The notes below the pieces were generated by a model. It saw only the letters and a list, made by a program, of their open reading frames with translations. It was not told where the DNA came from and ran no database searches. A stretch of 64,000 nucleotides of DNA from Yuukianura sp. NJ FZ-2021 (Eukaryota), in the NCBI GenBank assembly GCA_046563655.1, contig CM102283.1:3596001-3660000 (forward strand), in the 5' to 3' direction. Both the position numbers and the translations under genes were made by a program. Positions 1 to 64,000 of the stretch are shown piece after piece (the first letter of the stretch is position 1; each line of letters starts with the position of its first letter).

Positions 1-354
1 GTAGTTCCAGGATTACAAATGCAAGACTGTAGAGAATCATTTTTCAAAATTTTGGAAATTAAAATTTGAAACATTTTTGAAATTTGTAAAAAAGAAAAAA
101 AAGTTCACCTCAATGAAAGATCAACTGTAAATTGGTAGTCGATGTTCGAATAATCTTCTTTGCTGTACTCAAATGGAAGTGAGGCTAACACATTTTCTTT
201 CTAGAACAATTTTTAAATTTTTAGAAATACTGGATTTTCAAAATTTTGAACAGACTTGGAAACTTACACCACTAGTCAAAAGTGTAGCGACCAAAATTAA
301 GTGGACCATTAGCAGTAAGTAGCGTGTTAACACCAAACTTCCTGGATTCCCCAT
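1..354 (-). CDS. 5' part of an uncharacterised secreted/membrane protein; runs off the window start
   Basis: ATG at 354 begins a hydrophobic signal-like peptide (MGNPGSLVLTRYLLLMVHLILVATLLTSG). Frame-compatible GT-AG exons follow at ~109-200 and <=26. No family recognised. Confidence 0.45.
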
Positions 355-2255
355 TTCCAAAGTACTTTCGAACAAATTTTTTCGCACTTTTTGAATAAAG
401 GCTTTCTCACTTTTTGTTTTCGACCAATCAGCAGCAGCAGTACAGATTTCCAAATTCAAAAACTTTTCCTGTTTTTCGAAATTCAAATCGACTCGATATT
501 GAAATTGTAAACAAAGTTTTGTTTTTATTTTCAATTTGAGTCTGTTGCCATGGTGATATCGAACTAGCGTAGAAAATCCATAATTCCGGGACAGGAAGTC
601 ATCAACTTCTGACCTTCGCAAGGTCTTGGAAGGCCTTCAAATATTTATTGAACATTTCTCAGAAATTTCCTTTTTCAAGGCTCTTTTCCAAAAAGTCTAC
701 AAAATATTTTATAGACTTTGCATATTAAGGTTGAATTGATTTGACAAATTTAAACTTACTAGAACAATGCATCTAACTCAAAAAAATAATAACTTTTCTT
801 TAAATAAACACTTTTATTGTGACCTCATTTTAATTGCAATTTTCAAAATTTAATTACAATTTTATTACACTTTTGTTCTCGTTTTTTGCACAGGAATGTT
901 TTTAGAACTGCCAAATCGCAAATAGGGTTAGAAATTTTCAATTTTTTCTCAGAATTTGAAAAATCCCAAAACAATCTAATTTTTTTTGATAACCTAAATC
1001 TACTTCGCACGGGAGCAAAAACTATTGTTAAAAATTTGGTTTTAACTAACCAACTTTAGTTCAGAATTTGTGTAAATATTGACACAAAACTATGACATCA
1101 TGCCTATCACATCTGGATTTTGGAATGTCTCCAAAATATGTTTAATTGTCAACTGAAAAACTAGATTAACAAACTAACTTTTCAACATTAGTTTAACAAT
1201 AGTTAAATTGACAATAGTTCTAAAAAGTTTGTCCAAAACGTGAGTCACACTCATCTTCTTTCCTAAATTACCATTTTTCACACCTTTTCTCCAAATGTGT
1301 CGAGTCGATGTGTGAGGATGACGCAGACGCTGAATGCGTCTTTTAACTGAAACGCAACTAAAACTAATTAGTATACTTAAAAAAAGTTGTGTAAATCCGG
1401 TTTTGCCAATATTTTTCACTCATAAAGTTACTTTTTTATGGTTTTCAGATACTGAACTATTCAACAGCGAAATGGAGCTGAAACTTTTTTTTTTGAAATT
1501 TTACGATTTTAGCCGAAGGCTACAACTTTTTCTCGGAAGTTATTTGTTGTCACCTTAACATAAAGTTAGTCTCGGCCTAACCTGTTCTTGCACATGGGAT
1601 TTGAGCCCAGCGAAGCACTTACTGCCAGCACATTCGAGTCCAAACTCCCAAGCATTTTAAAGGGAGAGAGGCACAATCACCTGTAATCAACTCTCCACTT
1701 ACCTGTCCATACACATAGCAAAACCAACAAAAAACATTAGGTTTTTAAACCTAACAAAACTAACGTGGAAGAAGCAGGCGTCGTCCCCGTAAACTCATCG
1801 CAACGCCCAAACTCATCGTCCCCCGACTCTTCATCCAAGCATTTTCCTTTTGAACTTCTTTCTGGTATGTAGCAATCAAACGTTCAAATTCTTTTGTTAT
1901 AAACCTCCAACTACCTTAGTCTTTTTCAGTCTATTGTCCCTGTAGTTACTCCCTCCAACTCACTTTTCCAACAGAGTCACCGTCAACCTTGACGAATCCA
2001 TTCATTTTTTAAGAACATCAACTTTTGACTCAAATTTGACTCAGTCAATTACGCACAATCGCCAAATCTGGAATTTTTTTGATTTCAGTTCAAACTAAAG
2101 TGACTAAAGTGGAAATTTTGGAGCAATTGGGCCACGGTGCAATTGGAAATTGGAAGTGATAGGGTGATTTGAAGCGAAAAAGTTAAAAGTTGTGAGTTGA
2201 GCTGTGCAAAAGTAATGTAGGTCAAGAGGTCAATTGTGGAATTGTGGAATTTGGA

Positions 2256-3284
2256 ATGAATCGGAAGATCTGCGCAGTGTCAATTGTGCTGTTTGTGGTG
2301 ACGGTGACGGATGCTGCTGCTGGAGGGCTAACACTGAGCAAACAGTGTGGTGAGATTCAATGCACGAGACATCAGTATTGCTCAGCCGCTGACTATCACT
2401 GCAGACCGTGCGAAGTCGTTTGTGACGCTGGACACAACAATCACGACAAAGATCGCTGCGAAAGCGACTGTCAAGGTAAAAAAAAAACTCAACAATTTGT
2501 CTTTGAATTTTCAAATTTCTAAGATTTTTTCAAAAAAAAAATTGGTTAGAATTTTGAGAGTTCTTGAGATTATAAGAAGTGTGTCAAAAATTCTTGAATT
2601 TGGGAATTTGCACGATTTTTCGATTTTCTTGCAATTTGCAAGAAATTGCTCAAATTTTAGAGAATGTTTGAGATTACTAAATTTTTCAACATTTTAGTAA
2701 TAAGTACTTGCGATGTATCCAGAAAAACTCGGTTATGTATGAGGTGTGTCGATGAATAACTTTGGGGTGGAAATTTTTTGGAGATTTTCAAACTTTTTTT
2801 TGAAATCATGAAAATTTTTAAATGACATGATTATTTTTTCATGTCCAGACTACTTGCATGACATCCGCTACTTAAAATCAGAGAGCGCACTGGAGATGCA
2901 GATCGAATCTGAGTTGTGGACACTGAAACTGCTGCTGGGTGTGACCATTGGCATGACAACAACACTCATGATCCTCACCGTCACCATTCTACTCAAACTA
3001 CACTTCAAAAGAACCAACAAACAGAGGAAACAAGTCATGGAACTCCCTGCTGTCATCTACAGCAACAAGGTAATATTATTATATTTATTAATTATTTTTA
3101 ATATTAATTAATTAATTTTAATTTATAGTATGAGAAGAGCAGCAACCCGCCTTCAATTGCTCAGGGCACAGACAACAATAATCACAACAGTCGTTTTAGA
3201 CGGGAGCCCTCAGAGTCCACTCTGCCCGAGTACTCGTCCTATGACAATCCAGCTCTAGCTCCATCTCCTACACACCATGTTTAA
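2256..3284 (+). CDS. grnd: Grindelwald-like TNF receptor
   Basis: Exons 2256-2475, 2849-3069, 3129-3284 splice in frame. Signal peptide, single Cys-rich domain (CGEIQC..QYC..HCRPCEVVC..HNNHDKDRCESDC), one TM helix, C-terminal REPSESTLPEYSSYDNPAL resembling the conserved Grnd tail. Confidence 0.85.
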
Positions 3285-3841
3285 AGGTCAATGACCTCCA
3301 GTGACCTTTCAAAAAGTCATTGACCTTTGCCAAAAAGTCAATGACCTTTGTCAACAGGTCAATTACCTTTCTCAATTTCAAAATCTCTGACCTATGCAAT
3401 CAAAAAGTATGGATAGAAATCCGTCCTCTGGAAGGAAGTATGAGTCTTTCTTAACAATTTTTGTTACTTACGAGTGTCTTACAACGTAAACAAAGAGCAA
3501 TCAATAAGTTAACTAAAATAATTAATTAAAATAATTAAATTAATTAATCAAGTATTGACTAAAATTTGCAATTACAGTTGCAGTTAACTTAATTGCAATT
3601 AAGTTAAAAGCATATTTTAACACCTACAGTTAAAATGTATTTTAACAGTGAATTATAGTTATGTTAGTGTCTATAGTTTGCTAAATCGTATGTAGGGCGG
3701 TTACGTGCAATTTGTAGATTTGTAAATAATAAAAAAAATCCTTGAGAATTTTGGGTTTATAAATTTTTAGTTTAAAATTTTTCAAAATTTTAGTTGTTTT
3801 ATTAATCGAAACTTACACTTTTAATTGAATTGCAACTAAAT

Positions 3842-6193
3842 TTACTTATTTTGTGGCCAACGAGCCATATGCGTTTCATAAAATTCCTGTTCAGACGATT
3901 TCCTAAATTGTTTCCTTCTCTCTTCCTCGGTAAAGGCATCTTCCGAAGTCGTGTCGCCTAGTAAATGACCTTGACCTTGACCTTGACCTTCTTCCGAAAT
4001 CGGGTAAAGGTCAAGCCGTTCTTGACTTTCGTAGTTGTAGTAACGGCGTGGTGGTGGTGCAAAGTCAGCTGGAGTCAGAGCTCTTATTGAGTGCTGCTTC
4101 GTTCGGAATCCGTCGGTTTCTGTCGGAACAGGTCTCGGTGCTGAGCGAATACTTCCGACACTGGCTGTCCCTTTTTGGTCCGCACTTTTCGGTTTACAAT
4201 TTTTGGCATTTGGATGAACATCACAATCGAAGGCGGATTCGCTAAATCCTGCTGGAGGGTTGACCTCTTGACGGCGGTTGACTTCTTGACGACGTTTGAC
4301 GTCTTGGCGGCAGTTGACCTTTTGAAGGTCATTGACCTTTTGACGGCAGTTGACCTTTTCAAGGTCATTGACCTTTTGACGGCAGTTGGCCTTTTCAAGG
4401 TCACTGACCTCTGAAGTGTCACTTTCGCTGTCCTCTTCAGAAGTTTCGTGAATGCTGACTTCGGCTACTGGAGTGTCGTTGACACTGAAATTGAGCAGAG
4501 TTGTGTTTGCACACTTTTGTTTTTGTCTGATCTCGCGTCGTTTCCTGTGTTTTGTTTTTGGGCGTGTCACGAGTGGCTTTTTTTCTGGAAGGTCAGTGAC
4601 CTCGTCTTCTGTGAACTGATGACGAATCCACTGTTTCACTTGCCGCTTCTTCTTTATGAATGTCTTTGGCCTAAAGCAGTAGAAGCACAGCAGAGGTATC
4701 AGACAACAAATGCAAATTATAAGCAGAAGTGCGGTAACGGAGACTCCAGCCATGAGTGGTCCAGTCATCTGCGCATGCTCTGGTTTCAAGGTCGTTGACT
4801 CCTCCTGCTCCCGTGCTAGCTGGTAACGCAGTCGCGGTGAAAATTGGTACACTTCATTCTGTACAATTTCTAGACAGAAAATAAAGGATTTTCTCATCCA
4901 AATCGTCACTTTTCAAAAGTCCTTCTGTAGAAAGTTAGAAGGTGTGATGGTGTTTTAGAAAAACAATATTTTGGAATTTTTTAAATTTCCATAAAAAAGG
5001 AAAATGCACTTTAGTGAATTTGGTAGTCTAATCCTGACTTTTTCTAAAAGTCCTTCTGTAGAAAGTTAGAAGGTGTGATGGTGTTTCAGAAAAACAATAT
5101 TTTGGAATTTTTTAAATTTCCATAAAAAAGGAAAATGCACTTTAGTGAATTTGTTAGTCTAATCCTGACTTTTTCTAAAAGTCCTTCTGTAGAAAGTTAG
5201 AAGGTGTGATGGTGTTTCAGAAAAACAATATTTTGGAATTTTTTAAATTTCCATAAAAAAGGAAAATGCACTTTAGTGAATTTGTTAGTCTAATCCTGAC
5301 TTTTTCTAAAAGTCCTTCTGTAGAAAGTTAGAAGGTGTGATGGTGTTTCAGAAAAACAATATTTTGGAATTTTTTAAATTTCCATAAAAAAGGAAAATGC
5401 ACTTTAGTGAATTTGTTAGTCTAATCCTGCCTTTTTCTAAAAGTCCTTCTGTAGAAAGTTAGAAGGTGTGATGGTGTTTCAGAAAAACAATATTTTGGAA
5501 TTTTTTAAATTTCCATAAAAAAGGAAAATGCACTTTAGTGAATTTGTTAGTCTAATCCTGACTTTTTCTAAAAGTCAATAGAAGGTGTGATGGTGTTTCA
5601 GAAAAACAATATTTTGGAATTTTTTAAATTTCCATAAAAAAGGAAAATGCACTTTAGTGAATTTGTTAGTCTAATCCTGACTTTTTCTAAAAGTCCTTCT
5701 GTAGAAAGTTAGAAGGTGTGATGGTGTTTCAGAAAAACAATATTTTGGAATTTTTTAAATTTCCATAAAAAAGGAAAATGCACTTTAGTGAATTTGGTAG
5801 TCTAATCCTGACTTTTTCTAAAAGTCCTTCTGTGGAAAGTTAGAAGGTGTGATGGTGTTTTAGAAAAACATGTTATGGAATTTTTTAAACTGCTCATAAA
5901 TTAGGAAAATACATGTTATGGTATTTTTTAGCCTAATTGTGACGTTTGTCCAAAATCCTCATCACAGACACACAAATAAACCCAACATTTCTTTAGTATT
6001 ATAATAGAATAAAGAACTGACCTGGTTGTTGGCCTTGTAGCGAAGCATATTCTCCAGCACCTAAATCCACCGACGGTGGCTCTGGTGGCTCAGCGTAGTA
6101 ACTATTTTTGAATTCTGGTGGTGGAGCTGGCGGAGCATAATTGAAAGCTTGAGGTGACAAATTTTGATTTTGGCCATCTCTGTCGCTATCCAT
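3842..6193 (-). CDS. Uncharacterised single-pass membrane protein with Cys-rich juxtamembrane segment and low-complexity repetitive tail
   Basis: Exons 6193-6022 and 4869-3842 join in phase 1 across a GT-AG intron. TM segment LMAGVSVTALLLIICICCLIPLLCFYCF; internal (CRQKVNDLEKVN)-type repeats. True 5' end uncertain. Confidence 0.6.
4905..5930. repeat. Intronic tandem repeat, ~131-bp unit, ~7.5 near-identical copies
   Basis: AAAGTCCTTCTGTAGAAAGTTAGAAGGTGTGATGG recurs at ~4916, 5047, 5178, 5309, 5440, 5690, 5821. The copy at ~5571 carries a short deletion. Confidence 0.95.
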
Positions 6194-6405
6194 GACATTT
6201 TCAGCCAATGTGCCTTGAAATTGCGGGATTTTCAAATTTAAAAAATGAAATGAAAAAAAAAATGGCGGGAATCTTCACAGGGGATATGATTCATTTCCAA
6301 ATTCAGGCAGAAAGCAAAATGCGGTTACGCGGCAATATTTCTTTGAAACTTTTTAATTACTTTTTGGAAAATGTATAATTTTTTTGGAATGACGAAATTT
6401 TCAAA

Positions 6406-7503
6406 TTAGTAAAATCTTTCCCCATTTTCGTCGTTTTCTTCCGGAGCTGTTCGGTATTGAATTGTCGGTTTTCGTTTTTTGAAGTTTCCGGCAGGATTGA
6501 GTTTGTTTGGGGCGACGTGAGAACTTCCTGCGTCGGCTTTGTTGGATCCGATTGCCAGAATTGCAGCTTGTTTAACATAATTGACTCCGGCAGCGATCGG
6601 ATTCTCTCGGTCCGGATCCGAACCGAACCGTTTTCGTAAAATGTAGTTTCTCATTTCTTCATAACTAAGGTGTCTTTCCGCTTTTCCACGGTCACGGTTC
6701 ACTTTTCGCCGTGAAAGTTCAAGGACTTTGCTAAGTGACGGAGGTGGAGGCAGAATTGTGATTGGTCGGATCGGCTCGACGTCCAATTCGGCTTGGACTT
6801 TGTCATCTCTGAGAAAAACGGACACTTCATCTTGGAGTTTGTCTTCGTCCAGTTCCAATTCCGTTCCGATTTTAGTCCACTTTTGATCTTGGCCAAAGTT
6901 GCTGTTGCCAATATTGGCAGTATCGGGATTGTCGTTGACATAATTGTCGGCTGGTGACAGTTTTGCATTTGAAGCAAACCAGACTAGAGGTGTCTTCACT
7001 TGGAATTGATCTGAGTCTACGCTAGGAGCAAAATTCGGTTTCGCAGGACTCGATTTCATAAAATTCGATTGCACAGGACTCGATTTCATAAAATTCGATT
7101 GCACAGGACTCGATTTCATAAAATTCGATTGCGCCGGAGATACTAAAGCTTGTGCTGGATTCTGTTTTTGAAATTGACCGAATGGCGGGTAATGAATTTT
7201 TGAAAAAGTTTTTGGCGGAGGATTCAAAATTGACCGCGGCGGTGCTTGACGTGTGAAAGTTGACTGCGCCTGAGGTTTTTTTGTGACTTGCGCAATTGTT
7301 TCTCCGTCTTGAATGATTTCAAGGTCACTGACTCGATTTTCCCGGGCTTCAAACAAAGTTTCCAGTTTTCGGTAGAGTCGACGCAGATCTCGTTCTTTTT
7401 CTTTGATCAAGTCACTTTTTGCCGATACATCGTATATTTTGAAATTTCGAGCTGAATTTCGATTTCGATTTACATTTTGGCCCCGCCCATCGCTTCGGCT
7501 CAT
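6406..7503 (-). CDS. Uncharacterised low-complexity protein or large exon
   Basis: Long stop-free frame (open from ~7584; first ATG 7503) with three SSPVQSNFMK-type repeats (30-bp tandem at ~7043-7135). No family recognised. Confidence 0.5.
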   Translation of the reverse strand: MSRSDGRGQNVNRNRNSARNFKIYDVSAKSDLIKEKERDLRRLYRKLETLFEARENRVSDLEIIQDGETIAQVTKKPQAQSTFTRQAPPRSILNPPPKTFSKIHYPPFGQFQKQNPAQALVSPAQSNFMKSSPVQSNFMKSSPVQSNFMKSSPAKPNFAPSVDSDQFQVKTPLVWFASNAKLSPADNYVNDNPDTANIGNSNFGQDQKWTKIGTELELDEDKLQDEVSVFLRDDKVQAELDVEPIRPITILPPPPSLSKVLELSRRKVNRDRGKAERHLSYEEMRNYILRKRFGSDPDRENPIAAGVNYVKQAAILAIGSNKADAGSSHVAPNKLNPAGNFKKRKPTIQYRTAPEENDENGERFY

Positions 7504-7840
7504 TTGACCAATCCGAACGTTCCCGGCACTTTTCAAATCTCGTTTTCCACGATGCCCATGAGACTCGTCTTTTTCACAAATTTTTTAACTTTTACACTTT
7601 TTTTTTTAGGTTTTTGAAAAAACTTTAGCCAGTTTTGATGTTAAAACTGGCCCCGCAAACTTTTTGCAACTTTGCCGCCATTTTGAAAATGAATCACGTG
7701 CTGTGTGTTTTTTTTAATTGTAGCTTCATTTGCAGTTATAACGGCCGCAGAGACCACAAACGGAAGCTACATTTTTAGGCAGCCATTTTGTGAACCTTGC
7801 TCAACTTTTTTGAATTTTAAAATTTTGAACATTAAAATTT

Positions 7841-9112
7841 TTATAAATTTTTAAAAAGCGCTCCATTGCAAAAGTCTGGGAGGCCGTTATAACAAAACTG
7901 AGCTCCTTGAAGCTTACCGTGAATCGCTAATGCAGCGTTGTACAGTTCAACGGATTTTGTAAAACTCAAAATGGCGGGAAATCCTTGGAAGCAAGTTGAA
8001 GATGTCAAGAGAGCGGGAATCAGCTTTAAAAATTTCAAAAAAACCAACTTCAAAATTCAAAATTTTCTGAAACATTTTAAAAAATTTGAAACAAAAGTCA
8101 TTCCTAACCCTGTTTTCGATCCATTTTGAAACTGAACCAGAGAAGTTGGCTTGCAGTGCTGTTGATTCCAAGCAGTTGACCCCAGAGGTCAAGTATTGAC
8201 CCAGCACAAAGGTCAAATTGACCCTGTCCAATGTTGTACCCATTGACCCGAATCCAGGAACTTTAATTGTGTCCAATGAACTGAACGATGGCAAATTGGT
8301 CAATATTGACCCATCTTGCACTGCAATTCGAAAAAAAAGTCATGTTTTTTTAATTTTCAGACTCCAAAACTTAGAATTTTAAAATTTGACCTTACGTTTT
8401 AGAAAGATAAGGTCACATCCAGGATTGTAAGTTCCAAATCCACCAATCGGAGCACTCGGTAGAAATGGACCAATCACGAGTCCCATTTTCTCGATGACAT
8501 TTTCAGCGGGAATGAATTCAAAATTTTGAATATTTTTCCCGTCGGTGGCTTGAGTCGACGCAAAACTCTGCTGTAGCTTCAACGCCAAATTTTGAACGGC
8601 ATTGACGTTTTTGAAATTAGTTTTTCCCGCGTAGAAAGACAGGCAGCTCAAAGGCACTCCGAAGTTATCGAGAAACGTCAAGTATTTCGTATTAAAGGTC
8701 AAGAGCATTGAATTTCGCGCGCGAAAATTTTCACGTTCCAGCTCGCCGATTGTTTTTGAAACCAAATTGTAGTAAGTAAGCAGGAAGTTGACCAGCACAG
8801 GGTCACTGGACTTGATGGTCAGTCCTCCTTCTGGAAAAGGTCAAAGGTCATCAAAATCTCAAAGTTTAAGAATTTCTTAAAGGTTTTCAAAATTTCAATT
8901 CTACCGGTTTTCAGTTGAATGGCAAAAATGGCTGGATTGAAAGTGGGAACGACATTTCCAAATCCGTTTTGAATTTCGCGGACTAAAGTTTCTGCTTGAC
9001 ACGGCGTCAGTTCAGCGTCTTGGTTCCAGGGATCACGTGACTTTGTGTCGGCAGAGGTCACGAGGTCAAAGGTCAAAAGTAGTGTCAAAAACACATTTAG
9101 TTGGAAATGCAT
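7841..9112 (-). CDS. Uncharacterised secreted Cys-containing protein (4 exons)
   Basis: Signal peptide MHFQLNVFLTLLLTFDLVTSA. Four exons (~9112-8905, ~8830-8396, ~8320-8109, ~8023-7841) join in frame via GT-AG introns. Confidence 0.6.
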
Positions 9113-9349
9113 GTTACAGTGAGTAGTTGACCATAGTGTGACACACGTTTTAGTGGAAATTTCAAAATGTCGAACACTTCAAAAAAATGTGCAGAAGTGG
9201 AATCAACAAACTCATTTTTAAATACAAATTCGAGCGGTTGTCATGGAACTTTTGGCGCCAAAAATGCATATATTTAAAAGTTTTAATTGTTTTAGCAGTT
9301 TTAATTGTATGTTTGTAAACTTTTTTGTTAGGTTATGATTTTTTTTGGT

Positions 9350-10136
9350 TTAGTTTTTTGCAATTGACATTTTTGAGTCAATTTTCTGAATGCCTGACGG
9401 TGACTCCATGTGAGCTCGTAAGATTCGACTTTCTTTGGCGCCAGTCGGATCTGGAGTGGAACTCTTTGTAGTTTTGGCAATCGACGGATGGTCTTCTGGA
9501 TTCTGCACAATCACGAAAATCAAGTCTTCTCCTGGAACTAAAGGTCAAAGGTCAAAGGTCAGGTCACGTGACCTCAGAAAATGCTGCCAGCATTTGGATA
9601 CTGGCAAGTATACCTGGAGCAATGACGACTTCCTGTGAACATGAGTTGATTCGGATGATATTGATTTGAGTGGGAGCATTTGAAATACTTTGAAGCGTCG
9701 GAGTGAGGACGTCCAGAATTTGCTTAGAAACTCCGCAGTACATGCCAGTGATCGGCCCATCGTAGTTGGACCGGATTATTTTTCCTAAAAAAAAAGTTTC
9801 AAAATTTTGATTTTTTCCGAAAAATTTCAAAATTTTTAAGAATTCTGGACAAGTGGATTGTTACCGGCTCTGTTCATAAGCATGGATCCAACGACTCCTT
9901 GATGTTTTCCGAACAAGTACAAAACGTCTTCGTAAGTTTTGGCTTTGACCTAAACACAAAAGTAATAAAACGAAATAAACTAATTGAAATTAATTAATTG
10001 TATAAATAATTTTTAATCTTACAGAAACTGGTGCAATTGGCTGCTGTTGTTTGAAAATCTTTTCTTCAAACTCAGCTATGTTCATGTTGGACGGTAGAAG
10101 AATAGATGCTCGGAAATTGATCTCTTCAAAAGCCAT
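9350..10136 (-). CDS. Divergent dynein light chain Roadblock/LC7-family protein with N- and C-terminal extensions
   Basis: Four exons give EDVLYLFGKHQGVVGSMLMNRAGKIIRSNYD...IIRINSCSQEVVIAPGEDLIFVIVQNP, matching the Roadblock pattern (HKGVIG..GIPIRT..LRIRSKKHEIMVAP...LIVIQNP). Confidence 0.75.
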
Positions 10137-10601
10137 TTTGAGGAAGGTCAGAGGTCAAAGTCAATGTCACTCAGAAGTTATGAAAAAGATTGTTCAAGGA
10201 TTTTTCAAAAGTTGCGATTTTCAAAATCCAACAGACGTAAAACATCAAAATAAGAGAGTGAAAAGTGTAAAGTGTAAAATCATTACTGCTTGTTGGACGT
10301 ATTGTAATCTATTATTTCAGCTATTGATCAATCAAAATTTCGGTTTCCATGGTTACCAAAATTGAATTTCCGGATCGTTTAGGGAAATTTTTCGCAGTAT
10401 CTGATTCTTTCTGAGGATTAGTGTATCACTAAATTACTTAATGACTTGAGAATTTTTGAATCTCAAGGGCGGGATTAATTCTAAAAGTTGTTTAGTTTGT
10501 CATGTGTTCGTTTTCTTATGCCTAGTGCCGATTAATGATAACTAAGTTTAATTTAAGTTAATTAATTGGTAATCAGCGTGTTGTCATTCGGGCAATCCAA
10601 A

Positions 10602-11532
10602 ATGACAACGTTAACGAAACTTGTACAAAACGTCTCCAAGTTCTTCGGTCGACATCAAGTCCTCAAAAATTCAATTATTGCCGGTAATTGCATAACGTAT
10701 TTAACGTAAATTTTTAGATTTTTTGTAATCAATTTGCAGAATTAGAATTGTTAAATTTTTTAGTTAACTTTTTTTTTAATTTTTTGTAGGTGGTCTAATG
10801 GGAGGCGGTGACATGATCTCTCAAGTTGTCATTGAAAAAACAGACAATTATAACTTCGTAAGGACGGGCAGATTTGTATTCTTGGGAAGCTGTGTTTTGG
10901 TAAGATATCTTTACATAAAAACGTTTTGAAAACGTTGTTACTTAATTTCAACTTGATTAATGTAGGGTCCGTTTCTGTACCGATGGTATGGAATCCTGGA
11001 GGGAGTTAAGTTCAAGTCAGCAGCAGTCACAGCTTTTGCGAGGATGACAGTTGACCAACTAACGGTGGCTCCATCGTTTCTCTACGTCTTCTTCTGGCTA
11101 AATGGAGGACTTCAAGGGTTCTCACCTTCTCACATCTACAAAACGATTCAGAGGGACTACACAGACGTTTTGATAGCAAATTATCAGGTAAGTATTAAGT
11201 AATTGAAAGTTATACAAAGTAAATTAGCTGATATGTACTACTCCTAAAACGAATTCCTTCAAAATTTTAGTTGTGGCCGGCCGTTCAAATGGTCAACTTC
11301 TCCTTCGTCCCATTGGCCCACCGAGTTCTGTTTGCGCAAGTGAGTTATTCCTTAGTTCTTGTTCGATATTTAGTTTTTAACAACCTAAATCAGTAAATTA
11401 AATCCAAAGTTTGTTAATCATTTTAATTTTTACCGTTTTTTTCGTTTTTAGACGTTTGCGCTAGTTTGGAACACCTACTTGGCCTGGAAGATGAATCGAA
11501 CCACTACGGTAGAAATTTCTGAAACAATCTAA
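10602..11532 (+). CDS. Mpv17: Mpv17/PMP22 family protein
   Basis: Five exons; motifs GDMISQ, RTGRF, WYGILE, DQLTVAP, NYQLWPAVQMVNFSFVPLAHR, WNTYLAW. Confidence 0.9.
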
Positions 11533-11704
11533 TCCGTCGTCGTTTGTCAGTCTGATCCTACTCACCTTTAGGTAATAATAATGTCCCAGCTCTTTAGATT
11601 TGTGCAGTTAACTTGAAATAATTTATTTATTTGACAAAAAAAAACATAAAATAATATTCGATTAATACAGTATCCACTGATTGCTAATGTAAACACAGAA
11701 ATAC

Positions 11705-13520
11705 TTATTGGGAATCCATAAACTGAATGTCAGAAAGGAGAAGAAGCAACTTCGGAAGTGGTCCGGGCGACGGAGACAGAACAGTCATGCGTCCTTTTTC
11801 CACGTCAATGTCCGTCACACACACGTAACCAGCAACATTCTTCCGGATTACGTCTTCGTCAGCATCAGATGCGAAACTTATTGCGAGCAGTTTATGCAGC
11901 AACTGCTGAGTCGTCGGTGTTACTGGAACTAACTTTGTCCTGGACTCGTCCACTTTCATGCCCAGTGGAAGACAAGATGACGGAACAGCTGGACTTCCGA
12001 TTTTGTAGATTTGTGCCTACAAAAGTTATAGAAATGAGTACTATTTGTAATTTATTGAATAAAATATAATAACATAAATAATTACTTCGGAAAGTTTCAC
12101 TTGGAACGAATGTGGATGTAGAACTTGCCCACCGATCCGTCCATAAAAATAAGTTCGGATTCGACTGTCCCGGCTCCCCGCTCGGAACGTTTTGCTTCTC
12201 TCCACAACCTGGAATTTAGTGCCATAGTTTATCGCTTATCTTAGATAATATCTACAATAAGCGATAAACGATATCGAAGATTCAAGGTATTTATATCTTG
12301 CATCTTCGATATCGAATGTTGCAGCTTACCCCGCCACTTTTAGGTAGGAAAACGACCTTGACGAAGCTCGGCAGGTCACGACTCAGTTCGTTGTACAGTC
12401 GTTCTTGATCCATGACCAGCACAACATCAGCTTCAAACGCCTGAGCCATGTGTGTGATGCTCTTGTATCCGTCGCCTTTGATCCATCCAGAAGTATTTAT
12501 AATCACACCAGAAGATTTCACTAAAAATAACAAACAGTGAAAGTAATTGAACCTTGGTTGATTGATTTCCAAGTAAAAACGTTACCTTTTCGATTACTTT
12601 CAAGACGTTCATGTGTGACCTCAGCCAGTTTTGAAATGAGGAGACTGTACAGTGGAATATTGGAAGTAGGACTGGTGGAACCAAAGAAGTAGACGAGAGG
12701 AGCCTGTTCTGGAAATCCATTCTCTTCAATTGACGCCTGTCTCTCGATCATCATTGCTGCTACTGTACCAGAGACAGACATGCTCCCTTGCCCAACATCC
12801 ACATCGACGTATATTGGTCGTCGTCCAACACGTACGGCATAGTTCAGTAACAGTCTGCAGACGGTAGATTTTCCAACGTCCATTGGGCCAACGACGAGAG
12901 CAATTGGGCCACGCTTTGACTCAGCATCAGCAGTTCTAAAATCATAAAATATGAATGTTTAGACTCTATTTTTTTCTATTCATTGTTAGCTGTTCTTAGT
13001 GTTTACCTTCTCAGGGTCTCGAGAGATGCGTGGACGTTGAGGTAAAGAATCATTGGTGTTTCTTTAGCTACATAAGCGATTTCAGTCTTGCCTAAGAAAA
13101 AGAACCAATAACTAGATTAATCTGTCCATGAATAAGAGAAAGCTTTAACTAATTACCGATTACTGAGTATAAAATGAGTATTTCTTACCTTTGATTTGCA
13201 CCTTGCATCCATGGTAAGTGAACACAGCAGCCTTTGCACCACCGAGGAACTTGTACTGTTTGTCCTTGACCATTTCAGTTCCAAATACTTCTCCCATGCC
13301 ATCAGTCATCTAGTACAGACAATTATTCAATTGATACTCAGTTATACAGGGTATAAAACATAAGTAATCGATAAATTGTTATTTCCAAACTTACGGTGAC
13401 GGTAATGGAGCTGTTTCCTTCCGGTACTTCAAATCGTAGCTCTTCGTCCACTCCGAGCGAGAATTCTTGAACTTCATCGTTAGCTGATTCAGCATCCGCT
13501 TTTTCATCAGTCGACGACAT
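11705..13520 (-). CDS. CLP1: Polyribonucleotide 5'-hydroxyl kinase CLP1
   Basis: Multi-exon; [17 protein letters not shown]alker [50 protein letters not shown]. Confidence 0.95.
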
Positions 13521-14528
13521 AATTAACGATTAATTTTGAACAATTCCTGATAAAAAATTCCAAAAATTCAAAACATAAAATCAAAATTCAAATCAGAAAA
13601 CAGAAAAACATTTGAATTAATTCTTGTTCCCGCCACTTACCGGTTTTAAAATAGCTTTTGTAACTTATCATACTTTAATACATGTGTAGCTTACAGAAGT
13701 TCATGCCAAAAAATTCGGCAAGTGCTTGGAGCAAAAAGTTGATTTTCATAAAATTTGACGAATGGGGGACGAGAGGTCGGCGCCTCCCACCCGTAATGTT
13801 TGGATATACCAAATTATTGACGTAAACGCACATACTATCCATTGTAACCATCATTATAAATTATTTATAAATTCGACCTGAAGCACGACATTCAAAATTC
13901 CTGATCAAAATTCCAAAATCTAAAACCTTGTTTTCATTTAAAAGTGTGCAAATATTAGAACAAAAATGTAGTTTTGCAGCCATGATACTAATTATAATGT
14001 ATCACTGACCAAACTCTGAAATAAGAATTATTCACAAAAATATATTAAAATGAAGTAAGATATTGAAAAATTACACTAGGAATTATAATAAATGTTAAAT
14101 ATTAAAAACACACATTTAACGTAACACGATTTTTGAAGTAATTTTACCTGTGGGTACACTGTCTATCGTAAAATGTAGTTCAACCAAAATGTCGAGCCTG
14201 TGCTATAGAGAGGTGCTATGGCAACGATAGTAAGAAACCATATAAACCATATGATTACTAGTTGTTTGGTGGGATAAAAAAAACTTGCCAGACACAAAGG
14301 CTTGGCAGAAGACCAGTTTGTGAATTGGTCCAATCAGAGAAGAGTTTTATTGGCGGCTTGTCCTTCTGCTCCAGCCATCCACCCAGCACAGAGTTCTGTA
14401 TCCTGTGTGCGCCCAGTTCTCGGTTGACACTACTGCAGAGGAGAGGTTTTGTTGAGGTGCTCCCACTTCTCAGCCGACCGACGAATTCTCTTAACGTTCT
14501 TTGACATCCACTGATCCAGTATTCCAGC

Positions 14529-15453
<925 letters not shown>

Positions 15454-16126
15454 ACTCTCCAAGATCCACCAATCATCTCCACTACTCCACCATCAATCAA
15501 CAAACAATACTACTAAAACAGTCTCTCCGACTTACAAACCTTGGATTTCCTTTACAAATACACACACATTGATGAGAAGCAGATAAGCGAGATGCATTTC
15601 CTTTTCTTTGTAGAGATAATAGCCTAAAATGTTGTTGATAATTTCGTGTAACTTCTGTTTCTGCTTTTTGGTGAGAGAACAAATGAATTAATTTATAAAA
15701 ACTAAAAGAGATTCTCTTAATTCCGATTAACTGCAAGTAAAGACTTTGATTCATTTTTTTAAATACGCGGGTAAGGATTTTGAAATACGCGGCTAAGAAT
15801 TTTGTGGGAGGAGCTAAAAGTTATGGCGGAGAGTTTAAATCAACGTGTAATTAATTGAGTGAAAGAAGCGGGAGTTTTTCAAATTTGAGTTAAACTTGCA
15901 TCTAAAGATCGGAAATGGGAAGTAATTGGAAGAAAGTAAAAGGCGAAACGTGAAATAAACATTTCCTGTTTGTTTATTTGTTCATTGTTACGTCATTGGA
16001 ACACCACGAGTCTTACATTCCTTAAATAACACAGTGTTTTCTGTAACACTGTGTTTTAAAATAAGACTTTTACTTTTAGCTCCCGGGTGTTTCTCTCTTT
16101 TGAGAGACTTCAGTCAATTCCGAGAG

Positions 16127-18541
16127 TTAGTGTGGATCAAAGGCAGTTATTTTTAGGTGAGGTCTAAATTCTTCCAGTATCTTCGGGAGCAGAGCGAGAC
16201 ACTTGAAGCGACTTCCCATATCCTCCATTAGCATTTTGTAACCAGAAACTAGTTGCTTTCTTTCTTCAGCCCCACATTGGTCATACAGTTGCTGAAACAA
16301 ACGAAAACAAAACGTTTTTGAAAAAAAAAGTTTTTTTGATTAAAATATTCGAAACAAATGTTGCATGCCTAGGTTATTGTTAGCATTTTGAGTTTTAGTT
16401 TTTAGTTTTTTACCTTCAGTCGTAGTGATATTCCCATTCGACCGAGTAGTTCCGCTTGAGTGATTGGTCCACAGACCATGGCCTTGTCACTCGTCAGTTT
16501 CTTGACAATCGAGAAATCTACATCAGCCGTCATATCTGCCAGTCCAGGTTGGTTCAGAGGATCGTGGAGTTGGTGACGATAGAATCCTCGGAACGTGTCA
16601 CCTTTTGTTCCATCGTGACCATAGTCCACCAGTAGTACAATTCCACCATCCTCCTCCAGCCTCTTCGTCAGTTGGTCCAACACCAGAGCAGTTTCTAGGC
16701 TAAACTCAAGGTCAGACCTGGGGTCAGCCAGGATAGAAGGATAGCGGGACTTGAGCAACTGGATCACGGGAGTCTCGTGCCGGGAAATCACAAACCGAAA
16801 CTGTTCCGAAGTTTTGTCTTCGGTACTGGCAGTATTCTGGACTGCATGAAGACTAAGACGATTCTGCATGGATGGGACATTGTCCACGAGAACTTCCCGC
16901 CAGAGGTTATCCACTTTCTGAAATTGTACGAAGCAAAAAGGCGAATCAGCTGGCATTCTACGAGACAAAAAGGTATATATAGCTGTAGCCGAAAAGCCTA
17001 AATTGTACGGGACAAAAAAGGCAGATCAGCTGTAGATGAAATTGTACGACCCAAAAAGGCAGGTCAGACACCTTTGGAACTTTTGAGATGTATATTTTTT
17101 AGTTTTAGTAATTGATACGTCATACCTTTAGTTTATGAATTGGCAAGGCATCAAAGAATTCATGAGCAACGTAGAAGTTGAATGCTTTTGGGACAGTTGA
17201 GAGGTGACTGTGCCAGTGGACTGGAACGGAGGAACCGTCGTTCGTGACCCCTTGACAAAAATGAGTGTCATCCGCACTGCTTGAAATTGGTTCTAGCAGC
17301 GGCTCTCCAAGGATGTCCAAATTACCAAACTTTTTGTTATCAATTGGTCCACAGAGAGTTTCATACTGAAGTTTGGCCAGGTACGGACTGATTTCTACCA
17401 AATGAAGCTCCACCTCCAGCTTCTTGTCCTCTTTCTTGTTCACTTGACGAAACACCTAAGACAACACCAAAAAGAATTCAAAATTCATCATTCTTTTTTT
17501 CAAAATTTCAATTTTTTTCCAGCATGGACTCCTTACTCTAAGCATGTCCTTGGCAAGAGTTCCGCGTCCTGGTCCCAGCTCAACGATATTCATGTTTCGT
17601 GGACCTCCAATTCTCCTGCATGCCTCAATCGCCCAAATCCCAATCATCTGAAACGAAAAAAACAAACAAATTACATCATTCAACTACATGATTACATCAT
17701 TTTACATCATTTTCATGCTAATTGTCCCCCACTGTCATCAACTCCTCAGCTAATTAAGTTGTAACCCACAATGAGTCTCGTGTCGAGCGGATACAGAACA
17801 AAAAGGTTCCGCTCCGGAAGGAACCTCCTCAAATAATTTTTTCTCAACATAACAGCATCTCGCTACTTTCTTTTAAAATTTCTGCTTTCTGATCTCAAAA
17901 AGTAGAAAACCAGAAATTTTTCATCTAATCTAATCTGCTACTTTGGCGGATTTGCAAATCCGAGTTCCTTTTTGCCAAAAACCAGAGTCCGGTTGCTTTG
18001 GTTTCTTTCGTGGTGTGTCTTGGAACATCCCTTGTGCACTTTGTGGTGATACATGGCAGTACTTCTACTACTCAACCTCTATTGATTTTCTCTTCTTCTA
18101 AAAGTGCTCACTTCCTCTTTCGCGAATCACATTACTACTCACTCACAACGGAATTGGCATGACCTCGCTTCTACTTTACAAAAATCTACCAAGAGGAACT
18201 GGAAAATCAAAGTGGAGGAAATTGACAGCCAAGGTCAACTTAAACTTATGAAACCCAAAAGTATAACTTTCCTCTTTCGAAAAAAATATTTTGAAAAAAG
18301 TTGCTGAACTTACCTCTCCAAACATTTGACTGATTTCTGGAGAAGTGATGAAATCTCCGGTAGCGCCGAACACGTCTTTGTGCATGTAATACCCTCCGGC
18401 TTTTGCGTCGGACGATCTGGCGACGTTGACTTGCGAAGTGAGTGCAATTTTCATGTACTCAGCTACTGGAATTGGACCGCTCACAAGTATCTTCGAACTG
18501 ATTTGGTTGTAAATGGAACTAACAACTTTAGGAATCGTCAT
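16127..18541 (-). CDS. NDUFAF7: Mitochondrial protein-arginine methyltransferase NDUFAF7 (MidA)
   Basis: Five exons; GPIPVAEYM, GYYMHKDVFG..GDFITSPEISQMFGE, VELGPGRGTL, AHEFFDALP, DYGHDGT..DTFRGF, PGLADMTADVDF, MGSRFK. N-terminus may be incomplete. Confidence 0.93.
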
Positions 18542-18667
18542 TTTGAATCTTGATTTCTGGTTGGTTAAGAGTAAATTGCTGAGTGTTTTTCAATGAAGTT
18601 GGACAATATTCGATGCTTGGTGTATGAAAATTTGAAATGCTGGAAAGGAATTAGTTTGTGACGACTG

Positions 18668-19351
18668 TTATTTGCAAGTGGTCGGACACAAATTTGGAGT
18701 CAAGTACTCGTCACTTCCGTCACAACAATCGCAAATCAGGTCGTTGACTCTGGAAGAAGGGATATACTCTGAAAAAAAAAACAAATTGTTAGTTTTTGCA
18801 CTAAAAGTATGTTTAAGCAGAATTGAAGTAAGGCTGTTCATACCTGCGTAACTTTTAGACGATTTGGAACAGTAAAACTTTCCGTTCATACAAGCGGAAG
18901 TTGACGGCTCATCGGAACCATCAATAGGGCAGTCACAGTAATCGTCATTCACTTTGTCCCAACTAATTTTACGACTCTTCAGAGACAAACAGGAAAACTT
19001 GGTAGTTTGTTTGCTGTAATACTTTTGATACTCTGGAGCAACTCCAACAACAAATCCACTCAATGGTTTGCCTTTGGACGGTCCAACGACCTGCACACGT
19101 TGAGATTCTTTCCAATCCTTGTCTCCTTCTGTGTTCAGTTTGGGTATTGGTGCAGCAGGGACTTTGATTGGTATTTCTTTGGATTGACGATGCTGGCGGA
19201 AGTATGCTGCTGCTTCGTTGACTTGGAACTGGTCAAGGGTGGAGTAGGTGATGAATTGATATGTAAAGAAAATGATAGTGATTGTAACTAGTACGAGTAG
19301 AACCAGTTTCAACTCGCGTTTGATCCTGCACCGAAATGGCGGGTCCTTCAT
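18668..19351 (-). CDS. Type II membrane protein with glucosidase II beta (PRKCSH) N-terminal-like Cys-rich domain
   Basis: TM near the N-terminus; GV.PE..KYY..FSCL..VNDDYCDC..DGSDEP.TSAC.NGKFYC..IPSSRVND.ICDCCDGSDE. A 75-nt in-frame GT-AG intron lies at 18769-18843. Confidence 0.85.
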   Translation of the reverse strand: MKDPPFRCRIKRELKLVLLVLVTITIIFFTYQFITYSTLDQFQVNEAAAYFRQHRQSKEIPIKVPAAPIPKLNTEGDKDWKESQRVQVVGPSKGKPLSGFVVGVAPEYQKYYSKQTTKFSCLSLKSRKISWDKVNDDYCDCPIDGSDEPSTSACMNGKFYCSKSSKSYAGMNSLTSILLKHTFSAKTNNLFFFSEYIPSSRVNDLICDCCDGSDEYLTPNLCPTTCK

Positions 19352-20387
19352 GTCACTCTGACCGTAACCAACTACTTGTAGTCAACTCCAGCGTCCCTTC
19401 TTCTGTTGTCCGTCATTCAGAGCTCAGGAAGATTCCCACTTCTGATTAATAATTAGTTTGGATCTCTGGAAAAACAAAAGATTGATTACTTTTTACTACC
19501 GGGTGGGGTACTTTGTTTCACGATGAAGTTGGTAAGATTTTTACCTACCAATTCCTTACTAGAAGATCTCCACAATCCACTCCGCTTTTAAGTTGACGCC
19601 TAGATTAAAAGTTGCAGTGATTAGCAGCTGATTAATTGTTAATTAAGTACGATCTAATTAATTAGCTGTAAAAAGTGTACCGGAAACCGCAAAATCACAA
19701 CAATCTGTCGATAACGAAGAAACTTCATGCCACAAACAAGAACAGATGATTGGTGATTGAATTGTAAAAATCTAAATTCAAACTTGTCATTGCTTTTCCC
19801 GCGTTTGATTTTTAGGTGTCTCATGACCCCCCGTACGGCTGGAAAAGGTTGAGACAATAGATGTTATTCTTGGAGCAATAGCAATTACTTTTGTTTAAAA
19901 AGCATTATTGTTTGCAAAAAATATTATAAAACTTTAACTAACCATAAAAAATAACAACTATAACTAACTAGTAACTAGAAATAATGAGTACAATGTACAA
20001 TGATCATATGACATTTATAGGAGCTAAAAAGTAGTAGACAGACTTGTCTTTGTTACATCGGTTAGTAAAGTGAGTTTTTCAATTATGTTTGAAATTTTTA
20101 TTTGAAATAATAAAAATAAATCATCCACTGAACTCGTCTAATACGTCTCCGGAAACTGTATGACTATTATTGACTTTGGTTGTGGTCAATGCACGTAGTA
20201 TAGCGGTTGTGGTTTTTCAAAAATAAAATATTTTTGAATTAATTTTTAGGACATTGTCCTACGGAAATGTCCATTCCGGGAAAAAATTAGTAATTTTGAA
20301 AGCTTCCGCTGCTGTCAAAGTCAACGCCATTCTGACAGAGCATTGACTCAGTGCACGTACAAACATTTTTTTGTCTTATTTTGAAAA

Positions 20388-23300
20388 ATGTTTTTCAAAA
20401 TTTCATTTTTGGTCGTGCTGACCTTTGAACTGGGTCAAGGTCAACAGATCAACAATGTCACTGCGACGCCTCCTGCACTTGGGGACTACCTAAAAGTCGG
20501 AATGTGCGTTCCAAAGGGCGATCCCAGTGGAATCACAGACGAATTTTGCATGTGCGGCAAAAACGTAGCTAGTTGCGACTTTTCAAAATTCAGTTCCAAA
20601 AATGTAAGTAAAATCCAACAAAAAATTTAAACTTTTTTTTCAAGGATTCTAAATTTAAGTTTTGTAAAAATTTGGTTTTTAGTTAACTTCAGCAGAATTA
20701 AGAGCATTTTGGCCACAAGACACGATTAACCGAGTTTGTCTTTGCAACACTCCGAAAAATTTGCAACTGATTTTGGCAGAAGGTTTTTTGCAGCGTTTTT
20801 GGAACGTGGCGCGAGTGGATTTTTATAATTTAGGTGGTCCGCTAATAATTGACAAAGCTTTTGACGTGTTCTTTGCTGGTGACATTTACATGTCAAAGGT
20901 CAAGCTTTTGAGAACAATGTTTTCTTGGGAATATGGACGAGGGAAAGACAGAGTTCGAAAAAATGCTCAAGATCCTTCCGGTAATCTAACAAAATGACAC
21001 CGAATTTAAAAAAAAAAACATTTTGAGTAATTTTGACCAAAATTTTAAAATTTTCATCTTTTTTAGTTTTGAATTGCTGTTCTCAAATTCAAACTCCGAA
21101 ATTTCCGTCTCCGACTTTCTACATGGAAGACAGTACAGTGAATGCAATGCAAGCTGCTGCCTTGAACAACCAGCATCTTTGGAACAACATTGTTTTTGAT
21201 GGCGTCACTGTCAACAGCATGGACTCTTATGCTATAGTGCTCAACGGGGAACGCGAAAATGCAAGTTCAAAATTTTGAAAAAAAAATTCCAAATTCAAAT
21301 TCTTAATTTTGCTGAATTTTGAATTGTCCAGGCGTCTTTTACAAACTGCCATTTTCATTATACGAATCGAACGGGAATTGCGGCAAACGATTTTTCAAAT
21401 TTGGTCATCGCACATAACACGTTTCATGATACTTGTCATAGAATGCCTATTGGAGCTAGGTAAATCTAAACTAAATTTCCGACCTTTGACCTTTGACCTT
21501 TGACCTTGTTTGTGACCTGGTCACTTCAGGGACCTAACCTTGAACTGTCAATTGTTTGAATTTGAGAAACGATGTGTGACACGGCAAATCCAATTTTTTG
21601 AGCCCTTTATTAAGTAGCTTTAGCTACTTTATAAAAGTGTTTTTGTCCGTCATCGCGTGATCCGTCATTTCCCCATAAGGAAAGCCGGTGCGTCATCGCG
21701 TTCTCCGTCATGGCATAGAGAACTCCATTGGTCATCACGTTCTCTGTCATGTCCATAAGATAGGCCTGTCCGCCATCACGTTTTCTGTCATGGCATAGGG
21801 AACACCATTGTAAAATTGTGAAAATATTAGCACAATTATCTCGGAAACTACTGGATCGATTTCGTTCCGGTTTTCACCATTTAACAGTTCATGACCTGGG
21901 TGAGATCAAGTTTGCAAAATCATTCCGGTAAGTGACCTCATTTCGGGTCAAAATCTATCTCAAAGCTTACGTGAATTCATGCATGGAGAATGGAGAAGTG
22001 TGGGTTAAAAAAAACTCTGCTTGTAGGACTGGAAAGGCAATTGGCATGGGACTTGGTTCTCTGCTTAGCACAAAATCTATTACGCAGTTGACAAAAACAC
22101 TCATGCACTGTGTCCACGTACAGTGTCCATTCCTTCCATCCATTTCTTTTGTTGTGTCATCCGTATCCCACCTCCACATCTGTCACCTGTCACACCTCAC
22201 TTGTCACACTTCATCTGCCACCTGTCACGCGGGAAAGTGGGGGAACACACCCCCACTCCCCCCCCCGGGGGGGCGGCGGGAAGTTGGGAGAACCCACCCC
22301 CACTCCCCCGGGGGGCTGAATAGATTAGTCCAGTTTGTTTTAAAAACAACACCTACACGCTAAAGCTACTTTTTTATGTGCGGTTTACAACCGGTTTATT
22401 TCTGCTCAAAGTCTTAAAACTAATACAAATTGTGTCACACACACAGACAGACAGGAGGGAACAGACAGGAGATGTTGGTGGCTCGGTGGCTGGACAAACT
22501 CTGTCCCACTGATGTTGGTGGCTCGGTGGCTGGACAGACTCTGTCCCACTGATGTTGGTGGCTCGGTGGCTGGACTGGACAGACTCTGTCCCACTGTGGA
22601 GCACCAAGACTCCACTCTCATCCACAGTCAAGGCCAAGAGGAGTGTTAACTTTGTCCACGGCAAAGTCAACACTCCTCCAATAGGGTCTCCAGCCAGAGT
22701 CAACACCGACTTCTTCAAGTCAACACTGACCCTGTCCTTGATGTCTCACTCCCTTTTATGAGTTCATAATTTGTCTTTGGTTGACTTCCAATGTCAACCA
22801 AAGTCAAATTATCAAATCAACCAGAGCCACAAACAGACCTTTTTCAGGTCAGTGGGATCTGAATCCATACTTGCTTTGGTGCAAAACCGATTCGAAGCTC
22901 CGGTGACCCTGGAAGTAGATGCGGACCAGGTTGCAATTTGGTTCAATTCGTTCAGTTCCTGGGACGCAGAGACGTTTATCCACTTGAACAAAACTGTTCA
23001 TGGCGGTAAATTTTAAAAAATTTACATTTTATACGTTTTTAAAACTTTTCAAAATTTTGAATCTTAGATCGACAGGTTTCGGTTGAATTCAACACGGTGG
23101 ATCGGTTTGAACTGAGAGCAGGAGACATTCGTCCGTTTCAGCCGTACGACAACCAAATTGTTTTCAACGAGAATTTAATCTTACCCTGCGATTGTTCCAT
23201 TTTTCCAAAATTGCAACTACCAAAAGTCTTCCAGAATTATAGTCAACGGTAAATAGTGTTCAGAGTTTTGAAATTTTGAAATTTCATAAGTTTTGAATTT

Positions 23301-23772
23301 TGATTTTGAATTTTAGTTGTTTTTCGGAGAGTGGTGGACGTAGAGATCCATGTCATTTGAAAATGGACGAAGTTAAGGACGAGTGTAGCAAAACAAATGG
23401 AAAGCCAAACTATGCTGTTTTGTGCGGGAAAAACGAAAATAATTTCAAATCTTTCGCTTACTCAAAAACAATCAAAGAAATTGAACCGTTTTTGCTAAAA
23501 GTTGCATTTCCAATCAAGTCGGATTTCATAAATGACATGGTAAAGTTCTCAAAAAAAAACACACAAAATTTTGAAATTGAAAACACCTTTTTCTGAAATT
23601 TTGAATTTTTTTTTAGTTTCGTCATGTCAAATCACCGTTCAAACCTACAAAGCCAATGATTGGATCTGAACAAGGAAAAACTGTGGGCAAAAATGCAACC
23701 TTTCCCGTTACAGAACGACTTTCGCTTTACATTTTTCTGTTTTTTTCCATTGCTCTGTTTATCTTAAAATAA
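20388..23772 (+). CDS. Uncharacterised secreted, probably GPI-anchored, LRR/beta-solenoid-like surface protein (8-9 exons)
   Basis: Signal peptide, Cys-rich cap (FCMC..SCDF), repetitive Asn/hydrophobic strands, N.ILPCDC motif, hydrophobic C-terminus (LYIFLFFSIALFILK*). Exons frame-compatible including 21332-21459 to 22848. Confidence 0.6.
21606..22400 (+). mobile_element. Non-autonomous Helentron-type element (HINE/DINE-1-like) in an intron
   Basis: Subterminal inverted repeats AAGTAGCTTTAGC (21612-21624) / GCTAAAGCTACTT (22359-22371); 5' hairpin; ~39-bp internal repeats 21645-21810; DINE-like core TATCTCGGAAACTACTGGATCGATTT; 3' stem-loop CGGTT-TAC-AACCG (22381-22393); T-rich ends. Confidence 0.7.
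22470..22596. repeat. 40-bp tandem repeat, 3 copies
   Basis: GATGTTGGTGGCTCGGTGGCTGGACA(G/A)ACTCTGTCCCACT x3. Confidence 0.9.
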
Positions 23773-24188
23773 TTTCTGCACATGAGCATAAAAATTCTTT
23801 GCATTTCTTAACTTTCACTTTCACATTTTCACAATAACGTTCTCTCCCTTGACCTTAACCTGCTCAAAATTTCAATTTTATTGATCCAATTTCAAATTAA
23901 TTGATCTTTTTTTTTTTAAATTTTTGAAGTGATCCACTTTGAATGTTAAAATTTGAAATAAAATGCTGTTAATCCACTTACCCATAAAAGTATGCGGGAC
24001 AACATGCAGTTTTCTCATTCTTAAACTGATGAACCTGTTTTACTACTTTTTTCAAAAGTTTTAACAAAAACTGTTGTGAATTTAACACGAAACGAAAACA
24101 TTTTGTACTTTTGTCTTGTCTTTTATGACTTGGACGGTAGTTGTGCCTGTGACCTACAGGGACATACCAACTTGTGCCCAAAGTCATC

Positions 24189-26028
24189 ATGCGCAGGCGC
24201 AGCGCTACTTCAAAATTATTTCGAAAAACTTTTCTGATTTTGTTCACTTTTGGCATTTCAGTCCAACTCGTCCTCTCTTCAGTCATTTTCTCATCCAAAT
24301 TCAACCGACTGCTTGGTAAAGTCCTGAATGCTCAAAATTTTAAAAGTTTTGAAACTATTCCTTTTTTTATACTTTTAAATTTCGCAATTTTTGAAATTTT
24401 TAATGTTTTCTTTCAGAAACATATGATCCTCAAAATGGAAAAGTGTGTGAGTCAAACAAAGGTGTGAGTGGACGGTGTATGTTCATGTGGGATTGCTACA
24501 AGGTCAAAGGTCACAGTTTAGGATTGTGTAAATTAGATACTTCACTCTACGGTACTTGCTGTTACGACAATTCTACTGCGACAACTTCTGCCACGACGAC
24601 ACAAGCGACATCTTCTGCTGAAAGCGACATTGACTACCAAGAGGGCTACAATAACGTGAGCATTGAAATTCCTGAGGTCACTACTACGCCGAATCCATTT
24701 GCACAATGCGGAGTCGCAGATTTAAGCAAAGTTCGGCAAAGTTCGGCGAATTCGACATCACAAAAAAGTCGGAACTCTCCGGAATCCAGGATCGTCGGTG
24801 GCGAACCCGGTATAGACATGGTGCATGACCTTGACATGCCTTTTCACATGTCACATGCCACATGCAACATGCCACATACCACATGTTTTATTCCACATTT
24901 TTTTTGTGTTCTGTGTAGCTTCTGTGGGTCAATGGCCTTGGGTCGTATCGGTTCGTCGAGCATCCCTTTTCGGCTACACGACGACGCATTCCTGCGGTGG
25001 TGTCCTCATCAATGAAAACTGGATTGTAACTGCTGGTAACCTTCAAAATCAAAATTTTGTCTCAAAATTCCAAAATTTTTAAAATTTTGATTCTTGTTTT
25101 AATTTGTTACCGTAGCTCACTGTGTTGCTGCTCTCTCCAAATCCATAATTCGTATAAGGTTGGGCGACTTGGACTTCAAGAGTGACAGCGACAACGAAGT
25201 GGTGCCATACATCGAGAGGAAAATTGAACAAAAAGTAATTAGTAATTAAGTAATTACTGAAAGTAATTAAGTAATTACCAAAAGTAATTCAGTAATTACC
25301 AATAGTAATTCAGTAATTACTTACTTTAACTTTATTTTTCAGATAATTTACCCTACGTATAACTTCACTTCCTTTGAGAACGATCTTTCTCTGCTCAAAC
25401 TGTCAGAGCCTGTGACGTACAATGCGCATGTCCGTCCGCTGTGCCTTCCCGTTGACATGGCCAGAGATTACGTGGGTCAGAATGCCACCATCGTCGGGTG
25501 GGGCCGCATTTCGGAGAATGGACAGTACTCGCAGAATCAACTCTACGTCCAAGTTCCCATTCTGTCCAATGCAGACTGCATGCAAATGTTCAAGAATTCT
25601 GGAAGAGATGAACGCATTCCACCACATTTCATCTGTGCTGGCTACGCTGCTGGACGGAAAGACGGTTGCCAGGCAAGATTTTCAAAAAAATGTTTTAAAA
25701 AAGATTTGTTTAAAAAATTGTTTGAAATTTTGAAAAAATTAGGGCGACTCAGGTGGTCCTTTAACAGTGCAAGACTCTAATGGAATTTGGTTCCTGGCAG
25801 GAATCATGTCTTGGGGAATCGGTAAGCCACGGGGTTCTAAATTTCAAAAATTTGAATTTTCCAAAACATTTATTTTGAGTTACTAAAAAAATTTATTCGA
25901 AATTTCTAAAATAGTTTTGTTGAAATTTTAAAAAATTGAATACTGTAGGATGCGGCGAGCCACAGCAACCGGGAGTGTACACCAGGATCAGCCTCTTCAC
26001 CGACTGGATCATACAACACTCCAGTTAG
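24189..26028 (+). CDS. Stubble-like trypsin-type serine protease with N-terminal disulfide knot
   Basis: N-terminal hydrophobic segment; [20 protein letters not shown] knot; Thr-rich linker; R|IVGG activation site; TAAHC, ENDLSLL, DGCQGDSGGP, SWGIGC..PGVYTRI. Confidence 0.92.
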
Positions 26029-29000
26029 TAAATTAAGCTTAGTTAATTACACGTCTGATTAATTAATTAATTAATTACTTTAACTATAGTTTAATTAAAC
26101 TTACCTTAACTTTACTCCATCACATTTGTACTTCATTTGCACCGTTCTTTTACGATTTTGGAAAAATTCGTGTAAGTTCAACTTCAAGTGCTTCTATTTT
26201 TGAATTTCACATGAACGCATTTCACATCTTGAGAGTTGTATTTAAAATGTCGGAAAAAGTAGAAAATTCGTGCTTTTCAACTTTTTCAATTAAATTATTT
26301 TTCAATTGTTTTAGAATTGTTGTTCAAAGTATTTTTTTAAACAAAAAAGGAATGGATTGAATTTGAAAAAGGAAAGTAAGTGTTTTCAAAATTTGTGGAA
26401 GTGTCGTAAAAAGTGCCCAAGTAGTAAAAACCCATAAAATGTTTTTAAAGGCCTCTTTTCACAAAGTGAGCGGGAGTTTTCGGAGGGGAGGCGCTCTTTT
26501 TGAGTACAAACCTGGAAAAACGATTATTTTTCCGGGAAAATCAAAATTGGCAAAATATCATAAAATTGGCCAAATTGCCAAATGCTCCCCTCCATCTTCC
26601 AGAAGTTGTTCACTTTTCGCACACAGTTTGCACGAAAACACGTTTCCAATATTAAATCCTTTAACGTTTTCACATCTGGAAATACTTCAAATCCAATCCC
26701 ATATCCAGCCCACTTTTTCAAACACACAAAAAACGAAAATTAAATTCTTCCATGGTCTTTACTACTTTCTTCCAAAAACTTTTCACTTTTCAAAATCCAA
26801 GTCACCAAATCTTCAATTTTTCCAAAATCTTCACCCCCTGAACATTTACAGCAAAAATGAGACACTTTGAGCTTATGAATGAATTTTTTTTTTACAAACT
26901 ATTGGTCTACTTCGGAAAAAAAAGTTTGTCAAAAACACTTTTTAACTTTATCTGACCTGATTTTTTAATTGCTAAAAAAGTTGTGTAAAAATTGTGTACA
27001 GTTTACTTAGCGTAACAATTCACAAAACAAATCCAAAGTGAAGTAGCTGAGATAAAGTTGCAAAAAAATTAAAAAGTGTTGAATGTTGGAGTTTGTTGCA
27101 CTTACTTGTTGCAAAAAATCACATTTTTGCAAAAATTTGAAATCACCAAAAGATTAGTCCAGTCTTTAATCCAAACACTGTCGACATGTCATGTGCCTCA
27201 CTAATGTTTTTGTTAAAAAACCCAAAAGTAGCAACACTAGTAAACTAAAGTTGCAAAAAATGTTCAACTGTGCAATAAAACTGCATCAGGAAAAGCGAAG
27301 TAGGAGAAGCTTTGCACAAAATGTTGCGAATTTGTCCTTTCTTGTGAATTTTTAGCTTCTTGAGAGTTTTGTAAGGGGTTGGGATAGGCAAAACCACTTT
27401 TTGGAAGGTTAAATCTAACATGTTAGGTTGATAGAAGAAGATGTTAAGGTTATATTCGTCCTTGTTAGGTTAGTTTATAAGTGTGTAGTTTGTGCATTTT
27501 GTTACCATGCATTTCCAACCCACCACCCCCTCCCCTTTGCCCACTTTTCACACAACCCCTCTCTGCTTTTGAGTAAAAGTGCAGTGCAGTTTGCAGTAGT
27601 GAGGCCTCGTACAATGCTCTTTTTCTCCAGTCCAGTACGTCTCCCAACGTCAGTTTACTTCTAAGCGGGGTCTCCGCCAAAGTGAGGGTTTTTCGCAAAT
27701 TTGCCAATTTTGGACTTTGCAAAAAAATTTATCCGGAGCCTCATCCTCCACCACGTGCTAAAAATTTGGCCTCGTTTCTACTGGAAGGGGGTGAGAAATA
27801 GCGGACAAAAAAAAGTTTCCAGGAAATTCAAATTCTCCCACTTTTTTCTGGAATTCTTGGACAAAATCGGGCAGCAAGGTACTAAGTTTTCTGCAACCAA
27901 AAATTGCAACAAGATTCGGTGTGCAAATTCGTGTGACAAAAATCCGGCTTTTAGGATTTTTTTAACAACAACAAAAAGAGAATTTTTTTTAATAACAAAA
28001 TCCTCAGCTATGAATTTTTGGAAAAATTGAGAGTGTTGGTGATCCAATTTTTGACATTTCTTTTATGTCTAGTTGGTGTAAGAAATAAATATTTATAGAA
28101 ATTGCATCCTGCATTAAAAAATAGTAGAAGATTGGATCTCAAAGGTGATTCAAGTACAACAAAAACTCATTTTTCTCTCAAAAATTGCAAAATTAAGTTT
28201 TTCTTGAGAAATTTTGATTTTTTTTTGTAAAACTACATATTTTGAGGTACATAGAACATGTTACATTTTTGTATTTTTTCCTCTGAACTTTTTCCCTGTT
28301 TTTCTCATTGATGCATCTTAATAGCCTTGAGTGATTCAACTTAAGATATTTTTTAACATTTTTCGAAATTTTGACCTTTACATAAAATTTTTTTGGATAG
28401 AGAGGAAGTGACTTACGAACTTGTTTACACGTGCTTGCTGGAGGTAAAAAAAATTGACTAAAAGTGGACTTTTTAGGCTGGATTTTCATTAATTCCGCGA
28501 CTAAGAAGTTGAAACATTTTGTCTAAAAAGTAGAAAATCACGTTTTCTCATAATTAAAATTATCCCAACAAGGAAAATTCAAAAGTAACACAACATTTTA
28601 TACTATGTAAAAAAAAGTAAAAATTGTAAGATTTTTTCAAAAATTTCACATTCAATTTTCAATTTATAGACTAAATTTTTCCTTGAGTTGCATCCCCTGG
28701 TCTTCCCCTTTACCTTTTATGCACAGCAAGTTACAATATCTTCCTTGTCAAATTTTTTGCACAAGTGACCTAGGCAAGGTCAACTGCAAAAGTTGCTTTT
28801 TGTATAAAAATGCTAAAAATGCAATTTTTTTTGCAGTTCTCAATGCAAAATGTAATGTTAACTTGTACTTTCATTTTGAGAAAAAGGAAAATGAAGCAAC
28901 AATTTCAGTGGATGAAATTTTTTGAAATTTCGGGATTTCTTGTTTTAGCAAATCTGAAATTTTTATCAGTTTTCTCACCACTTTGCTCTTGCGCCATAAA

Positions 29001-29645
29001 TGCCAAAAACTGAGTATTTATGATCGTAATTTATGCAGTTTTTGACTCGTACAATTAGACACGGAAAAAAAGTTACTAAAAACCTTGTTTTTTTTTCTAA
29101 AACGAATTGAAATGGACGGACATAACTTTATTTCGCTTCTTGAAGAGAAAGATCCTTATCACTTAATACTTGCAGCATGCAATTTGAGGCAAAAGTGAGA
29201 TTTTCCTTGCAAAAAAAGTTCAAAATTACGAAATGATAATTTCTGCACACTGCTTTAGTTTTGGGATTTCATGGTTTTGTGGTTTACGATTTGTATCTTC
29301 TTGGCTACAATTAAGTTGCTCGACCTTTACTTTTTTTTAATTTCTTACTGTTTTAACTGTAGCAAGTGCCATTGTTGTTGCAACTGCACAGCAAGTACTT
29401 TTATAATGAGGGTAGTTCACACTAAGCATTTCCTGCCTAACTTTTCTCCTTTTCTCATATTATACTTTATATACATATAGTTTACACAACTTAATTATCT
29501 TAATATGTATTTATACATTAATTAATTTATATTACGTTTTTGACCTTTGGAACATTCAGGAATTTAACAAGTAATGAATGATTGAACACGGAGATAAACG
29601 AAGGTTTTCCATTAATTTTTTTTTACTTTTTACATTTTTACATCA

Positions 29646-29725
29646 TTTATTACCAAAAGCTACTTTATGGTTTTTAAACTTGTTTGTCTGTCTGTCTGTC
29701 TGTCTGTCAGCGAAAAACTTATTAC
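29646..29725 (+). mobile_element. Probable 5' fragment of a HINE/DINE-1-like element with (GTCT)n microsatellite
   Basis: TTTATT..AAAGCTACTTTA resembles the terminus of the 21606 element and is followed by (GTCT)6, typical of these elements. Confidence 0.4.
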
Positions 29726-30033
29726 TGAAATTAAGATTATGGTGAAAGAACTTTTTCAGAAAGTGAGATAAATTTGAAAAAATTATGTATGGGAGCTTAA
29801 GAAAAAAACCAAAAAGTAACATGGTTTACAACTTGTGAAATGGAATTTATGAACTGAATGTAAACAGTGAATGTTATCGAAAATTAAAAGTAGTAAGATG
29901 CTGTCGTACTTGAGGATTTGGGGTGACAGTATCAGTGTGAAATGTGACTAACGATTATGTTAAACACTTCAAGTTAATTTTTAAACATTCAAAATCTGTT
30001 TGAACAACACTTTTTGTTCTAAATTGTACAGTC

Positions 30034-33000
30034 ATGTCCAGAAGAGAGTCTCCAGACCTGTCGGACTGTTCAATGTCGTCTTCGCTGCCGCAAGACACGG
30101 AACCGATGAACTACGGAGTACGACATCGCTTTGCCTCCTCCGGCAGCAGAAGCACTTCCAGAATGGCGCCAAATTCAAATCGGCCTGAAAGCGTTTCAGA
30201 CGATGTAAGCAATTTTTTCAAAATTTTCATTTTCAAAAAAAAAAGAGAACATTTTTAGAAACATTTAGAACAATACAGTACAATTAATTAGAATCCAACA
30301 TGGACAAATTTCAAAACATTCAACATTTTTTGCAAAAATTTTTACTTTTATGTTTTTTTTTAAATTCAGAACTACTCCGCTCGAACTCCGAAATGCGCTC
30401 GATGTCGAAACCACAAAGTGAGTGTTCCGGTCAAAGGTCACAAACGGTACTGCGAGTACCGGTTTTGTGAATGTGAACGATGTGTGCTCACAGCCGAGCG
30501 ACAGCGCGTCATGGCCCTACAGGTATGTCCAAAAATTCAGTTTTTTAAAAAATTTTGAATTTGGAATTTCGAAAAAGTTAGTTTTTTTAGTTTAGTAATG
30601 TTAGGTTAACGTATGTTTTCCGAACCCGTGTAGCACAAGACGCTGCTAACACGAACGTTGTTTCCCCAGGTTGCACTGCGGAGGGCTCAGGCACAGGACG
30701 AGGCGAGGGCTGCTCAGCTAAGGCAAGAGCACGCAAGCAGATCGTCGCCCGGTCCCGACGCTACGCCCTCCATACTAAACTTCACACAGCCAATCAGCGT
30801 CAAGCATTCTGCAGTTCAGCCAATCACGGAGCAGGAGGAGCAACCAATCAGAACGAAGCACTTGTCGGGGCAAAGTTCACCGGCAAATTCAAATAGAAGT
30901 TTTTCCAGCCCACCGGTAGATGGGGAATCACGTGGTATGAATCTCAAGCGGTGCACGACTCTAGAAGAGTTGGAAACAAAAAAATCAAATTCAAATTCAA
31001 ATTCACCGATTCTCCCGCCACCAAAAAAATTCAAAATTTCCCGCTCCTCACCGCCGCGGCGACATTCAAATGAGTCGCCGCCGCCACAGCAGTTAGGGTC
31101 GGACGGACCAATCGTAGAGTTCCACCGGAGAAATGTTGGGCTCATTCGACCAATCAGAGAAGACGGGCCAGCGGGAATTTTAAATCCTGGTGGTTTAGGT
31201 GCAGCACTTGTCTCTTCCGTGGCTGGGCGACCATCGGCGACATTTCAGTCTTCTACGACAAACGGACCCTCAACAGGAAGGCCGAATCATGCACATGCCC
31301 ATAGACTTCTTTCTGGAAGTGCAGCGGCGACATTTCTCCCTCCGGCGACATCAATCTCTTCCACGTCGTCGTCGGCGCACAACTCTCCCCCGGCTCCACC
31401 TCTGGGTGAAACCCATCTCCGCGGACCTAGAGTTCATCCAAATTTTCGTAAGTTCAAAATTTCATAAAATTTTCGTAAAAATAATTTTCATGTTTTTAAC
31501 GATTTTAAGAACCTACCACATTTCAAAAACGGTAACAAAATTTAACATTCAAACGGTGTTTCTGTTCCTCTTCATTGATAAATTCTTCAATTAAATTAAA
31601 ATTAGGCATCAGAAAACTTAGAATTCGGGCTACAATTAAATTTAAATTTAAAAATTCAAATTTGCAGCACAACTCTAAAAACGGCGGGCTGAAAGTTAAA
31701 AAGTTTTTAGTATTTCGTTCCAAGGTGATTCCAAATTAAACTCCAACTGTGAATTTAAGTTGGTACTAAATTGGAAATTTTACGAGTGAAATTTTAAAGT
31801 CATCATTTCATATTCTGTTAAATTTCGACACGTTTTTAGTGGCATCTGTTGTAGTCACACTTTAACTCATTTTATGACAAATTCTAATCAACATTAAAAT
31901 TATGACTTATTAAAAAAGTAACCATTTGAGGTGGTGGAGGTGAAATAAATAAATTTTAGATTCGAAATTTCCAAAATTTAATTTCAAAATTAAAATCCAA
32001 TGTCATACTCTCAGACAAGAGTCATAAAGTTTTCATAACCTTTTTCAAAATTATGATTCGACTTTCAAAATTTTATTTAGTTTCAAACCTCCAACAGAGT
32101 GAATGAAAAGAGTTAGACTGTCGTCATTAAAATTTTGATACTCCTTTCAAATTTCAATTTGAAATTTTGCAAAATCCTTTTGTCTTTTTCAAAATTTAAC
32201 ACCTCAATATGGCCTCACACGTTAACTACTTTTCTGTCTCTACAAAGCTTACACTTTAAAAAATACTTTTTCAAAGAAATTTCAAAATTCAAAAATTTTG
32301 AAGGCATTGACGTCAAGGCTTTTAAGTTTACAAAAAAGTAAAAAATGAAGGTCAAAGTTGAAAAAAGTGCCATTGTTTTTAAATTTTTAAAACAAGAACG
32401 TGTTAATTTGACTTAACAAGTATTTTGAGCGGCACTTTTTAAAAACAACGCCGCGCTTTGTTGTTTTACCTTGAAAATTAGCGGCAAACTTTGACAAAAC
32501 AAAGTATTTAAATTTGAAATTTAACAATGTGTTTTAACAAAACAAAGGAAATTGACGTTCTTGGAAGAGGATGTTGGCGTCAATCGGCATCTTTTCAAAA
32601 ATTTGAAACGGACGAGGCGGGAACTTTGAAAAAAATATTTCATTGTAGGTTATGGTTTAAAGTTTTAGATTTTAAGTATCGACTTGTCCTTAAAATATTT
32701 TCGACAAGTTTATAGTCATAGGAGCTACAGTCTTAAGTAGCAGAAAAAAGTTAAGAAAAAGTAATAAAAAGTGAGATTTTAAAAGTCGAAACTGCCAAAA
32801 GTCGTATTAAAATTTGTTACGATTTTGCTTAATAAGGGATTTCGTGTTCTTAAGCTCATTTACGACTTTTTACATTTTTTATAACTTTTGTAATGAAGAA
32901 CAATGAAACAAGAAATGAACAACAATTTGGCACGCCACAAAAAAAAGTTTAGAAAAAAAACATGACTAACAAAATTGTTCTAATGATTTTGAGAACGCAC

Positions 33001-34860
33001 CGTGCATATTTTGCTACACTTCAGTGCAAAAAAATTTTTTTGAAAAGGTTTTGGCTTTCAAAAAACTTACAGTTCCACACAAATGGATCCAAAATCGGAG
33101 AATTTTTAGTCGCTTTTTAGTTTTAGTAGTTTGGTCAAAACTTTTGTTGATTTTGAAAATGTTTAGGAAAAACAACTTGTTGAAACAATTTGCCTAAAGT
33201 GTATTCTCAAAAACTTTGCAAACTTTTGCTAAAATTTTGCTAAAATTTGAAAAGTTATGATTTCAGAAATATGATGTGTGTCGTGGAACATAGTTGGATG
33301 GAAACTACTACAAAGTGTGAACCTGTCTTAGATTTTTATACAAAGTTTGAGTTGGAGGCGTGAGATGAAAAGATGCCATTTTGAAAATTTTGGAAAAACC
33401 GCTTTCGATGAGGCCGCGTTTTGTGCTAAAATGTGCCACTTTACATCTTTGTTGCACTTCAAGTTTTGTGTAGTGGAGGGAGTAACTATTTCAAAAAAAT
33501 TGCATGAGTGCAAAAAGTGTTCTAGAAAAAACTACGACCGACCATGAACTTGTTGAATCCATAACGTTAATGCAGGAATCAAACAAAATTTTTCTAAAAT
33601 TCAAAATTAGTCAAAAATTTTCTTATTTCTGTCATCACAAAATCTTCTCCTTCTTCAAAATTGTCAAAAAATCCAAATTAAAAAAAAATTGTTTTTCCAG
33701 TTTTCTGAAAAGTTAAAAAATTCTTCATTCATTCAGCACATGCAAGATTTCGCTAAAACAGATACAAGGTTCGATGCATTTTTTGTGCAAATCTGACCTC
33801 TGTAAAAAGCAAGGCTAAAGAGACACAAGTTTTGTCTTATCGTTCAGCCCAATTTTTTTGCAAACTTTTTCGCAATTGACAAATCGTTGAAACTTGTACA
33901 CTTCTGTGCAAAATGAAACATTGTCCATATCACTTCAACTCAAAAGTGGAAAACTGGACTAGTCGAGACTTCTGTTTATCAAAAACTACAAAGTCAACTA
34001 TTGCAATTTTTTGCAAACTTCTAGCACATACAGGCTAAATTTTGCAATATGCAGAATTATCAGTCTAGCAACACTTTTTGCAAATTACCATTTTCCTTTT
34101 GTACCTTGTATTTGCAATCACAAAATTTGCGACTTTTTATGTTCAAATCTTGTCTGACTTTTCCAGACTCTGTCTGAATCTTCAGTTTTTTTGCAAAGAG
34201 GCTAAAAGGCGGTTTTTTGCGAACTTTGTTCAAGTTCAAGTCAAAACTTTTTATCAAGTTGCAAAATCGTGTGATTTTTGCACATTTAAAATTAAAATTT
34301 ATGTTACTTGGGAGCATCTTCTTGACCTTTAAAGTTTTTCATTCATTTTGCAAAAATTGTGTATGTGTTTATCTCTTACACGTCCTGACAAACTTTATGT
34401 TCTCAGCCAAAATTTAAATTCGAAACTAAAATTTGAAATTTTTTTGAAAATTGAAATTTTTGTTTTTAGCACTAAATGGAGTATCAGACATTTCGATCGA
34501 CGTTATGAAAGAATCTCTGCATGCACTTCTGGACATGTTCCGTTTTCCGCTCGAAAGTCTCCCCCTCGTTTACCGAATTCTCAAAGACTACAGAGCTGAC
34601 TTTCGCTTAGCCTCTTCAAAAATTCTAGAAGGTGAGTGATCCACTTTTTTAAAATTTCGAAATTTCAAAATTTTGAAACTTTTTTGAAAACAGCTCAGAA
34701 TGAACTGCGGTCCTTGGCTCTTCTGGAAGCCGCTAGAGCGTACCCTTACTACAACTACTACGCTTACACTCAAGGGACCTCCAACGGAACGCCCTCGGAA
34801 GCATACAATCCCTTCGTCGCTGCAGCCGCTGCAGCGAGCGCTCGAGCAAGTCCTCCATGA
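30034..34860 (+). CDS. dsx: Doublesex (DM domain + OD2 dimerisation domain)
   Basis: Exons 30034-30204, 30370-30522, 30670-31447, 34470-34631, 34694-34860. [49 protein letters not shown]2: [33 protein letters not shown]. Confidence 0.92.
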
Positions 34861-37224
34861 GACCCTTAAGGGCCCCCATATTCCAAATTTTGAATAAGCA
34901 GCTTTTTAAGGTTCAAAATTTGGAGGATTACGGTATTTCGAAAAAAGTTTTAGTCAGATGTGTAGCTTGGTTTTTGCGATGGCGCAGTTTGGTTTAGAAA
35001 TTTGAAGGGTCCCTTAAGGGGGCCCTTAGATTTGGTTTAATTGTGATCCAGGAAACTTATGGTCCCGATGAGCAAAGTATTTGGAACGAAGACTTCCAGA
35101 AACTAACTTATATCATACTATTATACTGTTTGCCATTTATAAATTATGAATTACAATTAACTTAAATTATAATTAACTAAATACTTAAGTTTTAATTACA
35201 TTTCAAACAGGAATGACAACGGAACAGACACTTTTGGACAAGATTTGATCTCGGTGAAGAGCAATTGTTGGTGTTTTCAAAATTTTGGAAACTGAATTAA
35301 TCCAAAAATTGATATTTTCAAAATTTTGAAAACTGAATTTAGCAAAAGGTCATTGACCTCTAGATATTTACTTAAACCACCTGGAACTGCGTTTTGAATA
35401 AAATTTGAAAAGGCAACTGGAAATTTCGAAAATCGTTTTTTAAATGTTGACACTTTTTTTGAAAAGTTGTTCAAACAATGGGTGAGCTTGAAGCTTAAAA
35501 GTCCTTTTATGGTTGTGAGTGTAGATTTTGAAGTGTGTTAAGTTGAGCAATGATCAACTCTTTTGACATCTTTAGTGACTTAACACTCAAGTCAAATTAC
35601 ACGGCTCTAATCATGGTTTTGTCTAATGTTGCTGACACAAAAAACAGCTACCTAAACACATTTTAGTTTTTTTGAATTTGACACTACTCGCTAAAAATCT
35701 TTTGAGTTTGGAGATCGTGTGAATTTGCTGATTTTTCAGATTACAAGTTATGCACAAAGAGTGACCTCATCTCTGCAAAATTATTGACATAAGGTTACTG
35801 TGCGTTGCAAATCCAAATGTACAAAACTCGTCCAAAAATAGCATAATTTCGGAGAAATTGAAAAAATGAAAAATTGTCAAAAAAATTTTTTGAAACTTTT
35901 TGATGTTTTTGGGGATGAATTTGTTGTAAAAGAGGATGGGCATGGCTTAGTTTTTTTTACTAAAGTCTAGGAGGGATGGACGAAAGAATTTGACAATGGG
36001 ATTCACACCTACACGAAAAAAGGCTGACACTCTGTTCATTCAAGCCACAAATAGGGATAAAGCATTCTTCATTCTAGTGCTAAAGGGAAACACCAAAATT
36101 TCACACTTTTCAAGACTTTTACAAAATGGGAACAAAGGAAATTTTAACAAAATGGCGATTTTCGAAAAAAAAATTCTATCGTGTAACAGAAGTAGGAAGT
36201 CGCAAAATCTGCAATTTTAGAAAAATTCTATAAATCCTTTAGGAAAAAGTTAAAAGTTGGAAAAATAGTTTTGCTAAAAGTAAATTTTGGAGTCATCGAA
36301 CCCATTTAATTTATTACTTTTTGACACTTTTTTTTGCAGAGTTATGCATGTCTAGTTAGATTCTAATGTTAGTTTCTACATTTGTAAGTGATGAGTTGTA
36401 AAAATGTCGTCAGTTACTATGGTCATGTCACAAGATTCGTCTAGGTCATAAATCATTGTTCCGAAAAAAGAGTTGACCAAAATGTAGATGACCCAGACGA
36501 AACAGTAGTTGACACATAGACATAAACAAAAGGAGATCAACATAACATCTCTTGTTCGGTTTAGAGTAGATTAGAGACACTTTAGTGTTTCTAACATTAA
36601 CTTAAATGTGGCTAACATTTTAAATTAGAAGCAATTTAAAAGTTTAACTGATCTGGGTCACAAACAGCGCCAGAAAAAACGAACAAAAAATCGTTACTTT
36701 TTAGGCACTAATTTCGAGCACATTTCAAAATTATTTAGTTTGCAAAAAAAAAACGAAAAGCATAACTTTTTTAAGCGTTTTTTGGACAAAGAACACAAAA
36801 GAAAGGGTAGAATTTTATGTTTGAAATTTTATGATGCAGCAATTTCCTGTTTGCAAACTAATTGTTACACTCTTTTCATGTTTCAACAATTTGCTACAAT
36901 TTCCCCCTCTTAATTTCTATTTTCATTTCTACTTTTCATTGCAATAAAATCCCATATTTGAGCATACCTTTAGAATAAATCTTCGAAAAAAAACAAACTT
37001 TTTCATCAAAATGTAATTATTTTCAAAATTTTGTCATCGTTTTTCCTCATCTTTGTAAATGGTCCATTACTCCCTCTCCTGAGACTTCATAAACACCCGC
37101 CACAGCCCAACATCATTTTACGACTCTAACCTTCATCATCTTCCGCAGGTTGTGCGGTGCACAACTCCATTTATTCCCTTCATTAAAATCAAACCATTAT
37201 TATTCCCGCCAAATCCTACACCAC

Positions 37225-37565
37225 CTTCTCCCCCCCCCCCCACCCAAACAATAACGTCTGGAACCCCCCCCCCCTCCAGAAACAATAAGGTTTAGAACCC
37301 CCCCCCCCCCAGAAACAATAAGGTTTAGAACCCCCCCCCCTCAGAAACAATAATGTTTGAAAACCACCCTCCAACCCCCAGAAACACTCAGGCTTCAACC
37401 CCCCCCCCACCAGGAGCAATAATGTTTAACCCCCCCCCCCACTCTGGAGAAACAAAGAGGTTTACAGACCCACCCCTCACCAGTGCGAGGACCTTTCACC
37501 AGCCGAACCCCCTCCCCCCTCATCCTAACAAAATCTTTAAGTCCGAACCCCCCCCCCTTCTCCCT
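37225..37565. repeat. Degenerate ~32-bp tandem repeat with long C runs
   Basis: (C)9-12 AGAAACAATAAGGTTTAGAA-type units repeated about 7 times. Confidence 0.85.
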
Positions 37566-40295
37566 CTCGTTCCAAGTTCACTTTTAGGATTTGCAATTTC
37601 GTTTTTCCGTTTTGCAAGAACGAGGCCATTAAATTTTTTTTGGCAAACTCAAGCCCCGGAGACCCCACATCGTTATTTTCCTGCTCTTTTATGACTTTGT
37701 GTGTCTCTCCCCCTTTGCTGTGTATCGTTAAAGGTTGTTCCGAAAACATAAAACATGTTAGTCAAAGCGTAGCAAAAGTTTTTGCAAGGTTTTTGCAAAA
37801 GGAACTTTAAGTTTCAAACGTCTCCAACAAATTTTGAACCCGTGCAAAAAATAAGTTTGGAAAATTGGAATTTTGAAAATGACGAAAAAGGGAGAAGCTC
37901 TCCCCGATGAGAAAATTACGGTTTTTGAAAAAGCCACAAAAACAAGGGATCATGTTCAAAAGTTGCCAAATTTTGGTACTTTTTTGAAAAGATGTTAATA
38001 ATAGTTTTTTGGTTTTGGAACATAAAAGACTTGAGGAATGAAAAAATACAAAGATTGGCGGGTATTTGCCATTGTGGTTCGTTTGTTCGCAAATTTTCGG
38101 GGTGTGCAAGAATTTTGCACAAGAAAGGAAGAAGGACTTTGGAATTTCGGCACTTCCGATAACTTCTTTTATGTTTTTCCAAAACAGCGTAACATCTAAA
38201 CCATAACTTCAAATGTTACATTTTTCCCACACGCAGTGTTAAGGGTCTCCTAAGGGCCTTAAGGGTCCCTGGGTGCATGGGTTACGATTTTTGACTCTAG
38301 AAGGGGTCCCTTAAGGGTCCAGAAATCATAAAATTACAAAGAAACACTAATGTTGAATGGAAATTTCAATATTTCAACAACGTTGAAGAGAAAACTGGAG
38401 TTGTTGAACAATTAATTCGCAGTTCATAAATTCATTAAGTTTATTGCACTAATTAAACTTTGTTTTACTTAATTCTATCACACCTTGCTGAACATATGAA
38501 ATCTAGTTTTTATAAAAAATGAAATTTGTTGGAAAAGCTTTCGTGAAATTCTTTTTTTCTGAAAAAGTAACTTTTTTTTTGTTCCCAACTGTTGCATTTT
38601 ACTACTTTTGTTCTTCCTTTTGTTCTTTTTGTGACTCCATTGTTCTTTGCAAAAACTTTAAATTTTGAGAGGCGGTAAAGTTTGGGTTTAAAATTGATTG
38701 TTAGTGTTGCCAATGACATGCGCATTGTTGCAAAAATGAAGGTAAAGGAGTGGAGGACTTGCAAAAAAAAGTAACTAGAAAGAGGGAAGTTTGAAATGAA
38801 AATGGAAATAAAAAAAGAGAGGAGTTTGAGAGTCGTAAAAGGTGTTCGTAAAAAGTAAAAAATAAAACATTTTTTTCGCAATGAAGATTATTACACCTCA
38901 TAGTCAGAAGTTTATGAGGAGACAGAGAGATTGAAATCTCGAGAGTTATGACACAGTTGCCCCTCCATAGTTTTTTGCACACTTTAAAAACCCAATGCAA
39001 TTTTGTGCAAAAATTTAATTGCAGCTCCAAAAATAACTGGTTTTGCTATGAACAAGTAGGTGTTGGACACCTTGCAAATTTTTTGCATAAACCTAGATCG
39101 ATTTGCACTAAAATAAAAAAAAAGTTTCATTTTAGTTTGGAAAATTTGCAGAGGGCTCTAAACATTTAAAACACTGTTTCCTTACAGTAAAAAATGGATT
39201 TTCAAGTTCTCAAAATTTTGAAAATGCAAATGAAATTTGAAAATGCAACAAGTTTGAAACACGAAATTTTTTAAATGAGTGCAGGATTTCAGTGCAAAAG
39301 TTACGAAATGAATCCATTCCGTTCAATTATCTTCACTTTTAAATTAGTTTCAGCTTTTACTAGGGTACTAAAAATACTAAAATTTTGAAATTTTGAAAAG
39401 TTGGACTAAAACTAAAATAGGCTGCATATGTTAGTCGTGACATCCTTGCCAAAATGGTAAATCTGTTATCCAGAGAGTGCCCCAGGATGAAGGTTGTTGG
39501 TGTCATTTGAAATTTTGAGTACTAAAACTTTCTCCTCATAGTCTTATAGTACTTTTGTGCAAAATGACTATTTTACGATGTGACCCAGCACACAAAACAC
39601 ATTAACAGAGTTGAGTCTCCTGTCTGAATTTTAGGATTATTGAGGATGGGATTGGATTTCCACCAACCTAACTTAAAGTGAAAGTAAAAGTAAAAGCTCC
39701 AACCTAGTCTAACTTTCACTCCAGCTCAAATTGCCACATTATATTCAAACATAAAATTCATCCTAACTAGGATAAAAGAGATGCTGCTGCCTCCAAATCT
39801 CAGCTAAGTTAGATTTTCCGAAATTTAGAAAAAAAAAAATTATGACAAAAAAATTCCAAGTTTTCCGAAAAAGTTTAAAGTTTAAATTTATGTGTTTGTG
39901 TTCACAACGCAAAGTGCAAGTTTGAAGTTAAAGTTCAAAAAAATTGAGGTTGTGAGTGTTTTTGCTGATTTTTGTGCCAATTCGTGCAGTTTTTGATATG
40001 ATAAGGAGAACGTTGATCTCACTACATTTTGTAGAATGAGAACAAGAGTTTAGTAAATATTGTTAGCCTTACTCAAAAAAAGTTACAGTTTGAATTAAAA
40101 GTTCGCCTCGTGCAAATTTTTAACTTTTAACTTCAGAACTTTTGACTTGCAACCTCAAGAGTCAACGAGGTCAAGTAGAGTTATGCTATTCGCTAAAAAG
40201 TCAATGCATTTCTTATTTCCTAAAAAAAGTTTTGAATTTGACTCTCCTTTTTGAATGAAATTGATTCAAATGTCGCTTTCATGTCGCCGTGTCAC

Positions 40296-41188
40296 TCATG
40301 TCGCTTTCATGGACTCCGTAACATCCCGGTGACCTTGACGTGACCCCTCAAATTTGGCCAACTCCTTCTGCAACTTCCGCATCGTCACAGCATCTCGCAT
40401 TTCCTGTTCACAAATAAAAAAAAACAAAATAATAAAACCTCAAATTTTGAACATTTTTGAAAAATTTTGATTTTTTAACTTGGCGTTACTTGACAGAGTG
40501 CCGGAAAAAGCTCCAGCACAGTTTTGTCTTTGAGGTTGAAATCCAGCGACTTCTGAGCCAACTTCTGTCGCTCCTCTTTCGTACTACCAATGATGGCTCC
40601 CACCGTGTGAGTCTCTTCAAGCTAAAACATAATTTATATATTAATTATAATAATTATAATATATAAATATATAAATATATATATAAAACTGACCATGAAG
40701 CTGAGTACACCTTGTAAGATTTTGCCCACGGTCCAGGAGGCGATCCAAGTGTCAGGATGGAAGTCGGACATTGTCATGCACAGGCGCGTATTGGTTTTAA
40801 ATCTAAACATTAAAATATAATATATTTTATAAATTAATTAGTTATATTATTTTATTAATTACTTTCATTACCTTCCGCTTGGTGTGATCATGTAGATGGC
40901 TGGAGGGCGGAATGGAAATTGATCAGAGAAAGTCAGTTTCCCATGGTAGAGGCCTCCGTAGTACGGCGTATTCTCAGGTCCACGCAGAATGTAGTGCCTA
41001 AAAATGTAAAAAATCGTTAAAATAAATCATAAAACTGAAATTTTGAACGATTGTTTTTTCAAAATTTTGAAAACTTGCCATTCGAGTATGTTGTTTGGAA
41101 GCGGCTCAGCATCGACGTAAGGCAGCGGATCTTTCTTCAACTCCAAGTAGTCTTTCTGGAGCCGCTTAAAAGCAGGACACTCTGCCAT
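40296..41188 (-). CDS. Ubiquitin-conjugating enzyme, UBE2J2/Ubc6-like
   Basis: Five exons: KRLQKDY..DPLPY..EPLPNNILEWHY..GPENTPY.GG.YHGKL..PPAIYMITPSGRFKTNTRLC.TMSDFHPDTW; catalytic Cys present. Confidence 0.9.
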
Positions 41189-41440
41189 ACTTTTCTAAAA
41201 ACTCAAAACCAAACTCACATTTTGTGCTGGACAAGTATCAAGTACAATGATTTTGTGCTGGACAAGTATCCAGTACAATGATTTTGACTGCTTTCGAAAT
41301 TCTTCTGTGAAGACAAGAAAGTGCGAATATATTTCAAACAATCCAAAATATGCCTATCGCCATACCAATACCATAAACTTTCTTATTATAAAAAAAATCA
41401 TTTTCTGAAAATCAAAATTTCGGAATTTTTTCCAAGTTTT

Positions 41441-43603
41441 TTAGAAATTGCTGAGAGCAGTGTCGAGATGAAAATGGAAGTTGATGAGATACTCGGCATT
41501 TGTACGTTGGACACTAATTGCAAAAGGAGACGTTGGATGAAAAGTAAAAGCTACTAATCTCCGAGCTGCTGGAACTGGCGGTTGGCGTGCTGCTGGTGCT
41601 GGAGAAATTCCAGCAAACATTTCGAATTTAAAAAGTCCAGAGTCCCTTCCAAAAAACCTAAAATTTAAGAAAACAAAAGCTTCAAATTATACAAAGTTTC
41701 TCAAATTCAAAAGAATTGTGTAACTTTACCTAATTGGAAGTTCTCCGGAAGCCTTCGGACGTTCCATGATACTGACTCGGTGATCGTCGTAAGAAAACAG
41801 TGCTTGGTCCAAGTAAGGTGAAGGAGAGTACGACTGAGCGCTGATTGGTAGATTCGTCAATATCCGCTTGGTTGCCTCCGCTGGGCCACCGAATCGGGCA
41901 CTAGTGATTGTCTGTCGAAAATTTTGATGTGATTCCCTTAAAAAAAAACAATTTTTGAAAATTGTGAACTTCTTAAAATTTTGACCTTTTTTTAAATTTG
42001 AACTTGGTCTTACTTACATTGCAAATCGATTATTGGCCGGAGAAGAGCAGTAGCGTGCTTCATGTGTCAGAAAATTATTTCTGAAATTGTCCGTGAATGC
42101 TTCGAAGAGATCCACCAGTTCCTCGGAAGTACTGTCATATACTGCCAGTATTTCAGTGGACGAGATACAGTAAAATACGAACAGGCAATACTGTGAGTTT
42201 GGTTCGGGGACCCTTAAAGTTACCACATCCGGTGAAGAGTACTTGAGCAATAAAGTGTCTTCATCAATTAGCTGCATTTTCCAGATTCGCATGCCCTCCA
42301 ACGCTACAAAATTTTGATGAAACTGTCTCAATCTAGCTGGATCTCCAGCATCAAAGTCTTTTCTTGCCCTTCTGTACAAGTATCCCAGGAGTCGATGTTT
42401 CAGTCCATTGTAGTTTTCATCTTCAAATGCCCGGTATTGCGGAATGTTCAGAAACCCTTGGAGAACTAAAGAATCATCTTCGTGGCAGAATCGTCCGATA
42501 CTTCTCAAATGTCGAAATCCTCCGTCTACAATGTGGTAGATGTGGATAGTTTGGTGCTGGACAGAGAGAATGGCCAGAGTCTGATCGTAGAGGTAAATTC
42601 CTTGGTTGTGTGATAAGTAGATTCTGTCCACTGGGAAGGCAATTGAGTCCCTTAAAGTTCCCGATTTCAAGTCCACAATGTGAATTGTATAGTCCTCAAG
42701 GGGATATTTGGAGTTGGGTTCAACGGATTCGTTGTTTTGGTGCATTTCGTGGAAAGTTGGATGATGATGTTCGTCGTGGATGTAAGTTGCAGAGGCAACG
42801 ATTAGATACCGTGAATCTTCGGTGAAGAGAGAACATTCTCGGTTTAGTTGGTCTCCAGGTTTGGCCACTCTGATCCGAAACTTTAGAGTGAAGACGGTAC
42901 CGAACAAGTGGTTTCGAATTTGCTCACTGGCGGTATCGGTATGTTCCGGTCCGATCTGAGCGGTCCAAGGAAACTTCCTGGTCTTCGGAGTCGTTTTAGT
43001 GTCGCTGATCTTTCTCCGACGTGCCTAACATTATGAGAATAGTAAGGTAAAGTTTTAGGTAAATTGAAATAGATCGTGATATTGTAATTAACGTACCGGA
43101 GATGGACCATCTTCTGAACCAAGATCCGCCGAGGCCGAATGTGCCCGAGCACGTACTTTGCCTTCTTTTACAGCCGATGTCGAAGCAGTAGCAGGCGATG
43201 TCGCCGTGGATGTCGCTCTAGAAGATTCCAATTGTTGTTCTCCCAGCTCATACTCCTGTTTGAATAGACTTAGTGCCGACTGGGGTCCATTGAACATGTA
43301 GATGTCCACCGAAACGTAATCCCAGGAGAAAGCGACCAAGTACTTTCCATCTGGTGTGAACTTCCGTATGAAACATGGTGGTTTCTCGACATTCGTTACT
43401 GTAAAGTTAGGAAAAATACTCTGACACATTGAGCGTTCCAAGTACTTTTCAGTACCGACTCGGTTTACATTGTTGAACAGCTCCCTGGATTCCAGACGCT
43501 GGACGATATTCTGGATCGGTCTTGGTTCGACTATCAAAGGTGGTCCGCCTGTGGGATCCTCGTAGACTATTTTATTACGTATTAACTTCTTTACGTATTC
43601 CAT
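41441..43603 (-). CDS. DET1: DET1 homolog (CRL4/COP1 adaptor)
   Basis: [94 protein letters not shown]. Confidence 0.95.
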
Positions 43604-44327
43604 TACTTTAGAAATCCTAATTAATCCCAATCCGGGTCAAAAGGTCAACCAAAGGAGAAAGTGTTCAGAGTTTTAGCAAAAGAGAAAACGACACAAGTAC
43701 GAAAATGAAAAAAATGCAAAACAAAAATATTGCCGGCTGGACAAAACGTTATCTACACTCCACCCGCCCGCCAAATCATATCTGGCCAAATGATTTCAAC
43801 GCATTAGTAAATCAAGTTATAACTACTGTAAAACACTAAGGTCAAAGGTCACTAGTTGAAGTAGTAATGTTCTAATGATGTGTTCTATTTACTGAATGAC
43901 ATTTGACATTATAATTACTGAATTACTTATGAAATATCAACAATATAATTATTCAGCTTACTAATAATGCTCAACACTAAAAACAGGCTGGGGGGTGATT
44001 GCTTCCTCGCTTGGAGTAACTTTTACCTCGACCTACTTGCTGTTTAGAGAGTCATATGATCTGGGAAGGATTAATCATCAATTTTAATTACTTAATTTGT
44101 AATTCATCTCGATATTTTAAGCTTAGCAAAGCCAAAGCGACAAGGATAACGTGTCTCCTCCGAGGTGACTATCTTTACCAGTATCTGCTTGGAACAAAGT
44201 GAAAAAGTAAAAGTGTAAGTCTTCCAAAGTGTAAGTCTATGATTAGTACAATCAAACCGTTTCAGCATTTGCGTTAATCGATTTGAATGTTAATTTTAGA
44301 GACTGATACTGAAATACTTAAACTGCA

Positions 44328-45083
44328 ATGTCTGCGCAATTGCCGGAGAGCGACGTTACCAATGCATTGTCATCACTGGAGAGACTAACCGACGAAGAAT
44401 TGAAACGACTAATCAATGATGAAGATAACTTTGACGATTTTGTGCGGAATTTACCACAGGTTACAACTTGACAATGACAGCATCACCATTGCGTCTAGTA
44501 CTTGTTACTTGCTGTTACATTGAAAACGTTTTGCGTTTTAGGTTCAAAAGTGGGAAAACGACAAGGAAGTTTTATTGGCCAGTAACAAGTCATTAGCGGA
44601 GTATAATCTCTCATTTGAACCCACTCTCACCGAGGGGAAACGGGAACTGACAGAATTGTACCAAAAAGTGAGGAGTCTCATGGACGAAATAGAAACGAAA
44701 CGGGCACAGTTGGGTAATCAATCATCGAATCATCAACTAATTCATCATCCTTGATTGTCACTTTAGACTTAACTTTCGTCTAACTTTTAGAGTCACTTGG
44801 ATCACGAACTTCTCTGGACACAACGCATGCTCTTCTATTGACTGCTCATGCGGAGGCTGAAGAACAGAGTGACGGCCTGTCAGAATCGTTTCTCAATGGC
44901 TCACTGGACCTGGAGTCTTTCCTGTCTCAATATGTTCCTCTCAAGCAACTGTCACATCTACGGAAGCTAAAAGCGGATAAACTGGCTGAATTGATTCACT
45001 CCCAGAGGTCACGAGAAGGAATGTCATCTTCTGTTCCCTATCCAACGTCTCAGATGATGCCACAACCACGACTTCCCATGTGA
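44328..45083 (+). CDS. Vps37B: ESCRT-I subunit VPS37 (B/C-like, Mod(r) domain)
   Basis: Three exons; LLASNKSLAEYNL, AEAEEQSDGLSESFLNG..LESFLSQY...LSHLRKLKADKL. Confidence 0.88.
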
Positions 45084-45726
45084 TTTTATACCAAGGTCGG
45101 TCCTCATTTCCTTATCCTTCCCTTTCCTCGTCTAAAACTAAGCAAATCTTATTCCAAATCCAATTTATAACGAATTAGTTGAGTAGTTACACATTAACTT
45201 TACTACAAATTAGTAATTGATTCATAATTTTCCAACCAACCAATAATGAACCGTGGCGAGTCGCTCATTTCCATTTTGGTTTAAAAATAAAATGCAGCGT
45301 GCACCAAACTTTTTGAAATTTTTTTTTGGATCTTTTTCGAAATTCAGAACAAGTAAAAAAGTGTTTGGCTTCTCTTGTAGGTTATATTTAGAAAAGTTGT
45401 TAGAATGGAGCGAGTTTTTTGTGTCTGAAGTTTATCGATCTGTGACTGGTGTTTATATAGACCGACAAAGTCCACTTTTTTGTACGAAGAAGTTATTGTT
45501 GTGTCAGCAGCTATTACTTTTGTGTTTCATTTTAATTACTAGTGTTCAAAGTTCAAAGTCCAAGTTTTAATGCATTGGACATGACGCATAACTTAACCTA
45601 GCTTAATCAACTCCATTACATTCGGAAACCGGTTCGACAACTTCTTGAAAACAAAAGTTGTCAGTTTTTTTTAAAGTTTTTTTTTTCGAAACTCAAATTG
45701 ACCCGGCGTCTTAACAAGTTCGCAGC

Positions 45727-47363
45727 ATGGTACCTCAGCGCGCCTTACTGAGGAACCTTGGTGTCACGTTCAAAAATTTACTACAACAGCGACATTTCAG
45801 TTCAACTGTGTCAGCAAAAGCAATTCAAAGTGTCGCCGTCAACAACTCCGACGCAACTGTTGAAGTTAGTTTTTTTAAAACTGATACCCATTTTCTAAAA
45901 AGTGAAATTTTGAAATTTGCTCTTGCTTATTTTCAGGTCCATTTCAGAAATGACACAGAGGTGAAGTACTCCTACCCTTGGTTGTTTCTACAAGACAATT
46001 GTCTCTGTTCCGAGTGTTTTCACGAGTCATCCAAATCTAGAAAGCGACTGATGCTGCAACTGGACCTGGACAAAACTGTTACCAGGACAACAGTGAAGGA
46101 AGACAAGAGTGGAATTGACATTGGATGGTCCGATGGACACTCCAGTTCATTTCCAGAACAGTGGTTAATTCAAAGAAGATTCACAGAAGACAATCGACTG
46201 CAACGCACAACTCTTCCTAGAGACAATCCACAACTATTTGGATCCGATTGTAAAATTGAACGGGCCAAATTCCAAGTAAGTCTATCAAAAAGTTAACATT
46301 TTGAAATTTTGAAATTTTTAAACTTTTGATATTTTGTAGGAAGCACTTGATAGTCCAGTGACGTTACTGCATTTGCTCAAGACGCTTTGTAAAAAAGGAA
46401 TTTTTATTCTGGAAGGAGCTCCGAAAGAGACTGGCCAACTCAGAAAGTTTATTTCAAAATTTGGATTTATACGAAAAACTCACTATGGGTAAATTTCAAA
46501 AGGAAAATTTTTCTTACACAGTTTTTGATGTTTGGATTTTGAAAAATCCTTTTCGTTTTTGACTTGCAGGGAAGAGTTTTCAGTGAAATCTGAACGGAAT
46601 GCTTCTAACATTGCGTACACTGGGAGTAAACTGTGTGTTCACCTGGACCTGCCTTACTACGAGTCTCCTCCGAGTGTCCAAATGCTCCACTGCATCAAAC
46701 AGTACTACGCAGACGCAGAGGGGGGAGTAACTAACTTTGTAGATGGATTCCAGGTTGCTAAGCAACTCAAACAGACGGATCCACAAGCATATGAGACGCT
46801 GAGCACAGTTCCACTGGAGTTTGAAGATGTGGGACAGGATTTTACAAAGTTTCATAAGATCCATCACTCCCCGACTTTTGTGTAAGATGCTTTACATTAT
46901 ATATTAATATATAATAAATAGTATAAAATAATGATATAATAATTCAAAGTTAGTCATTTTTTAGACATTCCCCAACTGGCCAATTGACTCGGATTGTGTA
47001 CAGTAATCAGCAACTGAGCTCCTGTCTTCCAGTTCCGATTGACAAAGTGAACTCAGTGTATCGTTCTCTCAAACTCTTCACTCAAATGTGCTACGATCCC
47101 CAAAATATTATCAATCTTAAATTAGAGGAAGGTATGTTGAAAATATATGTCATTTCCAATTTTAGACAAAACTTTTTTTTTTGAAAAGTTGTAATTTTGG
47201 TATTGTGTTAGGTGAAATCGTGGTTTTCGACAACTGGCGACTGCTTCATGGGCGCGAGGCTTTTGATTCTTCCAAAGCCGATCGCCATCTTGAAGGCTGC
47301 TACGTGGACTGGGACGAAATTTACTCCGGAATCCGAGTTCTTCGAACGGAAACTGAAAGTTGA
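45727..47363 (+). CDS. BBOX1: Gamma-butyrobetaine dioxygenase
   Basis: Six exons; mitochondrial-type N-terminus, L.DNC.C..CFH Zn domain, W.DGH.S.F, RKTHYG, NIAYT..L.VHLDLPYY (HxD), FDNWRLLHGR, RHLEGCYVDWD. Confidence 0.92.
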
Positions 47364-48096
47364 TCTTTGTAAAAATTTAAAACTTTAATTCTAACTAATA
47401 AAATCGGCTTTGTAAAAGTAAAAGATGAGAAAAGAGTGTCCCCAATTTCAGTCACTTGTCAGTTGGGTACTTTTGCAACCAAAACTGCATAAGGAATTTG
47501 CGTGTTTTATGAAACTGCAATTTGCAAACACAACAAAGCTCCAAATCCAACAGCATGCAAACTCGTCATGAAAGAAGGTCAAGCGAATAACAAGTGCAGT
47601 ATTCAATTGTGTCTAATCTAATCAGCGTCATCAGCGTTTTGTGTCAAATGATCGTCACTAGGGCCCAACTAACTGCAAATGGTTTGTTTTTCGCCCCCGG
47701 ACAAGGCGGTCACTTTGAATTCGTTTCATTTCGTTTTGGTCACGCAGCTTGTCCAACACTTTTATTCCAGCGTCACGCTCACACTGGAACAAGATCAGAG
47801 CGGAAACTGTGAGGATCAAACGGTAAATGGACGTCTGCTTCAGCTCATCTTCACTTCAAAAGTTTAAAAGTTCCATTTCACACATTGAGACGAGAGTTCA
47901 GGATCACTGGAAGTAGTGTCTAGTAATTGGAAATCCCACAAGTGTCATCCATCGTGACCAGGAAATCAGGATCGCATTGTTTTAAAAGGTATCCAAAGTC
48001 CTCATTACTTTAGTAACCTTATTCTGCTAGTCAAGCCTGCATATCCACTAGAGCACGCAAGCAACCGACTCAACGCCGCGAAAACCACAATACCAC

Positions 48097-48954
48097 ATGC
48101 CCAACAATCCGGATTACGATCAAGATCAGTGGCAAAGCGACATGGGCTCTCAGCAATGGATTGAACCCAGAGCGTTAATGTCGTAAGCATGTCGCTTTCA
48201 AATTGAGCTGGCATCCGGCCAACTCCAACTCCCTAACAAAACCTGACAGTTTTTTAAATGTGTTGACCGGAGTAGACCACAAGGACCCCGACAGAATCCG
48301 GAGAGACCGCTGGTACCGCGGTATACATTTGGTCCGAGTTACCAACAGCGTTCTGGACAAGACCACGCGAATGGATACCAAGTTCAAAGTGGATTTGAAG
48401 TTGCCCAGCAACAGATTCCGCATCTCTCTTTGACACAGATTCAAGGTCAATGGTCAACTATTCCCAGGGATCCGTTGTTTGGAGGTCCAGAAATTCCTGC
48501 GGTATTATATCATTACACCAGCCTTAGGAACTTGACCTCGATTTTGAGCCACAAAGCTCTCTATGCCAAACCCCAACCAGAAGGTGTCATCCTTCCAACA
48601 GCTAGATTTGGTACGGGCATTTACTTCACTGACCTTGGCCCCCATCACGCAACTGAAGACATACTCAAAAATAACTACGGAGTTGGACCAGCATCTTTGA
48701 GTCAAACTTATAAGACGGAAGTGTGCTTCCAGTTTTTGTCCAAATTTCTTCCGGCAGCGGCATTGGTCCCTTGCAAGGATCAAAGTTGTTGGTGGTGGTC
48801 AGGAACAACTGGGCAAGGGCATACGCGGAGGATTTGGAAGGTGAATCTCCAGAGGCTTACAATCGAGGATGGATTTTACTATATAAGGGAGCTGAATGGG
48901 CTGGGATTGCCGAAAAGTATCACAGAGAAGAGATGGAATGTCAATCTCTTTTGA
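48097..48954 (+). CDS. Toxin-type ADP-ribosyltransferase-domain protein (Tox-ART-HYD1-like), copy A
   Basis: Exons 48097-48182 and 48276-48954 join in frame. C-terminal domain LYHYT..L.SIL...L...ARFG.GIYFTDL.P....EDILKNNYG. Confidence 0.7.
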
Positions 48955-49691
48955 ATTATATACCCAAAATCATTATATCATAAATAAATAATATGTCTAT
49001 ATAAATACAATATAAATATTAATGTATATATATATATGAAAGAACATTTAATAATTATATATGAAAGAACCTCAATATATGAAAGAACATTTAATAATCT
49101 CATGGTATTATATCTGATATTGTATTTATACAATTAGTATTATAGAAACGTATAATTTTCAAAGAATTTTTTATAACAAGAAATATGCAAAAACATTACT
49201 TAATAGAATTGCAGGAGACCGATGGTCCGCCATGTCCAACAATTATGGTAAAATTGAAAATAACTATTGTATTAGTCTTTTATATTTCGCACATAAATGC
49301 AGAAAAAATACAATTCTTATACTATTTTATTATTTCATCTTATATGAAGTGTTTACATAAAAATTAAACAACGAATATGTATATATTTATTAAACCTGTT
49401 TACAATAAACAATAACAAATAATGACAACAAACTATAGTTAAATAGTACAAGAAAAATAAAGAAAAAGTTCACACAAATTTAAGAAACTGAAATAAAAAA
49501 TTTCTAAGTGGGGACAGTGCGAATTTTGTTTCATTTCGTTTTGGGAACAAACGTGCGTCGGAATAAAATTAGAGCAGAGGGAGACATTGCGTGGGTCTAT
49601 TAAATTAATTGTAAACAGGGACATGTAAAAATACTAATAAGTTCACCAGAATCATATATTGTGACTTTTAAGTCTTTATGTTTTGTTTTAG

Positions 49692-49827
49692 ATGAAATCG
49701 TAGCTTTTGACAACCAGCGACTGTTACACTGGCGGGAGGTTTTTGGTTCTTCCAAAGCCGATCGCCATCTTGAAGGATTTAGACTGGGACGAAATGTGAT
49801 TTCTTCAAACCCAAACTCAAAGTTGAC
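49692..49827 (+). pseudogene. Duplicated, decayed last exon of BBOX1
   Basis: EIVAFDNQRLLHWREVFGSSKADRHLEG is a copy of 47212-47363 with substitutions, then a frameshift/deletion. Confidence 0.85.
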
Positions 49828-50732
49828 CTGTGTAAAAATTTAAATTATTAATTATAAAATGGGTTTCTCAAAACTAAGGAGGAGAAAAAGAAAAGAGAGG
49901 TACAATATGAGAAGCTGTGTTTAGCTGTAGTTCCGTTATTAGGAGATTTTCGGTATCTAACAGGGTGAGAAGAAGTACGGAGAAGGGAGGGACCGGGAAA
50001 TAGATTTTTGCAACCAGCAAACCACACTGCTTTAAGGGAATTTGCATTATTCCTGTAAAACTGCAATGTGCAAACATAAACAAGATGCAACAGCAACTTG
50101 CAAACTCATCCTGAAAAAAAAAAGATTACAGGCAACAAAGTGCAGTATTCAATTCATTCTGTCTAATAAGCGTAATCAGCGTTTCCTGTCAAATCAGCGT
50201 CACCGTAAGCGTTTTATAAGGTAACGTGATTGGTTCGTTTTTAGCCTTTGCTGGTGAGGCGGTCAGTTTGAATTTGGTTCATTTCGTTTTAGACACGCGG
50301 GAAGGTAAGTCATAAGTAGAGCAGAGGAGAGACCGAGATCCGAGAGACGGAAACTGGGGTTCACTCATAACGGTAATCTGGTACGTCTTCGTCAATTGAT
50401 CTTCAAGTAAGGAACAGCAAGTGCCATTTCATACACTCCAAAGGAACAAGGCAGTTCAGTATCACTTGGAGTAGTTTCTGGTAAGTTTCATTTTGTGTCC
50501 ACAAGATCACGATCGTATTGTTTTAAGGTATCCAGGTCCAGCTCCGATTCATGTCAACGACATCATGTCGTTATCTAAATAACCTTATTTTTTTCACATA
50601 AGTTATGTTTAAGATGACACTGACATTGACACCAACTCTTATTTATGTAATTGAGCAGGAGGGACGACAATAACTCCATCAAGGGTACACAAGGACAGTC
50701 CCGATTAAGATCAAGGTCATTGGCAAGGTGAC

Positions 50733-52119
50733 ATGGACTATCGGCATAGGAATGGACCCAGACCGTCACTGCCGTAAGCATATCGTTTTCAATACGACCT
50801 GACATCCGGCCAAACTCTATTGTCGACGGGAAAGTCCGTAACAAAAGGTGACAGTTTTGCTTTTTAAATATGTTGACCTCTGTAGACGATACTCTTTTCG
50901 GGGAAGAGGTGCTCAACGACCACGACAGCATTGGGAGAGACCGCGGGCACCTTGGACCAGACCTTGGACAAGCGGACCATCGTCATCTCCAGTGTCAAGC
51001 CCAGCACTGCCGCCGGTTCAGGACGTCAACCCATTTGACATGGCTCCAAATCATCAGGAGTTTTCAGGACAAGTACAAGCGTATTGGTGCAATGCTCATG
51101 CTCAAAATGAATTTGCAGTAGCCCAGCAACAGATCCCACAGCTCCGGGAGATACACTTTGTGGATCGTGGGTACGACATGGATCGGAATTCCTTATTGCA
51201 ACCAATGATTCAAGTCCCCCTTCTTCCACCGGATTACCCAACTGAGAGTACATACTTGCATACCACTCAAATTGAGCAGCATCAGGTTCAGGGGCCGCCA
51301 ATGCGCCAATTTTCATTTACATTTGCTAACCCTGGGTACAACTCTACTTTTTCGGGTGCAGGTCAAGGTCAAGGCCCATATCCCTTGTCAGGTCCCGGTC
51401 CAGTACATGCCAGCTCAGCTCCAGGTCCAATACATGCCAACTCCGGTCCAAGTCCACTCCATCCTCGCGCACGCTCAGTTCCGTTCGTACGACCACAGCA
51501 GTCTCGTGGTTTAGCACCTCGACTTAGCCGTCCCTTCAAACAGGTCCGACCGCCTCGTCCTCCCAGACCAACCAGTCGCAATTCTCTGAATTTGACCCAG
51601 ATTCAAGGTCAAGTGGCAACTATCCCCCGGAATCCAGCACTTCCGGTGCTTCCAGCTCCAGAACTGCCCAAGGAGTTGTACCATTACACGACCTTGAGGA
51701 ATTTGACCTCTATTTTGAGAGACAAAGCACTCTACCCCAAACCCCAACCCGCGGATGTCATCCTTAAAACGGCTAGGTTCGGTCCAGGCATTTACTTCAC
51801 TGACCTTGACCCCCATAACACTACTGAGGACATTCTTAAGAATAACTATGGAGCAGGAAAAGCATATTTGAGTCAAAGTAGAAAGACGGAAGTGTGCTTC
51901 CAGTTTTTGTCCCAGTCTCTTCCCCGCTTGGTTTTTTGTGAGGATCAGAGTTGTTTGGGGTCAGGAGGAACTGAGCATGCGCGGAAAATTTGGATGGTAG
52001 ATCTGCCGAGGCTGGATATTGGGGAGAAGGATGGATTTTACTTTATAAGGGAGCTGGATGGACTTGGGAAGGCAAAGAGTGTTACAAAGAAACGTTGGAA
52101 TGACGATTTAATTAATTGA
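50733..52119 (+). CDS. Toxin-type ADP-ribosyltransferase-domain protein (Tox-ART-HYD1-like), copy B, with long Pro/Gln-rich N-terminus
   Basis: Exons 50733-50773 and 50886-52119 (same intron position and phase as copy A). LYHYTTLRNLTSIL..ARFGPGIYFTDLDP..EDILKNNYG. Confidence 0.72.
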
Positions 52120-52640
52120 ATTAGTTGGAATGACGATTTGAGTAATTGAATTAGTTGACCTGTGACCTCTGAACCGGTTTTTTGCTTTTTAGTTTTGTAA
52201 ATTTTTAAGGTTGAAATGTGTGATGTGACGATTTTCAAATACTAAGGAAATGAGTGATAAATTACATTTAATATTTATATGTTAATCGATTAATCATTAA
52301 CGAATTTAACCAATGTAAACCTGTATACGCGAAAGTGTTTTTTATAACGTAATGTTCCAAGATGTTACCATGTCATGTTGCCATGTCATATGATACCGTG
52401 TTAAGAAATACGTCCAACATCTTTGGATACTTAATACTTCCGGATGTGAGTCGTGCTACTTAATACCTGGTGTGTCGGTAAGTTGCATTTAAAATTAACG
52501 TTAACGTTATCGCTGGTCGTGTGTTTATTCAAAAAGTACAAGAGAAAAGTGTTCATAAAAAATTTTTGAAAGAAATTCATAAAAAATTTCGACTGAAATT
52601 TTTTTAACGTTCTGGTGCCTTGCCGAACATGACAGACCAG

Positions 52641-53596
52641 GGGACTATTTCACCACTTTACATTTTTCACTTTTCAATAATCACTCCGCAGTTTTCAATT
52701 TTTGCAAATTGAGGATGAGGAGCGTTTCACCATAACAACAAGCTCCTCAAATTTCCTTCCGCAGTTTTCAACCTTTTTTTTTGAAAAGTGAGGGAGAAAA
52801 ACTGAGCAAAATGAAGAGTGATGAGTGATGACTCTTCATTTACGTCTCGTAAAAATGGATATTGCACTACTGCAAATCGAAACTTTAGGTCCAAGTAGAA
52901 CTTGGTGACCGGGTATGGGTCACCGTCCGTTAGTGAACGTCCATTAGTGACTGTCAATTGGAGACTATGCATTGGCGACCGTCCATTAGGATATCGGCCC
53001 AACAGTGACCGTTACCCCTTACCTTAATGTGACCTTCGAAACTCTACAGTCGCTCTATGTCAGGAACAATTCCCGGATCCTTATGGACAGTAACTTATGG
53101 AGCTATACAATTATGAACGGACCCTTATGCACACAGGAAGACTCCGTAGTTTCCCAAGGAGGATGTCCCCCGGGTCTGGGCAGGGTGTGTGTGTGTCAAT
53201 TTGACAAAATTTTAGTAAAAATTTGTATAAAAAGCTTATTAGTAAGTCAATTTCAATCGTTAATATAACATCTCATGACCAAACAGCTCAGTAATGGACG
53301 GCAACTCATAAGAATCAAGCACTTTTCAACCTTTGAAGAAGCCCTCGACCTTCTTCAAAAACAATTGAAAAGTGCAAAACTTTTCAAACTTTTTGTTGCC
53401 AAAGAAAAAGCAGTGAAACACTCTTCACTCTTTTTTAGTGAAAATTTCCTCAATTTTCACTTTTCAAAATCAATCCCCAATTTGCAATTTTCACTTTGCA
53501 ACGTTGTTATGGTGAAACACTCCACTCCTCAATTTTCTCGAAAACATGAAAATTGAGGAGAAAAAAGTGCAAAATGAAAAGTGGTGAAATACACCC
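52641..53596. mobile_element. MITE, PIF/Harbinger type
   Basis: TIRs GGGACTATTTCACCACTTT / reverse complement GGGTGTATTTCACCACTTT with extended imperfect inverted arms (~100 bp). 3-bp TSD CAG at 52638-52640 and 53597-53599. Confidence 0.75.
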
Positions 53597-53889
53597 CAGG
53601 AAATATTAATAAATTCTAATAAAAAAAAATATTAATTATTAATTTTGTTTCTATTATTTCGCAACGTGTGCCGTCAATTTCAGCGTTTGAACCTGGACGA
53701 GTTGCCATGGCGACATTTCTACGCAATCGCAAACAAAAGTTCCACTTCAAATTCTACTGCTCCGATTTTCAGATTTCGAAAAAACGGAATATTCAAAATC
53801 GCTGGCAACACTGCTTGCTTCTCGTTTTTAGCAAGTTTTAGTTGTAAAGCTCGCGCTTGAAAAGTAGAGAACGTTTTTGGCATAAAAAG

Positions 53890-55922
53890 ATGCCGCGAAC
53901 CATGCGTGAAAAGAGTTTGAGGTCAAGTGTGAGAGGTCAAGAGTCGAGTAGTTCCGTGTGTCCTGTACCAGGCAGAAGTCTAGGTCGTAATGTCAGTTTG
54001 AGCAGTATGACTTCGGAACAATACAGAGATGGACTCGGCAGCGGCGACATCGTCGTGGGCACAGAACCAACCGTCATGTTCTTTGCATGCAAAAACGAAA
54101 CGTTTCAACTACGACACAACTACAAACGGTTCCACCGTGTTCTCAAGTCGCATCTCTCTTGCTCAATTATACCGTAAGTGTCCAAATTAACTTTAATTTA
54201 ATTAACTTTTAATTGATTAATTGATGATTTTTAGACTGGACCAGGACTTGGGTGATGGACTACTGGCGTTTTGCAACTTGGTGATCCTAGCTGGGCTGAA
54301 TGCTGCTCTGACTCCGGACGAACAAAGTCTGCTCTTCGAGTATGTCCAAAATGGCGGCTCTGTTTTGGTCCTCGGAGAGTCCATGACGTCACCCCATGTC
54401 ACCAATGACTTCACTCGACACTTTGGAATGACCTTGACACAAGGTATGACTTCAGAGACAAGGAAACACAGGGAAAAAAAATAATGATCGGAGTGGGACT
54501 CGAACCCATAACTCCTTAATCCTGCAAGAGCTCTAACCAGTGGGCTAATAGGCTCAAATTTAAATATGACGGAATTCATTGTCCCAAACAGAAGGAAACT
54601 GATTTAAATGGCTGATTTTAGGATTTTTACATAATCGCTGATTTTGGAATTGTATAATCGCTGTTTTTTTCAGATGTGGTGATCAGCGTGGTCCGGAAGA
54701 AGCAGTATCATCCGAAAGAGTGTTTCGTCCCTGGAGCCGTGATTTGTCCAACGCTGTTTCTGAATGGGACTGGATTTGAAGATGAGGATAATCTGGACAT
54801 TGTTTATCCGAATGGCTGTTCGCTGAATGTCCAGACATCGCTGGCAGCGCCAATCATTTCCAGCGGTTCCAGCTCTTATCCGTGCTGCCGCCCCCTGGGG
54901 GGACTCTACTACAACGTAGAGTCAAAAGGACGGGTCATCCTCTTTGGTTCTGGACATGCCTTTACAGATGAGTAAGATTTCAAAAAATTTTCAAAATTTC
55001 GAAAAGTGTTTTTTGAATATTTTTTGTTTTGTGTTTAGGTACATTGGACTGGAGGACAACAAGAAACTGCTGGAAGTACTGCTGGATGTGCTGGTGACTG
55101 AGCAGGAGCTGGAACTGGTTGTGCGTGACAGCGAATTGATGGAACACGAGGATTTTTACTGCACTGGAAAAAAGGCTGGAAGGTTCCGCGGAGCGCTGCA
55201 GGACATTGACGAGCACATTTTTCCTGGAGCTGCCAATAACATCGTCATGAGTGGGCAAGTTTTTTTTAAAAAAAAAAGTAAACTTTTTTGAAAATTTTGA
55301 AATTTTGAAATGTTTTTAGGTCAACTAAACCGGTGAACCTCATGGCGTGCAACATTGGAAAATTTGACTATGCTCTGCACAACGATGTCTGCAATGCCTA
55401 CGATTTGCTGCAAATCGATCGCGGTCCTTTACCGCAATCGGTTCAACCGCAATTCGAAACGCCTTTGTTCCCTCCAAAACTGGCAGTAAGTTTTCAAACT
55501 AAAATTTTTCAAAATTTTGAACTTTTTTAGTTGAATTTTTTATTCTTCAGGTATTCCCTCCAACATTTCGAAATCTGCCGCCACCACCGTTGGAGTTGTT
55601 TGACCTTGACGAAGAACTTTCTCCAGTGGACAAGCGACTTGGTCGCTTACTCAACAAATGCACTTCGGAGGACAATGACCTTGAATTCTTCATTGAATCT
55701 TTAGAGGATCTGCTGGAGGTCAAAGTTCAACAAAATTGCTCAAATCGCCCCAAGGCCATTCTGCATGCCATGATGACTCAATTAGTCAACTTCAAAATGT
55801 CGCCTCTTAACTGCATAGACTCTGACTCTGACACTTCTTCAGTGACCTCTGCCATGTCCATGATTGACAACAAATATCTGGATTCTGCTCAACATGATGA
55901 AGATTCTGCTTCTCAGGACTAA
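53890..55922 (+). CDS. IFT52: Divergent intraflagellar transport protein 52-like
   Basis: Six exons; F.ACKNE.F, Y..NGG.V.VLGE, YHPKEC.V, VYPNGCSLNV, SSG..SYP..RP, GSGH.F.DEYI..EDN, QPQFETPL.P...AVFPP.FR.LPPPPLELFDLDE, L.NKC..DLEFF. Confidence 0.85.
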
Positions 55923-56119
55923 AAACTAATTCCAAAATGGATTGCTTCATTTTCAAAAAAAAATCGAGTAATCAAGATTTTCTAAAGAAATCGACATCTA
56001 AAAATCTAGACCTTCTAAAAAATGTAAGTGAAAATCTCAGCTCTTGAAAACTTCAGTGTAAAAGTGAAAAAAAATGTTTTGGCGAAATTTTTTGGAAAGT
56101 TAACCAATATTTTTTTCTG

Positions 56120-56265
56120 AAAATTCTTCTCCTGTTTTTCTAAAAATTTCTTCATCGTGTTGTGGAAAACTCTGTTTTTCTAAAAATTTCTTCCTGTTGT
56201 GGAAAACTCCTCTTTGTGGAAAAATTTCTTCCTGTTGTGGAAAATTCGTGTTTTTTTCTAAAAAT
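56120..56265. repeat. Short degenerate tandem repeat
   Basis: TTTTCTAAAAATTTCTTCCTGTTGTGGAAAA-type units about 4 times. Confidence 0.7.
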
Positions 56266-58627
56266 TTGTTTCTGATGTTTTAAATTTTGTTTTTCAGCTT
56301 TTAGTTTTGTGCTGATGGTGGTCAAATGAGTATGCTGAGACATGATGCTGTGGCAGTTGATTTGAAAACCACCATGAACTGGTTCAAAGGTTAACAAAAC
56401 TTGGATCGCATAATGATTTAACACAGTGAGTCAAGTGACTCATCACTACTTGAGTGAGTGTTAATGTGAATAGCAGTAATTGTTTTCTTGATTAATGAAC
56501 TTGTTAATTATGTTTACAAACACAGACACTCATCTTCTGAATCGCAGTTTCAAACCACTCCTTGAACTTTTTAAATTCAAATCTACGCAACTGTTTTAGA
56601 TGTGACCTCTTTCCGTGACCTCTGAGGTCAATGACCTCCAAAATCCACAAACACGAGTATTATCTGCTAACAAGAACTTTATTCCCATGAGTGTGTAATT
56701 TTGATTTAGAATCTGGAAATTTATGTGGAGGAGGGTGCATTTGTCCAATTTTTAAACCGGTTTATTCCCATGCACTTTGCAATTTAGAAAAAGACAATCA
56801 ACTTTTTCGTTTCCCATGTAAAAACAGGATTTTTATGATAACTTCCGGACGTAATCTCAAAAGCTCCACAACTTTTATGTGAACTTGGTACTTTTGTTTT
56901 TCTCAACGCAAAGGTCAAAGGTCAAACGACCCCAAAATCTCTACGAACTTCGCCCGCAACTTATTTTAGCAGAGTTAAGTAAACTTCTGACCATAAAATT
57001 CAAGAAAGACGCAAGTTTCATCTTGCCAACTTGCCTAAAAATCTTGAATTGCGTCACGAAAGTCAGTTTTTTTAAACCGACTAGCAGAATTGCGTAATTT
57101 CTAAAAAAAATACTAAAAGTTAGGACTAGTAAAGTCGGTGTTCTTTTTGTAACTTTAAGTTTAAAAAAAAGTTTTAAAATGTTTACGTGCAGTCTAGTTT
57201 GTAATTTGCGTAGACTGAACGTGTTTATTAAATTTTGACATTTTTAGCCTTGACTTTTGTTGACGTCAAAAGTATTTAGTGGGGTTAAGATTTTGTAAAT
57301 TTTCAGGCCGAATCTTCATACCAGTTTTCACTTGTCAGAAAAAAGAAGATTTTGCCTGAGGCACGGACACGCGAACAACGCTGTACAAATTTCATGGCCG
57401 TCTGCAACTTTAAAAATTTTGGTTTTTAAAACTGTCAAATCCAATTTTACTGCAATTGAATTACTCTGATTGCCATCCGTCGAAATTAAAATTTTAGAGT
57501 ATGCTGAAATTTTTTTTGGCCTTTTTTCTCTAAGTTTTTACTAAACGAGAAAAAAATTTAGTCCGCGGTTCAAAATTTAATTTTGCTCAACAGTTGCAGC
57601 CCAACGCCACTCAATTGCATGTTCAAAGTTTTAAGATTCAGTCGACCATCATCTTCATCAGCAAAAGAACAAACTGAATCACAACACCATGCAACTTTAA
57701 GTTTTCAATTTTTTGCAACTTTGTCTTACTTTTGCTACTTTTTACAAGATTTTTACAAATCAAGAAACAACTTTTGCACAAACCATCTCGTGCCAAGTTC
57801 ATTCTGACAGCAGCAGTTGCTAAGTGACAAAAACCGTTTTACTGACAGAATCTAAAAGTGTTTCAAAATTTCAATTTTTTTAAGCTTTTTTTTTGCTTTT
57901 AGTCATCACTCGTCATCTTTTCTTTTGTTTCAATTCTTTGTTCAACTGTGTTTATTCTGCTTCAAACCAAATTTGGAAACAAAGACGAAAAGATTTGGAG
58001 ATACAAAACAAAGATTGTTGGAGACGCACAAAAAACTGCGGTTTCCATTTCCCATCTGCCTGATTATTCATCGCAGTCTTCATCCGAACTTGTTCCAACC
58101 ACTTATTAAAAGTTCTTATTCTTTGTTTTCAACAAAATACATTGACTTTAACACCAAACACGGTTCACAGAAAACGCGATTGCGCAACCCGTCGCAGTTG
58201 ATGAGCGTCACTCACTCTTTGCAGCCTTCAACTTTTAACACAAGTAAAAAAAATCTATTGTTTTCAGTGTCAACAGTTCAGCAGTGCGAAAACAGTTTAA
58301 AAAATAATTTGGTTTCTATTGTTATTAATTTTTGACTCGTGCTAAAAACAACAACTAATTAGCACTAACCTATAAAGTAACTTTTCAATGTCGTTTTTGT
58401 CAACTTGAAAGTCAATTTTTGGCAAACTTTTAAGCTTTAACTCTTAAAAGCAGCTTTTTAGTCAACTCTCTACAAATTGTTTCATTTTTAACACAAGTTT
58501 GGCAACAATCGTTCTCTTTGGTTTGTAGTTGAGCCACGTTGTACTTCAGCATCAGCTGAAAATTGAGGCGTGACCTTGATTGACCTTTGAGAAGGTCATT
58601 GACCTTTTGGTGAAGGTCAGCAGCATT

Positions 58628-60570
58628 ATGCATCGCAGAATGTCAGAACAAGAAGGTCAGCCGGAGAATATCATCTGCCGACTTTGCTTCTACTTTGAAG
58701 CTGGTGAGTCACCTAAGCTGCTTTTAATTAAAAATAGTTGTAATTAAGTAATTACAGTTAAGTAATTACAAGTAATTAAAATTGAATTTAAGTATTTCAG
58801 CTTGAATTAACTGAAAGTTCATGTGTTTGAAAAAGTTGATGATGTGAATTTTGTTTTTTAGAGAAGCCTGGGGACTACTTTGTGGTGGCCAAATGTGGTC
58901 ACATCTACCATCATAGGTCAGTCGTCATGTCACTTTTAACTATGATTAGTTAAGATTTACAGATTTAATTGTTAGTTAATCTAAAACTAATGTTTGTTCA
59001 TCTTTTATTTGCTAATAGTTGCATCCGAGATTATCTTGATCGAGGGAGATTTGTGTAAGAAAATAATCTAAACATGAAGTTGACCTCGTGACCTCATCTC
59101 AAATTCCAGATGGAGCTTTTTATAATTTGATGACGACACACTTTTAATCTGTTGCTCTTGATTTATTTGAATTGTACAAGGTGTCCCACCTGTAATCGAC
59201 CCATGCACATTAAAAAACTGACCAAGTTGTACGGAGTGGACCCATTCCCACAACCCATCATCAACTGTAACTCTCCTTCTACGAGCCAGTAAGAACTTAT
59301 AATATTAATTAATTTAATTAGTTAATTAATTTAATTTAATTAGTTAATTAATTAATTTAATTAATTTGTTTTTATTGATTTTTTGTAGCATTTATAGTTT
59401 CAAATTGGCTTTACTTGGTTCTTCTGGCGCTGGGAAATCGTGTTTACTTCGTAGATTTTATGTATGACTGTTTTTATAAATTTTTTGAAAGTTTGCACTT
59501 GTTTTCAAAATTTTAGTTTAAAAATGCCTTTTTATAACTTTATATTTTGGTTTTAAATTGTAGGACAACACGTTTGATACCAAGATAAGTTACACTGGAG
59601 GGACAGATTTGGTAAGAATTTGTGTAATTAAGGCTAATTACACAAAGTAATTAGTAATTCATTTGTAGTTCATCAGTAATTTATGATAATTCGATGTAAT
59701 TTGTGCTTCTAGGTCCGTAAAACAATCCATATGGGAGATGGAATTGTCCAATTGATAATCGTGAGTAACTTTTCAAGAATAATTTACAAAAATTTATGGG
59801 TTTGAGGCGAAGCCCCAGCAAGAATGCACAGCATTCTTTGCTTCAACTAATTTTTTTTAAACTAAAAAAAATTTTTTCAGTGGGATACCATTGGCCAAGA
59901 CAAATTTAAGTCTGTCATTTCTACTTGTGTCAGAGATGCTCAAGGTAAATTTCAAAAGTCAAAATTTTTAGCTCAAAAATTTTTTGCTCAATTTTTTTTT
60001 CAAAATTTTGCAGGGATAATTTTCGTTTTTGACGTTGGTAAAAAAGAGAGTTTTGAGGCTGTGGAGTGGTGGTGGGAATTTGCAGAGTCATATGGCCCCA
60101 AGGACTCTGTCAAAATTCTCGTGGGGAACAAAACGGATTTAGAGAAAGATCGAGTCATCGAATCCACCCAGGGGGAGGTAAAAGAAAAATTAGGCACAAA
60201 AAAACACACTTCAATGTGCCAAAACATGCAAATTTTACACTTTTCCAACTCAAAATCTCATTCAAGTTTTACTGGTTTCCATTTTTGAAATTAGGAACTT
60301 GCAAGTCGTCTGAATGTTTCGTACTTTGAAACTTCTGCCAAAGAGGATCACAATGTAGAAGAAGTTTTTCGCACAATGACTGGAACGATTTTGCAAAACG
60401 ACTGGATTTTATCTGCAGTGCAGCAGCGATTGGGCGATTCGACGCTCAAATTGCACCAATCAAAACTCGGCTCAACTTCGAGCGAGGACGAATCAGCGTC
60501 GTGCTTCGAGTGGCTTCAGCGCGGAGTTTCAAACATTCGAAGAGCCTTTAGAACAAATTCAAGCCACTAA
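58628..60570 (+). CDS. RING-H2 finger / Rab-like GTPase fusion protein, copy 1
   Basis: Ten exons, all GT-AG and phase-compatible: 58628-58703, 58862-58916, 59019-59054, 59181-59288, 59389-59461, 59564-59611, 59713-59760, 59881-59944, 60014-60177, 60295-60570. RING: CRLC..CGHIYHHSC..CPTC. GTPase: GSSGAGKS, WDTIGQ, GNKTD, ETSAK. Confidence 0.82.
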
Positions 60571-60605
60571 ACAGCGAAAAACTGCTAAAAAAGTACGAAA
60601 AAGAA

Positions 60606-60718
60606 ACGGACCAATGAGAAACTTTCAGAGAAACCAAAATGGACCAATCAGCGACTTTGAAACAAAATGGACCAATGAGGACCCTCGTGTGAAAGAAAAC
60701 ACGGACCAATGAGAAAGC
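60606..60718. repeat. Four GGACCAAT(G/C)AG repeats (CCAAT-box-like)
   Basis: Copies at ~60608, 60640, 60669 and 60703. Confidence 0.7.
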
Positions 60719-60908
60719 GTTTTCACTTTTCCTACGAAAATATTTGACTAAAACACTGTGATTCGTCCGTAAAATGAAATGTAGTGATTTTTGTTAACTT
60801 TTGTAAACAAAATTTGAAAAACAATTGAATTAAACAAATATTTATAAGTGTAAAATATTAAAATTTTAGTTTTGTAAATAAAATTAGTTGCAAAATATGT
60901 ACTCCTCG

Positions 60909-61422
60909 TCAGCAACAGCATTCGTCGTAACTGGATCCTCCTATACCGCACAAGTAGCTGTTGAAGTTACATCCATGTGGACAGTGTCGTATGTTATATC
61001 CGCACCGTGACTCTTCACAGCCACCGTGACCACGCCCCCTTCCACCGTGACCACGCCCCCTTGCGCCGTGATGAACATGCTCATGCGCAATGTCCGTTCC
61101 ACTGCCATGAAATTCTGCTGATCCAGCAACAACTGACGGTGGAGCTCCATCAAAAAAGTCGTCATGATCGTAATAAAAATCTTGACGCCGAGAGCGGGAT
61201 TTGAACCCCTTCCCTAAAAAATGAAATTGGAAACTTTCGCCAATACGCCATTTCACAAAAAGTGTTTTTAAGCAAAAAAAAATCAGCTAAAATTCTAAAA
61301 AGTTCCAAACATTTCTTACCTTGTGAAGCAGCAGCAGCAGAATCTTCGGCATAATTTGAAAAAAGTAAGCTGAAAAATAGGCAACAAAAAATGAAAATGG
61401 GAACGGTTCTCACTGTTGCCAT
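60909..61422 (-). CDS. Small secreted His/Gly-rich peptide precursor with an 8-Cys C-terminal module
   Basis: Exons 61422-61320 and 61213-60909. Signal peptide, RSRR basic site, acidic segment, (GRGHGG)2, C-x4-C-x6-C-x3-C-x6-C-x9-CCC*. Confidence 0.7.
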
Positions 61423-62202
61423 TTTTGAAAAAGCGTGCACGACTGTTGACCTGCACTACTTAAACTTAACTGTGACATTGTTCTTTCTGTGTAGAAGGAT
61501 ATCCTGCCAGTGGTGACATGGTTCACTAGTTGATTTCGTTGAGCACGTACAAAGGAAGTAACTAAAGAGTTTAAGTTAAGAGTGAGAGTCTCAAAATTAG
61601 TAAGTAACGCTCCAACAATTTTAAATTGTCCCACCATTCCTTTTACAGCAGCATTTCATGTAATCATGCCTCCGAGGAAATAACAACAAAATGTTCACGA
61701 AAAATTGCCCAGTCGTTAACGATTTCCGTATTTCATAATATTCATTTTTTTGCAGTTTTGTCATTTGTCACTTTAAGATTTTGGTAAATTGCAACTGTTT
61801 AACTCCCCATAGTTGAAATATTTGGCTATGAAAACTATAATTTCACAAATATTTTCACTTTTACTTTTGGAGGGTCCTTACGATGACGGAAGCGGCAAAA
61901 TTTGAAAGCTTTTACTCATTTTTTGCATAATCTCTGAAACAAATTCTCCGTCGGGATCGGGAAACTTTTTGCAGTATGCTGTTTTGTTTTCTTTTGCCAG
62001 CTGACACTTCTATTGTCATTGTCATGACCTCATTATTTCAATGTCACCTTGTCATACTCATGTCGTCATCAACCATAAACGTCAATACTTTAACAAAATT
62101 ATTCAAAATTTATATTTAAAATGGTCCAAATGTTAATTCAAAATTATTTAGTTCCAAGCATCTGTGATATAGACAGGAGGTAAATGCGTGGTTTTCAGCA
62201 GA

Positions 62203-62285
62203 GCCTCTATAGCTCAGTGGTTAGAGCATCTGTCTTGTATCCTCAATTTAACAGAAGGTCGGTAGTTCGAACCTGCCTAGAGGCT
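62203..62285 (+). tRNA. tRNA-Thr(UGU) with a 10-nt intron at 37/38
   Basis: Acceptor GCCTCTA/TAGAGGC, D-arm GCTC/GAGC, anticodon stem TCTGT/ACAGA with loop CT-TGT-A[TCCTCAATTT]A, T-arm GGTAG-TTCGAAC-CTGCC; oligo-T Pol III terminator follows. Confidence 0.85.
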
Positions 62286-62813
62286 TAATTTTTTTTAAAA
62301 TTAATTAATGATCAATTAAGTTTTGATTTTGAATTATTTCAACACGTAGAGTCTTCTATTTTGGAGTAAAACACGATTTTCGTATTTTTAATTCGCAAAA
62401 TACTTTAAAAATCTTTAACAACAACGCTTTGCAAAGATTTTTGAATTAAAAATTGATTAATTTTAAAAATTTATTTTGGAAAATGAACACTTATGTTTCA
62501 TGGTTTGTGTGAACCGTGCTTAAAGTTGGGGTGAAAACATGTTTTCTGCTTCCTTGAGCCTCTTTGGATTTGCTTTAAAAATTTTATTGAAAAAAATGAA
62601 TAATGTCGACTCTTATGGCCGAAGGCTGATTTTGGGCAGAAATCAGCGTCAGTTCCTATTATGATAAGGTGAACTGATTGCGAATTTGATAAGACTGGGA
62701 AGCGCTGAATGCAAACAGCGACACTACGTTAGGCAACCTCAGTTTTATTGAGCATAGCTCAATTGTTTGCCAAAACTGATCAGTGCAATTCCCCAAAATT
62801 TTAGTTGAATCAA

Positions 62814-63950
62814 ATGGCAGAGCACTTTACGTGTGCCATTTGTCTCGATTTTGCTTCTGGTAATTACAAGCAGTAATTACTTTAATTTCGTTTGATTTGA
62901 ATTAATTTTACTTAATTTTTCCCGGGTAGAATATCCTAACAAAGACTATTTTGTGAGCACCCGCGGAGGACACATCTTCCACTTTCTCTGTATCAAACAA
63001 CACATCAACAACGGAGATGACACGTCAGTATAACAGTCAAAGTCCAAACTTCAAAGAATCAAATTTCAAAATCAGTTTTCAAAATTTGGAATTTCGTTTA
63101 CTCAAAATTTTGGTAGATGCCCATTGTGCCGAGAACCAGTAGTGCTAAACGACCTGACGCGTCTTTACGGTATCCGAATCAAGAAAACAGCAATGTCGGT
63201 TCGATTGCAATCCGACGGCAGCGACGGAACGTTACCGTAAGTTTCCAAAAATTCGAAACGAAAAGACCACAAACTTTTTCAAATGGCAAAAATTTCAGGT
63301 CAATCAAAATTGTGATACTTGGGAACAGCAGTGTTGGAAAATCCAGCATTCTCAGAAGATTCGCCGTAAGTTTTTCTAAATAAGCAGTACAAACCACAAT
63401 ATTCTAAACTTTAAAATTTAAAACAGCTCTGTTTCTAAAATTTTTAGAACAAAGAATTCAACGTAGAACTGAACCCCACATGTGGCTGTGATGTCGTAAG
63501 TACTTTTGCTACTCCATATCCTTAAAAACCGAAATTTCAGTTGTTGTTTTTTTTTCAAAATCAAAATTGAATTTTGAAAACTAGGTTTTCCGGAACATTG
63601 CAATCGGTGGAAAAGTTTTTCGACTGAACCTGGTACGTTATCTCAATTTTCCTCAATCTAAATCAAACATTGACCCAGATCGTTGACGTTTGTGTAAAAA
63701 TGTTGACCTTTGACCTTTGAAGTGGGACACAGCAGGTCAAGAAAACTTTAGATCCGTCGTGTCCACTACAGTAAGAGGTGCCATGGGTGTCATCTTGGTC
63801 TATGACGTCACAGACATACTTTCACTTAACGACGTAGAAGGCTGGCTAAAATTTGCACAATCAAATGGACCAGAAGATTCTGTCAAAATTTTAGTCGGAA
63901 ACAAAACGGATTTGACTGAACATCGCAAAGTGACTCCACTCATAGGCCAG
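62814..63950 (+). CDS. RING / Rab-like GTPase fusion protein, copy 2 (3' end beyond the window)
   Basis: Exons 62814-62859, 62930-63023, 63117-63236, 63299-63365, 63448-63495, 63585-63632, 63723-63950 in frame. CAIC..GGHIFHFLC..CPLC then GNSSVGKS, WDTAGQ, GNKTD. Confidence 0.8.
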
Positions 63951-64000
63951 GTCACACCTTAAACAAAATTAATCACAATTAATTAAAACTTTTAAAAATT

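Follow-up and report, generated by a model that had tools for sequence, protein, structure and literature searches.

Tandem RING–Rab genes from Yuukianura sp. belong to a single-chain springtail family of putative GTPase-coupled ubiquitin ligases

Two neighbouring genes that join an N-terminal RING-type finger to a Rab-type G domain lie within a 64,000-nt stretch of contig CM102283.1 from Yuukianura sp. NJ FZ-2021 (the window). Copy 1 is complete and has the following features:

58628–60570, + strand: copy 1, complete RING–Rab gene, 10 exons, 315 aa, frame open to TAA
58628–58703, 58862–58916, 59019–59054, 59181–59288 and 59389–59461, + strand: exons 1–5
59564–59611, 59713–59760, 59881–59944, 60014–60177 and 60295–60570, + strand: exons 6–10
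58628–59288, + strand: RING-H2 finger, LTKLYG tail and linker (exons 1–4)
59289–59388, + strand: phase-2 junction intron of 100 nt separating the RING/linker exon from the G1 exon (GT at 59289, AG at 59387–59388)
59389–60570, + strand: Rab-type G domain and C-terminal extension (exons 5–10)
59417–59440, + strand: P-loop (G1) GSSGAGKS, residues 102–109, in the first exon past the junction intron
60499–60552, + strand: predicted C-terminal amphipathic segment, residues 293–310, where a CC/CXC prenyl motif would otherwise end the protein

In the gene model rebuilt from the window, all nine copy 1 introns are bounded by GT and AG, the smallest exons measure 36, 48, 48 and 55 nt, and the 948-nt coding sequence yields 315 residues plus the stop. 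Eight zinc ligands (C17, C20, C37, H39, H42, C45, C57 and C60) are spread over four exons and are followed by LTKLYG at residues 69–74. The motifs G1 to G5, which the initial annotation had seen in this copy, are all located (G3 DTIGQ 150–154, G4 NKTD 208–211, G5 SAK 238–240), and Pfam Ras is matched by exon 9 and exon 10 taken singly (42.1 and 24.5 bits, cutoff 21.6).

The second gene follows on the same strand:

62814–63950, + strand: copy 2, RING–Rab gene running off the window at its 3′ end, 7 exons inside
62814–62859, 62930–63023, 63117–63236 and 63299–63365, + strand: exons 1–4
63448–63495, 63585–63632 and 63723–63950, + strand: exons 5–7
62814–63236, + strand: RING-like finger with 7 of 8 zinc ligands, LTRLYG tail and linker
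63237–63298, + strand: phase-2 GT–AG junction intron of 62 nt separating the RING/linker exon from the G1 exon
63299–63950, + strand: Rab-type G domain, G1 to G4 within the window

All copy 2 introns in the window are GT–AG, and a GT donor directly after 63950 indicates that the gene extends past the window. Its finger retains C7, C10, H30, H33, C36 and C48/C51 (CPLC), with G28 at the position expected for the third Cys; this replacement (TRGGH) is absent from the initial annotation. Taken singly, exon 2 matches RING profiles below threshold only (zf-C3HC4, 16.1 bits). The G domain carries GNSSVGKS (95–102), DTAGQ (143–147) and NKTD (201–204), and exon 7 alone scores 72.2 bits against Pfam Ras (cutoff 21.6). 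A tblastn search of the window with both proteins found no third RING–Rab copy.

These in-frame models bear out the RING–linker–Rab architecture first proposed for both genes and reproduce exactly its two splice junctions, 59288/59389 and 63236/63299. The copies are about 40% identical and share the same layout, the final RING Cys pair and the entire linker being encoded on a single exon in each. Six introns occupy identical positions, listed here as codon/phase in copy 1 and copy 2:

26/1 = 16/1, 56/2 = 47/2, 117/0 = 110/0
133/0 = 126/0, 149/0 = 142/0, 225/0 = 218/0

The junction intron has equal phase in both (92/2 and 87/2) and is shifted by about two codons within the divergent linker; introns 44/2 and 170/1 of copy 1 are extra relative to copy 2. 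The earlier claim that two diverged copies share their layout and most intron positions holds, and the two are old paralogues rather than a chance chimera.

Independent unspliced open reading frames from relatives, on short public contigs, match both models. Copy 1 is matched colinearly by P0001, a 315-aa frame from JGI and Logan whose longest contig measures 1796 nt; the two are 84% identical (264 of 313 aligned residues), and a gap falls at none of the nine junctions, so that the RING/Rab junction too is crossed without one. P0014 (277 aa; 1000-nt contig), which ends in KKCSC, is 69% identical to copy 2 (149/216) and colinear across six junctions, including the RING/Rab junction, where it is likewise gapless. 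From the shortness of these contigs we infer that they are best read as cDNA-derived, given an uninterrupted frame in a close relative of a gene with nine introns.

RING–Rab proteins are a single-chain family common to springtails. At least 13 distinct proteins combine RING and Ras domains; the only named members are uncharacterised springtail gene predictions from Allacma fusca (two) and Orchesella dallaii (one), and the annotations of two springtail genomes label such members 'RING-type domain-containing protein'. Among the best 150 HMMER representatives, nine align as one unbroken stretch that begins in the RING (query residue 15–19) and extends to residue 260, where the G domain ends, or further. 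Ras and RING matches at E ≤ 0.001 were found in nine of ten scanned proteins, the RING exceeding the Pfam cutoff in eight of them, and a RING HMM built here matches 15 of 269 collected proteins, which form 13 distinct clusters. The ESM Atlas holds RING + Ras clusters elsewhere too, one of them chiefly from Nematoda. The initial annotation knew of no characterised RING–Rab fusion; our literature search found no publication on the architecture, but its prediction in two springtail genomes and in ESM Atlas clusters means that the architecture itself had already been recorded.

In the G-domain tree the family falls among Rab1/8/18/35-like Rabs as one clade made up of several old paralogue lineages, and is not orthologous to any named Rab included. 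The clade contains all 14 arthropod-like rows together with P0039 and P0046, which lack a RING-HMM match and whose alignments begin at query residues 62 and 76; its support is 83/80 when P0071 is left out and 85/0 when it is included, and stars mark the orthogroups within it. At least seven old lineages with differing tails make up the radiation. The expansion proposed at the outset is upheld by the domain-architecture search and the Rab phylogeny, as several diverged lineages within springtails.

The RING of P0001, the orthologue of copy 1, exceeds the Pfam cutoffs for zf-RING_2 (30.6 bits, cutoff 27.3), zf-rbx1 (31.8, cutoff 31) and zf-C3HC4 (28, cutoff 21). Among the 60 solved-structure matches listed, the closest to the copy 1 RING is RNF4 (3ng2_A; E 3.5e-7, 33.8 bits), and TRAIP, to whose RING type (TRAIP/NOPO) the initial annotation had likened copy 1, is absent from those 60. 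Alignment with RNF4 begins shortly ahead of the first Cys and continues as far as the final residues of the RNF4 chain, with K-K-L-T-K-L-Y facing K-R-Y-H-P-I-Y. The L-x-x-L-Y-G tail is conserved, with L71 and L74 at least 90% conserved across 11 family members. A RING homodimer was predicted with a score of 0.34, against 0.00 for the best control, and may reflect the model's memory of solved RNF4 dimers, so we take it as likeness rather than binding. That level is reached by 21 of 30 microbial proteins solved as pairs and by none of 23 solved as single chains; among eukaryotic proteins, 17 of 29 pairs and none of 30 single chains reach it. Contact agreement between runs is at least 64% and partner pLDDT at least 70, with a predicted interface at residues 17–18, 36–42 and 72–77. 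The residue after the last RING Cys, at the 'linchpin' position through which RNF4-type RINGs activate E2~ubiquitin, is Asn, Asp or Ser in copy 1's group and Arg in copy 2's group. RING and G domain are both confidently folded and are joined by a linker of about 15–20 aa; its predicted disorder (residues 78–92, pLDDT < 50) gives no sign of direct allosteric coupling between nucleotide state and RING.

The G domain is Rab1/8-like, with intact nucleotide-binding motifs and catalytic Gln. P0001 scores 161.7 bits against Pfam Ras (residues 99–259) and only 34.2 bits against Arf. In the PDB, Rab1A/B and Ypt1 are the top sequence matches (E about 1e-38 to 1e-40), and Foldseek returns Rab8a, Rab10 and Rab1 (TMt 0.83–0.92). 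Switch II of copy 1's group has Ile for Ala (DTIGQ versus DTAGQ). Six of ten aligned members end in CSC, CGC, SCC, CCN or CCE. Copy 1 ends in ...NSSH, its lone Cys lying 22 residues from the end, and of all its 18-residue stretches, residues 293–310 show the largest helical hydrophobic moment (0.74); AlphaFold2 places a helix at 294–310 of P0001. Copy 1's group has lost the prenyl motif and carries a predicted amphipathic C-terminal helix instead.

We lean towards reading the two genes as tandem, anciently diverged paralogues encoding an E3 ligase gated by its Rab switch and by membrane location. In its GTP form, the Rab domain would place the protein on a particular membrane, anchored by C-terminal geranylgeranyl groups in most paralogues, including copy 2's orthologue, and by the basic amphipathic helix in copy 1's group. 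Crowding there would let RING fingers pair through their tails in the manner of RNF4, and the paired RING would recruit charged E2 and attach ubiquitin to itself, to effectors or to membrane proteins close by. The groups of copies 1 and 2 are likely subfunctionalised, since copy 1's group is unprenylated and carries DTIGQ, and copy 2's group has lost a zinc ligand and kept the Arg after the last Cys.

That the fusion is a gene-model artefact, with RING and Rab exons on separate adjacent transcripts, is barely credible. In copy 2, the frame opened by an ATG at 63117 does continue into the Rab frame if the junction intron is left unspliced (ORF 63117–63383), making an intron-retaining, RING-less product conceivable. 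Yet the junction introns are just 100 and 62 nt, the relatives' unspliced frames match both spliced models over all junctions, and the architecture recurs in 13 distinct proteins, three independent genome annotations among them. In copy 1, moreover, a stand-alone Rab would lack any start codon: the stop-to-stop frame entering exon 5 (59348–59467) has no Met, so such an ORF cannot begin there. A different alternative, which we consider unlikely, is that the RING no longer catalyses ubiquitin transfer and serves instead for pairing or docking, leaving obligate dimeric or adaptor-bearing Rabs, at least in copy 2's group. The third Cys is Gly in copy 2 and its orthologue P0014 and Asn in P0065, the second is lost in P0071 and the last in P0013, and ligand spacing is altered in P0020 and P0022, so ligase activity may not be general; the tail, a predicted dimer contact, is conserved despite these losses. 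Against this, all eight ligands are kept in copy 1, P0001, P0004, P0154, P0029 and P0038, the Pfam RING match is above cutoff in eight of ten scanned members, and copy 2's group retains the Arg at the presumed E2~ubiquitin-activating position.

It is also improbable, in our estimate, that the RING acts mostly in cis as a means of self-destruction or self-marking, ubiquitinating its own Rab domain to curtail how long the switch stays active or to alter effector binding, rather than acting on other proteins. The flexible linker would let the RING reach its own or its partner's G domain, and TRIM23 reportedly autoubiquitinates its ARF domain; however, the sequence holds nothing to tell cis from trans targets, and at least seven old lineages with different tails better fit differing locations or targets. 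Under the preferred reading, a Rab-gated ligase, the family may link the attachment of ubiquitin to a membrane-borne GTP switch. The architecture, already predicted in springtail annotations, would then represent a type of GTPase-coupled E3 ligase. The original observation is confirmed and its interpretation partly supported, for the architecture, the age of the paralogues and the springtail lineages; a GTP-switched ligase acting in traffic or immunity is a putative function.

Compared with known systems, the family resembles Rab1/Ypt1, Rab8 and Rab10 in G1 to G5, catalytic Gln and fold, and most members share the CXC/CC ending. It differs in forming its own clade and in adding about 90–100 residues of RING and linker at the N-terminus; copy 1's group also departs in its missing terminal prenyl motif and in the Ile of its DTAGQ motif. 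RNF4 is a SUMO-targeted ubiquitin ligase with a dimeric RING, and the homodimer predicted here uses the same elements (residues before the first Cys, central strand and tail). The finger here is of the H2 type, with His as fifth ligand, only 16 residues precede it, leaving no room for SUMO-interaction motifs, and its tail is internal, leading into the linker and Rab domain, whereas that of RNF4 is the protein C-terminus. TRIM23/ARD1, composed of RING, B-boxes, coiled coil and ARF domain, unites a RING E3 and a Ras-superfamily small GTPase and embodies the same idea of a GTPase-coupled ligase in one chain. The present proteins have no B-box or coiled-coil match, are about half the size, carry a Rab-type GTPase and have an RNF4-like rather than TRIM-like RING. 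Small GTPases are also wired to ubiquitin ligation in Rab40 (Rab plus SOCS box), which brings a cullin-RING ligase to membranes, and in RhoBTB (Rho plus BTB). There a C-terminal adaptor recruits a separate cullin-RING ligase, whereas here the RING is N-terminal and in the same chain; the Pfam matches listed for P0001 and ten scanned members include no SOCS or BTB. Fusions of RING and GTPase also exist beyond those the initial annotation had named: RNF112/ZNF179 is described as carrying an N-terminal RING ahead of a GTPase domain (PMC12012479). Its GTPase is a large dynamin/GBP-like domain, in contrast to the small Ras-superfamily switch of the RING–Rab proteins.

Two plus-strand genes with very short exons occupy 58628-63950, and we rebuilt both by hand with script-checked boundaries. 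Each encodes a RING finger joined through a linker to a Rab-like G domain, and they are referred to here as copy 1 and copy 2.

58628-58703, 58862-58916, 59019-59054, 59181-59288, 59389-59461, plus strand: copy 1 exons 1-5
59564-59611, 59713-59760, 59881-59944, 60014-60177, 60295-60570, plus strand: copy 1 exons 6-10
62814-62859, 62930-63023, 63117-63236, 63299-63365, plus strand: copy 2 exons 1-4, GT-AG introns
63448-63495, 63585-63632, 63723-63950, plus strand: copy 2 exons 5-7, GT-AG introns, the last exons in the window

All nine introns of copy 1 are bounded by GT...AG, and its joined coding sequence of 948 nt comprises 315 codons followed by TAA. A GT donor directly after 63950 indicates that copy 2 extends past the end of the window. 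These exon models coincide exactly with the coordinates of the initial annotation, including the RING/Rab junctions 59288/59389 (copy 1) and 63236/63299 (copy 2). That annotation had further held that the architecture and most intron positions are common to two diverged copies; at about 40% identity, the copies share six intron positions with identical phases. The junction intron (100 nt in copy 1, 62 nt in copy 2) also has the same phase in both, shifted by about two codons inside the divergent linker, and copy 1 carries two introns absent from copy 2. No third copy was found in the window.

The exon structure itself ties the two domains together. In both copies, a single exon holds the whole linker along with the last Cys-x-x-Cys of the RING, and the exon after the junction begins a few residues ahead of the P-loop strand. 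The copy 1 frame leading into the P-loop exon (ORF 59348-59467) lacks a Met, so no stand-alone Rab is translatable from there. The Pfam Ras model (PF00071, cutoff 21.6 bits) already matches single window exons, at 72.2, 42.1, and 24.5 bits. The strongest support for the fusion comes from relatives outside the window. The last exon of copy 1, used as a query, matched one protein only, P0001 (315 aa; JGI and Logan; longest contig 1796 nt), which is colinear with spliced copy 1 over nine of nine junctions at 84% identity (264/313), with only two gaps, within exons 1 and 10. The counterpart for copy 2 is P0014, a 277-aa protein from a 1000-nt JGI contig, and it stays colinear over six junctions at 69% identity (149/216). 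The proposal that RING, linker, and Rab form one protein is thus upheld across all junctions compared. Because both relatives are uninterrupted ORFs on short contigs, whereas the orthologue here has nine introns, we infer an mRNA origin for the contigs. In light of this colinearity, it is highly improbable that the fusion is an artefact of gene modelling.

Metagenome scans added no further relatives. Scanning with P0001 gave 123 pattern matches, none of which encodes a relative, and the 80 loci returned with P0014 were rejected as ordinary Rabs caught by the WDTAGQEN pattern, matching from residue 76 or 88 onward only; the contig of P0014 itself was not among these 80. Separately, exon 3 of copy 2 begins with an ATG that opens an 88-codon frame (63117-63383, plus strand); this frame differs from that of the RING and, if the 62-nt junction intron is left unspliced, continues across it into the Rab frame. 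An intron-retaining copy 2 transcript could therefore encode a RING-less Rab, although this arrangement may be a coincidence.

The copy 1 RING is of the RING-H2 type, with eight zinc ligands in a cross-brace arrangement (C17, C20, C37, H39, H42, C45, C57, and C60) and an LTKLYG tail at residues 69-74. Copy 2 retains seven of the eight ligands, with Gly at the third Cys position (TRGGH). Ligand sets are incomplete or shifted in P0014, P0065, P0071, P0013, P0020, and P0022 as well as in copy 2. Single window exons give only sub-threshold Pfam RING matches, and scores above cutoff come from the orthologues: P0001 matches zf-RING_2 (30.6 bits, cutoff 27.3), zf-rbx1 (31.8 bits, cutoff 31), and zf-C3HC4 (28 bits, cutoff 21), and P0014 matches zf-RING_2 at 30.2 bits. 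Among the best 60 of 120 PDB sequence matches to the RING region at E ≤ 1, the nearest solved structure is RNF4 (3ng2_A, E 3.5e-7, 33.8 bits; tandem-RING construct 4ap4_A, E 8.3e-14), and TRAIP, to which this RING had been likened, is absent from the same 60. The RNF4 alignment spans from just ahead of the first Cys through the C-terminal tail of RNF4 to its last residues, and the corresponding L-x-x-L-Y-G tail is among the best-conserved stretches in the N-terminal half of the family.

A predicted homodimer of P0001 residues 1-95 scored 0.34, compared with 0.00 for the best control, and passes the tool's mark, but since RNF4 dimers have already been solved this score reads as likeness, perhaps as model memory, and not as binding. 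Of the proteins known from solved pairs, 21 of 30 attain this mark, compared with none of the 23 known as single chains; for eukaryotes the corresponding counts are 17 of 29 and 0 of 30. Contact agreement between runs was at least 64% and partner pLDDT at least 70, with predicted contacts at residues 17-18, 36-42, and 72-77. Sequence and model together therefore suggest an RNF4-type RING with a C-terminal aromatic dimer-contact tail.

The G domain is that of a Rab, with G1 to G5 and the switch II Gln in place. As had been claimed for copy 1, these motifs can be read in its sequence, the motif search placing G1 GSSGAGKS (102-109), G3 DTIGQ (150-154), G4 NKTD (208-211), and G5 SAK (238-240); the group to which copy 1 belongs carries Ile for Ala in DTAGQ. 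In copy 2 the motifs are GNSSVGKS, DTAGQ, and NKTD, and G5 falls beyond the end of the window. All 11 family members compared have the same switch I Thr. P0001 matches Pfam Ras at 161.7 bits over residues 99-259, and the nearest PDB sequences to its G domain are Rab1A/B and Ypt1 (E ~1e-38 to 1e-40). By Foldseek, the nearest folds are Rab8a, Rab10, and Rab1 (TMt 0.83-0.92 over 161-192 aligned columns), and no solved chain was found that spans both the RING and the G domain. AlphaFold2, run on P0001 with an 11-sequence family alignment (mean pLDDT 76.4), predicts a folded RING (~19-75) and Rab domain (95-260), a linker with pLDDT below 50 at residues 78-92, and a C-terminal helix at 294-310.

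The C-terminus varies across the family. Six of ten aligned members end in a Rab-like CSC, CGC, SCC, CCN, or CCE. Copy 1 ends in ...RTNSSH, with no CC/CXC/CCX geranylgeranylation motif and one Cys 22 residues from its end; in copy 1, P0001, and P0154 alike, a lone Cys precedes an extension of 20-27 residues, and in P0004 an internal CC is retained ahead of an extension about 50 residues long. Residues 293-310 of the copy 1 extension have a helical hydrophobic moment of 0.74, the maximum of the protein, from which we infer that this amphipathic extension serves as a replacement membrane anchor. P0014 ends in KKCSC, and copy 2, whose own C-terminus lies outside the window, probably carries the geranylgeranylation motif as well.

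An exhaustive HMMER search with P0001 across 1.84 billion representatives gave 57,081 matches at E ≤ 0.001, a number in keeping with a Rab domain. Of the top 150, nine align unbroken, entering at query residue 15-19 in the RING and extending at least as far as residue 260, where the G domain ends. Pfam Ras and RING were both found at E ≤ 0.001 in nine of ten scanned proteins, with the RING above cutoff in eight of the nine and sub-threshold in P0065; the tenth, P0006, has no Pfam RING match and its alignment begins past the RING, at query residue 71. A RING HMM built from the family matched 15 of 269 proteins, corresponding to 13 distinct clusters. A word-index search yielded five RING-bearing proteins among 120 listed of 140 at E ≤ 1e-20, and as it missed members known from HMMER it does not amount to a census. 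The only members with source names are from the springtails Allacma fusca (CAG7702452.1 and CAG7838646.1) and Orchesella dallaii (CAL8075497.1), all three annotated as 'RING-type domain-containing protein', and two further members are labelled 'Rab-1A' by JGI. Springtail annotations and short environmental contigs thus hide a sizeable uncharacterised family under such names.

Seven candidates (P0002, P0003, P0005, P0007, P0008, P0010, and P0011) were excluded from the family because the family HMM finds no RING in them. All seven are long, high-scoring predictions of a multi-Rab or unrelated kind, and their sources are a fungus, a clam, rotifers, a bacterium, and a tick. Many of the top-scoring matches, among them P0002, P0003, P0005, P0008, P0010, and P0011, are 400-650 aa long with two to four tandem Rab-like domains, their sources being fungus, clam, rotifers, tick, or unnamed; each is either a genuine multi-Rab protein or the product of tandem genes merged in prediction.

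To place the family, a maximum-likelihood tree of G domains was built from 64 rows, namely the family, 15 named GTPases, and 34 best single-domain matches, with the reference set limited to matches gathered here; P0227, a RING-bearing ENA protein, was left out because an insert splits its G-domain match. One clade holds all 14 arthropod-like RING-Rab rows together with P0039 and P0046, two proteins with no RING-HMM match whose alignments begin at query residues 62 and 76. When P0071 is left out, this clade has support of 83/80; when it is included, 85/0. The clade falls within a group of Rab1-, Rab8-, Rab18-, and Rab35-like sequences, which a 100/99* branch divides from an outgroup that resembles Rap and from a yeast sequence named 'Ras-like...'; among the named Rabs in the tree, it has no supported sister. 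Copy 1 groups with P0001, P0154, P0006, and P0004 (100/97*) and copy 2 with P0014 (100/99*), and these separate starred subgroups place the two copies in different, old orthogroups. Within the family there are at least seven deep lineages.

Proteins of this architecture probably also occur elsewhere. One ESM Atlas candidate cluster has 56 members, 93% with Ras and zf-RING_UBOX, and another, mostly from Nematoda, has 63 members, with Ras in 100% and zf-C3HC4 in 48%. Two ENA proteins, P0101 and P0227, which are probably from protists, combine a RING with a prenylated-type Rab, N/K-rich low complexity, and a terminal SCC or CKC; in the tree, the long branch of P0101 attaches next to the arthropod-like clade but outside it, at a weakly supported position (82/51). 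Given these clusters and proteins, the RING-Rab architecture is probably not unique to springtails. It is already present, unnamed, in public protein sets, and such fusions may have arisen more than once. A literature search at the level of titles and abstract openings found no RING-Rab fusion.

The remainder of the window carries several unrelated features.

24404-25780, plus strand: trypsin-family serine protease gene
42014-43636, minus strand: DET1 homologue
48247-48954 and 50842-52119, plus strand: two paralogous ORFs with a common C-terminal domain
60909-61455, minus strand: small gene between copy 1 and copy 2, from ORF reading
62202-62286, plus strand: tRNA-Thr(TGT) with a 10-nt intron, between copy 1 and copy 2

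The protease gene matches Pfam Trypsin at 76.3 bits on ORF 25271-25780, and the Cys-rich ORF upstream within it (24404-25015) has no Pfam match. All listed matches of the DET1 homologue carry PF09737. The named ones are led by Allacma fusca (56%) and Orchesella dallaii (58%), with a mite and a stick insect next, and on this basis the window probably represents springtail DNA. The paralogous ORFs at 48247-48954 and 50842-52119 give sub-threshold Pfam matches to Tox-ART-HYD1, the HYD1-signature ADP-ribosyltransferase (23.0 and 20.9 bits, respectively, cutoff 25), the former also matching the PARP catalytic domain weakly (18.5 bits, cutoff 26.7); the N-terminal parts of both are rich in Pro and Gln. 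The first exon of the small minus-strand gene (MATVRTVPIFIFCCLFFSLLF...) resembles a signal peptide, a His/Gly-rich repeat (HGGRGRG, twice) comes next, and the C-terminus is rich in Cys. The gene has no Pfam match, and judging from these features its product may be a secreted peptide. The tRNA was found by ARAGORN with introns allowed, is missed in the default mode, and scores 60.5 bits against the Rfam tRNA model at 62203-62285.

What the RING-Rab proteins do can be approached from what the evidence settles, namely the single-chain architecture, its conservation, the intact GTPase motifs, and a RING that resembles RNF4, tail included. We lean, by a little over even, towards Rab-located RING ligases activated by dimerisation. 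The protein would be targeted to a membrane, on which RING fingers would pair; the RING would then recruit an E2 and ubiquitinate its putative substrates. The degenerate zinc sites of several members favour a different role, in which the RING is a non-catalytic pairing module, and we regard this as unlikely but worth carrying. That the RING acts in cis as a self-marking device is more doubtful again.

The ligase reading can be extended to the family as a whole. Tentatively, and with less than even confidence, springtails may have radiated at least seven old lineages of membrane-anchored, Rab-switched, dimerisation-activated RING ligases, each GTP-loaded paralogue marking its own compartment or cargo, with forms including the unprenylated amphipathic-helix type of copy 1 and the reduced-zinc type of copy 2. 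A natural single-chain RING-Rab would offer a compact example, open to testing, in which a switch and a location together gate ubiquitin ligation. Variation among the paralogues supplies ready-made controls: prenylated or not, zinc site complete or reduced, and Ala or Ile in switch II.

Membranes owe their identity to Rab GTPases, and ubiquitin determines what becomes of the proteins they carry. The known link between the two runs through a separate adaptor, as in Rab40 with Cullin-5, and other GTPase classes are tied to ubiquitin ligation, as in TRIM23 with ARF; the general idea of GTPase-coupled ligation is familiar from TRIM23, Rab40, and RhoBTB. TRIM23/ARD1 combines a B-box and coiled coil with an ARF-type GTPase, whereas the RING-Rab proteins have no B-box match, a Ras-type domain (161.7 bits for Ras versus 34.2 for Arf on P0001), and a linker of about 20 residues that is predicted to be disordered. 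They differ from Rab40 in having no SOCS box among the Pfam matches listed for P0001 (25 of 30 families) or in the 10 scanned members. Only 16 residues in copy 1 and 6 in copy 2 precede the first Cys, with no N-terminal SUMO-interaction motifs, and so few residues indicate that neither copy is an RNF4 orthologue. RNF112 is reported to pair a RING with a dynamin-like GTPase domain (PMC12012479). If they are indeed ligases, the RING-Rab proteins would, without a characterised counterpart, form a direct single-chain link from Rab identity to ubiquitin signalling.
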